Origin: Candidatus Latescibacterota bacterium | Lineage (GTDB): Bacteria > Latescibacterota > UBA2968 | Assembly (NCBI GenBank): GCA_965207885.1 | Contig: OZ242311.1 | Location: forward strand, 4,544,001-4,608,000 | Reading direction: 5' to 3' | DNA: 64,000 bases | Shown: positions 1 through 64,000 of the stretch, in pieces | How the letters are laid out: the number at the start of each line of letters is the position of its first letter | Position numbering within the stretch: the stretch's first letter is position 1 | Made by a program: the position numbers and the translations under genes | The notes under the pieces: generated by a model | Told to the model about the DNA's origin: nothing | Databases searched by the model: none | What the model saw: only the letters and a program-made list of their open reading frames with translations

Positions 1-1726
1 CAAATACATCGTCTCGGGTGTCAATGCCTGCAGATAACCAGAAGGCAGGGAGATATTCAGATTCCAGGACCTGGATCGCATCGCGAATGAGCATATGTTC
101 AACTTGATACCCCACGTTGAAACCTCCCCAACTATGGAACAAAACCTGCATGCCCAATCGAGCGCGAAGACGCCTCTCATTATACACGCCCTGGGATTGC
201 TCTTCAAAAAAAGCCACCCGCTCTTGATTCCAGCCCTGAATCTCCCCGAGAAAACTCAGGCCCTTAAATGAGCGAAAAATTAAATTCATTTCAGCAAACT
301 TCATAGTAGTACCCAATAGGCCGCGCAAATAAAACTCTACTGCGCGACCATAAACATTTTGATGTGCAAGCTCGGCCAGTGCCGAAACCCCAAAATCGTT
401 GTCGTAACGAAGTCCCATTTTCAACTCACTTGGGGGGTTTTCAAGCACCTGAAAAACCAATTCGGTATAGTCTTCATGGTAGATAACCTGATAATCCACC
501 GTTTGAAATAATCCGGTCGCATATAACCGGCCAGATTCGCGTTCCAGTTCCCGAAACGATGTCGGCTTATTGATGAACTTTTCCAACTCTGCAATGGAAA
601 TGCCTCTTGTGTAGCGCTCTAAACCCTCAATCCGTACCCTGTCAATCACAATATCCGATGGTATATCCGCCCAGGTTCTAAAATCAAAATCATCTGGCAA
701 CATCGATGGTCTTGCCTTTTCAACGCGCTTTGAAATTCCAAGCACTTGCAGAGTTTTCCAGATTGAATCCAGATGTTTCTCGGCTTCTTCTTCACCAAGC
801 GGAATCACTGTATGTGAGCGATTAAAATCGCCGCTATCAAATCCCTTTAAATCGGGCACCATCAACACGTGGGCGAGTTGTCGATGTGCCATTTTTTTTT
901 CTTCAATTCGAAAACTAACAGCCTGATCAATGACGTCAATGATATCTTCAAATTCGTGTTTTTGAGTGCGCAAAGGCGTGGCACAATCCACGGCAATAAC
1001 AAAATCAGCACCAGCGTCTAATGCGACATCTACAGGCAAGTTATTGACAATGCCGCCATCTACGAGAAGAGTTTTTTCTGTACTCACTGGCACAAACACT
1101 CCCGGGATAGAAATACTCGCTCTGATTGCTGTGCCGAGCGAGCCATTTTTAATCACGACCTGTTCGCCAGCTACAATATCTGTTGCAATTGCGCGGAAAG
1201 GCGTTGGCAACCGATCAAAATCGTTTCGCGCCCGATAAGTTGCGCCAATAGTCAATTGATAGAGAAAATGCTGAATCTTTTGCCCCGCAAAAACCCCATA
1301 AGGCAATTTTAGATCAAATTTATCGAGGCGCAATGCAAGCATCTGGCGATCAACTATTGGTTTGCGATGCAAATTCAACAGACGGCGATCAGGGCTATTG
1401 CTGGTCATTTCCCCCCAATCTGTTTCTACAACAATGCGTTCAAGATCATCAACAGAATATCCGGCAGCATACAATCCTCCCACCAGAGCACCATAACTTG
1501 CGCCCACGATCAAATCAATGGGAATGCCTTCGCGCTCGAGCACGCGCAACACGCCGATATGTACCCCTCCACGCGCGCCTCCCCCGCTGAGCACCAGTGC
1601 GACCCGGGGCCTCTGTTTTGCAAAAGCAGGAAGCGCGATAGACGGAGCAAAACCGAAACACAACAAAAAAACAAATAGGCTTTGAACTATGCCGTATTTT
1701 GTTACATATAACTTTTTGCCTGTCAT
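1..1726 (-). CDS. Patatin-like phospholipase with POTRA/Omp85-type C-terminal region (PlpD-like); runs off the left edge
   Basis: Not in the ORF track. Manual translation from ATG at 1726 gives a signal peptide, RVALVLSGGGARG, the GASYG nucleophile elbow and the LVDGG motif, then a POTRA-like segment (RLYATGLFQTVDY). Confidence 0.85.
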   Translation of the reverse strand, partial: MTGKKLYVTKYGIVQSLFVFLLCFGFAPSIALPAFAKQRPRVALVLSGGGARGGVHIGVLRVLEREGIPIDLIVGASYGALVGGLYAAGYSVDDLERIVVETDWGEMTSNSPDRRLLNLHRKPIVDRQMLALRLDKFDLKLPYGVFAGQKIQHFLYQLTIGATYRARNDFDRLPTPFRAIATDIVAGEQVVIKNGSLGTAIRASISIPGVFVPVSTEKTLLVDGGIVNNLPVDVALDAGADFVIAVDCATPLRTQKHEFEDIIDVIDQAVSFRIEEKKMAHRQLAHVLMVPDLKGFDSGDFNRSHTVIPLGEEEAEKHLDSIWKTLQVLGISKRVEKARPSMLPDDFDFRTWADIPSDIVIDRVRIEGLERYTRGISIAELEKFINKPTSFRELERESGRLYATGLFQTVDYQVIYHEDYTELVFQVLENPPSELKMGLRYDNDFGVSALAELAHQNVYGRAVEFYLRGLLGTTMKFAEMNLIFRSFKGLSFLGEIQGWNQERVAFFEEQSQGVYNERRLRARLGMQVLFHSWGGFNVGYQVEHMLIRDAIQVLESEYLPAFWLSAGIDTRDDVF

Positions 1727-1748
1727 CTGGCTTTCTCGGCTTTGAAAG

Positions 1749-1790
1749 ATTGAAAAGAGCCGATCCATTTCCGGACCGGCTCTTTTCAAT
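1749..1790. terminator. Intrinsic terminator hairpin, probably bidirectional
   Basis: ATTGAAAAGAGCCG...CGGCTCTTTTCAAT inverted repeat just downstream of the DUF1080 gene. Confidence 0.7.
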
Positions 1791-1814
1791 TATGACCTCA
1801 ATAATAGGGCCTCT

Positions 1815-2561
1815 CTACCCCTCATCATAATCAGTCAATGGACGGATCCAGATATTCCGATAGCGCACGGGATCTCCGTGATCTTGTAGCATCAACGGCC
1901 CGGTAGGCCCGTGTGGCGTATCGTAATTCGACACATTCCTGTGCCCGGTCGGTCCCATAGCCTCTTTGCGGTTGTGCAACACGACACCATTCAAAAACAC
2001 CGTCAAATAAGCGGGCTTCACCAGTGAATCGCCATCGTATTCCGGTGTTTCAAAAACAATATCATAAGCCTGCCATTCACCCGGCGGACGCGTCGCATTC
2101 ACCAGCGGCGAAAACTGACTGTAAATCGCGCCCGTCGTACCATCGGAATACGTCGGATTGTCATATCCATCCAGCACCTGCACCTCGTATTTCCCGATCA
2201 AAAACACACCGCTATTTCCCCGCCCCTGACTGCTGCCGCGCACTTCTGATGGACAGGCAAACTCTATGTGCAACTGCACGCTCCCAAACTCATCTTTTGT
2301 CTGGATATTTCCCGTACGGGGATTCACCTCTACATACCCATTCTCCACTGTCCAGGTTGGATCTCCACCATCGCGACTCTGCCAACTGGACAAATCCGTA
2401 CCATCAAATAGCACCACGGCATCCGATGGCGCATCACCTGCACTTGCACCCGGCGTCACCACGCGCGGTGCTGGACGATTCTTATCGTGAACTCGCCACG
2501 GTTGATTGGGCAACATCGGCGTATCGTCATACCCCACCGGCGTGTGTTTTTCTGCTGCCAT
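1815..2561 (-). CDS. DUF1080 / 3-keto-disaccharide hydrolase family protein
   Basis: VLFDGTDLSSW, GNSGVF, YEVQVLD and LMLQDHGDPVRYRNIWIR motifs. Confidence 0.9.
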   Translation of the reverse strand: MAAEKHTPVGYDDTPMLPNQPWRVHDKNRPAPRVVTPGASAGDAPSDAVVLFDGTDLSSWQSRDGGDPTWTVENGYVEVNPRTGNIQTKDEFGSVQLHIEFACPSEVRGSSQGRGNSGVFLIGKYEVQVLDGYDNPTYSDGTTGAIYSQFSPLVNATRPPGEWQAYDIVFETPEYDGDSLVKPAYLTVFLNGVVLHNRKEAMGPTGHRNVSNYDTPHGPTGPLMLQDHGDPVRYRNIWIRPLTDYDEG

Positions 2562-2766
2562 TTCGTTTCCTTTCTAAAATGAAGTGAATATTTTATCGTG
2601 AAACCATGATCATAAAAATACAAAGATGTGTCAAGCGGGATTACAAATACAGATCGCGCTCGCAATTTATCGCATTAAATGAATCATTACCCCGTGTTTA
2701 CCTGTCCATATATTAAGACAGCCAAAATAATTTGGTTTATTGCCCAAACGCGCTTAAGGACAAATC

Positions 2767-3741
2767 ATGAAAATTCTCCGCACAGAACAAAACGTTCCAT
2801 CTCTTCCAAAACCCAACCAGTGTCGCGTTGTGTACTCCGATAAACTCCCACCCGTTGAACTAATTACCGCAACATTTGTATATGCATTCGACGGAGACCG
2901 CTTGCTCATGACACATCTCAAATCGCGCGGCTGGGACCTGCCCGGCGGCCATATTGAATCTGGCGAAACACCTGATCGTGCAGCCCGTCGAGAAGTCTAT
3001 GAAGAAACAGGCGCCCGTCTAAATCGAATAAGCATTTTCGCCCACATCCACATGCACATTGACGGACCTGAACCTGATAATTACGCTTATCCTTATCCCG
3101 ATTCCTACATGGTCTTTTACTGGGCACATATTGACACACTTGAAAATTTTAACGAAACCGACGAAGCATGCGAACGCGGTCTATTTGGCCCCGAACGAGC
3201 GCGACAAACCCATTATATCACGAACAACCGGGAACTCTATCACACTGCATTTGAATGCGCCGTTGACCTGACCCCCAAACCCGAAGCTTCCTGGAAATAC
3301 AAAGCCTTTGCTCTCATCCTCCGTCCAGATAATTTGGGATACAAACTCCTCGCCCTTCACTTTGAAGACACACCTGCAATGCCCCTGCGTTTTCCCGGCG
3401 GGAATTTGGACCCGGGCGAAACCCCAGAAGAAGCTATGTATCGCGAACTCTACGAAGAATCGGGCCTGGGGCGCTTAAAAATCCTTCGCAAACTCGGCGT
3501 TCACCACTATTACAAATACTATATCCAATCCAATGTCGAACGGCACGACTATCTCCTCCTCGCCCCGCGCAACACCCCCGACCAATGGGCCCATATCGTC
3601 ACAGGAGAGGACGCCGACGCCGATTACACCTTCAACTACCAGTGGATAGAAGCCGATGAAATCGATAGCCTCTCCGACGAACTCAACACATTTGTCACAC
3701 CCGAACACATTCCCGAACTATTCAATAATAAATCCCACTGA
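2767..3741 (+). CDS. Tandem (two-domain) NUDIX hydrolase
   Basis: Two Nudix boxes: GGHIESGETPDRAARREVYEETG and GGNLDPGETPEEAMYRELYEESG. Confidence 0.85.
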   Translation: MKILRTEQNVPSLPKPNQCRVVYSDKLPPVELITATFVYAFDGDRLLMTHLKSRGWDLPGGHIESGETPDRAARREVYEETGARLNRISIFAHIHMHIDGPEPDNYAYPYPDSYMVFYWAHIDTLENFNETDEACERGLFGPERARQTHYITNNRELYHTAFECAVDLTPKPEASWKYKAFALILRPDNLGYKLLALHFEDTPAMPLRFPGGNLDPGETPEEAMYRELYEESGLGRLKILRKLGVHHYYKYYIQSNVERHDYLLLAPRNTPDQWAHIVTGEDADADYTFNYQWIEADEIDSLSDELNTFVTPEHIPELFNNKSH

Positions 3742-4510
3742 TATCCCACCCAAAGACAGACACATCTACCCATCCGTTACCGTCCCCTCCTGCATTGATC
3801 TCAACACCCTCGCACTCCAGCAACGCTCGCTGATTATCTACATGCGGTGTCAAATACCCTTTTGAATCCAAAATGCGATGCAGGGGATACGCCTGTCCTG
3901 TCACGCGCTTCATATAGGTGGGCAACACGCGGTAATACGAACGCGACACCCCCAGAACATCCACAATCTGCTTATACGTCATCACCTTCCCAAAGGGAAT
4001 CTGCTTTACAACCCAAAAAAATCGATTCGAAGTGCGATCGGGCACAGGATCATAACACCTGGACAAAACCCTGACCGGATCGCCTTCACAAACGACACCA
4101 CCCGTCAACACCACAGCCAAAAACCCCCTCTGATTCACCAATGACTGAATCGGTTTTACGCCCAACGTCCCGATATACTTGCACACCTCACAATGATACG
4201 TCAGCCGAACTGTAGCGGAATCCCCGAATTGCAACACCGACCCCGATGGCAAATCGTCCAGCGGCAACCCGGAGACAACTATATTCTCTCGCAAATCACC
4301 CGGCTGCAATTTGAACTTATTCAGAGTCTCCAGAGCAACCAAAAGCACCTGCCGCGGACCAACAACACCTGCATTCGCATCGCCTTCAATGCCAAACCGA
4401 GAGCGCAGCAAAAATTTACCATCGCGCGGTCTGGATAAAGGCATCCCCTTCTCTATCTTACTGAATAAAGAAATGACGCGCCCCTGTGTATCTATCTGCA
4501 CACTTTCCAT
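3722..4510 (-). CDS. MOSC-domain protein fused to a C-terminal MGMT/alkyltransferase-like DNA-binding domain
   Basis: MOSC motifs GIEGD, RQVLL, PGDLRENI, CEVC and VLTGGVVCEGD; C-terminal VKQIPFGKVMTY...YPLHRIL. Start set at 4510, which overlaps the upstream stop (TAATG). Confidence 0.75.
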   Translation of the reverse strand: MESVQIDTQGRVISLFSKIEKGMPLSRPRDGKFLLRSRFGIEGDANAGVVGPRQVLLVALETLNKFKLQPGDLRENIVVSGLPLDDLPSGSVLQFGDSATVRLTYHCEVCKYIGTLGVKPIQSLVNQRGFLAVVLTGGVVCEGDPVRVLSRCYDPVPDRTSNRFFWVVKQIPFGKVMTYKQIVDVLGVSRSYYRVLPTYMKRVTGQAYPLHRILDSKGYLTPHVDNQRALLECEGVEINAGGDGNGWVDVSVFGWDISGIYY

Positions 4511-5175
4511 TATCCCGACATCCATCCACCTGCGACCCGTGCCAACTCTTCCATCACGGGTTCATCGGTATTTCGCCGCTTCAGAATTTTAAATCCGTGA
4601 TCCGCGGTATCCACCACCTGAAGCATCGCACCCTTCAGATTATCCACCACCGGTTGCAACAGTTCTAAATTCGCCATCTTATCCCGCTGACCCGATAAAA
4701 ACAGCATCGGTACGCGTACACCCTTCAAATGCTCGGCGCGCTCTGTATTTGGCTTACTCGAATACAGCGGAAAAGCGAAAAACACAATACCCTTCAGCCC
4801 GTCAACAGGTTCTTCGGCACAAGCCATTGACACCATCCGCCCGCTCATCGAATGCCCGCCGGCAAAAACCGGCAATCCGCGTGCCTGCTTCATCCCCATC
4901 TCTATAGCCGCCCGCACCGTTGCCAACCGCACCTTCTCCCCATCCATACCACCACCGCCCCTCTCGGAATAGGGATAATTGAAGCGCAAAGTCGCAATCC
5001 CCACATCGTTCAATGCATCGCTCAGTTCCTGCATAAAAAGATGCCGCATATTCGTCCCCGACCCGTGACCCAATACCAACAATGCCTTTGCCCCATGTGG
5101 TCGCGCGTACAAAGCCGACACCTCACCCTTTTCTTCGGTCGCAATAAATTTCAACTCCTTCGGTTCAACAGCCAT
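4510..5175 (-). CDS. Alpha/beta hydrolase (KANL3/Tex30-like family)
   Basis: LVLGHGSG, LRFNYPY, AGGHSMSGR elbow, LSGQRD and ADHGF motifs. Confidence 0.8.
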   Translation of the reverse strand: MAVEPKELKFIATEEKGEVSALYARPHGAKALLVLGHGSGTNMRHLFMQELSDALNDVGIATLRFNYPYSERGGGGMDGEKVRLATVRAAIEMGMKQARGLPVFAGGHSMSGRMVSMACAEEPVDGLKGIVFFAFPLYSSKPNTERAEHLKGVRVPMLFLSGQRDKMANLELLQPVVDNLKGAMLQVVDTADHGFKILKRRNTDEPVMEELARVAGGWMSG

Positions 5176-5896
5176 TTAGGTCTCCTCTCCTATCCATGTA
5201 ATATGAGAAGCCCGCGGCGTAGCGCAAAGCGGGCCACAGCGATCATCCGTCAACTTTAGCTTTACCAAATAGCCCGTAAAGCCCACAGCCTTGATACACA
5301 AGCCCTAATCTCTCCACCAAAACGGGGTAACTCCAGAGATCTCAACGCGGCGATAAACATTCACAGGTGGGGACGTTCACCTATGCAGGAGGCCGCGTAA
5401 GACTGGGCTTGTATAGACAGCAACGGCTGTTGATCGCACAATCCCTGCTGAAGCAACGGGGTTTAGAATCCCACAGGCTTCAGACGTGGGAGTACGTCAA
5501 AACAATGGGATCACCCGACTCAACTGCCCGATTAACCTGTGCCCAATCGAGATGTCCCAGACGAATTTTGAGCCGCCGAAACATCTCAAAATCACCCGAA
5601 TCTCGCACCATCCCCCAGGAAAGATAAAAAAAGCGGTCCGCGGGCCTACCCTGTGCATAAGGACCCAAAAAATTGGGCGAACCATCGGGTTTCTCACCAA
5701 CCCTGAACTCGGGATAAAATACCACCTCGCGGCGATCTGCGGGTACCTGATCAATAACCTCTTTGCCATGCTGTATGCCGAGGTAAACAGGTTCTTTAAC
5801 CTCGGGATCGTGACCGTATGGATCTTCAAAACGCGTACCGGGCAATTCGGTACAAATCACTTTTAATTTCAAACATGTATTGGTTATTTTTCGCAT
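5176..5896 (-). pseudogene. DUF5990-like gene interrupted by an IS200/IS605 mini-element
   Basis: N-terminal part (LGIQHG, GPYAQG...RFFYLSWG, MFRRLK) reads to ...GDPIV at 5501. The C-terminal VKLKLTDDRCGPLCATPRASHITW resumes in frame at 5265 and ends at the 5176-5178 stop. Confidence 0.75.
5266..5500 (+). mobile_element. Non-autonomous IS200/IS605 derivative with a TnpB C-terminal remnant and omega-RNA/right end
   Basis: Inserted 3' of TTAC and ends in TCAA, with no target duplication. AAAG and GAAT guide tetranucleotides precede CCCAC hairpin arms. Encodes RDLNAAINI (TnpB RuvC-III). Confidence 0.85.
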
Positions 5897-5921
5897 ACAT
5901 AGCTCCATTAATCTACTGGAA

Positions 5922-6248
5922 TTAGAAAACAGCGACCTGGATATATCCATCTTTTTGATTTTTGGGTTTCTGCTTTACGGTCAAGGTAACATTTTGATCG
6001 AGTTTGGTGAGCCAGCCCATCAAACGATCAAAAGTAAATCGTCGAAGTTCACGCCCTCGTTTTAGTTTTGAGATGTAAGACTGATCGGTGCCGAGAATTT
6101 GGGCTGCTTCGATTTGTGTTAGCCTTCGTTCCTCGATAAGCCTGAGAATGGCCACCGCGAGTTTGGCTTTTGCATGCATACCATCTGAATCCTCGACGTT
6201 GAGATCGGCAAAAATATTGCCACTACCGTTCTTAATTATATTTGCCAT
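5922..6248 (-). CDS. XRE-family HTH regulator (HigA-like antitoxin)
   Basis: GSGNIFADL N-terminus, LTQIEAAQILGTDQSYISKL helix-turn-helix, FTFDRL. Confidence 0.8.
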   Translation of the reverse strand: MANIIKNGSGNIFADLNVEDSDGMHAKAKLAVAILRLIEERRLTQIEAAQILGTDQSYISKLKRGRELRRFTFDRLMGWLTKLDQNVTLTVKQKPKNQKDGYIQVAVF

Positions 6249-6429
6249 CGTTTATACTCCTTTGTGATATTTAATTATGTCCTAAAAGCCATAAAATTGC
6301 AAGGAATAAAAGAGCGATTTTGCCGTTTTCTATAAACAAAAACCATACTTGCATCAATAGATAGAACTGCGTATAGTGTGTATCTAAATAATTCGGCGCA
6401 GGCTCAACGCAATCATTCAAAGGAGACCT

Positions 6430-7788
6430 ATGCAACCCAACATCATCTTGATCAACTGCGACGACCTCGGCTACGGTGACCTCGGCAGTTACGGCTCAAC
6501 AATCAACAAAACGCCAGCACTCGACAAAATGGCTGCAGAAGGCATAAAATTCACCGACTTCTACATGGCATCTCCCGTTTGTTCGCCCTCTCGAGGAGCC
6601 ATGCTCACGGGCTGTTATCCTCCCCGCATTGGCTTTGGCTCTTTTGACGGGCGCTGGGTCCTCTTCCCCGGCCAGGGTGTGGGATTAAATTCCAGCGAAA
6701 TCACCATCGCCAAACTCCTCAAAAACAAAGGCTACGCCACCAAAATAGTCGGCAAATGGCACTGCGGAGATCAGCCAGAATTTCTGCCCACCCGTCACGG
6801 ATTCGACAGCTATTACGGCATCCCCTATAGCAACGACATGGGGATACAAAAAGAAGACGACAAAAATCCACCCCTGCCCTTATTGCGCGACGAGGAAGTC
6901 ATCCAGGCACAACCCGACCAGCGCGGCATCACCGAACGCTACGTCGAAGAATGCGTCCGCTTCATGCGCGACAACAAAGACCAGCCCTTCTTCCTCTACC
7001 TCGCCCACATGCACGTCCACCTGCCCCACTATCCCCCCGAAGCCTTTGTCCGCGAATCTGAAAACGGCGTATATGGCGCGGCCGTCGCCTGTATTGACTG
7101 GGCAGCCGCCGTCATCTTCGACGAACTCAAAACCCTGGGACTCGATGACGACACCCTCGTCATCTTCACCAGCGACAACGGCTCGCGCGCCCGCGACGAA
7201 GGCGGCAGCAACAGCCCTTTGCGCGCCACCAAAGGCACCACATGGGAAGGCGGTCAGCGCGTGCCGTGCATTATGCGATGGCCCGGCAAAATCCCCGCAG
7301 GCGAAGTGTGCAGCGAACTGACGATATCCATGGACTTTTACCCCACGCTTGCAGTTCTCGGTGGTGCAGAAGTACCCACCGACCGCATCATCGACGGCAA
7401 AGACATCCGCCCGTTCATGTTCGCAGAAAAAGGCGCAACATCGCAACACGAATCTTTCTTTTACTACAAACGCAACAGCATCGAAGCCGTGCGGAGCGGC
7501 AAATGGAAACTCCACATCCGTAAAGACGATCAAGAAATCAGGGAACTATACGACCTCGAAGCCGACATCGGTGAAACCAATGACATAAGCGAACAACACC
7601 CCGACATCGTGCGGGATCTCAGAGCGCAAATTGACGCCTGTCGCAAAGACCTCGGAGACGATGCCGCTGGCATAACAGGCGAAAACATCCGCCCCGCTGG
7701 CCGCGTTGAAAACCCCGATACCCTTACGCATCTCGACCGCGACCATCCCTATATGATCGCCATTTACGACCTCAAAGAACGGGGGTAA
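6430..7788 (+). CDS. Sulfatase (arylsulfatase A-like)
   Basis: [17 protein letters not shown] formylglycine motif, GKWH, FTSDNG. Confidence 0.92.
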
Positions 7789-7789
7789 T

Positions 7790-8539
7790 ATGGTCCTCAC
7801 GCCCGAACAAATTGCCGAATTCAAAGCATTGGGATATACCCTCGTACCCAATCTAATCAATCCCCCGGTATTGGACAATTGGCGCACGCAAATTCGCGCT
7901 AAATTCGGCGATCTCTCTGACCCCGCCCAACAAAACGCCGCAGGACCGCCCCAACAACATCGCGAAGACATCACCATATTGAGAGGCTTTCGCTTTTCCC
8001 CAAAAGAAACACAACTCGTCAACCAGCCCAAAGTCAAAGCCATTGTCGATCACATGAGCGATGGACAATTTTGCGGAGAAGACGGCAACCTGCGCCTGCT
8101 CTTGCCCGAACCCGAATGCGAATGGTGCTTGCCAGAGCGCGGGCACATCGACGGTTATCTCGGCAGACGGCGCACCATGCCTTTTCTCCTCGGATTGGCG
8201 ACCTATATCTACGACGTGGAACCGCACGGCGGAGGCACGGTCTTCTGGCCGCGCAGCCATATCAAATCATGGGAATTTCTTCGCAAATACCCCGATCACC
8301 TCAACCACAGCTTTAGAGAACACCCCGAATATCTCAACCTGGTCAAAGATATTCAACCCGTTGAACTGCATGCAAAAGCGGGCGACGTCATCTTCTGGCA
8401 CTGCAACATCCTGCACGAAACCTCTCAAAACACCAGCAACAACATCCGCTATGGTCTTTTCGCCCGCCTGCCTCACAAAGACCAGGAGACATTCCGAGAC
8501 GAAATACCCGATGACCTCTGGAAACGTTGGCGAATATAG
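7790..8539 (+). CDS. Phytanoyl-CoA dioxygenase (PhyH) family Fe(II)/2OG oxygenase
   Basis: LTPEQIAEFKALGY, HID, GGGTVFWPRSH and AGDVIFWHCNILH motifs. Confidence 0.8.
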   Translation: MVLTPEQIAEFKALGYTLVPNLINPPVLDNWRTQIRAKFGDLSDPAQQNAAGPPQQHREDITILRGFRFSPKETQLVNQPKVKAIVDHMSDGQFCGEDGNLRLLLPEPECEWCLPERGHIDGYLGRRRTMPFLLGLATYIYDVEPHGGGTVFWPRSHIKSWEFLRKYPDHLNHSFREHPEYLNLVKDIQPVELHAKAGDVIFWHCNILHETSQNTSNNIRYGLFARLPHKDQETFRDEIPDDLWKRWRI

Positions 8540-8574
8540 GTAAGAGGTAAAAGGTGAGACGTAAGAGGTAAGAG
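8540..8574. repeat. Degenerate 7-bp tandem repeat (GTAAGAG) x5
   Basis: gtaagag gtaaaag gtgagac gtaagag gtaagag directly after the PhyH stop codon. Confidence 0.7.
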
Positions 8575-8679
8575 AGACTTTGCCAAAGCCATCCAACCCA
8601 AAGGCGAAAAAAATAAAGCCAGGTTAGCTGGTTAACCTGGCCGTTCAAAGAGCACTCGTATCAAAAAAACAAACCGCCA

Positions 8680-8997
8680 TTACCTTTCGTCTCTTTCTTC
8701 ACTCACGATCTTTGCCATAGACCCTTTGAACTTAGAAGTGATTCTAAGCACTTCCCTCATTGAAGCCGCGTCATCCGCAGTCTCTCGGCTCAAATCCAAT
8801 CCCCACAGGTCATCTTCATGCAGATCGCCCAATGGTTCCCGAGAATGATTGACTTCTTCAAGTTGCTTTTCAAGCCTTCGCTTAACTTCCTTCAGATCAT
8901 CGGGGGGAAGCTTACAGAGGGTATCAATGAGTTTTTCGAGGTTACGATCGGCGTCTTTGTCAATACCAGTCATCTTTTCTCCTAAAAAATTTGGCAA
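8680..8997 (-). CDS. Small hypothetical helical protein, possibly antitoxin-like
   Basis: Charged 105-aa ORF ending GSMAKIVSEERDER; true start may be the downstream ATG (MTG...) after GGAG. Confidence 0.5.
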   Translation of the reverse strand: MPNFLGEKMTGIDKDADRNLEKLIDTLCKLPPDDLKEVKRRLEKQLEEVNHSREPLGDLHEDDLWGLDLSRETADDAASMREVLRITSKFKGSMAKIVSEERDER

Positions 8998-9411
8998 TGG
9001 CTTTATAGACCACCTTTAATACGATACCCTACTTCTGAAATGAAGCAACCAATAAACAAAAAGGATTCGCGCCAACAAGTAAATAGTTACTAACTCACGT
9101 TACGCAAGAACCACCACCACCTGGTCAAGCGGTACATATCTTTCACCTGACTGCCCATTCATGGCTCAAAATGTACCCTCTCGCCTTTCATCTGTGCCCT
9201 TCCCTGTTTTCACAAGGACATGCCTGAGGATTAAATTCAGGTTGTGAACAAGTGTGCAATACAGCATATTTAAAGCACAATGTAGTGTTCAGGCGTCTTG
9301 CCATGCCAATGCAACATCGCTCAATTCTGTGATAATTTCATTTTTGGCCTGATATTTGCTTTGTGTCTGACTGTCCCACGCACTCACCCCATCAGACGCG
9401 AGGCATATCAC

Positions 9412-10311
9412 ATGGCAGACATTGGCACCATATCCAAATACCTCATTCAACACTATCCCGACCACTTCACCCGCTTCGCCCTCGCGCGAGACGACGTCGA
9501 GGTCATTGAGATCATCGAAACAGAGCAACCCACGGTCAGAGCACGCCGCGGCGACAGCTTCATTCGCGTGCGAATCGATGGTCAGGAGGCATTAGTCCAC
9601 AACGAGTTTCAAACGACCGACAGCACCAATCCTCCCATGCCGCGTCGCATGGCGGGCTATATCGGATACGCCATTGAGCATCACGGTCTGCCGATCTATT
9701 CCAATGTCATCTACCTGCGTCCGAATGCGGGACAGAACGATCTGGGATATTACATTCAGGAGGTTCCCGGCTACGAAATCGCAATTCGGTATCGCGTGAT
9801 CAGACTGATCGAGATAGAAGGCCAACCCATCCTGAGCACGGGGCATTCGGGGCTGATCCCTTTCACGCCATTGATGAAACCACCTGAAGGGATGGCCTCT
9901 GATGCGTGGTTGCATCAGTGTATTCACACCGCTCGAACGCACCCCATCGCTCGGTCACCCAAAGCCGATTATCTGGCTGGGATGGTGGCGTTGAGCGAGT
10001 TGGTGTATGATTCTGAAACCATTTCTGCTGTTATTTTTCAGGAGGACATCATGGATCTCATCCGCGAATCATCACTTTTTCAACACCTGGCCCAACAAAG
10101 CAGAGAGGAAGCCAGAGAGGAAGGAGGCAGACAACGCGCCATTGAAGATCTCCTCGACGTGCTGGAGATTCGATTTGATATGCCCGAGACACACCCCCTA
10201 TCCACTCGCATTGCCGCCGCCATTGACGATTTACAACGCCTCAAGCAGTTGCTCCGTACGGCGGTCCAAGTGCCCAATCTCGACGCATTTCAGCGCGTAT
10301 TAGATGCATAA
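9412..10311 (+). CDS. Rpn/PD-(D/E)XK-like putative transposase-invertase family protein
   Basis: RGDSFIRV...LVHNEFQT, MPRRMAGY, VIYLRP and a C-terminal LEIRF...LKQLL tail; ATG at 9412 preceded by GAGG. Confidence 0.7.
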   Translation: MADIGTISKYLIQHYPDHFTRFALARDDVEVIEIIETEQPTVRARRGDSFIRVRIDGQEALVHNEFQTTDSTNPPMPRRMAGYIGYAIEHHGLPIYSNVIYLRPNAGQNDLGYYIQEVPGYEIAIRYRVIRLIEIEGQPILSTGHSGLIPFTPLMKPPEGMASDAWLHQCIHTARTHPIARSPKADYLAGMVALSELVYDSETISAVIFQEDIMDLIRESSLFQHLAQQSREEAREEGGRQRAIEDLLDVLEIRFDMPETHPLSTRIAAAIDDLQRLKQLLRTAVQVPNLDAFQRVLDA

Positions 10312-10364
10312 CGTGATTTCCATAAGCCTGACGAGGTACAGGGACACCGCTATAAAAATAGGAG

Positions 10365-10670
10365 GTGGTCATGGACGTGAGTATAGAAGGCCTGGACAAA
10401 GAACAAGCTAATTTACGAGGAGAGTTCAATCAATTTGGTAAGCGGTTCGAGCGGTCACAATTAGAACCTGACAATACCCGGCGGGAATTGCTGGATGCAA
10501 TCAACGGGTTGCGGCAAGACAACAAGGGGCTGTCTGACCGTATGGATGCGGGGTTTTTAACGATGCGCCAGGAGTTTGGCACCGTTCATAAATGGATGTG
10601 GTCGTTCTTTGTCGCTGTGATTATAGCGTCGTGTGCTGTGGTCGGTCTGGTGACCAATTTGTTTGGGTAG
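10365..10670 (+). CDS. Small coiled-coil protein with C-terminal TM helix (DUF1640-like)
   Basis: AGGAGG RBS, heptad-rich body, KWMWSFFVAVII TM tail. Confidence 0.6.
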   Translation: MVMDVSIEGLDKEQANLRGEFNQFGKRFERSQLEPDNTRRELLDAINGLRQDNKGLSDRMDAGFLTMRQEFGTVHKWMWSFFVAVIIASCAVVGLVTNLFG

Positions 10671-10797
10671 CAGAAGAAGGCATAAAAATTGTGTGAGGCA
10701 ATTAGCCTCTCACGGCTTATTGGTTTGATATAACCCACAAAAACAAAAGATCGCCCCTTCCGAAGCGACCTCACGTCTTATCACCAATTTTGTTTGA

Positions 10798-11070
10798 TTA
10801 ATTCTGACCACTTAAAAATTTGTGGATTTTCCAACAATCCTCTTCGGTGATATAATCCAATAATAATTCTTTACCTTTGCTCATTCTCATCTGATCAAAC
10901 ATGCTAAAATCCCTTCGTATTTTCAAGACTTCTGTACGGCTGTTGTATTTATACCAGCCAATTACGTATAGCCTATCTATGTACGACTCTAATAAAACTC
11001 TTTTGAATAGATCACCGTTAATTACAGGGTTTGATATTCTGCCTAATTTGTCGCGTTCATAGTTTTTCAT
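10798..11070 (-). CDS. Hypothetical protein (AT-rich)
   Basis: 90-aa ORF with AAGGA RBS; no recognisable motif. Confidence 0.5.
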   Translation of the reverse strand: MKNYERDKLGRISNPVINGDLFKRVLLESYIDRLYVIGWYKYNSRTEVLKIRRDFSMFDQMRMSKGKELLLDYITEEDCWKIHKFLSGQN

Positions 11071-11089
11071 AATTTTTCCTTTGAACGTG

Positions 11090-11121
11090 GTAGGATGGGC
11101 GAAATGGCACTCTGCCCATCC
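11090..11121 (+). repeat. GTAG-type REP palindrome
   Basis: GTAGGATGGGC...GCCCATCC. Confidence 0.55.
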
Positions 11122-11204
11122 ACTAAATTTGTTGCTAAAATATAATAGGTAAATGTGTTGTTATTCGCAAGAGGAAGGCACAAGATTTTCATTCTTCAAA
11201 ACTT

Positions 11205-11650
11205 CTATATAACTTCTACGGTGATACTCGAATCAATAGACCTGATCTGTCTGGCTATATTGTTCAAATCCGATAGCCAAATTTCCCCGTTCTCAAATCT
11301 AACTTTGGAGATATAAGATGCCCCTAAGTAGAAATTTGAATTCTTCCGTGCAAGATTCGCAATCCAAGTTCCTTTGGTTGAATATAGATAGTTTCTACTG
11401 GGGTTGTTGGGGTCGTACATTCTTGTAAAAGTGCTCATATCTGTAACCGCGTAGCCACTTTCTCTGTTCATAAACTCGTTGAAGACGTTGAAGGAGAGTA
11501 GATTTATTTTTACTGCCACTACTTTCTGTGGTGATATATTGAGAAATGCAACTTTGTGATGAATCTCGTCTCTGCTGTAATTTCCTAATATGTGAGCTTC
11601 TTTGCACTCTGCCTCGTATTGAACAATCTTAATAGGAGAGTTGGGCTGAT
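11205..11650 (-). pseudogene. 3' remnant of a hypothetical gene whose 5' end is replaced by IS3
   Basis: AT-rich reading frame abutting the IS3 terminal repeat at 11651; the only listed start codon lies inside the IS. Confidence 0.6.
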
Positions 11651-11655
11651 TGGAG

Positions 11656-12507
11656 TTACCCCGTTTTAGTGGATAGTGTAGAACTTTCAACCCCGTCACC
11701 TTTTGCCATCAGTTTTTCATAGGTGATGGGCGATTGGTACCTGATCGCAGAGTGTCTGCGGTGTGGGTTATACCACCCTTCAATATACTCGAAGATAGAC
11801 AGTTTGGCCTGATTATGATTGGGGAAGCTATGCCGGTCTATCAACTCGCATTCAAGGGTAGCAAAGAAGCTTTCACACAAGGCATTGTCAAAGCAATCGC
11901 CAACCGATCCGACAGAGGGTTTGACCCCCATTCTTGCACAGCGTTGACCAAAGGCATAAGAGGTATATTGAGCGCCTTGATCTGAATGATGGATGACCCC
12001 ATCTGGTCGTCGGTTCCAAAGTGCCATATCCAAGGCATCTAAGACCAGTTGGGTCTTCAGATGCGAGGCCATTGCCCAACCAACTACGCGTCTGGAGAAG
12101 GCGTCGAGAACAACAGAGAGATACAAAAAGCCAGACCAGGTTTTTATGTAGGTAATATCAGCGACCCACAGCTTGTTGGGCTTATCAACCCTAAAGTCTC
12201 GCTTAACCAGATCAGGGGCTTTCTCGTCTGTGATAGACCGGTATGTAGTCAGGATACCTTTTCTTCGGCTCACACCACATATATTGGCTTGTCGCATCAG
12301 TCTTGCGACCCGTTTCTTGCTGATGTGGACACCTACTTCGCGCAGATCCTGAAAGATACGCGGTGCGCCATAGGTTCCATTAGAACGCTGATGAAAGGTG
12401 CTTATTTGTTCTGTTAACTTTTCATCGTCCTTTGCCCGTTTAGATAAAGGTCTATTACACCAGGCATAATACCCACTGGTGGAGACACCCAGCACGCGGC
12501 ATAGCAT
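11656..12507 (-). CDS. IS3 transposase OrfB (DDE integrase core)
   Basis: WVADITY, HHSDQGAQY and DNALCESFF; probably reached by a -1 frameshift at C CCA AAA near the end of orfA. Confidence 0.92.
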   Translation of the reverse strand: MLCRVLGVSTSGYYAWCNRPLSKRAKDDEKLTEQISTFHQRSNGTYGAPRIFQDLREVGVHISKKRVARLMRQANICGVSRRKGILTTYRSITDEKAPDLVKRDFRVDKPNKLWVADITYIKTWSGFLYLSVVLDAFSRRVVGWAMASHLKTQLVLDALDMALWNRRPDGVIHHSDQGAQYTSYAFGQRCARMGVKPSVGSVGDCFDNALCESFFATLECELIDRHSFPNHNQAKLSIFEYIEGWYNPHRRHSAIRYQSPITYEKLMAKGDGVESSTLSTKTG

Positions 12508-12536
12508 GGTGATCGGATGGATGGCCTGATGCGCCT

Positions 12537-12848
12537 TTATGTATCTGAAGATTTTGGGGGTATCGCATCGGTCTCCGCTGCGAACCAGGCCGCGGCTTTT
12601 GCAAGGATCTCACGCTCTTGACGCAAGCGTTTATTTTCTTTGCGAAGCCGCTGAAGTTCTTCTCGCTCACGACTGGTCAACCCATCGTCCCGACGGCCTT
12701 CATCGCGGTCTGCTTGACGCACCCAGGCACTGATCGTCTGAGCGGTCGGCTCAAACTCTTTGGCCAAATCGCTGGCACTACGGCCTGATCTGACCAGCGC
12801 GACCATTTGCTGGCGAAATGCTGATGGATATGATCTTTTTCTTCCCAT
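12537..12848 (-). CDS. IS3 transposase OrfA (HTH)
   Basis: YPSAFRQQMV...LRKENKRLRQEREILAKAAAWF. Confidence 0.9.
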   Translation of the reverse strand: MGRKRSYPSAFRQQMVALVRSGRSASDLAKEFEPTAQTISAWVRQADRDEGRRDDGLTSREREELQRLRKENKRLRQEREILAKAAAWFAAETDAIPPKSSDT

Positions 12849-12903
12849 TGCGGACTCCTTTCTCTGAAAGAGATAAGTTGTCCACTAAAACGGGTCAAGT
12901 CCA

Positions 12904-13580
12904 TCCCTCAACTTGAAAGATTCCTCAATTAGATCGTGGATTGTTTGTTTGAGAATAGGCGGTGGATTGGGAATCGGAATGTGGTTCAGGTGCTCTGGTT
13001 CAATATGTTTAATAACCGCCCCATAGTTGTTGGTATTGATGATAGAACAGCCGATTCTTGATTTCAAAAAAGCGTAAATGAATCCATTATATTCTTTTGG
13101 CTCGATCCTAATTAAATCATGACTGAAGATGAGACTGTCCAAAGTATTCCGCACATAAGTACAATTTCCAATCGTACCGGAGCAAGTTAATAACACGTGT
13201 CCCTTTTTTACTCTCAAACCATCTACATCTGTTTGGGTTAACTCAGAAATATATGCAGATGGTTTGGGACAAAGCTCGTTAACCTGCGCTGGTTGATAAA
13301 TCGGAAATTCTGATTTATCTACATATATTCTTTTAAATCGTGGTCTATGATAAGCGTTAGCAAGCCCTTCTTCACCACACAAATGAACAACATCCCACTT
13401 GCACTGTTCTAAATCCTCCCTCGCTCGTCTGCCGTCGTTACTGTAAACACTCGCCTCTAAGCGGTAGTCTTGTTCAACGACTTCTCGAACACCAACTGCG
13501 GTCCATTTGAGACCTGTGTCAGAACTCTGGGTTTCTTCGCTTTCTACTATTCGTGTAGATGGATAGGGGCTCGCTACCAT
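12904..13580 (-). pseudogene. Restriction specificity (HsdS-like) subunit truncated by IS3
   Basis: RLEASVY, GHVLLTCSGTIG and YGAVIKHIEPEHLNHIPIP. Only one TRD and the start of the spacer helix remain before the IS end. Confidence 0.8.
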
Positions 13581-15673
13581 ACAATACCCTCCTGTTGTTT
13601 CCACTCTCTAAAAACAGGGGGAACGTCAAGGCTCTGGTCGTCAATGATACGGGTTTTGCTTTCGGGTTGATAGGTAACATCTCCCTTTGATGTTCTATCT
13701 ATTTCTAACACATTGGGGTCTTCAGGTACCCAGATTTCATTGCCGTATTTATCCCGTTTGAATAGCGTATTCCCTCGTTTGTCGTGACCGACTTTCTCTA
13801 CCATTGCCATAAAAATATTGTATAGCCTGATTTCTCCTGAGCGCAGTTCTATTTCCATTTCTCTTTGTGTCTTTTTTTGAACAATCAAGACCGATGTTTG
13901 AGTTCCGTTTCTAGGTTGAAAGGTATCGACATGCAAATCCACACTGGCAATAATTCTCGTTTTCTCAATCAACCACTGGCGAATATATCCAAGTCCAGGG
14001 TTGCCTAAAATGGAATCAGGCAACACAATAGCCAACCGTCCACCCGGCTTGAGGAATTGCAAACAACGTTCAATAAATAAGTGCTCTGGTGGTGCCGAAG
14101 ATTGAAAATCCGAAGAAATTGTCCAGCCTGTCTGTCCTCTTGTATCATATTGCTCATTACGCCAAATGTAGCCGATCTCAAATTGTCCAAGAATGTGGCT
14201 GTCCTTAATGGGGATTCTGCTTCCAAAGGGAGGGTTGGTGATAATGACATCAAAGAACTCAATTGTGTTGGGATTTTTGATACTATCCACCTCAATATTC
14301 AACGCTTCTGCCAACGGTTTTTTGAGATCTATTGACCATTCATGGGGCGGTAATAGAGAATCATTACGATAGATATTACCGCTGCCATCATTATTCATTA
14401 CCATATTCATTTTTGTGGCTTTAACCAAGTCAGGGTTGATGTCAAAGCCATAGAAGTTTGATGCTGCAATCTGTTTTATTCTGTCTCTAAAAATACTCTT
14501 TTCGCTATCTGACCATTCATCTTCTGGTTTACCAAAATCCTTTTCAACCTCAATTTTTAATTGTTCAATCACATGGCTCATTGCCATGACCAGAAAGCCG
14601 CCTGTGCCACAGGAAGTATCACAAATCTTTTCGTCAGGTTTTGGGTTAATCATTTCAACGGCCATACGCATGATATTTCTCGGTGTGAAAAATTCCCCTC
14701 TATCTCCTCTTAAATTTGCACCGACTAATTCCTCATACGCCTTACCTTTTACATCAACATGGGTTTCCAACAGACTATAGGATTGAAGTTCTGAAACAAT
14801 CCAGGCAAGCGAGCGGGGTTGCAACCTGATCTTGTCATTTGCTTCAAATATCTGTGGAAACTGCTTTTTAACTTTCTCAAAAATTTTAGAAATTCGATTT
14901 TTGACTGTTAATTGCCCATCTGGATTAGAACGTTCCTTTGATGTTGTGTAAAACTCAAGTGCCTTTCCCAAATTTTGCTCATCGAGTGTTTTGCAGAAGA
15001 TGAGCTTTAACAATTCGAAAAATGCAGGCTGCTTTTGCAGGCCATCCGTCACATAGATGTGATCATGGCAGGTCTTGAAAACCATCAAAAGATTGTCTTC
15101 ATAAGCTCTTTTTAATTTGTTGCGTTTGGGCCGGTCCACATCTTCTAAAGAGCCATCCGCAGGAGGAATATCGTTGTATTCCGGAAAATCGTATCGCCCT
15201 TCTATTTTTACTTTTCTCAATACTTCCCTATACTTGCCGTTTGTCCACATGCCCCACTCGCAATTGGGGCATGCACTCATGTAAGACTTGAGTTGTTCAA
15301 CACCGTCCTTATTATGTTTGGGCTCTATTCTTTCACTCTTGCATTCAACAATCAGCCAAACATGATCTTGGGTAAGCTCAGGACTGTCTTTGGAGAAGAC
15401 GACAATATCCGCACGAGGACGACGGGAGCCCAGTTTCAGGCCAAATTCTATTTTGATTTGTTCCGGCTTATATTTGTGCTCATTGACCAATCTTTTTTCG
15501 ATGGTCTGGCGGACGTATTCTTCCGGCGTATCTCTTCGGAATTTACCGTCAATATAATCACAGATTTTGCCATCTGGCACTTGTATGATTTTTCTTTCAG
15601 ACTTGGTAATCATTTTTTCTATCATGTGTTGACACATCCTATTTATTTGTTGTGATATTTCCTGTAGTTCCAT
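13574..15673 (-). CDS. Fused restriction (HsdR_N-like PD-(D/E)XK) and N6-adenine methyltransferase; Type IIB/IIG-like R-M subunit
   Basis: TPEEYVRQ, RADIVV...IVECK, GEFFTPR, DTSCGTGGFL (motif I) and TNPPFG (motif IV). Confidence 0.88.
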   Translation of the reverse strand: MELQEISQQINRMCQHMIEKMITKSERKIIQVPDGKICDYIDGKFRRDTPEEYVRQTIEKRLVNEHKYKPEQIKIEFGLKLGSRRPRADIVVFSKDSPELTQDHVWLIVECKSERIEPKHNKDGVEQLKSYMSACPNCEWGMWTNGKYREVLRKVKIEGRYDFPEYNDIPPADGSLEDVDRPKRNKLKRAYEDNLLMVFKTCHDHIYVTDGLQKQPAFFELLKLIFCKTLDEQNLGKALEFYTTSKERSNPDGQLTVKNRISKIFEKVKKQFPQIFEANDKIRLQPRSLAWIVSELQSYSLLETHVDVKGKAYEELVGANLRGDRGEFFTPRNIMRMAVEMINPKPDEKICDTSCGTGGFLVMAMSHVIEQLKIEVEKDFGKPEDEWSDSEKSIFRDRIKQIAASNFYGFDINPDLVKATKMNMVMNNDGSGNIYRNDSLLPPHEWSIDLKKPLAEALNIEVDSIKNPNTIEFFDVIITNPPFGSRIPIKDSHILGQFEIGYIWRNEQYDTRGQTGWTISSDFQSSAPPEHLFIERCLQFLKPGGRLAIVLPDSILGNPGLGYIRQWLIEKTRIIASVDLHVDTFQPRNGTQTSVLIVQKKTQREMEIELRSGEIRLYNIFMAMVEKVGHDKRGNTLFKRDKYGNEIWVPEDPNVLEIDRTSKGDVTYQPESKTRIIDDQSLDVPPVFREWKQQEGIVW

Positions 15674-15802
15674 TCGTCTTTTTGGGTATGTATATCCCTA
15701 AGATTTTACCCTCCAGAGAATGTCCGATAGACTCCGTTTAGACGCAAAATAAGAAAACGGTTAGAACTAAACCAGCTAAAAGCTATCTGTGGCGTATATT
15801 TT

Positions 15803-16009
15803 TTAAATTTTTTTACTTGCTTTTCTCTGTTCCATTGCATCGTTGCTTATCTCAGCGACATTTCTATCGGGCCAGAGGTTTTGTTGCCATTCCGTATAAT
15901 CGAATAGCTCTCGCAAGATCAAGCTGATGAATTTTTCAGCTTCAATAATACCCAGAGCATCTACCAGCACACGTAGTCCATGTATTCGTATTTCAGTATC
16001 GGTTCTCAT
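15803..16009 (-). CDS. Small hypothetical protein, putative antitoxin of the type seen beside PIN toxins
   Basis: MRTDTEIRIHGLRVLVDALGIIEAEKFI...FDYTEWQ; family recalled from memory, not searched. Confidence 0.55.
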   Translation of the reverse strand: MRTDTEIRIHGLRVLVDALGIIEAEKFISLILRELFDYTEWQQNLWPDRNVAEISNDAMEQRKASKKI

Positions 16010-16069
16010 GTCTGAGTTTCTCGTTGCCAGACCGCCACGCTTACGCCGTACGTGACGGCTCAAAATCTT

Positions 16070-16122
16070 CTGGATTACTGGCGTTGTGCTTCGCGTGGCG
16101 GCTAAAACCCTGCCGCAATGAC
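16070..16122 (-). repeat. GTCA...ATCCAG palindromic element, copy with a 21-bp internal insert
   Basis: Reverse complement GTCATTGCGGCAGGGTTTTAGCCGC[21 nt]AATCCAG matches the copies at 19055 and 19620. Confidence 0.7.
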
Positions 16123-16187
16123 GGTTACAACTCTATAAATGTATAATCTGCACCAAAGGTTATTAGATAAGAGCAATAGCACTTAAA

Positions 16188-17048
16188 TCAACTATCACCC
16201 AATAACTTCTGTGCGTTTTGATATGTTATTTTGTCGAACGTTTCTTTTGGCAGGTTCAGGCGCTGGAGATAATCCATCAGGCGCGTGTCAAAATAATCCC
16301 GTCCAAATAACAGGCTATCTTGAAAGTCGATCAGGAATTGCCTGCCAAATGCTTCGTCTCTACTGATTGCGGTGAGTCCCGATCCCGCGGAGAGGTCGGC
16401 GTATAGATTGTCGTATTTTTTGAGCATCTGGGGGACTTTGCCGCCCGGCTCAACCGGACCTGTGGGATAGGCTTCTTTGTCAAATTTGCCGTCGCCGGAA
16501 ATGTGTGCCCAGAATCCCGGGGCGTGGCCGATAAAGTTGGTTTCGGGACATGCAATAATCGCCCGTTCAAATGCTTCGATGCTGCCGCCATACCACCAGT
16601 TTGGTCGCGGGTAATCCCCGCGTCCGTGATCGATGGGGTAGTCGAGATGGATTGTGATTGGCAGGCCCATGTCACCACAGGCGTGATACAGTCTGATGGC
16701 ATCCGGATCGTCAAATACGACTCTGACCTTTAATTCGCTGGCAACCCGAATCCCGTGAATTTCTACGGCTGCTTTCAAGCGGTCAATTGCGTCGGGCCGC
16801 TTTGGGTGTGGCATGTATCCCAGTACAAATCGGTCGGGGGCTGTGCGCCCTACCTGTATCACGTCTTCGAGGGGGATGCACACGCCTGTTGGGGGCAATA
16901 CATTGTGATAACTGGGACTGTATTCGTCTTCTGGTGCTTCCCAGGAGAATAGCCATAGCTGGTCGATGTTTTGCTCGTCCATGTTTTTCAATATTTTTTC
17001 GGCGTTGAATCCGTGCCAGTTTGGGTGATTGTGCGCGTCGATTAACAT
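16188..17048 (-). CDS. Amidohydrolase family protein (Amidohydro_2)
   Basis: IDAHNH, ITIH, FIGH, NLYADLS and LLFGRD motifs. Confidence 0.85.
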   Translation of the reverse strand: MLIDAHNHPNWHGFNAEKILKNMDEQNIDQLWLFSWEAPEDEYSPSYHNVLPPTGVCIPLEDVIQVGRTAPDRFVLGYMPHPKRPDAIDRLKAAVEIHGIRVASELKVRVVFDDPDAIRLYHACGDMGLPITIHLDYPIDHGRGDYPRPNWWYGGSIEAFERAIIACPETNFIGHAPGFWAHISGDGKFDKEAYPTGPVEPGGKVPQMLKKYDNLYADLSAGSGLTAISRDEAFGRQFLIDFQDSLLFGRDYFDTRLMDYLQRLNLPKETFDKITYQNAQKLLGDS

Positions 17049-17060
17049 GTGAATCTCCTT

Positions 17061-18134
17061 TCAAACCAGATATGCGCCATCCCGGATGATTTGACGTGTC
17101 CTCCCAGTTGCTGAAATCAACATGAGTGACGCCACTTGTATCGGGCTGTCTTTGGCATAGACGATGTCTTCGTGAACAATATGTGCGGGGGATTTGAATT
17201 GTTCTGGCCCAATTGTGCCGCCGAGATGTTCGCTGCGTCCATAAGCCCAGTGAAAGCCCGCTTTTTCATCTTCTAAGACATTGCCCCAAACAACGGCTTT
17301 GGGGTTACATCCCAGGGCGAGTTCGGCGATGTTGCCGCGTATTGGATCTTCTTCGAAATAGGCTTTGAAGCTCGCGGCCTGTGTTGTTTTTCCCGCGACA
17401 TCTACGATCCGATTGTTTTCGACCCGAAATACGATGACGTCGCCATTATCACTGACGGGTATTTCGCCTTCCGTGCGACTCGGGTCGCCCTTTCTTTCTC
17501 CTTCATAGGGGACCTGGAAACTCTCTCCACTCGGCAAGTTGATGATGGGAAATGCCGAGTTTGCCTTTTCTCGGGGCAGTTGTCCGTCGTCTTTGTGGGC
17601 TTCTCCGTAGCGCAGGTCAACGGTCCATTTGTGGCCGGTTGAAAAAATAACCCGTGCGTATTCTGCTTCGGAGAGGGCGTCCATTAATATCTGGCAGCGG
17701 CGCGCCACTTCGGTATAATCCGCAGAGAGCGCGGTTTCTTCCATGCGGCGCGCAACGCCGGGCAATGATGCGGCGCGAAAATCATTGTGTGAACGCGCCC
17801 ACATAGATAGGGGTGCGGTGGCGGAGAATTGCGTGAGTGCATTTACTATTGTGGCTTGCGTCAGGCCGTCGCGCAAGGGGATGGGTTCGCCTTTGTCGAG
17901 GGGCAAATTGCCATTGTGCGCACCGGTCGCGGGAAAGGTGATGAGCGGCAGGACGTCGAAGCCAATCTGTTCGCCGAACGATACCCAGGCTGCACGCCAT
18001 TCGGCGGCCATTTCTCTGCGCTCGCGCCAGGTCTCGCTATCGCGCAGTTCACCGTGCGGGACGTCGGCAATGACGGCTACTGTTTCGTCGGGTTCGGGAT
18101 GAAATACATCTGTGAATAATTTGTGTAAGTCCAT
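17061..18134 (-). CDS. Aminopeptidase-like metallopeptidase (M29/AmpS-like)
   Basis: NLPSGE, NIAELALGCN, LEDEKAGFHWAYG and HED motifs. Confidence 0.75.
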   Translation of the reverse strand: MDLHKLFTDVFHPEPDETVAVIADVPHGELRDSETWRERREMAAEWRAAWVSFGEQIGFDVLPLITFPATGAHNGNLPLDKGEPIPLRDGLTQATIVNALTQFSATAPLSMWARSHNDFRAASLPGVARRMEETALSADYTEVARRCQILMDALSEAEYARVIFSTGHKWTVDLRYGEAHKDDGQLPREKANSAFPIINLPSGESFQVPYEGERKGDPSRTEGEIPVSDNGDVIVFRVENNRIVDVAGKTTQAASFKAYFEEDPIRGNIAELALGCNPKAVVWGNVLEDEKAGFHWAYGRSEHLGGTIGPEQFKSPAHIVHEDIVYAKDSPIQVASLMLISATGRTRQIIRDGAYLV

Positions 18135-18135
18135 T

Positions 18136-18948
18136 TTACAGGTTGTCCAATACAGCGCGCAGTTGTCGTACGCCTTTTAGCATGAGTTCTGGGGATCCCC
18201 AGTGTTCGATGCTCACATTGCCCGTATAACCGTCTGATAGGACCATTTTGAGCAGGTCTTCGTATTTTATATCGCTGTCGCGAATGGGGTCCAGTTCTTT
18301 GTCGGGGTTGGGTTTGACGTGGAGATGGGTGATTCGTCCTTTGATCTGTTCGTATCCATCTGGGATAGCCTGTTCGCCACATCCGATGCCGTTGTTCACA
18401 TCCCAGCAGAAGCTGAATCCCGATGTGTCTCCCAGGGCGTCGGCAACCATTCTCGCTTCCGCACAGGTGCCAGCAATGGTCGCGCCTTCGTTTTCCAGGG
18501 ATAGGGTGACGCCTTCGCGTTTGGCTGTTTTGGCTATGGGGCCGAGAAATGGCACGATGACGTCGAGATAGTTCTCAACACCGGGTCGATTTGCCCGGTC
18601 TCCTTTTCGTCGATTGGGGTTCCAGAGGGAAAATCCGCGGATGACGGTTGTATCAAATGCTTTTGCGAGTTCGATCATGCGGTCAAATATGCGTTGGTGT
18701 TCGGCTTTTTCTTGGTCGCTGTCGTGGGCGCATTTGCCCACGGGCGAGCCGACGGACATAACGGTTACATTGTATTTTGCCAGTACGTCCTGGACGCGCT
18801 GCAGTTCGTCGTTGTCGATTTCCTGGACGCGTTTGCCCCAGATGCCGCCGCGCAGTTCAATTCCCGTTGCACCCGCTTCTACGCCCAGGCGCACAGATTT
18901 ATCAAAGTCGGCTTTGTCGATTTCATCTGCAAAATAACACAGTTCCAT
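18136..18948 (-). CDS. Sugar phosphate isomerase/epimerase (AP endonuclease 2 TIM barrel)
   Basis: FADEI, LENE, WDVNN, HLHVK and SIEH motifs. Confidence 0.85.
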   Translation of the reverse strand: MELCYFADEIDKADFDKSVRLGVEAGATGIELRGGIWGKRVQEIDNDELQRVQDVLAKYNVTVMSVGSPVGKCAHDSDQEKAEHQRIFDRMIELAKAFDTTVIRGFSLWNPNRRKGDRANRPGVENYLDVIVPFLGPIAKTAKREGVTLSLENEGATIAGTCAEARMVADALGDTSGFSFCWDVNNGIGCGEQAIPDGYEQIKGRITHLHVKPNPDKELDPIRDSDIKYEDLLKMVLSDGYTGNVSIEHWGSPELMLKGVRQLRAVLDNL

Positions 18949-18971
18949 CCCTTCCTCCTGTAAATGGTTAT

Positions 18972-19027
18972 ACGAATCAACGAATCAACGAATCAACGAA
19001 TCAACGAATCAACGAATCAACGAATCA
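18972..19027. repeat. Perfect 8-bp tandem repeat (ACGAATCA) x7
   Basis: Read directly; a related inverted run (TTCGTCTA)x3.5 lies at about 19110-19137. Confidence 0.95.
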
Positions 19028-19054
19028 ATGAAACAGGTAATGTACATGAAAGCC

Positions 19055-19086
19055 GTCATTGCGGCATGGTTTTAGCCGCAATCCAG
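19055..19086 (+). repeat. GTCA...ATCCAG palindromic element
   Basis: GTCATTGCGGCATGGTTTTAGCCGCAATCCAG. Confidence 0.75.
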
Positions 19087-19273
19087 AGGTTTTGGGTGGC
19101 GGGGTAGGGTTCGTCTATTCGTCTATTCGTCTATTCGCGCTTTATACAAGGTCGTATATTTCTTTTTTCTCGTGCTCTTCCCACAATAAATATAATATCT
19201 CCCCTCACAGTCAAAGAAAAACGCGACCCACGCGAGTTTATTTTTCGTTTTTAATTTTCGATTTTTAATTATC

Positions 19274-19603
19274 ATGCGTTTTATGAATGAACAGACGCGA
19301 AAGAAAATTCTGCAATCCACACCGCACCCAAAGGGAATTCGCAAGGTGGATAGAAAACGCCTGATAGCGCAGTTGGCCCGCGCTGAGCCACCGCTCGATT
19401 ACGACCGGTATATTCGCTCTAAATCATGGCAGATTAAGAGGCAGAAGTTTCTCGCCCATTACAATTGCCAGTGCGTTTTGTGCGGGAGCAAAGAGCATTT
19501 GCACGTCCACCATCTGCACTACAAGACGCTGGGGAATGAGGGCGTGGAAGATGTTATCGTTTGCTGCAGGCGTTGTCATTTTATAGAGCATTTTAAGAAG
19601 TGA
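19274..19603 (+). CDS. HNH endonuclease
   Basis: YIRSKSW...CVLCG...LHVHHLHY...CRRCH. Confidence 0.85.
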   Translation: MRFMNEQTRKKILQSTPHPKGIRKVDRKRLIAQLARAEPPLDYDRYIRSKSWQIKRQKFLAHYNCQCVLCGSKEHLHVHHLHYKTLGNEGVEDVIVCCRRCHFIEHFKK

Positions 19604-19619
19604 TCCAGTGGTTTTGTCT

Positions 19620-19682
19620 GTCATCGCGGCATGCTTAAAGCCGCGATCCAGTATTTTGTAGGGGCGGGTCCCGTGCCCGCCC
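19620..19682 (+). repeat. GTCA...ATCCAG palindrome followed by a GTAG-type REP
   Basis: GTCATCGCGGCATGCTTAAAGCCGCGATCCAG (19620-19651) and GTAGGGGCGGGTCCCGTGCCCGCCC (19658-19682). Confidence 0.72.
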
Positions 19683-19700
19683 GCACTTCCGGAGATTTTT

Positions 19701-20981
19701 ATGCCGAATATTATCATTATTACCACGCACGATACGGGGCGGCATTTTGGGTGTTATGGTGTCGATACGGTACATACGCCCGCGATTGATGCGATTGCCG
19801 ATGATGGGTTCAAGTTTACCAATTATTTTACGACGAGTCCGGTGTGTAGCCCCAGCCGGGGAGCTATGCTTACGGGACGCTATCCGCAGAGCAATGGGTT
19901 GATTGGATTGACGCATTCGCCGTGGGATTGGTGTTTTAATGAGGGGGAGCGACATCTTTCGCATATTTTGCGGGATGCGGGTTATTATACGGCTCTTTTT
20001 GGGTTGCAACACGAGGCGTCTAATACCGAGGATTTGGGTTTTGAAGCGACTTTTGCACAGCGCGATGATACTGGCCGCCGCGCAAACGCGCTTGTGGTTG
20101 CCGAGGCTCTGGGGAATTTTCTCAGGGCTAACGCGGGTTCTAAGACGCCGTTTTATGCGCAAGTCGGGTTTTTTGAGACGCATCGTCCGCACGATTTTGG
20201 CGATGTGGGACCCGATGATAGCAAGGGTATTGATGTGCCGTCTTATCTGGTTGATGACGAGACGTCGCGACGAGAACTCGCTCTACAACAGGGTGCGATC
20301 CGCCGCGTGGATGAGGCGGTTCAGATTATTGCCGATGCACTGAGAGAAAGTGGTTTGGAAGACGATACGCTGCTGGTGTTTACGGTTGATCACGGTATTG
20401 AATTTCCGAGGGCGAAGTGGTTTTGTTATGACGCGGGTATTGGCGTTGCATTGCTTATGCGCTGGCCCGGTGGGGGTGTTCGGGGGGGACAGTGCTGTGA
20501 CCATCTGCTCAGTAATGTCGATTTTTTGCCCACGCTTATGGATCTCATACAGCATCCCGTTCCGGATAATGTGGAGGGTTTGAGTTTTGCCAGTGTGTTC
20601 AAAGATCCCGATGCGGATCCCACGCGAGATGCGGCTTTTTCGATTTTTCAGGGTAGCGATAGTCGCAGTGTTCGCACCGATCGCTACAAGTTTATTCGCA
20701 ATTTCAGCCCGCGGCGCCTGATAGATGTGCCCGTGGATATGACCGATCCCCCCAGGCCGCGCATCAAACAACCGGTGGCGCAACTCTACGATCTGGAAAA
20801 TGACCCTAACGAATTTGAGGATGTAGCCGATAAACCCGAATACAGGGATGTGTATAATGCGTTGAGCCAGCGTCTGTGGCAATGGATGGAAGATGTGAAT
20901 GATCCTTCGCTCCAGAGTCCGATTCCCACGCCGTATTATTGGGAGGCGATGGCGGAATATAACACGAGAAAGGAAGGGTAA
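19701..20981 (+). CDS. Sulfatase (sulfamidase-like)
   Basis: PNIIIITTHDTG, CSPSR, FTVDHG and LYDLENDP motifs. Confidence 0.9.
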   Translation: MPNIIIITTHDTGRHFGCYGVDTVHTPAIDAIADDGFKFTNYFTTSPVCSPSRGAMLTGRYPQSNGLIGLTHSPWDWCFNEGERHLSHILRDAGYYTALFGLQHEASNTEDLGFEATFAQRDDTGRRANALVVAEALGNFLRANAGSKTPFYAQVGFFETHRPHDFGDVGPDDSKGIDVPSYLVDDETSRRELALQQGAIRRVDEAVQIIADALRESGLEDDTLLVFTVDHGIEFPRAKWFCYDAGIGVALLMRWPGGGVRGGQCCDHLLSNVDFLPTLMDLIQHPVPDNVEGLSFASVFKDPDADPTRDAAFSIFQGSDSRSVRTDRYKFIRNFSPRRLIDVPVDMTDPPRPRIKQPVAQLYDLENDPNEFEDVADKPEYRDVYNALSQRLWQWMEDVNDPSLQSPIPTPYYWEAMAEYNTRKEG

Positions 20982-22186
20982 TGTCGAAAGGAAAAATTGT
21001 AAATCTCGCGCTCGTCGGCTGTGGCGGTATTGCCGGTGGGCATCTTCGGCGGTATGGAGAGCTTATCGACAGTGGTGAAGACCGTTTTCGCATTGTGGCT
21101 ACGGTTGATAGCGATATCAGTCGCGCGCAGGCATTTGCCAATCAGATTAATGGCAAGACCGGACGGGAGGTCAATAGTTATCCTTCGGTTGAGGATCTGC
21201 TCAATTCAGAGTCCAATCTCGATGGGGCCGATATATGCAGTCCCCACGGTCTGCATCATGTGCTCGCCTGCGAGTTGCTCGAAGGCGGTGTGAATATTTT
21301 GTGTGAGAAGCCCATTGGTATAACTGTTAAAGCTACGCAAAGAATTATCGATACAGCCAGGCGTTGCAATAAGATCGCCGCGAATGCCGAACAGTGTCGC
21401 CGCAGTGTTGGGCAGCGCACGATTCACTGGGCGTTTAATGGTGGTCCGCTCGGTGAACCCAGATTGTGGTACGCCATCAGGTCGGGGTGGCAGGATCCCG
21501 CGAATTATCCCGATTGGCACTGGCGCGTGGATCGCAAACTCGGCGGTTGCGGAATGGTTATGGATAGCGGTGCGCACTGGGTAGATACCATGCGCTACTG
21601 GTTTGGGGAAGTGGAGAGTGTTTATGCGCGTGTGGAGCAAATGGAACAACGTCCACATAAGAAAGGCGAGGATCTGGTCGATGATAGTCGCGAGGATTTT
21701 TGGACCAGTATTTTCAATTTTGAAAGTGGCGTGATCGGCACGTGGTCGTGGACGGTTAGCGCGCCGGGGAAGGGTTTTACACAACTCAATCTCACGGGGA
21801 GCAAGGGCACGATTGTCGAGAGCGATATTTTTCATCCGGCGGCTTCTCAGGCGCGCGGCGAGTGCCATTTTGTTGATGGCACGGCTTATGGCGTGTCCCA
21901 GCTTCAGGATATGTTTCTGGGTTCACTGAGTCAGGGCGAAAAGGATCGCCTCTTTCCCTATGGGCTAACCGATGGCATGGCGATTGAGTTGTGGGATTTT
22001 ATCGATGCTCTGAGTATTGGACGCGGTGTGGAAATCGATGCCGAAGAGGGGCTTAAGAGCAAGGCCGTGAGTGAGGCTATTTACGAGTCTGGGAAAAGCG
22101 GACAGGTCGTCAAGGTGGGCGATGTGATATCCGGCGAGGTTTGTGCGTATCAGCAGGATATTGATCAGATGTGGGGGTTGGCGTAA
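20981..22186 (+). CDS. Gfo/Idh/MocA oxidoreductase
   Basis: VGCGGIA Rossmann motif, CEKP and DSGAHWVD. Confidence 0.9.
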   Translation: MSKGKIVNLALVGCGGIAGGHLRRYGELIDSGEDRFRIVATVDSDISRAQAFANQINGKTGREVNSYPSVEDLLNSESNLDGADICSPHGLHHVLACELLEGGVNILCEKPIGITVKATQRIIDTARRCNKIAANAEQCRRSVGQRTIHWAFNGGPLGEPRLWYAIRSGWQDPANYPDWHWRVDRKLGGCGMVMDSGAHWVDTMRYWFGEVESVYARVEQMEQRPHKKGEDLVDDSREDFWTSIFNFESGVIGTWSWTVSAPGKGFTQLNLTGSKGTIVESDIFHPAASQARGECHFVDGTAYGVSQLQDMFLGSLSQGEKDRLFPYGLTDGMAIELWDFIDALSIGRGVEIDAEEGLKSKAVSEAIYESGKSGQVVKVGDVISGEVCAYQQDIDQMWGLA

Positions 22187-22209
22187 GGGTTGGATGGGTG
22201 ACTGCTGAA

Positions 22210-22251
22210 AAAACAGGCCGCGATCCCTTGAGACCGTGGCCTGTTTTGTTT
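22210..22251 (+). terminator. Intrinsic terminator
   Basis: AAAACAGGCCGCG...CGTGGCCTGTTTTGTTT between convergent genes. Confidence 0.65.
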
Positions 22252-22336
22252 CCTCTCATTTGGCTGTACCACTCAACACTAACTCAGGTTTGTTGCCTTT
22301 CATCGGTGTTTATCTGTGTTTATCGGTGGTTGCTTT

Positions 22337-22729
22337 TCACGCCTTTCCCGGACGACCTATTTCGATGAGGTTGCCATCCGGGTCGTGTACAAAAACATAG
22401 CGCGTGCCGTCGTGTGGGCGCACGCCGGGACCGGAGGCAACGCGCACGCGTTCGCGGTCGAGCGAGGTGATGACGCGATCGAAGTCGGCGACTTCAAAGG
22501 CGATGTGGCGTCGCGAGGGACGGGGGTATTCTTCTGCGAGGATCAGGTGGATTTCGATGTCGCCACAGCGATACCAGGCACCAGCAAAGTCGTAATCTGG
22601 CCGGGGAATGGGTTGCAGCCCCAGGAGCTTTTCGTAAAATGCCGATGCGCGCTCGAGGTTACCTGTAACCAATGTGATATGGCTGACGCGCGTGATGCCC
22701 AGGCCAGCCGATTCCATGCGATTGGCCAC
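22337..22729 (-). CDS. VOC/glyoxalase family protein
   Basis: VSHITL, FYEKLLGL, HIAFEV and DPDGNLIEI motifs. Confidence 0.9.
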   Translation of the reverse strand: MANRMESAGLGITRVSHITLVTGNLERASAFYEKLLGLQPIPRPDYDFAGAWYRCGDIEIHLILAEEYPRPSRRHIAFEVADFDRVITSLDRERVRVASGPGVRPHDGTRYVFVHDPDGNLIEIGRPGKA

Positions 22730-22733
22730 CGGA

Positions 22734-23615
22734 TCAATTCTCCATCAATAAGGTTCTCATTTTACGCATGCGCGAGGGATGTTTGAGTGCTGCCAGGGCT
22801 TTGTCGCGTATTTGGCGCACGCGCTCTTTGGTCAGGTTGAGGATGTTGCCAATTTGCTCCAGTGTCATTGTTTCACCGCTGTTAATGCCAAAATAGAGGC
22901 GTAACACGCGGGCGTCGCGCGGAGCCAATGTGTTGAGTGCGGTGCGTATTTCCTCAGCCATAGAGCTTTCGAGCATGGCCTCTTCAGGGGTTTCCTGATC
23001 GTTGTCTGACAACATTTCCAGCAAGCTGGTGTCAGGGCCGTCTTCAAGGGGCATGTCGTATGAGATATGCCACCGCGAAGCGCTGAGGAGGTCTTGCACT
23101 TGTTTGGGTTGAAGTTCGGCCTGTGCAGCGATTTCTTCAACACGCGGTTCGCGCCCCAGCGATTGTTTGAGTTCTGAGGATATGCGTTCCAATTTGCTCA
23201 GGTGTTTGATTTTGTTGACGGGCAGTCGCACCATGCGGGCTTTTTCTGCCAATGCCGATAAGATGCCCTGCCGAATCCACCAGACTGCATACGTGGTGAA
23301 TTTGACGCCAACGGTTTCGTCATAGCGGGTGGCTGCGCGAACAAGACCCATGTTGCCTTCGGCGATGAGGTCTTCCAGGAGCAGGCCGCGTCCCTGATAT
23401 TCTTTGGCTATGGTAATGACGAATCGCAAATTGGATTCGATCATTTTATTGAGACTTTTGCGGTCTCCTTTGCGAATGCGCTTGGCCAGGTCAATTTCTT
23501 CTTGTGGCGTGAGCAATTCGCTATAGGCGATGTCTTTGAAATAGAGTTCCAGTGCGGAACTACTGCCTCCATTTGTTCCGTTTGAGGTCCTGTAACTCAT
23601 AAGTGCGGCAGACAT
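22734..23615 (-). CDS. RNA polymerase sigma-70 factor, short RpoD/SigA-like without region 1.1
   Basis: SNLRFVITIAKEY, KFTTYAVWWIRQ and TLEQIG...TKERVRQI. Confidence 0.92.
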   Translation of the reverse strand: MSAALMSYRTSNGTNGGSSSALELYFKDIAYSELLTPQEEIDLAKRIRKGDRKSLNKMIESNLRFVITIAKEYQGRGLLLEDLIAEGNMGLVRAATRYDETVGVKFTTYAVWWIRQGILSALAEKARMVRLPVNKIKHLSKLERISSELKQSLGREPRVEEIAAQAELQPKQVQDLLSASRWHISYDMPLEDGPDTSLLEMLSDNDQETPEEAMLESSMAEEIRTALNTLAPRDARVLRLYFGINSGETMTLEQIGNILNLTKERVRQIRDKALAALKHPSRMRKMRTLLMEN

Positions 23616-23923
23616 GTATTTCCCCCGTGACTGAGATATCGACTCTCTTGATCGAGTGTCTTGTGTTTCAACTCGTCAAAGGTTCACAATAAGTACTGTG
23701 ACACCTTCCGACTCCTGTATGGGAGAGAATCGGTTGTTGCCAGAATATACGGCGCATCGATCATGGGGATACCAATGGCCCGATTATATGACAACTTAGA
23801 TAAGGGGAGTGTCGCTTTGGGGAGTTGATCTGGATGGGGAAACGACCACGGGCCGCAGGGGAGCGGTGTGCTCGACCAAATCACAGTGTGTGGGCAAGTA
23901 TTGAGGGGAAAGATAATACTTGA
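23616..23923 (-). ncRNA. Putative structured 5' leader or sRNA with repeated UCCCC loop motifs
   Basis: Six UCCCC and one UCCC, mostly in hairpin loops, plus long-range helices whose G-U pairs work only on the minus strand. Confidence 0.55.
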
Positions 23924-23929
23924 GCAGAC

Positions 23930-23958
23930 AAGATAGCGGATTCAATTCTGTAATGCAA
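23930..23958 (-). promoter_or_regulatory. Putative sigma70 promoter of the sigma-factor leader
   Basis: TTGCAT-17 nt-TATCTT; a second candidate TTGACA-17 nt-TATTTT lies at 24068-24040. Confidence 0.55.
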
Positions 23959-24101
23959 CTATTTTTCTATGCCATTCTCCTGATATTTTGCAACGCAAAG
24001 CCATATTTTTAGATGAAATACTTATTGGCATATTGAGAGAAAATAATAAATAGAATTTCATTTGTCAATAAATAACTCTTGTTTAACGAGTTACAGGCTT
24101 G

Positions 24102-24620
24102 CTACTGGTCCTCGGCAGTAGAGGTGCCGTTGAGTTGTCGCTGGGCGAGGTCGCGGTCGAGCAAAAACAAACCATTGCCCTCTATGCCGACCAGCTTGAT
24201 CGTGTCGATTAATTCCCTGACAATGGCTTCTTCTTCGACCTGTTCGGCAATAAACCACTGGAGAAAGGTATGGGTGGCGTGGTCGCGTTCGGACAGGGCG
24301 AGATCGGCGATGTTGTAGATGCTTTGAGAGACTCTTTGCTCCTGGGCAAGGGAATCTTCAAATACTTCTAATGGGTTGTCCCAGCATTGTTTTGGGGTAT
24401 CAATGGCGCTAAAACGTATATCGGCCTCCCGGTCGTCGAGAAAATCGTATATCTTCATTCCATGGGTGAGTTCTTCCTGGGCTTGAACGCGCATCCAATG
24501 GGCAAAGCCATTGAGATTTTGCGTGAGAAAATACGCGGACATCGCCAGATAACTATAAGCCGAGTAATATTCCATATTGAGTTGCTCATTGAGCGCGGCG
24601 TTTATGTTTGTGTTAATCAT
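24102..24620 (-). CDS. ftnA: Non-heme ferritin
   Basis: LNEQLNMEYYSAYSY, EELTH and DHATHTFLQWFIAEQVEEE; AGGAGG RBS before ATG 24620. Confidence 0.92.
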   Translation of the reverse strand: MINTNINAALNEQLNMEYYSAYSYLAMSAYFLTQNLNGFAHWMRVQAQEELTHGMKIYDFLDDREADIRFSAIDTPKQCWDNPLEVFEDSLAQEQRVSQSIYNIADLALSERDHATHTFLQWFIAEQVEEEAIVRELIDTIKLVGIEGNGLFLLDRDLAQRQLNGTSTAEDQ

Positions 24621-24883
24621 GGTGTCCTCCTGTTGCGAGAGGGAGAAAAAAGGAGTATCCAAAAGGGGGGGGATAAGTATAAGAAAAATATGGATTTTGT
24701 CAACCTATTAAAATAACTGATTGATTATACTTTGGTTATAGAAGAAATTCCCAATGGTGTAGTGAATTTTTCTGTTGATTCTTTTTGAGAAATTGCGTAA
24801 AACTTTAGTAACTTCTAAACACGGAGCATTTGATTACCCCAGTGTGGCCCATAAGTCACCCAACAGGAGGTTTGTTTTTTGTT

Positions 24884-25366
24884 ATGATTCCCAAGAAGGT
24901 CCTCATGGCTTTGAACGAGCAACTCAATTTTGAGTTCCATTCGGCATTTCACTATCTCGCCATGGAGACGTATTTTCACGAGGTAAATCTGCACGGGTTT
25001 GCCCATTATATGCGCGAGCAATACAAAGAAGAACGGCAGCACGCGCTCAAGATTGTGGATTATATCAATGCGCGAAACTGTCGGGTCCTGCTCAAGCAGA
25101 TCGCCGAACCGCCTTCTGAGTGGGCATCACCTCTGGAGGTTTTTGAAGATGCGCATCAGCAGGAGCAGAAATCCAGTGGGATGATCAATGATCTGGTCGA
25201 TCTCTCACTGAATGAGCGCGACCATGCAACGGAGATTTTCTTGAAGTGGTTTATCGAGAAACAGGTAGAAGAGGAGGCGCAAATCAGCAGTATTGTGCAA
25301 AAGTTGAAGCTGGTGGGCGATGACGCTTATGGTCTGTTTTTACTGGATCGAGATATGGGGGGATAG
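24884..25366 (+). CDS. ftnA: Non-heme ferritin, second divergent paralog
   Basis: LNEQLNFEFHSAFHY, EERQH and DHATEIFLKWFIEKQVEEE; AGGAGG upstream. Confidence 0.9.
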   Translation: MIPKKVLMALNEQLNFEFHSAFHYLAMETYFHEVNLHGFAHYMREQYKEERQHALKIVDYINARNCRVLLKQIAEPPSEWASPLEVFEDAHQQEQKSSGMINDLVDLSLNERDHATEIFLKWFIEKQVEEEAQISSIVQKLKLVGDDAYGLFLLDRDMGG

Positions 25367-25410
25367 ATACTTGTGTCCACAGGCAGACTGAATACAGAAG
25401 CACTAAAGAG

Positions 25411-25444
25411 AAGCACCCTCAGCATATCGGAGGGTGCTTTTTTT
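25411..25444 (+). terminator. Intrinsic terminator after ferritin 2
   Basis: AAGCACCCTC-loop-GAGGGTGCTT followed by a T tract. Confidence 0.8.
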
Positions 25445-25612
25445 CAGGTATTATAAATAGCGTTAGGATCCGTCCAGTATTTACAGATGGAAGGCCAGTG
25501 ACAGACCCCATTTGTAACTGTCACTGGCCCCGGGCCGGGCATTGAGTGTAAGAGGAGGCTTGCTTTTGCCCGGCTTATACAATGGCAAAATATTCGATAT
25601 AATTTCCTTTTT

Positions 25613-26395
25613 TTAGATGGGTACAATGAGTGGAAATTTTTTAACGGGATGGATAATTTGCTGTACGCGAATATCAAATGCATCTGAAACTACGTCTGGC
25701 GTCAATACCTGATTGGGAGCACCACTGGCCACTTGTTCGCCATTTTTCAACACATGTACCTCGTCGGCATATTGGGAAGCTAAGTTGAGGTCGTGCAACA
25801 CGCAGAGTACACCTGTTTCATTGCTGGCCCATTTTCGTGCCAGTTGCAATACCTGATGTTGATGCGATAAATCCAGGCTTGTCGTTGGTTCGTCCAGCAG
25901 CAGATATCGCCCTGCGGTGAGATGTTTGTCCCAAATTTGGGCCAGTACGCGTGCAAATTGCACCCGCTGTTGCTCTCCTCCCGATAGTGTTGGATAAACG
26001 CGCTGTTCCAGGTGCGCCACGCCTACCCATTTCAAAGCCTCCTGTGCAATTTCATAATCCCGCGCGCTTTCTATGCCTTTTACGTGTGGGAAGCGCCCCA
26101 TGAGCACCACGTCTAAAACGCGGAAGGGGAAAGTCAAAAAAGATTGCTGCGGCAAGATCGCGCGCTGTTTCGCACATTCAACAGGTGTTAAATCGGCAAT
26201 CGGACACCCATCTATCCTGACCGTTCCCTCAGAGGGGACCCACTCACCACACATCACTTTTACCAATGTGGATTTGCCCGCGCCATTTGGTCCGAGCACG
26301 GCTACAACTTTGCCCGGTGCGATCTGGATCGAAACGCGTTTGAGCAGATGGTGCCCATCTATTAGAACAGAAACCTGGCGCGCTTCAAACATCAA
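25613..26395 (-). CDS. hmuV: Heme ABC transporter ATPase
   Basis: GPNGAGKST, YPTLSGGEQQRVQFARVLAQ, LLLDEPT and VLHDLNLA. Confidence 0.9.
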   Translation of the reverse strand: MMFEARQVSVLIDGHHLLKRVSIQIAPGKVVAVLGPNGAGKSTLVKVMCGEWVPSEGTVRIDGCPIADLTPVECAKQRAILPQQSFLTFPFRVLDVVLMGRFPHVKGIESARDYEIAQEALKWVGVAHLEQRVYPTLSGGEQQRVQFARVLAQIWDKHLTAGRYLLLDEPTTSLDLSHQHQVLQLARKWASNETGVLCVLHDLNLASQYADEVHVLKNGEQVASGAPNQVLTPDVVSDAFDIRVQQIIHPVKKFPLIVPI

Positions 26396-27492
26396 AACAC
26401 CTGTCGGTTGCGATTTTGTAGTAATAAAAAGAGGAAAAAGGGTACGCCGATGACTGCTGTTACAATGCCTATGGGCAATTCGGCAGGTGCGACAAGCGTG
26501 CGTGCTACCAGATCAGCGGCCATCAATAGAGAAGCTCCCAGGAGTGCTGCCCCCGGGATTAAGTAGCGATGATCTGGCCCAATTGACAACCGCAGAAGGT
26601 GCGGCACCACCAGGCCGACAAATCCGATTATGCCCACCACAGAAACCGATGCACCCACAGCCAGTGCAGCCAGTGTCACCACTTCGCGCTTCATGCGTTC
26701 GATAGATACGCCCAGATGTCTGGCTTCGGCTTCGCCCAATAAAAAGATGTTGAGCGCGCGTCCATAGAGACCGAGCAAACAGACCGATATAATAATAAAA
26801 GGCGTTACTACGCTCACCGAGGTCCAGGTCGCGCCACCCATGTTGCCCATGCTCCAGAATGTGATATTGCGCAACTGGGCATCTGTTGCCACAAATGTCA
26901 ATAAACCCGTTAATGCACCGCTCAACGCATTGATGGCAATGCCGGCCAACAGCATTGTTGCCACAGCTACGCGTCCACTTGTCGCGGACAATTGATAGAC
27001 CAATAGTGTTGCAGCGACTCCACCGATAAATGCGGCAATGGGCAGTGTATAGTCGCCCAAAATCTCCGATAGGCCCTTCAGTACAGTCGCGCCCAGGACA
27101 ATTACCGATACCGCAGCTAATGCGGCGCCACTTGACACGCCGATCAAACCGGGGTCGGCCAATGGGTTGCGGAAAAGCCCCTGCATGGCAGCGCCTGATA
27201 CAGCCAATCCGGCTCCGACGAGCACATTCAACAGGACTCTCGGCAGCCGAATGGCGACGACAACGGCTTCCTGGTGCGATTGAAATGTTTGCTCAACAGA
27301 AAACCCCATTCGTTTTGCAAAGATCGACAAAACCTGTGCGGGTGTAACGGATACTGCGCCAATGCCCACCGAGGCCACTACCAGTACGCATAGCAATACG
27401 CACAGTGCCAGCAATATCAGAGAGGTTCGTTTTATTTGTAAGCGAGAAATGCGAATACCATCCCGTTGTAAAACTGTTGGTGCCGCGCTCAT
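26392..27492 (-). CDS. hmuU: Heme ABC transporter permease (FecCD family)
   Basis: IRLPRV, QGLFRNPLADPGLIGVSSGA and LGEAEARHLG. Confidence 0.88.
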   Translation of the reverse strand: MSAAPTVLQRDGIRISRLQIKRTSLILLALCVLLCVLVVASVGIGAVSVTPAQVLSIFAKRMGFSVEQTFQSHQEAVVVAIRLPRVLLNVLVGAGLAVSGAAMQGLFRNPLADPGLIGVSSGAALAAVSVIVLGATVLKGLSEILGDYTLPIAAFIGGVAATLLVYQLSATSGRVAVATMLLAGIAINALSGALTGLLTFVATDAQLRNITFWSMGNMGGATWTSVSVVTPFIIISVCLLGLYGRALNIFLLGEAEARHLGVSIERMKREVVTLAALAVGASVSVVGIIGFVGLVVPHLLRLSIGPDHRYLIPGAALLGASLLMAADLVARTLVAPAELPIGIVTAVIGVPFFLFLLLQNRNRQVF

Positions 27493-28346
27493 GACCCATC
27501 TTTCAATTGTGGGTGTAATAGATGAGACAGGTCGCGCACTGCATCGGCCAATCGGGGACCGAATCCCAACAGATAAATGCCATTCATCGTCACAATGCGC
27601 CGTTCCTGTCCGGCCGGTGTCAATGCTACGCCGGGTACTTTGAGCAGATCATCTATATCACCCAGGCTTTCCAGTCCGCTTTCGAGCATCAAAATGACAT
27701 CGGGTGCCGCAGCGACTACTGCCTCAGATGTTAAAGGTTTATATCCGTCGTATTCGGTCACGGCATTCACGCCACCTGACAGATTGATCATGGTATGGGC
27801 AGATGTATTTTTGCCCGATACTAACATTGTGCCCTGTCCGCGTGCATAGATAAATAATACGCGGGGACGCGGAGATACTTTCGCGAGCAATTGGCGCGTT
27901 TGTTGCATATCGTCAGATAATTTTTGTGCGAGAGCCTCCCCTTTTTCCGTCTTTTCTATCGCGCTGGCAATCACACGGATCTTTGTTAAAGCCACATCTA
28001 CGCTATGTGAGTCGGGCAGTACCACGACCCGTACGTCGGCCTGGCGAATTTGTTCCAGGGCCGCGGGTGGTCCAGCATCTGCACTGACCAATACCAGGGT
28101 CGGATTTAGAGACAGCACGCCTTCGGCTGAGAGCCGACGCTGGTATCCCACTTTGGGCAGGGATGTCGCGGCTTCGGGATATTGGCTGGATGTATCTACA
28201 CCTACCAGGAGTGAATCGGCGGCGAGTGCGTACACAATCTCTGTGACGTCGCCACCTACCGATACGACGCGCTGTACGTGTTCATCGGTATGGCCTTGTG
28301 TGAATAATCCACAACACAGGATTAGAAGAATGATTACGCGACGCAT
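27489..28346 (-). CDS. hmuT: Heme ABC transporter substrate-binding protein
   Basis: TEIVYAL, VGVDTSS, VGYQRRLSAEG (Tyr heme ligand) and LLGFGPR. Confidence 0.88.
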   Translation of the reverse strand: MRRVIILLILCCGLFTQGHTDEHVQRVVSVGGDVTEIVYALAADSLLVGVDTSSQYPEAATSLPKVGYQRRLSAEGVLSLNPTLVLVSADAGPPAALEQIRQADVRVVVLPDSHSVDVALTKIRVIASAIEKTEKGEALAQKLSDDMQQTRQLLAKVSPRPRVLFIYARGQGTMLVSGKNTSAHTMINLSGGVNAVTEYDGYKPLTSEAVVAAAPDVILMLESGLESLGDIDDLLKVPGVALTPAGQERRIVTMNGIYLLGFGPRLADAVRDLSHLLHPQLKDGS

Positions 28347-28669
28347 TAGACCGTCTCCTTGCGCTCAGAGTCCAGAAAAACCTCGTGAATCTCCAATTGG
28401 TTTGAACCTGTAAACGCCTCTTTGGGCAACGATCCCGACCTGGCATGGCCTTTTTGAAATGCCTCGGAATTGACCCAGTTTTTGAAATGCTCGTGCGATT
28501 CCCAAAAGGTGAGCACGATATAGGGGTGATCCTTTTTTTTGGGGCGTAATACTTTGTTGGAGATAAAACCCGGCATGCCATCCACCAGGTGTGCTCGATT
28601 GCGAAAACGCTCTTCAAATTGCTCGGCGTATTCTGGATTTACAAAAATGCGATTGGCAACGGCTACCAT
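28346..28669 (-). CDS. ABM-family heme-degrading monooxygenase (IsdG/MhuD/HmoA-like)
   Basis: Asn (VANRI), Trp (TFWES) and His (FQKGH) of the IsdG triad are present; AGGAGG RBS before ATG 28669. Confidence 0.8.
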   Translation of the reverse strand: MVAVANRIFVNPEYAEQFEERFRNRAHLVDGMPGFISNKVLRPKKKDHPYIVLTFWESHEHFKNWVNSEAFQKGHARSGSLPKEAFTGSNQLEIHEVFLDSERKETV

Positions 28670-28695
28670 AACAGACCTCCTGTCTCGTGTTTCAA

Positions 28696-29982
28696 TCACC
28701 GAAGCGAGCGCGACCCGTCGGGTTGAAACGTGTAAGTGAAATTGTAATAACGCGATTGTGCACCGGTAGATGGTACTGCGTCACCGCCTTTGTAATAGCT
28801 CGTAAACTTGAGCTTGGCATAACGGCCATCTGCTGTGCGGATAACCAGTACGACCCCCGGGTTCATCAGGATAGCATGGGGTGGAAAACCCTCAGGCCCG
28901 GTATATGTGTACCGGGCTCTGCCGATAGCGGGAAGACCGGGCTGATCCTGTACATATCCCGATTCGGGCGCTGTTGAAAGGGTGTCGTAATCTGTTGCTG
29001 TGAAAATGATTGCACCGCCTTGACCGGGACCATTGATGCCGCTGTTGGTTAAGACGGTCGTGGATTTAAACGCGAGATCCCATTTTGTGGAATTGGAATC
29101 TGCTGGCGATACAACGGCGCTGTCTCGAAGGCTATAATACGTGAAGGCGTCCTTCCTGTCTGGATCGGCGGGAATATCGCGCGCGTTCACTTCTGTTAGT
29201 GTTGTGATTTCGGTGGATGGAGGCGGTTCGGCAAATAAACGCGATCCGTCGGGTTGGAATGTGTAGGTGAAATTGTAAAAACGCGATTGTGCGCCAGCAG
29301 ATGGTGTTGCTTCACCGCCTTTGTAATAGCTCGTAAATTTGAGCTTGGCATAGCGTCCATCTGCGGTGCGGATGACCAGTACGACCCCAGAGTTCATCAG
29401 GATGGCATGGCTTGGCGGGCCGGTATATGTGTACCAGGCTCTGCCAATAGCGGGTTGACCGTCCTGATCCTGTACATATCCCGATTCGGGTGCTGTTGAA
29501 AGGGTATCGTAATCAGTTGCTGTGAGTATGATTGCACCGCCTTCACCTGGACCGCTGCTGCCGCTGTTGGTTAAGACGGTCGTCCCCTTAAACGCAATAT
29601 CCCATTTTGTGGAGTTGGAATCTGCTGGCGATACAATAGCACTGTCTCGAAGGCTGTAATACGTGAAGACGTCCTGCCGATTCGGGTCGGCGGGTATATC
29701 TTGGACGACCACTTCTGTTAGCGCTGTAATCGGCTCAGGGGCTGGCGCGGCTTCACTGCCGAATACCTGGACGAAGAGTAAGAAGTCTGCAAAATCAACC
29801 GTTCCACTGTTGTCGAGGTCGTATAAGGCCTCTGTTGTGCCAAAAGCCTGGGCAAACTGGAGAAAGTCGGGGAAATCGACTGTGCCACTGCCGTCAAAAT
29901 CGGCATTGGACGATGTTTTTGCCAGGGCTGGCGCTGTTGCTAAAACAAAAATACAAAGGGCCAGCAGGTTTAAAGTTTTCAC
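28696..29982 (-). CDS. HmuY-family hemophore with an N-terminal dockerin-like double EF-hand and two tandem HmuY domains
   Basis: Signal peptide; ADFDGSGTVDFPDF...DLDNSGTVDFADF; then twice YYSL, KWD(I/L)AF, NSG and IRTADGRYAKLKFTSYY. Confidence 0.8.
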   Translation of the reverse strand: MKTLNLLALCIFVLATAPALAKTSSNADFDGSGTVDFPDFLQFAQAFGTTEALYDLDNSGTVDFADFLLFVQVFGSEAAPAPEPITALTEVVVQDIPADPNRQDVFTYYSLRDSAIVSPADSNSTKWDIAFKGTTVLTNSGSSGPGEGGAIILTATDYDTLSTAPESGYVQDQDGQPAIGRAWYTYTGPPSHAILMNSGVVLVIRTADGRYAKLKFTSYYKGGEATPSAGAQSRFYNFTYTFQPDGSRLFAEPPPSTEITTLTEVNARDIPADPDRKDAFTYYSLRDSAVVSPADSNSTKWDLAFKSTTVLTNSGINGPGQGGAIIFTATDYDTLSTAPESGYVQDQPGLPAIGRARYTYTGPEGFPPHAILMNPGVVLVIRTADGRYAKLKFTSYYKGGDAVPSTGAQSRYYNFTYTFQPDGSRSLR

Positions 29983-30012
29983 GACGGTATCCTCCCTGAA
30001 AATTTGAAGTGA

Positions 30013-32343
30013 TTAGAAGCTTTTTGTCAATCCCGCATAGAGTGTTCGCCCGGGCAGTGAAGGGGTGTAGTCCAGTCGCTTTTCATCGAATATGTTGTCG
30101 ATGCCCAATTGAACTGTCGCGACTTTGCGGATGTGTTGGGATATGGAGATGTGCCAGAGGTCATAACCCGGCGCATATTCTTCTGGTGCGTCTAAGATGG
30201 TATTTAAGTTGCGGTCGCGATAACCGTATCGCCCCCGATAAATACCGCGCAAACTTCCACTAAAACCGAGTTTCTCATTGTGAAAAAAGAATCGCATCGT
30301 GGCCATGTGTTTTGAGCGGTTGTACAAACCGCCGTATTCGGATATTTCAACGTGGCGCAGCTTGTTGGTTTCAGTGTCAATTTTTACAATTTGATCGGCT
30401 TCGATTTTGTCCAGGACTTCTTCGTCTCCGGTTTCCAAATACTGATAGCCCGCGGATAAGGACACGCCTGAGAAGGGGTTTAGTGTGAGGTCGCTTTCTA
30501 TGCCTTTTGTAAAGACGCGATTGAGGTTGAAATAGGTATAGACACTCTGGCCGCTCATTTTGCGCGCGATGGGCGAGGCTTCGATGAGGTCCTGTACGTT
30601 ATTGCGGAAGAAATTGATTTTGGCGGATATACTGCGTAGGGGGGCGATTTCAATGCCTCCGTTATATGAAACCGCACTTTCGGCGCGAATCTGTTCCATG
30701 GATTCAACATCTTGCAAGATGGCGGCAATACGGCCTTCGCGTTGTAGTAATGCCAGGCCTTCGCGCATGTATGTTGATCCCAGAACAGAATAACCCACGG
30801 AGGGATTTGTAAAATCCAGATACAATTGCTGAAAGGTAGGTGCTTTGAAACCACTGCCGATAGAGGCGCGGAGACGCAGAGAAGGTATCGGTTTGATGAG
30901 GAGTGCAGCTTTGGGGCTTAAACGGGTTGCGTAATCGCTGTGTGCATCAATGCGTCCGCTGAGGACGATGTTGAGATAGGTGGTGGGCAACCATTCTTCT
31001 TGCAAAAAAGCAAAGGTGTTTTGCGAGGTTTGTCGTCCACCTGTGATGCGGTCTGCTTTGACCGATTCCCAAATGCCTCCTGCGCCCACTGTGATCAGAT
31101 TTGTTTTTCCTATGAGCTTTTGGGCCTGTACTTCGGCTTTGTGATAGTTTTGGGCAAAAGTTGAGGCAGAGTAGGTCTCGCCGTTGTTGCGATAGGTGAG
31201 CTCGCTTTTTGTGTGGTACCTGGTGGTGTAAAATTTTCCCGTTATCTGGAAATCGGGTGTCCATTGGAAGACGATTTTGGGATTGATATTCCAATCCGTC
31301 AGTCGCGCATCGCTGTGGATGGCCTCTATCGCACCGTTTGAGTAGATCTCATCCAGGCTGTACTGGTCTTCTACAAATACCCGCGCTACAAGCGATAGCG
31401 TGGTTCGTTGATTGGGGTGGTAAACGATTTTGGGATTTAACGTGTAGGTGACATATTCTGGCGTGGTTGGAGAAATCGTTTCGGGGGTGTGGTCATATCC
31501 GTCACTTTGGCTTCTGTCAATAAAGAATGAGGTTCCAATCTCGCGTTGGTGGGTTTCTAATTCGCCAGTGAAATTCAAAGAGCCGAAGCTGCCATAGCGC
31601 GGGCGCACAGATATGGAGAATGGTTTTTCAGGCATTCGCGTGATGAGGTTAATCACACCGGCGAGTGCCTCACTGCCATAGAGCGACGATGTAGGTCCTT
31701 TGACGATTTCTACTTGCTCGAGATTGTTCACCAAAAAGCGGTCCAGGTCGAGCGTTCCCGCTGTGCGTCCGATGATGGGTTCGCCATCCAGGAGAATAAG
31801 CGTATAATCGGGGTCAAAGCCCTGCATCTGAACGCCCATGCCGTGATCGGATATGACGGCCAGCCCGGTTTGTTCGGCCAGTAAAGCTCCCAGATTTATT
31901 ACGCCAGACGCATCGATTTCTCGTTTGGTAATGACCTGGGTTTGGATGGGCGCATTTTCGACTTTGCGAGACGATTTGGTGCCTGTGACAACAATCGGTG
32001 GCAATGCAATGGTTTCGGGTGTCAACACGATGGTCATTCGCGCGGTGGTGTTTGTCGAGATTTTTATTTCTTTTTGTATGGGATGATATCCTACCAGACG
32101 CGCTATTAGGACGTAATCACCAGCCTGCACATTGTTGAAAGAAAACCGCCCTGTCGATGAGCTCACAGTTCCCAATGATGTATTTGCAATGGTGATATTC
32201 ACATTGGGTAGCGGCGTTCTTTCAGATGTTTGCACCACGCCTTGAATCCGACCCGTTTCATTTTTTGCCGCAACGGCATTGCATTGCCAGATCAGGAAGA
32301 GGAGCAATCCTATCCATTTCATTCCATCCAGTACGTATCTCAT
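30013..32343 (-). CDS. TonB-dependent receptor (HmuR/colicin-I-receptor-like, probable heme receptor)
   Basis: Carboxypeptidase-regulatory-like N-domain, IVVTGT, plug IEIVKGPTSSLYGSEALAGVIN, C-terminal F; adjacent to HmuY. Confidence 0.88.
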   Translation of the reverse strand: MRYVLDGMKWIGLLLFLIWQCNAVAAKNETGRIQGVVQTSERTPLPNVNITIANTSLGTVSSSTGRFSFNNVQAGDYVLIARLVGYHPIQKEIKISTNTTARMTIVLTPETIALPPIVVTGTKSSRKVENAPIQTQVITKREIDASGVINLGALLAEQTGLAVISDHGMGVQMQGFDPDYTLILLDGEPIIGRTAGTLDLDRFLVNNLEQVEIVKGPTSSLYGSEALAGVINLITRMPEKPFSISVRPRYGSFGSLNFTGELETHQREIGTSFFIDRSQSDGYDHTPETISPTTPEYVTYTLNPKIVYHPNQRTTLSLVARVFVEDQYSLDEIYSNGAIEAIHSDARLTDWNINPKIVFQWTPDFQITGKFYTTRYHTKSELTYRNNGETYSASTFAQNYHKAEVQAQKLIGKTNLITVGAGGIWESVKADRITGGRQTSQNTFAFLQEEWLPTTYLNIVLSGRIDAHSDYATRLSPKAALLIKPIPSLRLRASIGSGFKAPTFQQLYLDFTNPSVGYSVLGSTYMREGLALLQREGRIAAILQDVESMEQIRAESAVSYNGGIEIAPLRSISAKINFFRNNVQDLIEASPIARKMSGQSVYTYFNLNRVFTKGIESDLTLNPFSGVSLSAGYQYLETGDEEVLDKIEADQIVKIDTETNKLRHVEISEYGGLYNRSKHMATMRFFFHNEKLGFSGSLRGIYRGRYGYRDRNLNTILDAPEEYAPGYDLWHISISQHIRKVATVQLGIDNIFDEKRLDYTPSLPGRTLYAGLTKSF

Positions 32344-32386
32344 AAAAGCCTCTTTTCCAGATATTGCTGCTGGAAACAGTATTGGT

Positions 32387-32827
32387 TTAGTTGAGATGAA
32401 TATGTTGCGGGTTATAATGTATTTGAGGCAAGGGTGGTAGTATTGTATCTGAGAGGTTATCGCATTCTTTTGGAAAGTCGTCGCATTCTTTTTGTGAGGG
32501 CAAAATGCCTGCGATCTCGCAGTCTTCGATAAATTCCAGGCGTTCCTGGGCGCTGGCGAGGCTGTCGCTCATAAGGCAAAATTCATCTGTGGGAAGCACC
32601 AGTGTTGTCGATCCATAATTGACCGTAATATGCGATGCCTCAATCGTGCCCTGTTCGACTTGACTGTGTATTGCAAATATTGATTGGCACAATTTTGCGA
32701 AGCAAGTGAGGCACATGCAGATATTGACATAGCCGTAAAAGAGGCAAATGTGGTCTTCTTTGTAGCGATAAACACAGATTGGGTGTGTGCCTTCGGTGTT
32801 GTTTGCCAGAATTTGTGAATTGTCCAT
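32387..32827 (-). CDS. Cys/His-rich hypothetical protein
   Basis: GAGG RBS before ATG 32827; CVY...HICLFYG...CMCLTC...C. The upstream in-frame extension is uncertain. Confidence 0.6.
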   Translation of the reverse strand: MDNSQILANNTEGTHPICVYRYKEDHICLFYGYVNICMCLTCFAKLCQSIFAIHSQVEQGTIEASHITVNYGSTTLVLPTDEFCLMSDSLASAQERLEFIEDCEIAGILPSQKECDDFPKECDNLSDTILPPLPQIHYNPQHIHLN

Positions 32828-33012
32828 TGAGTGTTCCTCCAAATAGTTTGTGATTTGGTTATGGTTGGATGGGGTGGGCGATCTTTTTTTGCACTCGCTG
32901 CCCAAATTGTGCGCCAGAATGAGTGCCATCAAGAGTGTCCAGATGAAAACGCCAGAGGGGATGCACAGCAACACGGATGCCCCACTGCTCACGAGAATGA
33001 GCGTTTTGGTTG

Positions 33013-34674
33013 TCAAGTCACAGGCTCCTCTTTGACTCTGGACGAAGGCCACATTGCACTGCGCCACAACAAATAGAACCAACCGATGATGGCCCCGAAA
33101 GTGAGGGCCGCGAAAATTGCGATAGTAGCCCAGACGCCCGTTGGTGTATCGGGCAGAGAAGATACAACTGGTGGGCCGGGTATCGCGCCTGGCCCATCAA
33201 ATACGGTTTTGTAAGTGGTATTGTCCCACATAGTGATTTGCAATTGAAGTGGAGTATTGGGTTTTGTGGTGAGGGTGGCCGTTGGTGCAGATGCCATTCC
33301 TTTCAAATTGACGGATTCGCCCTCCAATTCGCCTATAGAAACTCCTTTGTAATTTGGAAAACCTTTGCCCAAAAACTTTGCGGTGAGTCGCATGCCTTCT
33401 GATGGATTGCAAGGAACTGCACAGGTCATTTTTATTTGATAGGGGCCAACGGGTTGCTCCGCGATGACAAATGGCGGGGCGATTTGTGTGCCGTAATTGT
33501 AAATGCCTTCAATTGTGGAGAATACCGCGACAATAAAATATGCCAGTGTGAGAATGAAGGACACGGTTGCACCGCGCAGCCACGGAAATGCTTGCGAGGG
33601 AATAGATTTCTTGCGCACTACCCATAGGTACGTACCTGCTAAAATTGAAAACGACAGCACCAATCCAAAAATGCACCAGATGATTTTGGTTGCGAGACCG
33701 CCGAAATAGCCAAAGTGAAGGGGATCTACCAGATCTGTAATGAAAGGTATGGCTGCGAGGTCTGCGCTGTGTTGTATGGCAATAACTTCGCCGCTAAATG
33801 GATGCAACAGTATTTTGTTGGCTCGGTCTCTGACGAGTGGATTGCCCGCTTGTCCGTCCAAATAGACCGGTGCGCCAATACGAGTTGGCAGGCGCAGGGA
33901 CCGGATTGTTAGTCCGGGAAACGCCGCCTGGGCGCGTTTTGCGTATTCGTTGGGCGCGTGCAACGCGGGCTGTGGACCGTAATTGTCGAGTGATGTTTTA
34001 TCGACCTGAGGAAGAGGCGGTGGTAGCAGTGCTTTGTAGTTGTCTGCGGCTTGAAAACACACTTCAACAAAGTAGAACACGCCTGTAGCCGCACTCAGGA
34101 AGACGAATATGAGCACCCATATTCCCGTGGTTTTGTGCAGGTCTGACCAGAGCCTGCGCGGCCCTCTATCTGCGCGTAGTGAGAACAATTGTTTGAGCCA
34201 GCCTTTGTAAAAAAAGAATCCAGATAGACTTGATACGAGCAATGTAAATGCGGTGAGCGTGACGAGGACGATGCCTCGCGTGCCGTCGAAAAAACGCCGG
34301 TGAAAAGTGCGAAAAAAACGCTGCACATTAAAAAAACTGGTATGGCCTTTCAGCACGCCGGTATATGGATCGAGATAGACTTTTCGCGTTTGTCCGTTTA
34401 GGGATACATACGCCAGGGCAGCAAAACCATTGCCTTCGGGTGCATAAATGCCCGACGCGATTCCGTCGGGAAACTCATCGCCCAATGTTTTGTACATCGC
34501 ACTCCAATCATAAGGCGCGTTGCGGGTTTCGACGCGCATTGCGGGATTGAACAACCAGTCTATTTCATGGGATAGAGTGGCAAATGATCCGGAAAAGCAG
34601 ACCACAAAAAGCAGCAAGCCAGTGTTTAGCCCCAACCAGCCGTGTAGGCGAAAAAGTATCTTGCGCCAATTCAT
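33013..34674 (-). CDS. PepSY-associated TM helix protein (putative ferric-siderophore reductase)
   Basis: LHGWLG, FHRR, DLHKTTG and LHFGYFGG histidine-bearing TM motifs. Confidence 0.88.
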   Translation of the reverse strand: MNWRKILFRLHGWLGLNTGLLLFVVCFSGSFATLSHEIDWLFNPAMRVETRNAPYDWSAMYKTLGDEFPDGIASGIYAPEGNGFAALAYVSLNGQTRKVYLDPYTGVLKGHTSFFNVQRFFRTFHRRFFDGTRGIVLVTLTAFTLLVSSLSGFFFYKGWLKQLFSLRADRGPRRLWSDLHKTTGIWVLIFVFLSAATGVFYFVEVCFQAADNYKALLPPPLPQVDKTSLDNYGPQPALHAPNEYAKRAQAAFPGLTIRSLRLPTRIGAPVYLDGQAGNPLVRDRANKILLHPFSGEVIAIQHSADLAAIPFITDLVDPLHFGYFGGLATKIIWCIFGLVLSFSILAGTYLWVVRKKSIPSQAFPWLRGATVSFILTLAYFIVAVFSTIEGIYNYGTQIAPPFVIAEQPVGPYQIKMTCAVPCNPSEGMRLTAKFLGKGFPNYKGVSIGELEGESVNLKGMASAPTATLTTKPNTPLQLQITMWDNTTYKTVFDGPGAIPGPPVVSSLPDTPTGVWATIAIFAALTFGAIIGWFYLLWRSAMWPSSRVKEEPVT

Positions 34675-34722
34675 TTTGCCGTTCTATCCCGTTAGATGCC
34701 GTGTTGTTCAGGCCTTCTTTAA

Positions 34723-37113
34723 TCAAAATTGATAGCGGACGGTCGTGTCAAAGCTTCTGGGCGTGCCTCTAAACCCACCGATGCGACCGCCATAACCGCC
34801 TGGGAAATATTCTTTCCCTGTGAGGTTGTGCAAATTGACGGCGATTTTGAATCGGTCGTAGCGAATGAATATGCCACCGTTGACGACAAAGTAAGAAGGC
34901 AGGTTGTCGTCTGTTTGGAACGTCGTGCGCTCGCTGAGATAACTGCCGCCCAGGGCGAAACCGATTTGAGAAGCTGGAGAAAGTGGCATATCATAGCGAG
35001 ACCAGAATCCGATGGTGTTTTTTGGGTTATTTGGGTTCTTTTTTCCGACATTGTCCGGGTTGGTGTCTTTGGTAATTTCGGCTTTGAGGCTGCGCGCAAA
35101 ACTGCCGTGTACACTCCAGCGGTCGGTGATAATACCGGCCATGTCAAGTTCGAAACCCTGGCTTTGAATTTCGCCGACCTGAACTCTGCGATCTGGCATG
35201 TCTTCGGGCGGGTTTGGATCTCTGAGAATGACATTTTCTTTGGTGATGTGATAAAGCGCGAGGGTGGTATTAAAACGGTTGTCTAAGAATGACGATTTCG
35301 CGCCACCTTCTATTGTCCAGCTGTTTTCAGGATCAAAGGGGCCGCCATATCGGTCGGGGTCAAATGTGTAGCTGGAACGGACGGGTTCAAATCCCTGGCT
35401 ATAACTCAGATAGGTCGAGATTGACGGGATGAGCTTGAACACAGCACCGCCGCGCAAAGACCACTGAGAATCGCTGGCCCGGTTGTTCGATCCTTCTTCG
35501 GCTTTGTCTTCGAATGAGTCGTAGCGGGCACCTATCAGCACGTTGAGCTTATTACCGAGGGCGATCTGGTCTTGAAGATAAAAACCGAAGGCCGAGATGC
35601 GGTTGTTGAGGCGCGTGGTCAATTGGGAAATGCCCCGCGGAATATCTGCCCCGTAATAGGAATATTTGAGTGGGTTGTTTGCTTGCGCGAAAACGGGATT
35701 AAAGATATTGATATTGGGCACCGGCCCGCCCCGGCTGGCGTCTCGAGCGGTTGCAAAGCGGTAAAGACCTTCTGTGAGGGTGTATTCCACGCCCGAGAGT
35801 ACCGTGTGGTTGATTGATGCGGCGTTGATATCGTAGATCAAATTTGCGTTGACGGCTCGCTGCTGTTTTTCGCGATACTGATCTCGGAATTCGCGCAGCA
35901 TGGTTTCGCCGTCGGCGAGCAGGCCGCGGGGTTCGTGATATTCTTGCCGCCGTTGGTTGGTCAGGTAACTGGCCGAAACGTCAAATTTGAGGTGGTCTGA
36001 AAAGCGGTGGTCTGCGCGGAGGCGATAGACATAGGCTTCAATGCTGATAAAATCATCGGGTTCGTTGACGGTGTAGCTAAGTGGAAGCTCGACGAGTTCG
36101 TGGTTGAAAAAGGGGACGCCTCTATTGCGATGGCCTTTATTGAGTTCGTCAAACCATTCGCCGTTTATTGAAATAGATGTGCGGTCTGTAGGCAGCCATA
36201 TGAAACCGCCGTTGAAGGACGAGTAAATGAATTGTTCGTGTTGGCGGTATCCATCATCATTGGCATGGTTGACGTTGATTTTGTAGAGCAGTTTACCAAA
36301 ACCAGGGGTTACGGGTACAGGTCCTGTTGAAGAGAAGTTTGCCTGAGATTTTGAATAGGATCCGAGCGTAAGCTTGAGTTCGTTTTTTTGTCGCGCACTT
36401 GGTTGTTTGGTAATGACGTTAATAAATCCACCGGGTCGCGATTGCCCATAGAGCGCGCCAGCAGGACCTTTGACCACTTCGACGCGTTCTACGTCGTCTA
36501 AGCGCATTCGGTTGAAGAAGCCGTGTACCTGATTGAGACCGTTTTGCTTGACCGCGCCGTCTCCTGTGGTGCGAAAGCCGCGCATGTTAAAGTCGAGGTA
36601 TTCGCTGAAGGGATTGACACCACTGACGTTTTGCAGCACGTCAGTGAGATAGGTCAGCCCCTGGTCTTCGACGAGATCGCCATTGATGATTTGGACGGAC
36701 TGGGGCAAGTCGCGCAAAGCGGTGTTGGTGCGCGTTGCAGTGGTGCGGTCTGAGGCATACCCTTCTTCGACAACTGTGATTTCATTGAGGATGTATGGCG
36801 TGTCTTCAATGAGGGTGATTGCGATTTTGGGGACTTGCTTTGGGGTGACAGATATGGTTTGTTCAATGGTTTTATAACCGAGATAACTCGCGATCAAGAC
36901 ATGGTCTCCGTGCGGCACATTGGGAATCACAAAATACCCCTGGTTATCTGCCACAGCACCCAGGCGCGTGTTTTTGAGCACAATGCTCGCACCGGGAAGT
37001 GGATTATTTTTTTGATCTAAAACTTGTCCGCGAATAGTATTTGTTTGTGCGAGGACCGGTGTTGAATAGATCGCGAAAACAACGAGCAATAGTAACCGAT
37101 AAAAATTTGACAT
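34723..37113 (-). CDS. TonB-dependent siderophore receptor
   Basis: TATRTNTALRDLPQSV, ERVEVVKGPAGALYG...PGGFIN and C-terminal RYQF; start MSNFY preceded by GGAG. Confidence 0.92.
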   Translation of the reverse strand: MSNFYRLLLLVVFAIYSTPVLAQTNTIRGQVLDQKNNPLPGASIVLKNTRLGAVADNQGYFVIPNVPHGDHVLIASYLGYKTIEQTISVTPKQVPKIAITLIEDTPYILNEITVVEEGYASDRTTATRTNTALRDLPQSVQIINGDLVEDQGLTYLTDVLQNVSGVNPFSEYLDFNMRGFRTTGDGAVKQNGLNQVHGFFNRMRLDDVERVEVVKGPAGALYGQSRPGGFINVITKQPSARQKNELKLTLGSYSKSQANFSSTGPVPVTPGFGKLLYKINVNHANDDGYRQHEQFIYSSFNGGFIWLPTDRTSISINGEWFDELNKGHRNRGVPFFNHELVELPLSYTVNEPDDFISIEAYVYRLRADHRFSDHLKFDVSASYLTNQRRQEYHEPRGLLADGETMLREFRDQYREKQQRAVNANLIYDINAASINHTVLSGVEYTLTEGLYRFATARDASRGGPVPNINIFNPVFAQANNPLKYSYYGADIPRGISQLTTRLNNRISAFGFYLQDQIALGNKLNVLIGARYDSFEDKAEEGSNNRASDSQWSLRGGAVFKLIPSISTYLSYSQGFEPVRSSYTFDPDRYGGPFDPENSWTIEGGAKSSFLDNRFNTTLALYHITKENVILRDPNPPEDMPDRRVQVGEIQSQGFELDMAGIITDRWSVHGSFARSLKAEITKDTNPDNVGKKNPNNPKNTIGFWSRYDMPLSPASQIGFALGGSYLSERTTFQTDDNLPSYFVVNGGIFIRYDRFKIAVNLHNLTGKEYFPGGYGGRIGGFRGTPRSFDTTVRYQF

Positions 37114-37200
37114 GTTGATTCTCCGCATTGATGAGATATTGGGGTTGAGAATTTTAAAAATCTGTACAACTCCATTTTCTTTTTGCATCTATGGTGCATA

Positions 37201-37218
37201 AATTTTATGTTTAAAACA
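37201..37218. promoter_or_regulatory. Fourth, isolated match to the TTTTA-N4-TAAAACA operator-like palindrome
   Basis: AATTTTATGTTTAAAACA upstream of the siderophore receptor gene. Confidence 0.45.
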
Positions 37219-37310
37219 TGCTGCGCCTCCTTTGGGGTGTGGCTCTCTGCCATCGGTTTTCTGCTTTGACGGGCGATAACCGGTGGCATTTTTGTTTTTT
37301 GTGCAGAACG

Positions 37311-38705
37311 CTACAATGATTGCAGAAAAGCGAGCAATGCGTCGCGGTCTGTTTTGGACAAGTTTCGCACGGCTTCGCGCGATTGTTCGGCTTCGCCGCC
37401 GTGAAACATAATGGCTTCGAGCAAGGTTCTGGCTCTGCCATCGTGTAAGAAGGCCGGAACACCGCTGACGGTTTCCGTGAGTCCAATGCCCCACAGTGGG
37501 GGCGTTTTCCACTCGCGGCCATCGGCTTCGTAGTCCGGACGATTATCGGCGAGGGCTTCGCCCATGTCGTGGAGCAACAAATCGGTGTAGGGGTGAATGG
37601 TTTGATTCGATAGTGACGAGATGCTGTGGTTGCCTGTTTTAAATGTGGTTGTATGGCAATTGGCGCAACCGGTTGATTCAAAGAGCGCTTCGCCTCGCAA
37701 TGCCTGTGGATCATCCCACAGACGCCGCGCGGGCACGGCAAGGGTTTGTAAGTAAAATGTGGTGACGTCCAGTATTTCCTCTGAGATTTCCGGATCGTCG
37801 TTGCGGCCATCGTGCTGGGGTTGTCCGGCTACGGATTCCTGAGGGAAATAGGGGTTGGTAACGCCCATGTCCTCGTTGTACGCGCCGGCAGTTTGTTGCA
37901 AAAGATCGGGGTTGTTGGCTTTCAGGCCAAAACGCCCCAGTTCTCTTTGGCCTGTTCGAAAATTGTACACGTAATTGGGGCGGCCCGATATGCCGTCTCG
38001 ATTGGCATCTCCGGGATCTGATAGGGCGAGGATATCGGACTCGGGGATGGCTTCCAGGAGGCCACGTCCAAATACGGGCGGGGCCATGCGTGCGGACAGG
38101 AGTACACCCGCGGGCAGTGGTTGATATGCGTCAACAATGGTGTAGATGGGGTGTTTTAAGTAAACCTGTTCGCCATCGGATAGGGTTTCCGTTGTTTCAT
38201 AAAAGCTGACTTGAACACGAGCTTCGAGTTTGACGCCATAATTTGAGCGGTCGCCGAGCTGTCCGCCAAAGCCCGGAACGGGTACAGGACCGCCGTGCGG
38301 GGTGAATCCGGGCAGGCTGACGCGCATGAGCATGGAGCCGACAAAGGGTGGTTCAGCGCCAAATGCACCGCGTCCCCGTCCGTCGCGCAGATGACATCCC
38401 ACGCAAGAGGTGTGGCTAAATACGGGACCCAATCCGGGGTTGACGTCTGCAGGATCCGTGACAAAGATCTGTTCAAAGGCGAAATCACCCGCAAAAAATT
38501 TGTCGAGTTCGTCGGGCGAGAGTGTTGGTATGGGCATTTCAAAAGCCTGGCTGGATGCGTCGAAGACGGTTGCCGCCTCCCCGCCAGATAGGGCACTGTC
38601 AGGCGAAGGAACGATATCATCGGGACCAGCAGGCTTGTCGCTGCCACAGGCCCAAAAGAACAGGATTGCGGCTATGATGTATAAAATATGGCGATCTGTT
38701 TTCAT
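37311..38705 (-). CDS. Di-heme oxidoreductase family protein (DUF1111/DHOR)
   Basis: GLGP...SCVGCH, GRFGLKA, CANCH, PYTDLLLHDMG, TPPLWG and LHDGRAR; lipobox-like WAC. Confidence 0.9.
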   Translation of the reverse strand: MKTDRHILYIIAAILFFWACGSDKPAGPDDIVPSPDSALSGGEAATVFDASSQAFEMPIPTLSPDELDKFFAGDFAFEQIFVTDPADVNPGLGPVFSHTSCVGCHLRDGRGRGAFGAEPPFVGSMLMRVSLPGFTPHGGPVPVPGFGGQLGDRSNYGVKLEARVQVSFYETTETLSDGEQVYLKHPIYTIVDAYQPLPAGVLLSARMAPPVFGRGLLEAIPESDILALSDPGDANRDGISGRPNYVYNFRTGQRELGRFGLKANNPDLLQQTAGAYNEDMGVTNPYFPQESVAGQPQHDGRNDDPEISEEILDVTTFYLQTLAVPARRLWDDPQALRGEALFESTGCANCHTTTFKTGNHSISSLSNQTIHPYTDLLLHDMGEALADNRPDYEADGREWKTPPLWGIGLTETVSGVPAFLHDGRARTLLEAIMFHGGEAEQSREAVRNLSKTDRDALLAFLQSL

Positions 38706-38765
38706 AACTCACTAAAGACACGAAACAGTGTACAATTGGTCGTTTCTCGGGACTGTTCACGACAC

Positions 38766-38816
38766 AAAAAATAGCCTGTCCAACCCCACCCACCTCAGGA
38801 TGGTGGAGTTGGACAG
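38766..38816 (-). terminator. Stem-loop with U tract between imelysin and DHOR (partial terminator or mRNA stabiliser)
   Basis: Minus strand CTGTCCAACTCCACC...GGTGGGGTTGGACAG followed by GCTATTTTTT. Confidence 0.55.
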
Positions 38817-38828
38817 TGTGGGGTCTGG

Positions 38829-39899
38829 CTACTGTTCTGCCCGTACCAGATCCATAACATCCCCTTCGAGCGTTTGTTGCAAAGTTGCAATGGCCTGTTG
38901 CGCCGCTGTTATTTGCGCGGCGTCGGAGGCGAGGGCATCGCGGAATGGGAAGGAGATTTTGCCAATTTCTGTAATGGTCGCCTGAATTTCCGCTTTGACA
39001 CGCTGGTCAAGGGCGGAGTCTTTGCTTTTGATAAATTCATCGAGGCCCATTGCTTCAACATTGTACCCCCCTTCATAAACATTTCGAATGCTGCGCATGT
39101 TGTCTTGAAAATCGAGGAGGGAGTTAAAGCTGAATTGCGATTCCACCAGGCGTGTGTCTTGCTCGGTAAAGGGATCGGCAATTTTGCCGTTTCCAACTTC
39201 GTCGGCAATGCCGACCATGCCGTTGACCATTTCCTGGACAGCGGCTTTTTGCGTGGTGTAGGCACTGCTTCCCGCGCCGGCATTTGCCACTTCTGCGCGG
39301 AAGTTTTCGCCGGATGCGATCCAACTCGTGTGCAAGTCTGTTGCCGCGTCTTCGAGCAATTCTGTTGCTGCGATCAAATAATCGTATTGGCGCGGGGTGA
39401 AGTCGTCGATGGTTTTGCTGCCGCCTTCGTCAAAGAGCAAAAATTCAATGGTGTGAAATCCCTTGAGTTCGTTGGCGAGGTTGTTTACAGATGTTTTGGT
39501 CAGGGGATCGCTGCTGCCCAGGACGGCTTCGAGGTCCGTGCGGTTGACGGGCCAGGAATCCAGCGCGGGGTCATAGCCGCTGAAATCAACGGGTCCAAAC
39601 AAAAAACCCTCGCTTTGTTCCCAGGGCGTACGCGCGGCCACCCATTTTGCTCGGGCTGTTCCCAGTGTAGCTGCCGAGGGCGCATTTTTGAGATTCGTCA
39701 CCGCGGTGAGGAGGTCTGTGGAGACGTCGGCAAGGTGTTTGTAGGTCGGGATAACTGTTTTGTCGGCAAAGTCGGTCAAGATGGGTGAAAAATCGTATCC
39801 AGGTTCTGGTTCTGGCGCGACCGGATTTTCGCCCTTGCTGCTGCAGGCCGTGAGGGAAAAGATGAGGATAATACCGAGTAAGGGTTTAATGCATTTCAT
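38829..39899 (-). CDS. Imelysin (peptidase M75/IrpA-like) iron-binding lipoprotein
   Basis: Lipobox LTAC, WEQSEGFLFGP, DSWP and the GFHTIEF GxHxxE motif. Confidence 0.9.
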   Translation of the reverse strand: MKCIKPLLGIILIFSLTACSSKGENPVAPEPEPGYDFSPILTDFADKTVIPTYKHLADVSTDLLTAVTNLKNAPSAATLGTARAKWVAARTPWEQSEGFLFGPVDFSGYDPALDSWPVNRTDLEAVLGSSDPLTKTSVNNLANELKGFHTIEFLLFDEGGSKTIDDFTPRQYDYLIAATELLEDAATDLHTSWIASGENFRAEVANAGAGSSAYTTQKAAVQEMVNGMVGIADEVGNGKIADPFTEQDTRLVESQFSFNSLLDFQDNMRSIRNVYEGGYNVEAMGLDEFIKSKDSALDQRVKAEIQATITEIGKISFPFRDALASDAAQITAAQQAIATLQQTLEGDVMDLVRAEQ

Positions 39900-39919
39900 G
39901 GTGATTCTCCTTTAAAAAG

Positions 39920-41161
39920 TTAGAATTGAAAACCGAGTGCAAAACTGGCGGTGTTTTCGCCATTGAAGTTGCCCGTGCCCACCCGGCGCATGGCATAGTC
40001 GCCTTTCAGGACGACGGCGTTGCCCATGGTGTAGTTGATGCCGAGCGTGTAAACGCGGCGTTGGAAACGCGGGTTGTCAAAAAAATTTTGTGGCATTTCG
40101 GCCATTGTGTCATAGCTATCAAATCGAAAGAACAGATGGCATTGATCCTCCTTATGCGAGGTGAAAAAGGGCATGATGTCGTAACCGGCTTCGGCGTAAA
40201 ACGCATACGCGGCACTGGCGACGGGCGTTCTCAAGACGTCGAGGTTGTTGGACAATGTGCGGTTGCGCTCGCTGACAATATCCGCATTTTGCAGGTTTCC
40301 GTAGAGGTACATGCCCTGTGCGCGGAAGCGGTTGTATCGCAGCACAGCGTGAATGTCAAAAATGGATACGTAGGCGTCCGTATCTTTCATGTCGGGTTTG
40401 GGGCGGTTGTCGGCACTGTTGCCGCGATAGCCCGATACGCCAAAGGTGAGGCCATCGACGAGGTGGTAGTCCAACCGACCCACAAGGGCCATGTTGGTTG
40501 CGCGGACTTCTTCAAAGCGCGTTTGATGCCCGCCCACTATCCAGTTTTGCGAATCGAAGCCCGTGGCGTCTAAGCCGTTGACGAGTTGGAGTTGATAGGT
40601 CAGGCGATTGGTGTGACCACTGATTTCAATACCGGTTTCGTGCCATATTGCCGGAATAACCGCGGTTTCCGATTCGGGGCGGCGGGTGCCAAAAAAGTCC
40701 GTGGGATGGTATTGCTCTGTGGTGAGACCCACCGCGACGTAGAAGTGGCCCAGGCGGATGTTGAAGGCGTCGCTAAATTCGCGTTTGATGTAGAGTTCTT
40801 CGAGGATGACTTCTCCACCTTTTTCCACTTCTGTTTCGTATTCGCCAAATTCCTCGTATTCGATTTCGAGGGCACCGCCCGTACCGCCGTGTTCGATTTC
40901 CACTTCGGTTTCCAGTTCGACACCGCGCAGCAGACGCAGTTCCATTTCGAGTGCCAAACGCGCAATATCTATGGTGGCGCGGCTATCTGGCGGCGAACCC
41001 GCTGGGCCGCTCTTCTGGTCGGGACCGTAATTGAAGTGGGAGTAGATGAGTTCACCGTATCCCGTGAATTTAATTTTGGGCGCTGACTTCTGGTCTTCGG
41101 CTATGATGCTTATGGGCAACGCGAGCGTTAGATAGATGCTAAATAAAAAAAGTCGGTTCAT
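39920..41161 (-). CDS. Outer-membrane beta-barrel porin, iron-locus type
   Basis: Signal peptide, FTGYGEL, EVEIEHGG, VILEELY, IPAIWHETG and C-terminal GFQF. Confidence 0.75.
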   Translation of the reverse strand: MNRLFLFSIYLTLALPISIIAEDQKSAPKIKFTGYGELIYSHFNYGPDQKSGPAGSPPDSRATIDIARLALEMELRLLRGVELETEVEIEHGGTGGALEIEYEEFGEYETEVEKGGEVILEELYIKREFSDAFNIRLGHFYVAVGLTTEQYHPTDFFGTRRPESETAVIPAIWHETGIEISGHTNRLTYQLQLVNGLDATGFDSQNWIVGGHQTRFEEVRATNMALVGRLDYHLVDGLTFGVSGYRGNSADNRPKPDMKDTDAYVSIFDIHAVLRYNRFRAQGMYLYGNLQNADIVSERNRTLSNNLDVLRTPVASAAYAFYAEAGYDIMPFFTSHKEDQCHLFFRFDSYDTMAEMPQNFFDNPRFQRRVYTLGINYTMGNAVVLKGDYAMRRVGTGNFNGENTASFALGFQF

Positions 41162-41177
41162 AAACCTCCCCTGAGCT

Positions 41178-41939
41178 TTATGTGCGATGTATGCGACGCT
41201 TTCGAGTGCGCCACCAGATGATCAGGCCGGAGATGGATAATCCGATCAGGCCCCAGGCGGCGATGTCGTAGAGATAGACAAACCAGTCGGCGAAGAAATA
41301 ACCCGTGTGAATCTGGTGTATGATCGTGTAAAGATCCCGTCCGGGTTCTGTGGATTGGCCGACAGAGGCCCAGGTTTTTCCGCCGTTGGAACTGGTGAGC
41401 AGGCCACCTGAGGTCCACAGGTTCAAATTTTGGGTGGAGCCTATGCCAATGCGCTGGAGGCGAACGCCTTCTGCAAGGGGCATAAATCCGAGGCCGACTT
41501 GCTCCCATATGATGCCGCCGTCGGTTGAGCGAATGAGGCCCAGGTCTTCGAGGACGACGTAAATGTGGTCGGGATTGTCGGGTGCGTAGGCGATGTCAAC
41601 GGCGCGTTCTGCAGCGAAGAGCATTGGGACTTCGGTCCAGGTTTTGCCGCCGTCTTCAGAAGAATAAAGGGCCGAGCGCGTGCCGCGATAGAGGTGTTGG
41701 GGGTCGCGGGGGTCAACCGCAAATGAGAGGGTGCGTTCAGAGGGCGCGCCGAGCAGGCTGGGGTGATTGAGCAAAAAACCCGAGACGGCGAGGAGTGATA
41801 AAAATATGAGTGCGCCGATGCCGATATAGCGATGGATTTTGCGGGAAAATCCGATGCGTTTTGTTCGCGTTCGGGGTTGCTTTTTGCGAAGCGGGATGGT
41901 TTTGCTCCCGCGTGTAGTAGCTTGAGATGTGTTACTCAT
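41178..41939 (-). CDS. Two-TM PepSY-type membrane protein with an inserted BNR/Asp-box domain
   Basis: RKIHRYIG...SGFLLNH and QIHTGYFF...SGLIIW flank SEDGGKTW, STDGGIIW and SSNGGKTW. Confidence 0.75.
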   Translation of the reverse strand: MSNTSQATTRGSKTIPLRKKQPRTRTKRIGFSRKIHRYIGIGALIFLSLLAVSGFLLNHPSLLGAPSERTLSFAVDPRDPQHLYRGTRSALYSSEDGGKTWTEVPMLFAAERAVDIAYAPDNPDHIYVVLEDLGLIRSTDGGIIWEQVGLGFMPLAEGVRLQRIGIGSTQNLNLWTSGGLLTSSNGGKTWASVGQSTEPGRDLYTIIHQIHTGYFFADWFVYLYDIAAWGLIGLSISGLIIWWRTRKRRIHRT

Positions 41940-42511
41940 GGTGATTCTTGTTGTGAATAAATGACATTGAGGACTGTGAGGACCCTCTTGACGCCCGCGT
42001 TTAAGGCGCGTACCGATAAGGTTGCACCACTGATGCCGATAATGTCGCGGTTGAGGCGAATGTGATGATCGATGTTTTTGTTCGTGTATTGGGTCAAGAA
42101 TCGCTGCCGTTTGACCTCACCGCCTCGCGATTCGCGATAGACCATGATCCATACACCGCCAACGCGGTGGTCGGGTTTGACTTTGACGATGAAGGTGATG
42201 GGTTTGTAGAGGCCAATTTGATTCGTGATGATCGCATATCCCTGATGTCGGTCATTTTTTTTTGCCTGAAAAATCGTGAAATCGGGTTCTTCGAGGCGCC
42301 ACCCCAACCGTCGTTCAATGCGCCAGCGTTCTTGTGGGGTTGGGGTCCAGACTTCGCTCCAGAGCGTGTCTGCATCTGGGAAGGCTCTTTTTAGAGCCTG
42401 TTCTTCTGTGAGGTAAACAGTGATAGCCTCTGGGCCATCGGGACCCTGCGCGAATCCAAGTCCCGCCAGCAGGCAGACCATGGTACAGAGCACGTACTTA
42501 TTTTTTATCAC
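41936..42511 (-). CDS. Extracytoplasmic FMN-binding (flavinylation substrate) protein
   Basis: Signal peptide, YRESRGGEV...FLTQY and DIIGISGATLS ([S/T]GA[S/T] FMN motif); GTG start with GGAGG. Confidence 0.85.
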   Translation of the reverse strand: MIKNKYVLCTMVCLLAGLGFAQGPDGPEAITVYLTEEQALKRAFPDADTLWSEVWTPTPQERWRIERRLGWRLEEPDFTIFQAKKNDRHQGYAIITNQIGLYKPITFIVKVKPDHRVGGVWIMVYRESRGGEVKRQRFLTQYTNKNIDHHIRLNRDIIGISGATLSVRALNAGVKRVLTVLNVIYSQQESP

Positions 42512-42557
42512 GGTTTCCTCCAGCCCGCCCAACCCCAGTTAGCCATAAATCATCCGG

Positions 42558-43676
42558 TTAGAAATACGATGCAATCGAAAAGAAGAGGCGTCCAATGCCA
42601 TCGCCTTTGTCGCCATTTGCTGGCGTTTTGTAGGTGGCGTTATAATCCAACTTGAAAGCCGTGTCTTCAACGGGACGGAAGTTCAAGCCAAAGGTGATCC
42701 CGTATTCCGAATCACCACTTACCGAGGTATCAAAATCGAGCCAGTCCCAGCGCACGATGGCTGTGAACACGGATTCTGATAAGAAATGATCGTGCCCAAA
42801 GTGAAAGTTGGTCTGTGCATAAGCACCGCGCTGGTCGCCATTAAATCCATCGGCGGTGGCCTGTCCGTATTCGCCCTGAAGTTCGATGGCTCCCTGTGTA
42901 AATAGCGCATCGAGACCGAAGATGGAGAGGCGGTTGTTGTCCGCATCGTCGTATTTGCCCGTGTGAAAAGAGGCGCCGAGGTCAATGCCCAGTCGCGGGC
43001 TGAAGCCGAACCGTCCGACGAGTGCTTTGTCGTTGTTGTTGTCCGTTTTTTGGCTGCCCCGTCCGCTTCGAATGCGGAGTTTACCGCCGGAGTTGACTTT
43101 TTCGTTGAACCCGTTGACGAGGTAGATTTCATAAGTTGCTACGGAGAGTTCAGAGGGATAAAAGGTGCCAAAGAAGCCCATTCCCGCCTCTGAGAGGGTG
43201 GATGGCATGATCTGACGGTTCACGGTGGGGCGTTCTGTCAGGTCGTTGAGCGGGCTATCGTGCAGGAGGTTAAAACGCCCGAGCGGGGAGAGTATGACAC
43301 CGCCCCGATAGTTGAAGGCTTCTTTAAAGGTGAAGTCCATGATGGCGAATTCGAGTTTGATTTCGCCATCGGTGTTGCTGCTGCCTTTGACGAGACCACC
43401 GTGCTCAAATTCGATTTCGCACGAAACGTGAATTCGGTCGGTGATTTCCGAAAAGATGAAGGGGATGAAACGGTGCTGGTCAAAGGTGCTGTCTTTTCCT
43501 TCTGTCCATTCAAATTCGTGGTCAATATATCCGCCGATAGCTACATTTCTGCCCATGCGTTTGATATAGGGTTTGTCGTATATGCTGCCGGGTAATTCGG
43601 GCCGTTTGTCTTCCTCGGCTATGGTGGGTAGTGCAAATGTCAGAGATAGAAACGAAACGAGTAGTTTGAAGCGCAT
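42558..43676 (-). CDS. Outer-membrane beta-barrel porin, distant paralog of 39920-41161
   Basis: Signal peptide, IGGY, EIEFEHGG, IKLEFA, LHDSP and C-terminal ASYF; AGGAGG RBS. Confidence 0.75.
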   Translation of the reverse strand: MRFKLLVSFLSLTFALPTIAEEDKRPELPGSIYDKPYIKRMGRNVAIGGYIDHEFEWTEGKDSTFDQHRFIPFIFSEITDRIHVSCEIEFEHGGLVKGSSNTDGEIKLEFAIMDFTFKEAFNYRGGVILSPLGRFNLLHDSPLNDLTERPTVNRQIMPSTLSEAGMGFFGTFYPSELSVATYEIYLVNGFNEKVNSGGKLRIRSGRGSQKTDNNNDKALVGRFGFSPRLGIDLGASFHTGKYDDADNNRLSIFGLDALFTQGAIELQGEYGQATADGFNGDQRGAYAQTNFHFGHDHFLSESVFTAIVRWDWLDFDTSVSGDSEYGITFGLNFRPVEDTAFKLDYNATYKTPANGDKGDGIGRLFFSIASYF

Positions 43677-43819
43677 GCTTTTCCTCCTGAGTGAAACACA
43701 ATGCCATTCAAAGTGGGTTGACATGATGCACGGGAAACCCTACTTTGAATGTGAGTTGTGCTTTTGGTGTGACTCAGACCATCTTCCGCCGGGCTGGCAG
43801 GCTCTTGAAACGGGAGGTG

Positions 43820-43920
43820 GTCTTTTTGTTTGGCGGTCTATAAAAATGTTTTACTAATAAAACACTCGCCCAACAAATAAAACAAGTGTTGGGTTTATGT
43901 CAATATTTTTTTACTAATTT
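43820..43920 (-). promoter_or_regulatory. Repeated promoter/operator module, copy A
   Basis: TTGACA on the minus strand at 43903-43898, CCCAACA/TGTTGGG inverted repeat, palindrome TGTTTTACTAATAAAACA at 43847-43864. Confidence 0.75.
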
Positions 43921-44190
43921 AAATGAATGGGTGAACCCACCCGTTCACTAAAATCGGTCGGGCCACCAAACGTGTGGATGACCGACTGGCCTTATAGAGT
44001 AATGAAAAATCGGACGTGCCCTCATTTCCGGCAGCCTGAATTAGCTCTATTTACCCACTGCCATGAAAATGCTGTCCAGGGATTTTTGAACATTTTTGAA
44101 ATTGGCGGACACGTCCATAGACGACTATAAATTTAATTGACAGTGCGATTAAAAAGCGCGATTAAAAAGTATGATAATGTATTGTAATAC

Positions 44191-44312
44191 CATTCACACA
44201 CCCTCACCGCTGGCGGCTTTGAGAACTATTATTTTGCCCAGCTACCACGAAAAGTGTAGGAGGCATCCCGGGACTTTGGAACTTAGCTTTGCAGGTGGCG
44301 GGTGTGTGAATG
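44191..44312 (+). ncRNA. Candidate structured RNA closed by a perfect 13-bp terminal helix
   Basis: CATTCACACACCC...GGGTGTGTGAATG with internal hairpins, in an intergenic region. Confidence 0.35.
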
Positions 44313-44356
44313 AATAACTTTTTCACAATATACACTTATCTTCTGGAACTTCAGAG

Positions 44357-45070
44357 TCAATCATTCGCTGTCGATTCCCGGTTTTGCATCGCCACGAAGT
44401 GGCGTTCCACCCGGCCTGTCGCCAGCATCGTACCGATGAGCAGTAACCATAGAACAAAGGCAGGCCCACTGAAATGATGTATACCAACCGTCGCGTCTAA
44501 CCATATAAATTGCATGGCGATGCCGATAACCGCAGATGCGGGTGCAACATATCTGAGCTGACCGCCGACTTTCCACTGGTACCGCGCCGCGAGGATGAGC
44601 GCCAATCCAGCTGCCGAGAAACCGATTTTGCCGGTGAACCATCGAAGGTATTCGGTCGTCTCTGCCGTGGCGGTCACTTCTGGTGCAATGGCAACAAGCG
44701 CGATTGTACACACCCCGGAAATGATCGTAAAAAGCCCAGACACAGCGAACAGCACCGGTACCAGAGGTGTACCCAGTCGCGCCTTGATAATCCAGGTTCT
44801 CGACAAAAACCACGCACCTGCAACCAGCGCAGCACCCGAGATCAGCCTGCCAGCACCTCCCGTAGCGTAAAGGCCACCACTCTCTGAGATCGCGACGAGC
44901 GATTCAGCAAACGTGGGCTGATCCGCGTCGGCGGCGACTCGTCCAATAACGGCAACACCTGTTGCTAATGCAGTCAATATCAGAGACAGCCCACCTTTAC
45001 GGGCGTTGGAATCCTGTGGCCGATCGACTGTCGCCCCGGTCGAAGTTGATGGATGCGATGATTCTTTCAT
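44357..45070 (-). CDS. Hypothetical multi-pass membrane protein
   Basis: About six hydrophobic helices; AGGAGGAG RBS before ATG 45070. Confidence 0.7.
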   Translation of the reverse strand: MKESSHPSTSTGATVDRPQDSNARKGGLSLILTALATGVAVIGRVAADADQPTFAESLVAISESGGLYATGGAGRLISGAALVAGAWFLSRTWIIKARLGTPLVPVLFAVSGLFTIISGVCTIALVAIAPEVTATAETTEYLRWFTGKIGFSAAGLALILAARYQWKVGGQLRYVAPASAVIGIAMQFIWLDATVGIHHFSGPAFVLWLLLIGTMLATGRVERHFVAMQNRESTAND

Positions 45071-45111
45071 AATGATACTCCTCCTGTTGGATTCTGTAAA
45101 AAGTGGCCAAA

Positions 45112-45240
45112 AAAGTCTTAAAGTTTGGTTTGGTAGCAGTCTTTTTTGTTTTGTGATATATAAAAATGTTTTATTAATAAAACAATCATCCAATAAATAA
45201 AACAAATGTTGGGCTTATGTCAATATTTTTTTAATAATTT
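45112..45240 (-). promoter_or_regulatory. Repeated promoter/operator module, copy B
   Basis: TTGACA at 45223-45218 and perfect palindrome TGTTTTATTAATAAAACA at 45167-45184. Confidence 0.75.
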
Positions 45241-45249
45241 AGGGATAAA

Positions 45250-45492
45250 TCAACACCGATTTGCCAATCGGTGACGGCAGGCAACGATAATAACAGACAG
45301 AATGGCAACACAGGCCACGACGTTGAGCACTTCAACCAATCCGCGCTCGAACCCCTGGAAAGAGAGCCAACCCAATATAGATAACGCGACAACGACTATG
45401 CCGATTCGCCTTTGAGGAAAACGCGAATCGGCCTTGCTGGTTTGAATCAGGAGAAAACCGATAAAAACGAGAGCCGCAAAGATAAGAATCAT
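45250..45492 (-). CDS. Small membrane protein downstream of PepSY (DUF3325-like position)
   Basis: 80 aa with three hydrophobic segments, in the TBDR-PepSY operon context. Confidence 0.55.
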   Translation of the reverse strand: MILIFAALVFIGFLLIQTSKADSRFPQRRIGIVVVALSILGWLSFQGFERGLVEVLNVVACVAILSVIIVACRHRLANRC

Positions 45493-45511
45493 AAAATTTC
45501 CCGTAATGGAA

Positions 45512-47176
45512 TCAGAGAGACGAATCTGTGGCTGTGCGACTCACATTCACTTCTGCGACGACAGGGGTGTCAACAGGTACTGGTGCTGTGGTCGCCTGGT
45601 CTGACACTTCTTCTGACAGATTTCGTTTCAGATACATGCCCCAGAAAAGGAGCACACCACAGCCCAGCAAAACAAGATCGACAACCGCGACGGCAAGACG
45701 GCCTTCGGCAAAAGCGGCAAACAGATGATCCTGGAATATCAGCGCGCGCAGTATAGGGGCCGATATTACACAAATGGCGGCCCCTCGCAACAGGTGCTGA
45801 TTGGCTCGCTGTTTGTGTGGGGTGTAAAACGCATAGACGAGAGCGCCAACCCAAAGCGTGCCGAATAACCAGCCACTGTACCCGTACCCAACCATTGGAT
45901 CAATCAGAGTGCGCAAGAGGGGCCACAATGCCAGCGTGCATGCCAGGGCAAAGGTCATGCCCCCGCAAATACCCGTTGTCAATACCGTCATGCGTTGGCA
46001 TTGGCGGCGGGTGCTATCGGTTGCATCGGGGGTAAGGCGTTTGGCTATCCAGATATATTGCCCGGAAGCCGCGATGAAAGCCCCGGCAATGCCCAGAATA
46101 AACCAGACCAACCGCGAAGAGAAACCGCCAAAATCGCCAAAATGAAGTGAAAACATGAGTCCAAAAAGTTTTGTTCCAGCAAAACTGCTTGTTGCTTCAA
46201 AAGCGGGTTCAAGGCCCAGATATTTGCCTGTGGCACCCTCATAGACGTGAGCCGGTGTTCTGGTGACACTGCGTTCAGAAAAACCGTCAATGATCACGCG
46301 TGCATTGGCATCGTTAGGGTGTGTGACAATGAGCCGCGCTGGACGAAAAGCGGGGTCGCGCGCAACAGCGTCGGCGAGTATGGCGTCGAGGTTCTTTGTT
46401 GGAACGACTTTGTCAGATGCTTCTGGCCAGGCTTTTTGAAACCACGGCCAAAAGTTCATCTGGCTGGTGTCACCGCCCGATGCGCCGATAGACATCCACG
46501 AAATCCAGGGGCCAGTATGTAATGCCATAGGAATCGCCGTTATGGCAATGACCGCAAAAAAGGGCAGTGCCCAAACGCCTAACAGGGTATGGAAATCTGT
46601 CCAAATGACGCGTTTGCCGCGTTTGAGGCGAAAATTAAAGAGTTTTTGGAAAAGTTGCCGGTGAGTGAAAACGCCCGTGATGAGCAATACAAACATGGCG
46701 AGAGATGCGGGACCGAGCACATAGGGTGCCACTTGATACGGCAAATGAAGATGGGTGTGCAACTCGGTGAAGAACCCCGCCATACCCGGTTCGGGGTCGG
46801 CTATTTCAACAAGTTGCCCGTCGTTTTGAAGCACTATGTGGGTGTGCGCGTTTTGGTGTTCGTTCTCGGTGCCACTTTCGTTGTGAATGTGCAGGTCCAT
46901 TTCTAACAAGGGGTGGTTGGGCCGCGGCAGCATGATCATGACCTGTTCGACTTCGCCTTCAGCTTTGGCCAGATGGTCTGCAACGAGTTGGTGCAGGTTG
47001 ATACGCGATTTGGCCTTGAGGTGCGCGTGGTGTTTTGGTGGTTCTTGCCATTGTTCCAACTCGTGGTGGAATACGGCCACCGAGCCGGACAACATGAGCA
47101 CAAAGATCAGCAAACCCAACAAGATGCCTGCCCATGTGTGGAGGGATAGATATTTGAGATATGTAAGTGATTTCAT
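45512..47176 (-). CDS. PepSY-associated TM helix protein
   Basis: LHTWAG, ELHTHL, DFHTLLG and LHFGDFGG motifs. Confidence 0.9.
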   Translation of the reverse strand: MKSLTYLKYLSLHTWAGILLGLLIFVLMLSGSVAVFHHELEQWQEPPKHHAHLKAKSRINLHQLVADHLAKAEGEVEQVMIMLPRPNHPLLEMDLHIHNESGTENEHQNAHTHIVLQNDGQLVEIADPEPGMAGFFTELHTHLHLPYQVAPYVLGPASLAMFVLLITGVFTHRQLFQKLFNFRLKRGKRVIWTDFHTLLGVWALPFFAVIAITAIPMALHTGPWISWMSIGASGGDTSQMNFWPWFQKAWPEASDKVVPTKNLDAILADAVARDPAFRPARLIVTHPNDANARVIIDGFSERSVTRTPAHVYEGATGKYLGLEPAFEATSSFAGTKLFGLMFSLHFGDFGGFSSRLVWFILGIAGAFIAASGQYIWIAKRLTPDATDSTRRQCQRMTVLTTGICGGMTFALACTLALWPLLRTLIDPMVGYGYSGWLFGTLWVGALVYAFYTPHKQRANQHLLRGAAICVISAPILRALIFQDHLFAAFAEGRLAVAVVDLVLLGCGVLLFWGMYLKRNLSEEVSDQATTAPVPVDTPVVAEVNVSRTATDSSL

Positions 47177-47487
47177 GGGCTTTCCTTTATGAAAAAAGGT
47201 AGAAGCGCAAAAAGCGTGGCGACAATCTGGGTTGTGCAGACGCGCTTGATAGACGGGTCAAAAAAGCAGTGAAAAAACGCGGCGGCCCACAGCGTTGTCC
47301 AGAGCAAAATGACCGAAACGATAAAACCATCGGCACCGCGCAAAAACAAAAATGTGAGTGCCTGGCTGACGACTGTTGCAAAGATAAAGGGCAATACGAT
47401 TGCGATAACAGTACGCCAGGGGGCATGTGTAAAAGCCCGACGGAAATTGCCAATTGGTTTTTTGGTGTCTGCCATTTGTGGTTTCAC
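47173..47487 (-). CDS. Small membrane protein upstream of PepSY (DUF3649-like position)
   Basis: Three TM segments; ATGA overlap with the PepSY start. Confidence 0.6.
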   Translation of the reverse strand: MKPQMADTKKPIGNFRRAFTHAPWRTVIAIVLPFIFATVVSQALTFLFLRGADGFIVSVILLWTTLWAAAFFHCFFDPSIKRVCTTQIVATLFALLPFFIKESP

Positions 47488-47539
47488 TTTTACAGTGAAG
47501 GTTCTGGCATTCTCTTGCAGAATGCCAGAACCGGTGTGT

Positions 47540-49864
47540 TTAAAATCCGTAGCCGATTGTCCAGATGGCTTCGAAAGGTCTGCCGGGGTGTACGCTACGG
47601 CCCGTGCCGCCCCACGCAGAGCTCACGTATTTTTCATTCGTGAGGTTGTGCAACACCATGTCAAAGCGCCAGCCGTTGCGTGAATAATACACGCTGGCAT
47701 TGAGCAATGTGTGCGGATCTATGCTGATGGTATTGTCGGTAGTAACCCATCGTTTGCCGACGTAATTGACACCTGCACCCAGACCCAGACCGCGCCACGC
47801 ACCTTCTGGTAATTCATAGGTAAGCCAGAGGTCGGCTGTGACTTCGGGTATCCTGATAAAGGCATTGTCTTTCAGGTCCGTATTGTCTTCGAGTACTTTT
47901 GTGCGAACAAAACCCAGCCCGGCAATGGCTTGCAAGCCCGGCGCAAGATCGCCGTTGAGTTCGAGTTCAAGGCCCCGGCTTCGCAGTTTGCCACTGGCAA
48001 TGGATGCACCAAAGGGGAATGCGGGGTCATTGGGGTCGGCTGTAGCTACATTGACTTTGGTCACCTGAAAAGCAGATGCTGAAACCTGGAACCGACTGTC
48101 CTCGGGTTGGATGCGCATGCCCATTTCCAACCCTTCGCCCACTTCTGGCTCTAACGGGTCGCCGTTGATGTCTGCGCTAAAGCTCGGGACGAAGGATTCT
48201 GAGTAGTTGCCGTATAGACTCACTTGCTCGCTTGCGTGCCAGACCAGACCCGCCTGTGGTGTCCAGGCTTTGTCTTTTTGGTCTGAAATCCTGCTATTGG
48301 CATAGTCATAACCCTCGTTAGTAACATAGTCATAACGCAGTCCGCCGCTCAGGATCAAGTCGTCTGTGATGGAGAAGTGATCTTGAAAGAAAACACCTGC
48401 CGCGTCAATTCTGTTATCTCCGGTAAAGTTGGGGTTCCAGGGTAGTTGGGATTCTGCAAGCGGCATTTCACTGTAGTCGGGATTTAGAAAGTTGATAATT
48501 GAAGCCTGGGAGGGATCATAGCCTGTTGCATACGCCGCTTTCTGTCGGCGTAAGTCCACGCCTAAGAGGAATCGGTTGGCATTGGAGCCGAGTTTGACAT
48601 CGCCTGCTAAGGTAAATTGGGCGGCCAATTGTCGGTTGTCTTGCTTTTGGCGCGCCGGAAAACGCGTGTAGTTTCCGGTTGATTCATCAAAAAAAGCTGG
48701 CAACCACAGGGAGCTAAATTCGTAGTTCGTGTCGAGGTATCGGAAGCGGTTTCCGACTGCCCAGTTGTCGCTGAGGAAGTGCTCAAAATCGTGACCAACA
48801 ATGAATTGGTTGCGCTCCAGTGTGTCTTGTGGGTGGTTGTTCACGCGTTCGACGGGTGCAACAAGCTCGCCGTTGTTGTTGATGGCTGTGCCAAAATCGG
48901 CAGGGCCTTTGTCACGAGTGACTTCCAAAAATAAGGTGAGTTTGGTGCGTTCGCTCATTCTCCAGCGCAGACTTGGCCCAAAGAAAAGACGACTTTTCTT
49001 TGTGTCGTAATTGCGCCAGTGATCGCCATAACTGTAAAGGCCTGGCAGGCGGTAGGTCACATTATCGGTTTGGCCGACTGGTCCGCTTAAGTCAATGCGC
49101 GTTTCTGCAGAGCCAAAAGACCCGCCTTGCAGTTCGATGCGCCTGAAGGGTTCGACGGTAGGACGCTTGCTGACCATGTTGATGAGGCCACCCGGGTCAC
49201 TCTGACCGTATTGAATGCTGTCGGGCCCCTTTAATACTTCGGTGGATTCCTGACCGAATGTTTCGGGGTCCATAGCACCGCCAAAATTATCCACGTTGAA
49301 GCCGTCGCGCAACAATGGGGCATCAAAGCCGCGAACGAGGAATGAGTGCTCCCGTCCATCTCCAGGGCCACCAAAAGCGACGTTTGGTGCCAGGGTGACT
49401 ATTTCTTCAAGTCCCTGTGGGCGTATTTTTTGTACTTCATCTTCGCTGAAGACCCGGATATTTCGCGGCACATCTTCAAGTGCGACTGGTCCGCGCAAGA
49501 CAGAGGGTTTTTCGTTTACGGCAAGCACCTCAATGCGCTTTAAGGCAAATGCAGATGCCAACAGCGTTGCACGGATTTCGGCAATTTGACCATTTTGCAC
49601 AGTAACGTCCTGCTTAAAAACGCGATACCCGACGTGCGAAATAACCAGTTCGTAGGTGCCCACCGGCACGTTTGTCAGCGTAAACGCACCTTTGTTATCG
49701 GTATATGCGCCCAGCTTTGTTTCACTAAGCCCTACGTTTACAAATTCGAGCGGTGCGCCCAAAGAATCTTCAACAACGCCTTTAATTGTGCCCACCTGTG
49801 CATCGGCGCGCGACGTGACCACAAAACAGGCAATCAGCAACAAAATCGTTCTTAAATGCTTCAT
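47540..49864 (-). CDS. TonB-dependent siderophore receptor
   Basis: Carboxypeptidase-regulatory-like N-domain, EVLKGPDSIQYGQSDPGGLIN and C-terminal GYGF. Confidence 0.92.
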   Translation of the reverse strand: MKHLRTILLLIACFVVTSRADAQVGTIKGVVEDSLGAPLEFVNVGLSETKLGAYTDNKGAFTLTNVPVGTYELVISHVGYRVFKQDVTVQNGQIAEIRATLLASAFALKRIEVLAVNEKPSVLRGPVALEDVPRNIRVFSEDEVQKIRPQGLEEIVTLAPNVAFGGPGDGREHSFLVRGFDAPLLRDGFNVDNFGGAMDPETFGQESTEVLKGPDSIQYGQSDPGGLINMVSKRPTVEPFRRIELQGGSFGSAETRIDLSGPVGQTDNVTYRLPGLYSYGDHWRNYDTKKSRLFFGPSLRWRMSERTKLTLFLEVTRDKGPADFGTAINNNGELVAPVERVNNHPQDTLERNQFIVGHDFEHFLSDNWAVGNRFRYLDTNYEFSSLWLPAFFDESTGNYTRFPARQKQDNRQLAAQFTLAGDVKLGSNANRFLLGVDLRRQKAAYATGYDPSQASIINFLNPDYSEMPLAESQLPWNPNFTGDNRIDAAGVFFQDHFSITDDLILSGGLRYDYVTNEGYDYANSRISDQKDKAWTPQAGLVWHASEQVSLYGNYSESFVPSFSADINGDPLEPEVGEGLEMGMRIQPEDSRFQVSASAFQVTKVNVATADPNDPAFPFGASIASGKLRSRGLELELNGDLAPGLQAIAGLGFVRTKVLEDNTDLKDNAFIRIPEVTADLWLTYELPEGAWRGLGLGAGVNYVGKRWVTTDNTISIDPHTLLNASVYYSRNGWRFDMVLHNLTNEKYVSSAWGGTGRSVHPGRPFEAIWTIGYGF

Positions 49865-50224
49865 ACTTTCTCCTTACAATTTAGAGATAGGGTAAATAAC
49901 CTTTAAACAACTGTGGGATGTTCAAAGACAACCCATCAGTCATATAAGTGCCTGTACTGCTCAAATCTTCCCTTACCCTCCTTTATTTATCTGTTGTGGT
50001 TGGCTGTGATTTTTTTATTTTTTCTTTATGCGTTGTGTTGCCACGCATAATACTATAGGGGCTTAAGTTCCCTATGGTTGCTACATCCGGGTGATCGGTT
50101 GCGGACCGCCAAGTCAAAACCGATTACCCATTTTTTATACCTTAATATTGCAAGCGCAACTGCACACCACTTTGACCGCGAGCGGAGTTAATCCATCATG
50201 TCTCTTGATGGTCTCGAGAAAAAG

Positions 50225-50350
50225 AAAGTCCTGAAGTTTGGTTTGGTAGCAGTCTTTTTTGTTTTGTGGTCTATAAAATTGTTTTATTAGCAAAACACTC
50301 GCCCAACAAATAAAACAAATGTTGGGTATATGTCAACAAGTTTTTTATTT
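50225..50350 (-). promoter_or_regulatory. Repeated promoter/operator module, copy C
   Basis: TTGACA at 50336-50331 and palindrome TGTTTTATTAGCAAAACA at 50280-50297; shares the AAGTTTGGTTTGGTAGCAGTC block with copy B. Confidence 0.75.
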
Positions 50351-50474
50351 TTTTCTCAAATTATGATAAGTCAGATTAATTTAGCTTTGGCGATTAACTG
50401 AAAAGGGTTGAATTTTTGGGACAAGTACCTATTATAGCGCAGTGTTTTTTCGATCTCAATGCGAGGAGAGTTAA

Positions 50475-51452
50475 ATGCCTGATAGATTAAAGGTCGCTGT
50501 TATTGGCGCGAGTGGCATTGGGCAGCACCACGCGCGATGGCACCATTTGTCGGGGTCTCAGGTGGTGGCATTTGTGGGGACTTCGGAGGAGTCGTGTGCA
50601 GAGACCCGGGAACAATTGCAGGCGTATTTTGGATTTGATGGGCGCGCTTATACAGATGTGACGCAGATGCTGACGACTGAACAGCCCGATGTGGTCGATG
50701 TTTCAAGTCCTTTTTATTTGCATAAAGAGCATGCAATTATGGCTCTGGAGAGTGGGTGCCATGTGGTGTGCGAAAAGCCCCTGTGCTGGGATGTGGGTAG
50801 GGATTTAGATGATATTTTGGCAGATGGACAGGCTGTGGTGCATTCGGCGGGGCAGGCGGGTAAGTCGCTGGTGATGTCTGCTCAATATCCCGCGGGGATT
50901 CCAGTTTATCGCGATTTTTACACGCGTGTGCGAGGGACATGGGATGCGATTGAATCGCTTGAGATGGAGATGGAGGTGAAGGGGCGCGGGGGACCAAAGG
51001 CGCGGGAAGATATCTGGATTGATGTGGCTTCCCATCCGCTGAGTTTGGTTCTGGGATTTTTGCCAGGGGGAGAAATCGATTGGGCAACGGCTTCGTGTGC
51101 AATAGGCGAGCGGGAGAATCGCGCGGGTTTTGAGGTGGTTACGCCCAATGGACGGTGCGATGTGCGGTTTGTTTTGCGCGATATCGACGAGGGGGTGCCC
51201 GTGCGGCAATTTGGCGTGAATGGCTTTTTGGTGAATTGGGAGGGGTTTGCCGATGAGGAGGGTATTTATCGCGCGCGATTGGTCCATGGAGATGAGGCTG
51301 TGATTTGTCGCGATTTTATGCATATTTTAATCGATGAATTTGGCAAGCATGTACGAGGGGAAGGTGGGCGGGTTGTTGTTTCTGGCGCGGATGCTTTGGT
51401 GAATTTGCAGTATCAAATTGCCCTGTTAAAGCAGGCGGATTGGTCTGTATGA
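50475..51452 (+). CDS. Gfo/Idh/MocA oxidoreductase
   Basis: VIGASGIG and HVVCEKP motifs. Confidence 0.85.
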   Translation: MPDRLKVAVIGASGIGQHHARWHHLSGSQVVAFVGTSEESCAETREQLQAYFGFDGRAYTDVTQMLTTEQPDVVDVSSPFYLHKEHAIMALESGCHVVCEKPLCWDVGRDLDDILADGQAVVHSAGQAGKSLVMSAQYPAGIPVYRDFYTRVRGTWDAIESLEMEMEVKGRGGPKAREDIWIDVASHPLSLVLGFLPGGEIDWATASCAIGERENRAGFEVVTPNGRCDVRFVLRDIDEGVPVRQFGVNGFLVNWEGFADEEGIYRARLVHGDEAVICRDFMHILIDEFGKHVRGEGGRVVVSGADALVNLQYQIALLKQADWSV

Positions 51453-52198
51453 GTGCGCGATCAGACATTGGGGTGGTGATTACCACGCACAACTATGGGC
51501 ATTATCTCGCCGCGTGTTTGGAATCGGTTTTGTCACAGACGCTTTTGCCCCGTCAGGTGTTGGTGGTTGACGATGCGAGTGAAGACAATGCGGCAGATGT
51601 TATGGCATCATTTTCCGATGTAGCGTATTGCCGCGTGGATTTTCGCAATGGCAACCGCGCTCGAAATTTTGGTTTTTTGAAGATTTCGACTCCTTATGTC
51701 GCGTTTTTCGATGCGGATAATGTGATGATGCCGCGCTTTTTAGAGGTGCTCTACAGCGCATTGGAAGAGGTTTCCCACGCGGCTTATGCTTATGGCGATC
51801 GCATTGTGTTTGCCGATGGCGATTTACAGCAGGGTGATTGCGAGGTGTCTGGCCCGTTTGATGTGCGGCGATTGCGCGCCGGAAATTATATCGATCTCGC
51901 CGCGTTGATTCGAGCTGATAGTTTTCCCGGGTTCGATCCCGCTGTGCGCCGATATCAGGATTGGGATTTGTGGCTGAATATCGCGCTCAGACAGGGGGGG
52001 ATCGGGCAGTATGTGCCCGAGACATTATATTATTACCGGGTGCATCCACACAGTGTAAGTCAGCGGGAAGACCGGGATCGGGCGATGTGGCGTATCCGCA
52101 GAAAATACCATCTCGGATGGGGCGCGCTACCCCTGCTGCGCCATTCTTTCAAGCTCTATCAATTCGCGCGGAAGACGAAGTCGTTTTGGACGAGGTGA
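51449..52198 (+). CDS. Glycosyltransferase family 2
   Basis: VVITTHN, VVDDAS, FFDAD and QDWDLW motifs. Confidence 0.88.
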   Translation: MSARSDIGVVITTHNYGHYLAACLESVLSQTLLPRQVLVVDDASEDNAADVMASFSDVAYCRVDFRNGNRARNFGFLKISTPYVAFFDADNVMMPRFLEVLYSALEEVSHAAYAYGDRIVFADGDLQQGDCEVSGPFDVRRLRAGNYIDLAALIRADSFPGFDPAVRRYQDWDLWLNIALRQGGIGQYVPETLYYYRVHPHSVSQREDRDRAMWRIRRKYHLGWGALPLLRHSFKLYQFARKTKSFWTR

Positions 52199-52313
52199 GC
52201 GGTTGGGGCGACCTTTGTCCGCTGCCATCTTGACATGATGCGGTGTAGGCGTTACTTTTTCCGTGTGTGTAAGATACACCTCTTGTAAAGGCTACAGAAA
52301 GGTGGGGATTGTT

Positions 52314-55106
52314 ATGTCATTCGATATTGCTGCAATTGCCAATGCCGATTATATCGACGCGATGTATGAGAAATACAAACAAGACCCAGATCTGGTGGAT
52401 GAAAGATGGCATATATTTTTTGCGGGTTTTGATTTGGGGATGCAGCGCGATGGTGCCGACTTGACTCCAGATACGTCAGATGAGAACCAGGCGGAGGAAA
52501 ATGTCATGGCGTTTCTCGATGCTTATGACACATTGGAGGAATATACCCGTATGGATGCGAATAGGCAGCAGGGGGCTATGGCCCTGGTCAATGCCTATCG
52601 CACATGGGGGCACCTGGTCGCCGATATTGCGCCGATGAGTTATACGCGCCCGCCGTATCCGCTATTGGAGTTGTCGGAATACGGCTTTACAGAAGAGGAT
52701 CTGGATCAAATCGTCGGCAATGGCGGATTTCTCGGTCCTACGGACGGGACGTTGCGCGACCTCGTTGCAAAGCTCAGGCAAACATACTGCGGTTCTGTGG
52801 CGGTAGAATACACCGATATTCCGTATAAGAGCCAGCACGAGTGGCTGGAGCAGCACATGGAACCGATCTTAAATTCGCCGAAATTCAGTGCGGAACAATG
52901 CCGGGATCTGTTGAGGCTATTGATCGAAGCACAGGAGTTTGAACAATTTTTGCATGTTAAATATATCGGGAAAAAGCGATTTTCTATTGAAGGCGGCGAA
53001 GCGCTGATCCCGATGTTGCACGCGCTTATTGAAACCGGGGCTGCGTTAAATGTCGAAGAAATGGTGATGGGGATGGCGCATCGCGGCAGGCTCAATGTGC
53101 TCACGCATATTATGCAAAAGCCCTATCCGGAGATATTCAGCGAGTTTGAGGGTGTTGAGTTGGGAGAGGGGTCGGGCGATGTAAAATACCACATGGGGTT
53201 CGCCCATGAGTATGTCACGCGCGATGGGCACACGGTGCATTTGGGATTGACGCCGAATCCGAGTCACCTCGAATTGGTCAATCCCGTGATTGAGGGCATT
53301 GTTTGTACGAAGCAAGAGACAAAAGGCGATGTTCAGCACGAGCATATCGTACCGCTGATCATTCACGGCGATGCCGCTTTTGCCGGGCAAGGCATTGTGC
53401 CTGAGACGATTTGTTTGTCCCATCTGGATGGCTATGATAATGGGGGTACGATTCACATTGTTGTGAATAATCAGATTGGTTTTACAGCATTGCCCCGGGA
53501 GTCTCGTTTTACAGCATATCCAACAGATGTGGCGAAGATTGTTAAGATGCCCATTTTCCACGTCAATGCCGATGATCCCGAAGCTGTGGTACACGCAGCG
53601 CGTATGGCTATGGCTTATCGCCAGGCGGTGAAAAACGATGTGATTATCGATCTGTGGTGTTATCGCCGATACGGTCACAATGAATCCGACGATCCCGCTT
53701 TCACTCAGCCTCTGCAATCTGCTGAGATCGCCGGGCATCCAACGGTTGTCGATTTGTATTCGAGGCGTTTGATTGAGCAAAATATCGCAACAGAAGATGA
53801 TGTCGATGCAATGAAGCAGGCTGTGCGCGAGAAGCTCGAGGCGGCATTTGTCGATGCGAAAAATCAAAAGACAAAACCGCGTGAGCCAACATTTGGGGGT
53901 GCGTGGAAGGGATTTGGGAAGGCGGGCGCAGATCGCACGGTAAAAACCGCGGTGCATAGAGAGAAGTTGATTGATATTGCCCAAAAGGCGACGATTGTGC
54001 CCGAGGGATTTAACGCTTATCGCAAATTGATGCGCCAACTCGATTACCGCATGCAAATGGTCCACGGTAAGGTGGGTATAGACTGGGGCTGCGCGGAGAT
54101 GCTCGCATTTGGCAGTTTGTTAGTTGATGGGTTCCCGGTGCGATTGGCCGGGCAAGATTCTCAGCGGGGTACATTTAGTCATCGGCAAGCGGTGTGGCAC
54201 GACGTCAAAAATGGCTCGATTTATTCACCGCTGAACCATCTATCGGATGGTCAGGGTGGTTTCAGGGTCTATAATACGATGCTTTCGGAATTGGCAGTGC
54301 TGGGCTTTGAGTTTGGCGTGAGTTATGCCAATCCCAATAAATTGACGATCTGGGAAGCCCAGTTTGGCGATTTTGCCAATGGCGCGCAGATGATTATCGA
54401 TCAGTTTATTTCCAGTTCTGAGGCCAAATGGCAAAAGATGAGCGGGCTGGTGATGCTCTTGCCGCACGGATTTGAAGGCCAGGGACCAGAGCATTCGAGT
54501 GCGCGGTTAGAGCGGTTTCAGGCGTTGTGTGCCGAAGACAATATGCAGGTGGGTTGCCCCACGCTACCCGCACAGTATTTTCATTTGCTGCGCCGCCAGA
54601 TGCTGCGTGCATTTCGCAAGCCCCTCGTTTTGATGATGCCAAAGAGTTTGTTGCGGCACAAAGAATCGACCTCAACGCTCGAGGATTTGTCCAGGGGCGC
54701 GTTTTATCCCGTTTTAGACGATCCCGCACAGCCCGATCCCAGCGCGGTGAAGCGCGTTGTTTTCTGTACGGGTAAGGTCTTTTTTGACTTAAAAGAGGGG
54801 CGGGACAAAAAGGGCGAGGAAAGGCTCGCACTGGTGCGGATTGAGGAACACTATCCTTTTCCGTGGGATGAGGTGGGTGCTATACTTGAAAAATACGGCG
54901 ATGCGGATATTTTTTGGGGACAAGAAGAGCCGCAAAATATGGGTAGTTGGGATTTTATGGAGCCAAAACTCCGCCGATTGCTCGATAACAAAAAGCCAGT
55001 GCGCTATCTGGGACGAAAGCCCACGGCTGCAACGGCCACGGGTATTCAGTCGGTGCATTTGGCCGAACAGCAAGAGATCGTGGAGATGGCTCTGGATTTT
55101 TCTTAG
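52314..55106 (+). CDS. sucA: 2-oxoglutarate dehydrogenase E1
   Basis: KRFSIEGGE, GMAHRGRLNVL, HGDAAFAGQG and WEAQFGDF. Confidence 0.97.
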   Translation: MSFDIAAIANADYIDAMYEKYKQDPDLVDERWHIFFAGFDLGMQRDGADLTPDTSDENQAEENVMAFLDAYDTLEEYTRMDANRQQGAMALVNAYRTWGHLVADIAPMSYTRPPYPLLELSEYGFTEEDLDQIVGNGGFLGPTDGTLRDLVAKLRQTYCGSVAVEYTDIPYKSQHEWLEQHMEPILNSPKFSAEQCRDLLRLLIEAQEFEQFLHVKYIGKKRFSIEGGEALIPMLHALIETGAALNVEEMVMGMAHRGRLNVLTHIMQKPYPEIFSEFEGVELGEGSGDVKYHMGFAHEYVTRDGHTVHLGLTPNPSHLELVNPVIEGIVCTKQETKGDVQHEHIVPLIIHGDAAFAGQGIVPETICLSHLDGYDNGGTIHIVVNNQIGFTALPRESRFTAYPTDVAKIVKMPIFHVNADDPEAVVHAARMAMAYRQAVKNDVIIDLWCYRRYGHNESDDPAFTQPLQSAEIAGHPTVVDLYSRRLIEQNIATEDDVDAMKQAVREKLEAAFVDAKNQKTKPREPTFGGAWKGFGKAGADRTVKTAVHREKLIDIAQKATIVPEGFNAYRKLMRQLDYRMQMVHGKVGIDWGCAEMLAFGSLLVDGFPVRLAGQDSQRGTFSHRQAVWHDVKNGSIYSPLNHLSDGQGGFRVYNTMLSELAVLGFEFGVSYANPNKLTIWEAQFGDFANGAQMIIDQFISSSEAKWQKMSGLVMLLPHGFEGQGPEHSSARLERFQALCAEDNMQVGCPTLPAQYFHLLRRQMLRAFRKPLVLMMPKSLLRHKESTSTLEDLSRGAFYPVLDDPAQPDPSAVKRVVFCTGKVFFDLKEGRDKKGEERLALVRIEEHYPFPWDEVGAILEKYGDADIFWGQEEPQNMGSWDFMEPKLRRLLDNKKPVRYLGRKPTAATATGIQSVHLAEQQEIVEMALDFS

Positions 55107-55118
55107 GGAGGCGCGTAC

Positions 55119-56318
55119 ATGCCTGTTGATGTAGTTTTGCCCGAATTGGGAGAGTCAGTGACCGATGCCATTCTGGTCGAGTGGTTGAAATCGGATGGCG
55201 AGGCCGTGGCGGTAGATGAACCTCTTGCGGTTATTGAAACGGATAAAGCCGATGTCGAATTGCCCGCGCCTTCGGCGGGCGTGTTGCATACACTGAAGGC
55301 CGATGGCGATACGATTGAGGTCGGCGAGACCATTGCTACAATAGATGAGGATGGGAAAGCCGTCTCAAAGGCCGACGTATCGGAGAAGGTCGATTCGTCT
55401 GAAGAGCCTGTAGAGGCCGATGGTTTGAGTCCGGCAGTGCGCCGATTGGTGACAGAGCACGATCTCGATCCCGCGGCGATTACAGGGACGGGAAAAGACG
55501 GGCGATTGACCAAAGGAGATGTGCTGGCGTATCTCGATTCAGAAGTGTCGGAAGTACCCGATCCGCCCGTTTCTGAACCCGAAGCTCCTGCACCACCTCC
55601 TGCTGCCGCTGTTTCGAGCGGTGGTGAGCGGCGCGAACCCATGAGTCAAATTCGCACGCGCATTGCCGAGCGTCTGGTTTCTGCACAGCAGACAGCGGCG
55701 ATGTTGACGACGTTTAATGAAGTAGATATGAGCGGTATTTTTGATTTGCGCGCCAAATACAAAGAGATGTTTGCAGATGTACACGGCATATCCCTGGGTT
55801 TGATGTCCTTTTTTGTTCGTGCCTGTGTTATTGCTTTGCAGGAATATCCCGATGTAAATGCCAGTATCGATGGTTCTGATATTGTCTATCGCGATTATGT
55901 CAATATGGGTATTGCTGTGGGTACTGATCGCGGTCTTGTCGTGCCTGTTTTGAAGTCGGCAGAGCGCATGTCTTTTGCTACTATTGAGTCGGAAATTAAG
56001 CGCGTGGCGCTCTCTGCGCGAGAAGGCAAGCTGGGGTTGGATGAGTTGAGTGGGGGAACGTTTACGATTACCAATGGCGGGGTGTTTGGGTCGCTGTTGT
56101 CAACGCCTATTCTCAATCCGCCCCAGACGGGTATTTTGGGTATGCACGCGATTCAGAATCGTCCCGTTGCCGTGGGGGATGAGGTGGTTGTTCGCCCGAT
56201 GATGTATCTGGCATTGACTTATGATCACCGCCTGATTGACGGCCAGACTTCGGTCACATTCCTGGTTCGCGTAAAAGACCTGCTCGAAGATCCAGCGCGT
56301 ATGATGCTGGAAGTGTGA
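55119..56318 (+). CDS. sucB: Dihydrolipoamide succinyltransferase E2
   Basis: Lipoyl [16 protein letters not shown] and [10 protein letters not shown]. Confidence 0.96.
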
Positions 56319-56320
56319 TC

Positions 56321-56405
56321 CGCAGATGGACGCAGATGGACGCAGATGGACGCAGATGGACGCAGATGACGGATAAACCGTAGGGGCGATCCCTCGTGGG
56401 CGCCC
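56321..56405. repeat. 10-bp tandem repeat (CGCAGATGGA) x~4.8 plus a GTAG-type REP
   Basis: Repeat at 56321-56368 and GTAGGGGCGATCCCTCGTGGGCGCCC at 56380-56405. Confidence 0.9.
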
Positions 56406-56435
56406 GAATTTTTTACCGATTTTGAGGAGCCTCTC

Positions 56436-57821
56436 GTGGCAGATAATACATTCGATCTCATTGTTATTGGTGCTGGACCGGGAGGGTATGTCGCGGCGAT
56501 TCGCGCGGCGCAATTGGGCATGCGCGTGGCATGTGTTGAGAAACAGGCATTGGGAGGTACATGTCTGAATGTGGGCTGTATTCCGAGTAAAGCCCTTTTG
56601 GAGTCGAGTGAGTTGTTTCACCAGGCGGAGTCTTCGTTGGGTATTCACGGTGTAAAGACCGGTGGTGTGGAACTGGATTTGAAGGGTATGATGAAGCGCA
56701 AGTCCAGTATTGTGCGAAGGATGACGGGCGGTATTCGCGGCCTGTTTCGGAAGAATAATGTGACGCATATTTCGGGGCTGGGGCGGTTGGCTGGCGATGG
56801 AAAGGTCGATGTTGACGGGGATGTTTATTCGGCAGAGCGCATTTTGATCGCTACGGGCAGTTCTGCGATTGAGTTGCCCAATTTGCCTTATGATGGCGAG
56901 TATGTGATCAGTTCTACCGAGGCGTTGGCACTGGATGAGGTGCCCGGCAAGATGATTGTTATTGGCGCAGGTGCAATCGGTCTCGAGTTGGGGTCGGTGT
57001 GGCGTCGTCTGGGTGCGGAGGTGCATGTGGTGGAACTTTTAGATGAGATTACGCCGATGATGGACCGCGAATTGTCCCTCGGTTTGCAGAAGGTGCTGGA
57101 GAAGCAGGGGCTGAGGTTTTCGTTTGAGACGCGCGCGGAGTCGGCTGAGGTCCGCGATGGGAAGGTGATTGTGACTCTCGCACAGGGCGATGAGACGACT
57201 TCTGAGACGTGTGACCGATTGCTGGTCGCTGTTGGGCGAAGGCCAAATACCGATGGGCTGGGTGGCGAAGATGTGGGCTTGGAGATGGATGACCAGGGAC
57301 GCATTCTGGTCGATGACGTATTTGAGACAAATTTGCCCGGTGTCTATGCAATTGGCGATGTGATTCCCGGTCCGATGCTGGCGCACAAGGCAGAGGAAGA
57401 GGGTGTGGCTGCGGTGGAATGTATGGCGGGAAAGGCGGGGCATGTGAATTATGGCGCGATTCCCAATGTGGTGTACACACATCCAGAACTGGCATCGGTG
57501 GGGCTGACAGAGGAGCAGGTTGTGGCCGATGGCATTCCCTATAAGGTGGGCAAGTTTCCAATAGCTGCCAATGGTCGCGCGCATACGCTACAGGCGGTGG
57601 ATGGACAGGTGAAGATTATTGCACATGAAAAGACGGATCGCGTGTTGGGTATTCACATTTTGGCCGCACGCGCGTCCGATATGCTCGCCGAAGGGGTTCT
57701 GGCAATGGAATTTTCCGCGAGTGCAGAGGATATTGCGCGGACAATGCACGCGCACCCCACGCTTCCGGAGGCTCTTAAAGAGGCCGCGTTGAATGTAGAG
57801 AATGAGGCGATTCATATTTAA
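56436..57821 (+). CDS. lpdA: Dihydrolipoamide dehydrogenase E3
   Basis: GAGPGGY, GGTCLNVGCIPSK and HAHPTLPE. Confidence 0.97.
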   Translation: MADNTFDLIVIGAGPGGYVAAIRAAQLGMRVACVEKQALGGTCLNVGCIPSKALLESSELFHQAESSLGIHGVKTGGVELDLKGMMKRKSSIVRRMTGGIRGLFRKNNVTHISGLGRLAGDGKVDVDGDVYSAERILIATGSSAIELPNLPYDGEYVISSTEALALDEVPGKMIVIGAGAIGLELGSVWRRLGAEVHVVELLDEITPMMDRELSLGLQKVLEKQGLRFSFETRAESAEVRDGKVIVTLAQGDETTSETCDRLLVAVGRRPNTDGLGGEDVGLEMDDQGRILVDDVFETNLPGVYAIGDVIPGPMLAHKAEEEGVAAVECMAGKAGHVNYGAIPNVVYTHPELASVGLTEEQVVADGIPYKVGKFPIAANGRAHTLQAVDGQVKIIAHEKTDRVLGIHILAARASDMLAEGVLAMEFSASAEDIARTMHAHPTLPEALKEAALNVENEAIHI

Positions 57822-57837
57822 GAAAATTTGAGAAAAC

Positions 57838-57866
57838 TTGACATTGCCTGTTTATATATGTAGCTT
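57838..57866 (+). promoter_or_regulatory. Putative sigma70 promoter of the ABC-F gene
   Basis: TTGACA-17 nt-TAGCTT. Confidence 0.6.
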
Positions 57867-58087
57867 TAACAAAATATCACCTTTAAAGGCTTAATTTAAT
57901 GACATCCTCTGACACGCATACATCTATCGCTCACCAGACTATGATCGTTTTGTTGGTGAGAAAGGCCGCGTCCTGAAGACGGGTTTTAGGGGATAGGTGT
58001 GTCCATGCGTGAAAGAAGAGACCTTGCCTGATTCGTTCATAAAACAAATAAAATGAACAATTTAGGCTTGATTGTAGTTTATTTTTT

Positions 58088-58129
58088 AAGGCTGTGGCAC
58101 ACATTGTGACCACAGCCTTTTCTTTTTTT
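58088..58129 (+). terminator. Leader (attenuator) terminator upstream of ABC-F
   Basis: AAGGCTGTGG...CCACAGCCTT plus TTCTTTTTTT, 13 nt before the start codon. Confidence 0.75.
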
Positions 58130-58142
58130 GAAAGTGTGACCA

Positions 58143-59936
58143 ATGACTATTTTGGAATTACATCATATTGCAATGGATTACGGTGCTCAGGATGTGCTGA
58201 TTGATGTGTCTTTTAAGATCAATAAAGGCGAAAAGGTTGGTTTGATTGGTGACAATGGCTGCGGAAAGACTACCATTTTGAAATTGATTGCAGGTATTGA
58301 AACACCCGTTTCTGGCACTGTGAGTAAGGTAAAAGGCATATCTACGGGGTATCTCGAGCAGCACCTGAAATTTCAGGCGGGAAGGCGTGTTGAAGAAGAA
58401 ATCGCCTCGGTATTTGAAGCAGTTATTCAGATGCAGCGCAAAATGCACAAACTGGAAGCTCAGATGGCAAACGGTGCGTCCGATCAGATCAATGCGGTGA
58501 TGGAACAGTACGGGCGCTTACAGGAGGCTTTTGAGCGGGCAGATGGCTATGCTTGTCAGGCAAAAATTGATGCGGTCATAGACGGACTGGGTATAGATGC
58601 CTGGCGGGACCAGTCTGTCGATGTATTGAGTGGCGGTGAAAAGAATCTGGTGGGCTTGGCAAAAATTCTGCTGGGCGAGCCCGATCTGCTGTTGCTGGAC
58701 GAACCAGGCAATCATCTCGATTTTGAAGGATTGGCCTGGTTAGAGACATTTTTGCAAAATTTAGACCGAACGGTGATTCTGGTATCGCACGATCGCTATA
58801 TGCTGGATCGGGTTGTGAATCGGATCGTGGAAGTTGAAGATGGTAAAGCCAGCACATATATAGGCAATTATTCGGCCTACCGCGCAGAAAAAATGCGTCA
58901 ATTGCTCTTGCAGAAAGCGGCATACGACAACCAGCAGAAGGAAATTCAACGGCTGGAGGAGATGATCAAGCGTTTTGAATTGTGGGGTGGAGAAAAAAAT
59001 ATACGACGTGCGAGAAACAAGGGAAAAATGCTGGATCGCATAGATCGGATCCATCGGCCAGTCATGGATCGCCAGCGCATTGATCCTGCATTTGGCGCGA
59101 TTCAAGGCAGTGGAAAAATTGCCTTAGAGTTGCGAAAGTACGGGCGCAAAGCAGGTCAGCGCACGCTGTTTCGAGATGTTGATTTGCTGGTGCAATCGGG
59201 CGAGCGCGTCGGATTGGTTGGGGGTAATGGGACGGGCAAATCCATGCTGTTTAAGGACATTATTGCCGAGGCTGCCTGGGAACACCCCACAATGCGAATT
59301 GGTCCACGCATTCAATTGGGATATTACGCACAAGAACACGAGATCTTAAATGACGACCGAACCATTCTCGAAGAGATCTGTTTGTCGGGTGAGTTGAGCC
59401 GAGATCAGGGGGGTGGGGTGTTGTCCAGGTTTTTATTTGGATGGCGTGATCTGGACAAAAAAGTCGGCAATTTGAGCGGCGGGGAAAAAAGCCGCGTTCA
59501 GTTGGCCTGTTTGATGGTGTCTGGGGCCAATATGTTGCTATTGGATGAGCCAACCAATCATCTGGATATCGCATCCCGCGAGCAAGTGGAAGATGCCCTT
59601 GAAGTCTTTGACGGTACACTCATAGTAATTTCACACGATCGCTATTTTCTCGATAAAATTGCCGAGCGAGTGATTGAAGTGCGCGACCTGAATTTGGAGT
59701 CCCATGTGGGCAATTTCTCAGATTTTTGGGCAAAATGGAGATCAGATAAAACGCCGGATGGAGAGATCGATTCTGAGGTTGAAAAACAAATTGAGGTGCT
59801 GGAAGATGAAAAATTGCGATTGGAACGAGGGATGGCATCGGCTTTTGAAAAAAGAGATTTCAAGCGAGGAGACCGCCTCAGCCGTCGATTGCGTCTGGTG
59901 GAACAGCAGATTGAAAACCTTTATGGGGCTTTGTAA
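58143..59936 (+). CDS. ABC-F family ribosome-associated ATPase
   Basis: Two NBDs (GDNGCGKT and GGNGTGKS, LSGGEK twice, LLLDEP twice), no TM segments, coiled-coil linker. Confidence 0.92.
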   Translation: MTILELHHIAMDYGAQDVLIDVSFKINKGEKVGLIGDNGCGKTTILKLIAGIETPVSGTVSKVKGISTGYLEQHLKFQAGRRVEEEIASVFEAVIQMQRKMHKLEAQMANGASDQINAVMEQYGRLQEAFERADGYACQAKIDAVIDGLGIDAWRDQSVDVLSGGEKNLVGLAKILLGEPDLLLLDEPGNHLDFEGLAWLETFLQNLDRTVILVSHDRYMLDRVVNRIVEVEDGKASTYIGNYSAYRAEKMRQLLLQKAAYDNQQKEIQRLEEMIKRFELWGGEKNIRRARNKGKMLDRIDRIHRPVMDRQRIDPAFGAIQGSGKIALELRKYGRKAGQRTLFRDVDLLVQSGERVGLVGGNGTGKSMLFKDIIAEAAWEHPTMRIGPRIQLGYYAQEHEILNDDRTILEEICLSGELSRDQGGGVLSRFLFGWRDLDKKVGNLSGGEKSRVQLACLMVSGANMLLLDEPTNHLDIASREQVEDALEVFDGTLIVISHDRYFLDKIAERVIEVRDLNLESHVGNFSDFWAKWRSDKTPDGEIDSEVEKQIEVLEDEKLRLERGMASAFEKRDFKRGDRLSRRLRLVEQQIENLYGAL

Positions 59937-59954
59937 ATCACATTGTCATATTAC

Positions 59955-59995
59955 AACAAAACACCGCAACAAATCTGTTGCGGTGTTTTGTTTTT
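59955..59995. terminator. Bidirectional intrinsic terminator
   Basis: AACAAAACACCGCAACA...TGTTGCGGTGTTTTGTT between convergent genes. Confidence 0.8.
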
Positions 59996-60012
59996 AGACT
60001 GTTTTGCCCCGT

Positions 60013-60318
60013 TTATTCCAGATCTTTGAGGGGGGTTGAAAGGGCATCTCGAAGTATTTTGCCGGGTTTGAACCCCACTTTGCGTCGCGCAGGCACATAG
60101 ACTTCTTCACCCGTTCGGGGATTGCGTGCGCGAGGACGGGCATTGGTGCGTTTGACTTCCCAGCTTCCAAAGCCTCGAATTTCGATCCTTTCACCTTCAA
60201 TAATAGCTTCTGCAAGAGTTTCAAAGAGTACATCTACGGCTTGTTTCGCCATTGTGTTTTTGCAGTCGATTTCATCTGCAAGTATTTTTGCCAGGTCTGC
60301 CTTGGTGATAGTTTGCAC
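60013..60318 (-). CDS. ihfB: Integration host factor beta / HU-family DNA-binding protein
   Basis: ITKADL, RIEIRGFGSW, ARNPRTGE and FKPGK; GTG start with GGAGG. Confidence 0.8.
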   Translation of the reverse strand: MQTITKADLAKILADEIDCKNTMAKQAVDVLFETLAEAIIEGERIEIRGFGSWEVKRTNARPRARNPRTGEEVYVPARRKVGFKPGKILRDALSTPLKDLE

Positions 60319-60449
60319 TCGCCACCCTCCACAAAAAATATTAAACGGTTTAATAGTTTTATAAAAATGAGGCGGAGTATCAAGCAAATAATGAAGCGAC
60401 TATTCACAAAAAAACGGCGACCTCGCTGGATGGTCACCGCGATGATTTA

Positions 60450-60526
60450 TGGTGGGCGCACAGGGACTCGAACCCCGGACCAACGGATTATGAGTCCGTC
60501 GCTCTAACCAACTGAGCTATGCGCCC
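60450..60526 (-). tRNA. tRNA with CAT anticodon, probably tRNA-Ile2 (lysidine); elongator Met not excluded
   Basis: GGGCGCATAGCTCAGTTGGTTAGAGC...CTCATAA...GGTTCGAGTCC...TGCGCCCACCA; cloverleaf with encoded CCA. Confidence 0.92.
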
Positions 60527-60614
60527 TAAAATTTAGTTTTGCTAATCCAACGCGAAAAACAAAGATAAGGAACATAGATAAGTTGTCAACTGAAAACTGG
60601 ATACCTTATGAAAG

Positions 60615-62387
60615 TTATTTTGGCTCAGCCATCGCTTTTCGCTGGGCAGTAAGGTGGCGATGTTTTTCCAGCGTGGCGCGCAAATCGTCGGGGGAAAGCG
60701 ATTGGCGCAATTGCTTTTCGAGTAGTTCGATTTCGCTTTCGAGACTTTTGAGTTGGAACTTGTGAATATAATCTTGAATGGGAACATCGATGTTGGGATT
60801 CTCAATGCCAATTTCCAGAGATAGGTCGGTCAATATGCGGCACAAGCGTTCATCGTTGCACTGATTGATGAGGTGCGCGGCTTCAATGGATTGTTTCTGT
60901 TGTCGGTTGCGGGCAATCAGGGTGGCGATTTGCCGGTAAGTACTATTTGTAAAGTTGTCGGGAGAAATTTGCTTGAATACGCTATCGGTGGTTTCGGGAT
61001 GTTGCATCAGGAAGGTGAGCAATTCGCGCTCAGAACGGGGCCGCGTATCATAAGATTCGGGTTCTGGTTGTCCATTTTGCGGTCTCGTGGTGCGGCGTTG
61101 CGTTTGGGCAATGCCAATGAGGACTTTTTCATCTATCCCGATTTTTTCGGCGATGTCTTTGATTAGAAATTGTTTGAGGGCGTTGTCTGTGATGCGCCCA
61201 ATGAGTTCGGCCAATGCGTGTGCCGTTCGGGTTTTGCCATCTACGGTGGAGAGGTCGTCGCGTTGGGCAAATTGTTCTATGAGAAAATCGATGGCGGATG
61301 CGGCGTTTTCGGTGAGGCGCAGAAGGCCATTGAGTCCATGGGCGCGCACATAACTGTCGGGGTCGTGGTCTTCGGGAAGGGTGACAACGCGAACTTCGAG
61401 ACCCACTTCAAAGAGCGATCCGATCCCTCGCATTGCAGCGGTTGCACCGGCGGTGTCGCCGTCAAAGATGAGTATGGTTTTGGGTGCATAACGCCTGAGC
61501 AGGCGCGCCTGGTCGGTTGTGAGTGCTGTACCAGAGGATGCGACCGCGTTTTCAATGCCATACTGCGCGAGAGCAATGAGGTCCATATACCCTTCTACAA
61601 CGAGTGCTACACCCGCGTCGCGAATGGCGTCTCTATTGCGCCACAGGCCGTACAGAGTGGCACTTTTGTTGTACACAGGGGTTTCCGGAGAGTTGATGTA
61701 TTTGGCCTGTTCGTCGGGATCGAGGGCGCGCGCGCCAAAAGCGACCGGGCGACCTGTGGCTGCGTGAATGGGGAAGGTGATGCGGTTGCGAAAGCGGTCG
61801 TAAAAACCGCCTCCTGTTTGCCTTTGTAAGACCAGTCCGGCGCGTTCGAGTATTTGTGGAGAGAAGTCCCGACGGGTAGCGATTTGCAAGAAGCCATCCC
61901 ATTGATCGGGCGCGTAACCGAGGGAAAAGGCATCGATTACGTCGCGGTTTATGCCGCGATTTTCGAGGTAGGCCATTGCATCGGCGGCTTTCTCATCCTG
62001 TGTGAGCAGGTGGTGAAAATATTTGACCGCGAGTTCATTGGCGCGATAGATCTGGTCAAAGACTTCCTGCTGGTCCGGGTCTGCGGGTTTTGCATCGGGC
62101 AGGGCTATGCCCGCGCGATCGGCGAGTTGGCGGACGGCTTCGATAAAGCTGATGTTTTCTATGTCGCGCAGAAATGTAAAGCTGTTGCCGCCCGCGCCGC
62201 AGGCGAAACACTTGTAGATCTGTTTTTCTTGTGAGACGTTCAGGGAGGGTGTGGAATCGTCGTGGAAGGGACACAGTCCGACAAAATTTTTGCCCCGGCG
62301 GGTCAGTGCAACGTGGTCGCCTACGACATCGACAATATCGATAGACAGGCGCACTTGATCGATGATGGTTTCTGGAATGCGCGGCAT
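60615..62387 (-). CDS. dnaG: DNA primase
   Basis: CPFH...CFAC zinc finger, KYINSPET, VVEGYMD and FDGD TOPRIM motifs. Confidence 0.97.
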   Translation of the reverse strand: MPRIPETIIDQVRLSIDIVDVVGDHVALTRRGKNFVGLCPFHDDSTPSLNVSQEKQIYKCFACGAGGNSFTFLRDIENISFIEAVRQLADRAGIALPDAKPADPDQQEVFDQIYRANELAVKYFHHLLTQDEKAADAMAYLENRGINRDVIDAFSLGYAPDQWDGFLQIATRRDFSPQILERAGLVLQRQTGGGFYDRFRNRITFPIHAATGRPVAFGARALDPDEQAKYINSPETPVYNKSATLYGLWRNRDAIRDAGVALVVEGYMDLIALAQYGIENAVASSGTALTTDQARLLRRYAPKTILIFDGDTAGATAAMRGIGSLFEVGLEVRVVTLPEDHDPDSYVRAHGLNGLLRLTENAASAIDFLIEQFAQRDDLSTVDGKTRTAHALAELIGRITDNALKQFLIKDIAEKIGIDEKVLIGIAQTQRRTTRPQNGQPEPESYDTRPRSERELLTFLMQHPETTDSVFKQISPDNFTNSTYRQIATLIARNRQQKQSIEAAHLINQCNDERLCRILTDLSLEIGIENPNIDVPIQDYIHKFQLKSLESEIELLEKQLRQSLSPDDLRATLEKHRHLTAQRKAMAEPK

Positions 62388-62445
62388 GTAAGGAACTCCC
62401 CGGGGAGAGGAGATGGAAGCTGTAAATAAGTGTTGTAGGCTAACT

Positions 62446-64000
62446 TTAAGCTGGATCAACCCAATCGCCGCCGGCGCGTATCAGGTCAATCAGTTCGTCA
62501 ACCGCGCCTTCTGTGGGGATATTGCGTTTGACGATGTCTTTGCCCTTGTAGAGCGTGATTTTGCCGGGACCACTGCCCACATAGCCGTAATCGGCGTCGG
62601 CCATTTCGCCCGGGCCGTTGACTATGCAGCCCATAATGCCAATTTTGACGCCTTTGAGGTGGTTGGTGTGGCTTCGAATCAGGGCGGTGGTTTCCTGCAG
62701 GTCGAACAGGGTGCGCCCGCACGAAGGACAGGATATGTATTCGGTTTTGGAGATGCGGGTGCGCGTGGCTTGCAAGATGCCGAAGGCCGTGCGGGTGAGG
62801 GTGTGATCGTCTATTTGATCGGATGTATTTTCGAGCCACAAGCCATCGCCGAGGCCATCGACGAGCAGTCCTCCGCAGTCTGTGGCGGCGTGGAGCATGA
62901 AGGCGTCATTGGCTGAATACTTTGTTGCGCTATACGTTCGGCGGATGACTACGGGTATGTTGCAGGACCAATCTGCAAGCAGGCAGAATGCGCGGCGCAG
63001 TTCGGGCATGGCGTGGGTGTTGTGAGTTAGCAGGACGAGCACTGCACAGGGATCGGCCTTGAGCGCATGGATAAGTGGTTCGTCGAGTGCGTCGAGTTCG
63101 GCACGGACAAAGGTGATGCGCTCGGATGTGTGATTGGCTTGCAAGTATGCAGCCGCAGAAAAAATCGGGTATGCGGCGGATGCGGGCGACCAGGCCCGGG
63201 CATTTTGAATGACGCCAAGCGTGCCGGGGAGTTCAAAATCCAGGGTGTGATCGCCGATGTTAAGAAAGTCAACGGCCATGTCGGCGATATGCCATTTGTC
63301 GAGTGCAGCGTCATACGAATACCCAAAAGGTTGCAGGGATTCGGGGGTGATGGTGCCCTGCGGGGTGGCAATGACGATTGGGACACTCGGTTTGCCGATT
63401 TTTTCAACCTGTCGCGTTGCGCGGCGGGTGTAAGAAAATGGATCGATATGGGATGTTTGAATTTCCGGTATTGGCGCGTGATCGCTTCGGTTGCGATAGC
63501 GGGCGACCAGTGCTTGCGCTACGGGGATTTCGGCTTCGGGTTCTTCGGTGAGGGAGACGCGAATGGTATCGCCCAGGCCGTCTTCGAGCAGCGCGCCTAT
63601 GCCCACGGCCGATTTGATGCGTCCGTCTTCGCCATCGCCAGCTTCCGTGACTCCCAGATGGAGCGGATAGTTCATGCCTTCGGCCATCATCTTGTTTACC
63701 AGCAGGCGATAGGCTTGAACCATGATTTGCGGATTGCTGGCTTTCATGGAAAATACGATGTCGTGATAGTTGAAGTCAATGCATATCCGCGCAAATTCAA
63801 GGGCGGATTCGACCATGCCGAGTGGGGTGTCGCCAAATCTGCTCATAATGCGGTCTGAGAGCGACCCGTGGTTGGTGCCAATCCGCATGGCTGTGCCGTA
63901 TTCTTTGCAGATTTTGACCAGTGGCGCGAATCTGTCGCGAATGCGGTGTAGTTCCCCGGCGTATTGTGCATCGGTGTATTCGATGATCTGAAATTTTTTT
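62446..64000 (-). CDS. ispG: (E)-4-hydroxy-3-methylbut-2-enyl-diphosphate synthase, long form; starts beyond the right edge
   Basis: RIGTNHGSLS, YPLHLGVTEAG, ISCPSCGRT and MGCIVNGPGE, with an inserted middle domain. Confidence 0.95.
   Translation of the reverse strand, partial: KKFQIIEYTDAQYAGELHRIRDRFAPLVKICKEYGTAMRIGTNHGSLSDRIMSRFGDTPLGMVESALEFARICIDFNYHDIVFSMKASNPQIMVQAYRLLVNKMMAEGMNYPLHLGVTEAGDGEDGRIKSAVGIGALLEDGLGDTIRVSLTEEPEAEIPVAQALVARYRNRSDHAPIPEIQTSHIDPFSYTRRATRQVEKIGKPSVPIVIATPQGTITPESLQPFGYSYDAALDKWHIADMAVDFLNIGDHTLDFELPGTLGVIQNARAWSPASAAYPIFSAAAYLQANHTSERITFVRAELDALDEPLIHALKADPCAVLVLLTHNTHAMPELRRAFCLLADWSCNIPVVIRRTYSATKYSANDAFMLHAATDCGGLLVDGLGDGLWLENTSDQIDDHTLTRTAFGILQATRTRISKTEYISCPSCGRTLFDLQETTALIRSHTNHLKGVKIGIMGCIVNGPGEMADADYGYVGSGPGKITLYKGKDIVKRNIPTEGAVDELIDLIRAGGDWVDPA

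What the first reader, a model, noticed from the sequence alone, without database searches (positions are those of the whole stretch)
23616..23958. Sigma-factor leader RNA displaying seven C-rich (UCCCC) loops complementary to its own GGGGGA ribosome-binding site
Seen: a ~310-nt non-coding leader lies between a TTGCAT-17-TATCTT promoter and the sigma ATG. It has UCCCC six times and UCCC once within ~190 nt (plus-strand GGGGA at 23765, 23804, 23819, 23836, 23858, 23905; GGGA at 23721), where well under one 5-mer is expected by chance. Most sit in hairpin loops: CAAGUAUU/AAUACUUG, CCGC/GCGG, GUCG/CGAC, GACA/UGUC, CAUUGGU/AUCGAUG and CCGAUUC/GAGUCGG. Long-range helices UUGGUCGAG/CUCGAUCAA and CUGUGAUU/AGUCACGG close the domain right at the SD, which is GGGGGA. 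G-U pairs work only on the minus strand, supporting that strand as the RNA. Established: UCCC loops are SD-binding seeds in RNAIII, RsaE, LhrC and the iron-sparing sRNAs FsrA and IsrR. Inference: an undescribed riboregulator, either a cis switch for the sigma factor, a multivalent anti-SD sRNA or a protein sponge. It may be iron-linked given the adjacent ferritins; sucA and dnaG here also have GGGGA upstream of their starts.
Basis: partly seen in the sequence, partly recalled or inferred. Interest (0 to 1): 0.8.

Follow-up and report, generated by a model that had tools for sequence, protein, structure and literature searches.

The report
Sigma-factor leader RNA with UCCCC repeats
A long, conserved untranslated leader in front of an alternative sigma-factor gene of uncultured Latescibacterota carries several UCCCC motifs that match the gene's unusual GGGGGA ribosome-binding site. 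It is most likely a built-in, so far undescribed control on translation of that sigma factor.

Summary
Six UCCCC plus one UCCC lie on the minus strand at the stated coordinates, upstream of a 293-aa RpoS/RpoD-like sigma gene whose SD is GGGGGA. This is the densest UCCCC cluster in the 6.2-Mb genome. No Rfam family matches.

The leader is conserved in 20 of 20 genomes of the genus. In other genera of the same Latescibacterota order the sequence diverges, but the two features persist. GGGGGA is present at 50 of 52 orthologues. Their leaders hold 196 UCCCC against 3 GGGGA. UCCCC is enriched in hairpin loops whose stems differ or covary. GGGGA is not a usual SD here: AGGAG is, and the 16S tail is canonical.

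Best reading (about 0.5): a cis anti-SD leader that holds the sigma factor's translation off until an unknown signal releases it.

- Only four of six local hairpins are conserved.
- The long-range helices are unsupported.
- The TSS is unproven.
- The iron link is weak.

A second conserved UCCCC-rich RNA upstream of smc has an ordinary SD, which keeps a trans-acting factor or sRNA reading alive. The element is a new variant of a known kind.

The parts
23953..23958 (-). -35-like hexamer TTGCAT
   Evidence: Sequence. TTGC(A/G)T is kept in 20 of 20 genus genomes, and alignable homology among all of them begins about 45 nt upstream of it. Not listed by the consensus scan. TSS not mapped.
23930..23935 (-). 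-10-like hexamer TATCTT, 17 nt after the -35
   Evidence: Invariant in 20 of 20 genus genomes. Also invariant in the 8-sequence alignment that includes 4 loci of other genera (L039, L040, L041, L068).
23616..23923 (-). Predicted 5' leader of about 308 nt. It is non-coding, with C 30% and G 19%.
   Evidence: Indels among relatives are not multiples of three. RNA-library contigs are contiguous with the CDS. MFE z = -3.1.
23895..23922 (-). Hairpin H1, CAAGUAUU/AAUACUUG. Its loop carries UCCCC no. 1 (23905-23909).
   Evidence: All 8 pairs are invariant in 20 of 20 genomes. The loop varies (UCCCC, UCCC or UCCU).
23853..23866 (-). Hairpin H2, CCGC/GCGG, with loop UCCCCU (UCCCC no. 2, 23858-23862)
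   Evidence: Stem and loop invariant in 20 of 20.
23804..23840 (-). Linker with UCCCC no. 3 (23836-23840), no. 4 (23819-23823) and no. 5 (23804-23808)
Evidence: CCCC of no. 4 and no. 5 is invariant in 20 of 20 (the base before it varies in one genome each); no. 3 is degenerate in 7 of 20. RNAalifold pairs no. 4 with the SD.
23736..23795 (-). Two-tier hairpin H4: outer GUUGUCA/UGGCAAC and inner CAUUGGU/AUCGAUG. The loop carries UCCCC no. 6 (23765-23769).
   Evidence: Outer stem 100% paired, with 5 U-G to U-A changes. Inner stem 95.7% paired, with 1 double change and 3 pairs that vary on one side.
23708..23733 (-). Hairpin H5, CCGAUUC/GAGUCGG. The loop carries CUCUCCC (UCCC 23721-23724).
   Evidence: 95.9% of cells paired. 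The 5' arm can instead pair with GAGAGUCG at 23640-23647 (96.7% of cells). The 3' arm is deleted in 2 of 20 genomes.
23679..23707 (-). Hairpin H6, AAGGU...ACCUU, with a variable tip, followed by UUU
   Evidence: 88.4% paired, 2 double changes. Absent in the two deletion variants. No terminator-like site on this strand.
23640..23654 (-). SD-proximal hairpin H7, CGAU/GUCG, with a purine-rich loop
   Evidence: 97.4% paired, 1 double change. Alignable with the CGAC-AGGGAGA-GUCG hairpin of another genus group.
23621..23626 (-). Shine-Dalgarno GGGGGA, 5 nt before the ATG
   Evidence: Invariant in the genus. Present at 50 of 52 orthologues. Atypical for this genome. Predicted paired with P>=0.81 in 24 of 24 leaders.
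22734..23615 (-). Sigma-70 family gene, 293 aa, RpoS/RpoD-like (group 2 type)
   Evidence: Pfam regions 1.2, 2, 3 and 4. The best NCBIfam matches are RpoD and RpoS models, all below cut-off. Two roughly 50%-identical paralogues lie elsewhere in the genome.
24040..24068 (-). Second promoter-like site, TTGACA-17-TATTTT, upstream of the leader
   Evidence: Conserved in 7 of 11 aligned genus sequences and not in the 4 divergent ones. It could explain RNA contigs that reach 23989 and beyond.

Best explanation
This is a cis-acting translational control leader of a group-2 (RpoS-like) sigma-factor mRNA.

Transcription is inferred to start about 7 nt after TATCTT. It yields a leader of about 308 nt that is C-rich and G-poor and has no G-run except at the ribosome-binding site. 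The leader presents four to six UCCCC elements, some in stable hairpin loops and some in an open linker. Each is a perfect 5-bp complement of GGGGA within the SD GGGGGA.

The SD pairs with the 16S tail CCUCC only through a G-U wobble. One of the redundant cis UCCCC elements should therefore out-compete the ribosome and keep translation low by default. A signal not identified here would free the SD; candidates are temperature, a factor that occupies the UCCCC elements, or a refolding event such as the alternative pairing of CCGAUUCUC.

Shown: the motifs, their conservation, the atypical conserved SD, the hairpins, and the presence of the region in RNA libraries. Inferred: the TSS, the UCCCC-SD pairing in vivo, repression, and the existence of a releasing signal.
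For: 1. Statistics. Six UCCCC in 145 nt against 0.12 expected. 0 of 2000 shuffles reach this. It is the top cluster in the genome.
2. The SD is special.
   - The 16S 3' end is canonical GGAUCACCUCCUUUCU.
   - The enriched SD words are AGGAG (830 against 55), AAGGA and GGAGG. GGGGA scores 90 against 69.
   - Yet GGGGGA sits at the SD position in 50 of 52 orthologues of 62-99% identity, including 31 of the 33 from other genera with full upstream sequence.
3. Co-conservation.
   - The same 51 leaders hold 196 UCCCC against 3 GGGGA in 16,932 nt.
   - The two orthologues without GGGGGA have 0 and 1 UCCCC. They are one clade.
   - Two paralogous sigma genes in the same genome have neither feature.
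   - Among 905 candidate starts preceded by GGGGA in the genome, only this one has more than 3 UCCCC upstream.
4. RNA-level structure.
   - Seven conserved helices in the genus, with 5 double changes against 1.0 +/- 0.9 in shuffles.
   - In another genus group, a hairpin with a YCCCC loop has 3 covarying pairs (8 cells against 3.1 +/- 1.3, 0 of 500 shuffles).
   - Of 82 UCCCC in 23 leaders, 31 lie in predicted hairpin loops, 28 are otherwise unpaired and 23 are paired. The background is 14%, 29% and 57%.
5. Predicted SD occlusion.
   - The MFE and RNAalifold of two independent groups pair a UCCCC with the SD.
   - P(SD paired) is 0.81-1.00 in 24 of 24 leaders, and most of that pairing goes to YCCC motifs in 21 of 24.
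   - In 60 control genes the mean is 0.64, and 25% reach 0.8.
6. One lineage (L040) has an extended 14-bp match between a C-motif and SD plus spacer. This includes a U-A to C-G double change relative to L041.
7. RNA-library contigs join the leader to the CDS in 4 runs from 3 studies. No terminator-like site lies between them on this strand.
8. Hfq and CsrA domains were not found in the 97%-complete, single-contig genome. This fits chaperone-independent G-C pairing as reported for 6C and sX13 (PMC6486639 abstract; PMC3771888 passages).
Against: - No covariation can test the UCCCC-GGGGA pairing itself, because both sides are invariant.
- A swap test found no general co-evolution of SD flanks with motif flanks. 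Own-leader and foreign-leader duplex energies are both -16.3 kcal/mol on average over 20 leaders.
- One anti-SD copy would suffice for a cis switch. Multiplicity, and display in stable loops, is more typical of multivalent binding platforms.
- A second conserved UCCCC-rich RNA upstream of smc has an ordinary AGGAGG SD and no G-run partner. UCCCC therefore has a use that need not involve GGGGA in cis.
- High predicted SD pairing partly follows from composition. The control used upstream DNA that is mostly coding.
- Part of the motif excess reflects C-rich, G-poor composition, and 15 of 27 leaders are not individually significant against shuffles.
- The TSS is unproven, and contigs extend upstream of it.
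Confidence: 0.5

Rival explanations
1. Multivalent binding platform. The UCCCC elements, especially those held in hairpin loops, are sites for a trans-acting factor. This would be an oligomeric RNA-binding protein or a G-rich RNA, and its occupancy sets sigma translation or mRNA stability. The same factor would act on the smc-upstream RNA, so together they form a small post-transcriptional regulon or sponge pair.
For: - Copy number of 4-6 and loop display resemble sponge or platform RNAs.
- Motif identity is conserved while stems and spacing drift between genera.
- A second UCCCC-rich 5' RNA lies upstream of smc with a canonical SD. It is conserved in 20 of 20 genus genomes. It has 2-4 UCCCC in all 15 genomes of genus g6 examined, and 1-3 in the 10 genomes of g7, g8, g10, g11 and g3 examined, where 8 of 10 have at least 2.
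- The swap test shows that only the core motif is constrained, not the SD flanks.
Against: - No candidate protein or G-rich partner RNA was found.
- The strand-specific scans found no non-coding cluster that would read as GGGGA on a transcript. The few non-coding clusters lie on the minus strand: the sigma leader, the smc RNA, a tandem repeat and three weak ones.
- This reading does not by itself explain why the SD must be GGGGGA in 50 of 52 orthologues.
- Genera g9 and g4 have strong sigma leaders (L039, L040, L041, L068: 4-6 UCCCC) but 0-1 UCCCC upstream of smc. The two RNAs are therefore not obligatorily linked.
Confidence: 0.25
2. Rho-dependent attenuator. The C-rich, G-poor leader is a rut region. 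Rho terminates in the leader unless translation or another event prevents it, as reported for the E. coli rpoS leader.
For: - Leader composition is C 30% and G 19%. It ranges over C 26-34% and G 13-28% in 27 orthologous leaders.
- A Rho gene is present.
- A long leader before a stress-type sigma gene is the context in which sRNA-controlled Rho termination is discussed (PMC6582626, search listing only).
Against: - Rut sites need no fixed pentamer and are largely unstructured.
- Here an exact UCCCC is conserved beyond composition (0 of 2000 shuffles).
- The motif is often held in conserved or covarying hairpins.
- This reading does not explain the conserved GGGGGA SD.
Confidence: 0.1
3. Dual-function or 5'-UTR-derived sRNA. 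The C-rich 5' domain is released or acts in trans on other mRNAs with G-rich ribosome-binding sites, such as sucA and dnaG in this window. It would work like the C-rich-loop sRNAs 6C, sX13 and RsaE.
For: - C-rich loops that target G-rich RBS motifs are an established sRNA mode (PMC6486639 abstract; PMC3771888 passages).
- sucA and dnaG have GGGGA 7-9 nt before their ATG.
- The 5' domain is the most conserved part. Two species delete the middle of the leader but keep the 5' domain.
Against: - No terminator-like site follows the domain.
- RNA contigs are continuous into the CDS.
- GGGGA is not enriched at start sites.
- The element is single-copy and always attached to the sigma gene.
Confidence: 0.08
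4. DNA-level sites (GGGGA boxes for a DNA-binding regulator downstream of the promoter), or plain compositional chance.
For: The pentamers are direct repeats and all lie on one strand, close to a promoter.
Against: - Extreme strand bias is kept across genera (196 against 3).
- The motifs lie in loops of hairpins with G-U pairs and covariation.
- Spacing from the promoter is not fixed.
- 0 of 2000 shuffles reach the observed count.
Confidence: 0.02

Closest known systems
rpoS mRNA leader of Escherichia coli (the mechanism is recalled; PMC6537650 and PMC6582626 were seen as search listings only)
   Same: It is a long 5' leader of a non-essential RpoS/RpoD-like sigma gene, and its upstream part is predicted to pair with and hide the ribosome-binding site. 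Control of a global regulator is therefore placed at translation.
   Different: There is no sequence or Rfam relationship. Here the inhibitory element is a short pentamer repeated 4-6 times, partly in hairpin loops, and it matches an atypical GGGGGA SD. Hfq was not found, and no activating sRNA is known.
C-rich-loop sRNAs: 6C of Actinobacteria (PMC6486639, abstract read) and sX13 of Xanthomonas (PMC3771888, passages read). RsaE/RoxS, RNAIII and RepG are recalled from knowledge, though the sX13 paper names S. aureus and H. pylori analogues.
   Same: CCCC/UCCC(C) motifs are displayed in apical loops and are complementary to G-runs at or near ribosome-binding sites. Pairing is G-C-rich and is reported to be independent of Hfq. 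sX13 loop 3 carries UCCCCCU, and G-rich motifs at RBS positions act as translational enhancers there.
   Different: Those are free-standing trans-acting sRNAs with their own terminators and many targets. This element is physically part of one mRNA: contigs are continuous with the CDS and no terminator-like site follows it. It is single-copy, and its only evident partner is its own SD. No Rfam model scored, even at E<=10.
Multivalent sponge/platform RNAs such as CsrB/RsmZ with repeated GGA loops (recalled)
   Same: A short motif is repeated several times and is preferentially exposed in hairpin loops. Motif identity is conserved while the scaffold drifts.
   Different: The motif is UCCCC, not GGA. 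No CsrA domain is found in the genome. The RNA is a leader rather than a separate sRNA, and no binding protein is known.
Rho-dependent leader attenuators / rut sites (recalled)
   Same: A C-rich, G-poor leader, with Rho present.
   Different: An exact pentamer and conserved hairpins are not properties of rut sites.

Membership tests
Any Rfam 15 family | Match to a curated covariance model at its gathering score | tested here: not met
   - The only hit in the 64-kb window is a tRNA at 60453-60526.
- The region 23500-24150 at E<=10 gave four chance-level hits (15.7-18.4 bits against cut-offs of 43-111). All lie at 23925-24125, at or upstream of the proposed promoter, and none lies in the UCCCC part.
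- There were 0 hits in 14 orthologous loci.
C-rich-loop trans-acting sRNAs (6C, sX13, RsaE type) | C-rich (CCCC/UCCC) motifs exposed in hairpin loops | tested here: met
   - H1, H2 and H4 loops carry UCCCC and the H5 loop carries UCCC, with conserved stems.
- 31 of 82 motifs in 23 leaders lie in predicted hairpin loops, against 14% background.
C-rich-loop trans-acting sRNAs (6C, sX13, RsaE type) | Independent small transcript with its own terminator | tested here: not met
   - No terminator-like site on the minus strand between 23616 and 23923.
- RNA-library contigs run from the leader into the CDS.
- Contigs cannot exclude an additional processed species.
C-rich-loop trans-acting sRNAs (6C, sX13, RsaE type) | Regulates several mRNAs with G-rich RBS motifs in trans | not testable with these tools
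   - The only indirect evidence is that GGGGA is not enriched at starts (90 against 69).
- sucA and dnaG carry it.
rpoS-type inhibitory leader | Long 5' UTR on a group-2/stress-type sigma gene | tested here: inconclusive
   - The sigma domains are present.
- The leader length of about 308 nt rests on a conserved but unmapped promoter.
- Contigs extend further upstream.
rpoS-type inhibitory leader | SD sequestered by pairing with an upstream leader segment | tested here: inconclusive
   - This is predicted in the MFE, in two RNAalifold runs, and by pairing probabilities of at least 0.81 in 24 of 24 leaders.
- Both sides are invariant, so there is no covariation, and no probing data exist.
rpoS-type inhibitory leader | Opened by Hfq-dependent sRNAs | tested here: not met
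   The Hfq Pfam domain was not found in the 97%-complete, single-contig genome. Activating sRNAs could not be searched for.
Riboswitch | Ligand-binding core with conserved nucleotides and architecture across distant hosts | tested here: not met
   Outside the pentamers, the SD and one SD-proximal hairpin, the leaders of different genera do not align. blastn found it in 0 of 20 genomes of other genera.
Rho-dependent attenuator (rut) | Extended C-rich, G-poor, largely unstructured RNA; Rho present | tested here: inconclusive
   The composition criterion is met and Rho is present. However, much of the region is in conserved hairpins. Termination is not testable here.
CsrA/RsmA sponge or target | Repeated GGA in loops, and a CsrA protein | tested here: not met
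   The repeated motif is UCCCC. The leaders are depleted of G-runs. No CsrA domain was found.
RNA thermometer (ROSE / fourU type, recalled) | SD held by weak, U-rich or non-canonical pairs that melt at mild heat | tested here: not met
   The candidate pairing is four G-C pairs plus one A-U (sequence). A temperature response as such was not tested.

The most novel reading that the evidence does not exclude
Members of this Latescibacterota order use UCCCC as a dedicated post-transcriptional code. A so far unknown factor, either a multimeric RNA-binding protein or a G-rich RNA, reads UCCCC elements displayed on at least two conserved 5' RNAs: the sigma-factor leader and the smc-upstream RNA. In the sigma leader the same elements double as redundant anti-SD sequences. 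Occupancy by the factor would then directly convert into release of an SD that evolved to GGGGGA for this purpose. This would be a protein- or RNA-titrated, multivalent cis anti-SD switch with no described counterpart.
Probability: 0.2. Interest if true: 0.8.

Novelty: new variant of a known kind. Interest (0 to 1): 0.6.

Why it matters
Latescibacterota have no cultured, genetically studied member, so nothing is known about how they regulate genes after transcription.

This element gives a concrete, testable case. A global regulator (an RpoS-like sigma factor) has a ribosome-binding site that departs from the genome's norm and stays complementary to a repeated leader motif across at least 11 genera.

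If the cis anti-SD reading is right, the C-rich-loop/G-rich-RBS pairing known from trans-acting sRNAs of Firmicutes, Actinobacteria and Xanthomonas has also been built into an mRNA in multiple copies. If the platform reading is right, an unknown UCCCC-binding factor awaits discovery.

The leader and the smc-upstream RNA are also two candidate new RNA families for Rfam.

Tried and rejected
- **Rfam.** Three searches gave nothing relevant.
Not conserved.
No better than shuffled partners. My first structure string was unbalanced and was corrected.
- **Alternative distal helix CGAUUCUC/GAGAGUCG.** It pairs in 96.7% of cells, including the two deletion variants, but shows no double change. It remains only an idea.
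- **SD-flank against motif-flank co-evolution.** Negative overall.
- **RNA evidence.**
  - Only assembled contigs were available.
  - They show the leader joined to the CDS, and in some runs joined to upstream DNA as far as the ferritin gene.
  - They cannot give a TSS, a 3' end, the strand or abundance, and DNA carry-over is possible.
  - Stretches without cover in runs X5 and X6 mean nothing.
- **Genome-wide search for further UCCCC clusters.**
  - 154 clusters have at least 3 motifs per 120 nt.
  - 6 of them are non-coding by an open-frame proxy, about what the 4.3% non-coding fraction predicts.
  - There is therefore no general enrichment. Only the sigma and smc RNAs are conserved cases I checked.
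- **Co-occurrence of the sigma-leader and smc-RNA motifs across genera.** Not strict.
- **Hfq and CsrA.** Not found.
- **Literature.**
  - The search 'Latescibacteria' + 'sigma factor' + 'UTR' required 2 of 3 terms. None of the 10 papers listed contains the word Latescibacteria.
  - The search 'C-rich loops' + 'Shine-Dalgarno' + 'sRNA' + 'G-rich' returned only 6C/B11 papers.
  - I found no description of this leader in those searches, which cover open-access text only.
- **Not attempted.** No covariance model was built and no metagenome scan was run.
Full report
**What is there**

The window belongs to a single-contig genome of 6.23 Mb and 51% G+C. Its nearest public relatives are titled Candidatus Latescibacterota MAGs.

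On the minus strand, a 293-aa sigma-70 family gene (22734-23615) has regions 1.2, 2, 3 and 4. Its best NCBIfam matches are RpoD and RpoS models, all below their cut-offs. I therefore treat it as a group-2, RpoS-like sigma factor. Two paralogues of about 50% identity lie elsewhere in the genome.

Upstream of the gene lie, in order:
- GGGGGA at 23621-23626, 5 nt before the ATG.
- UCCC at 23721-23724.
- Six UCCCC at 23765, 23804, 23819, 23836, 23858 and 23905.
- TATCTT at 23930-23935.
- TTGCAT at 23953-23958, with a 17-nt spacer between the two hexamers.

**Is it more than chance?**

The window-wide rate gives 0.12 UCCCC expected in 145 nt. Poisson P(>=6) is 3e-9, or about 3e-6 after correcting for all windows.

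The leader is C-rich (30% C, 19% G), so composition matters. Dinucleotide shuffles of the 290-nt leader average 1.05 motifs, reach at most 5, and reach 6 in 0 of 2000 trials.

Genome-wide this is the densest strand-specific cluster. Of the 34 clusters with at least 4 motifs per 150 nt, only three are outside long open frames: this one, one upstream of smc, and a tandem repeat.

The minus strand folds better than its shuffles (z = -3.1). The plus strand does not (z = -0.8).

**Conservation within the genus**

blastn finds the leader once in each of 20 of 20 same-genus genomes, at 72-97% identity. It finds it in 0 of 20 genomes of other genera in that sample.

In the 20-sequence alignment:
- The -35 and -10 hexamers, hairpins H1 and H2, the CCCC of elements no. 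2, 4, 5 and 6, the outer H4 stem, and CACGGGGGAAA are invariant or nearly so.
- Indels of 1, 2, 5 and 7-10 nt rule out a coding frame.
- Two species delete about 84 nt, covering the 3' half of H5 through H6. They keep the C-rich 5' domain and the SD-proximal part.

Alignable homology among all genus members, including four divergent species with unrelated upstream DNA, begins about 45 nt before TTGC(A/G)T. That fits a promoter there.

A second promoter-like site, TTGACA-17-TATTTT (24068-24040), is kept only in the closer species.

**Structure**

I counted a hand-built structure on the genus alignment.
- H1, H2, H4 outer, H4 inner, H5, H6 and H7 pair in 88-100% of cells.
- Five pairs show changes on both sides, against 1.0 +/- 0.9 in shuffles (0 of 500 shuffles reach this).

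GUCG/CGAC pairs in 56% of cells. GACA/UGUC keeps 3 of 4 pairs and clashes with H4 outer.

They are neither supported nor excluded.

In my model UCCCC no. 1, 2 and 6 and the UCCC sit in conserved hairpin loops. No. 3, 4 and 5 sit in a linker.

The 5' arm of H5 can alternatively pair with GAGAGUCG next to the SD (96.7% of cells, including both deletion variants). This would be a possible switch, but it lacks covariation.

**Beyond the genus**

Using the sigma protein I fetched 52 orthologous loci of 62-99% identity. Results:
- GGGGGA stands at the SD position in 50 of 52.
- In the 51 loci with at least 300 nt upstream, the leaders hold 196 UCCCC and 3 GGGGA in 16,932 nt.
- At the genome-wide rate of about 0.00094 per nt and strand, roughly 16 of each would be expected.
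- Among the 33 loci from other genera, 31 have the SD, 27 have at least 2 UCCCC, and 19 have at least 3.
- The two loci without GGGGGA (L069 and L070, one clade) have a GAGG-type SD and 0 and 1 UCCCC.

Controls lack the pattern. Loci of 38-42% identity from other phyla lack it: none of the 8 read has both GGGGGA at the SD position and UCCCC repeats upstream. One of them, L074, has GGGGGA before an in-frame internal ATG. The two paralogous sigma genes of this genome also lack it.

Against shuffles of each leader, 12 of 27 leaders reach their observed count in at most 3 of 300 shuffles. The other 15 are not individually significant.

The sequences between the motifs do not align across genus groups, yet the same loop recurs on different stems. 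Examples are GCUUAU-UCCCC-AUAAGU, GAUCU-UCCCC-AAGAUC and GGUU-CCCC-UGAUC.

Of 82 UCCCC in 23 leaders, 31 lie in predicted hairpin loops, 28 are otherwise unpaired and 23 are paired. The background is 14%, 29% and 57%.

In a 10-sequence alignment of another genus group, a hairpin with a YCCCC loop has three covarying pairs. Together with a second CCCC-loop hairpin, it gives 8 double-changed cells against 3.1 +/- 1.3 (0 of 500 shuffles).

**Why the SD matters**

The 16S rRNA ends in the canonical GGAUCACCUCCUUUCU. The words enriched before start codons are AGGAG (830 against 55), AAGGA and GGAGG. GGGGA is at background (90 against 69 among 5488 starts).

GGGGGA can pair with CCUCC only through a central G-U. 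It pairs perfectly with UCCCC.

Among 905 candidate starts preceded by GGGGA in the genome, only the sigma gene has more than 3 UCCCC within 335 nt upstream.

The MFE pairs a UCCCC with the SD, and so do two independent RNAalifold runs. The predicted probability that the SD is paired is 0.81-1.00 in 24 of 24 leaders, mostly to YCCC motifs in 21 of 24. In 60 control genes with ordinary SDs the mean is 0.64, and 25% reach 0.8. This control is imperfect because its upstream sequence is mostly coding.

**Evidence against a simple cis model**

- The UCCCC-GGGGA pairs never vary, so covariation cannot test them.
- Swapping SD windows among 20 leaders gives the same mean duplex energy for own and foreign pairs (-16.3 kcal/mol). 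Only the core is matched, except in L040, which has a 14-bp match including a U-A to C-G double change relative to L041.
- One anti-SD would be enough; there are four to six.
- A second conserved UCCCC-rich 5' RNA lies upstream of smc (G000 4922679-4923009, minus strand).
  - It has an invariant TTGACG-17-TATTAT promoter and three to four UCCCC within about 90 nt.
  - Its SD is an ordinary AGGAGG, and it has no G-run partner.
  - It is conserved in 20 of 20 genus genomes.
  - Upstream of smc in other genera, all 15 genomes of g6 examined have 2-4 UCCCC, including a 10-bp hairpin with loop AUUCCCC. The 10 genomes of g7, g8, g10, g11 and g3 examined have 1-3, and 8 of the 10 have at least 2. The six of g9, g4, g5 and g2 have 0-1.
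  - UCCCC therefore has some use that does not need GGGGA in cis.
  - Because g9 and g4 have strong sigma leaders without it, the two RNAs are not obligatorily coupled.

**Transcription**

Assembled contigs from four RNA libraries (three studies, labelled sponge metagenome) match at 90-99% identity.
- X1 has one contig covering 22518-24748.
- X3 has one covering 22546-24096.
- X5 covers 23391-23989 in three pieces.
- X6 covers 23308-23795 and 23820-24157.

The leader is thus present and joined to the CDS, and some RNA or DNA extends upstream of the proposed TSS towards the ferritin gene. Contigs cannot show ends, strand or level, and DNA carry-over is possible. The TSS and any processed species remain open. 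No terminator-like site lies on this strand within the leader.

**Trans factors and context**

Rho is present. Hfq and CsrA domains were not found in this 97%-complete genome.

The ferritin neighbour is not a constant feature. I examined the upstream gene in 12 loci: 11 from other genera, plus L036, a divergent species of the window's own genus. It is a sigma-54 activator in 6, a ferritin in 1, an IS200-type transposase in 1, and other or unknown in 4. The iron idea therefore has little support.

sucA and dnaG do carry GGGGA before their starts.

**Comparison and verdict**

Functionally the closest case is the rpoS leader of E. coli (mechanism recalled): a long leader occluding the RBS of a stress sigma factor.

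In chemistry the closest are the C-rich-loop sRNAs 6C (PMC6486639, abstract) and sX13 (PMC3771888, passages). Their CCCC loops bind G-rich RBS motifs without Hfq.

This element is not a member of either group. It matches no Rfam model, shows no independent terminator, and Hfq was not found.

I rank the readings as follows:
- cis anti-SD translational control, about 0.5
- multivalent platform for an unknown factor, about 0.25
- Rho attenuation, about 0.1
- trans-acting 5' domain, about 0.08

It is a real, conserved and undescribed RNA element: a new variant of a known kind.

Noticed in passing
G000:C1:4922679-4923009 (minus strand; locus L101:1680-2010; about 315 kb from the window): A second conserved UCCCC-rich 5' RNA lies upstream of smc. 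It has an invariant TTGACG-17-TATTAT promoter, 3-4 UCCCC in the first ~90 nt, a conserved U-run, and then a canonical AGGAGG SD and a TTG start. It is conserved in 20 of 20 genus genomes. Upstream of smc in other genera, 2-4 UCCCC occur in all 15 g6 genomes examined and 1-3 in the 10 genomes of g7, g8, g10, g11 and g3; 0-1 occur in the six genomes of g9, g4, g5 and g2. It may be a leader or a free-standing C-rich sRNA.
   Followed up: partly
L160, L168, L171 (smc upstream regions, genus g6): In 3 of the 15 g6 genomes the smc SD reads GGGGG instead of GGAGG.
   Followed up: no
window 24040-24068 (-): A better consensus promoter, TTGACA-17-TATTTT, lies about 110 nt upstream of the proposed one, in an AT-rich spacer after the ferritin stop. 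It is conserved only in the closer species. The leader may therefore have two promoters or ferritin read-through.
   Followed up: partly
L016 and L017 (genomes G002 and G013), alignment A1 columns 300-383: Two species carry an ~84-nt deletion that removes the 3' arm of H5 and all of H6. This joins CCGAUUCU directly to the SD-proximal GAGAGUCG, with which it can pair. It is a natural minimal version of the leader.
   Followed up: partly
L039, L040, L041, L068 (upstream of the sigma gene, other genera): A perfect inverted repeat, (C)ATTTGAT-N5-7-ATCAAAT(G), overlaps the -35 hexamer and spacer of the TTGATT-17-TATCTT promoter. It looks like an operator for a DNA-binding repressor and is absent from the window's genus.
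   Followed up: no
L045, L051, L052, L054 and partly L053 (sigma leaders, genus g6): A shared segment of about 150 nt, beginning ...CCCTTAGAAGCTGTTTTAAAATCCCC..., replaces part of the leader in some species. It looks like an inserted repeat element and lowers the UCCCC count to 1-2.
   Followed up: no
window 62397-62406: Just upstream of dnaG the sequence CTCCCCGGGGAG is a perfect palindrome. The GGGGA before that gene's start can therefore be sequestered by an adjacent UCCCC.
   Followed up: no
G000:C1:2000368-2000457 (-): An intergenic tandem repeat of ~20-nt units ending in ...GAAC/AAGCTCCCCTGTATCCG... accounts for one of the three non-coding UCCCC clusters.
   Followed up: no
G000:C1:4501269-4501291 (-), 5987401-5987479 (-), 219772-219875 (-): Three further non-coding sites have 3 UCCCC each, one with three copies in 23 nt. 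Their conservation and neighbouring genes were not examined.
   Followed up: no
window 24102-24662 (-), 24830-25366 (+), 25613-27492 (-): Two divergently arranged ferritin-like genes lie next to an ABC ATPase and a FecCD-type permease. This is an iron-related neighbourhood directly upstream of the sigma locus. A ferritin also precedes the sigma gene in one g6 locus, L042.
   Followed up: partly
L072:1180-1444: This is a distant orthologue (62% identity). It keeps GGGGGA at the SD, and it also has a local hairpin in which UCCCC pairs with a GGGGA 5 nt downstream (UCCCCGUGACGGGGA).
   Followed up: no
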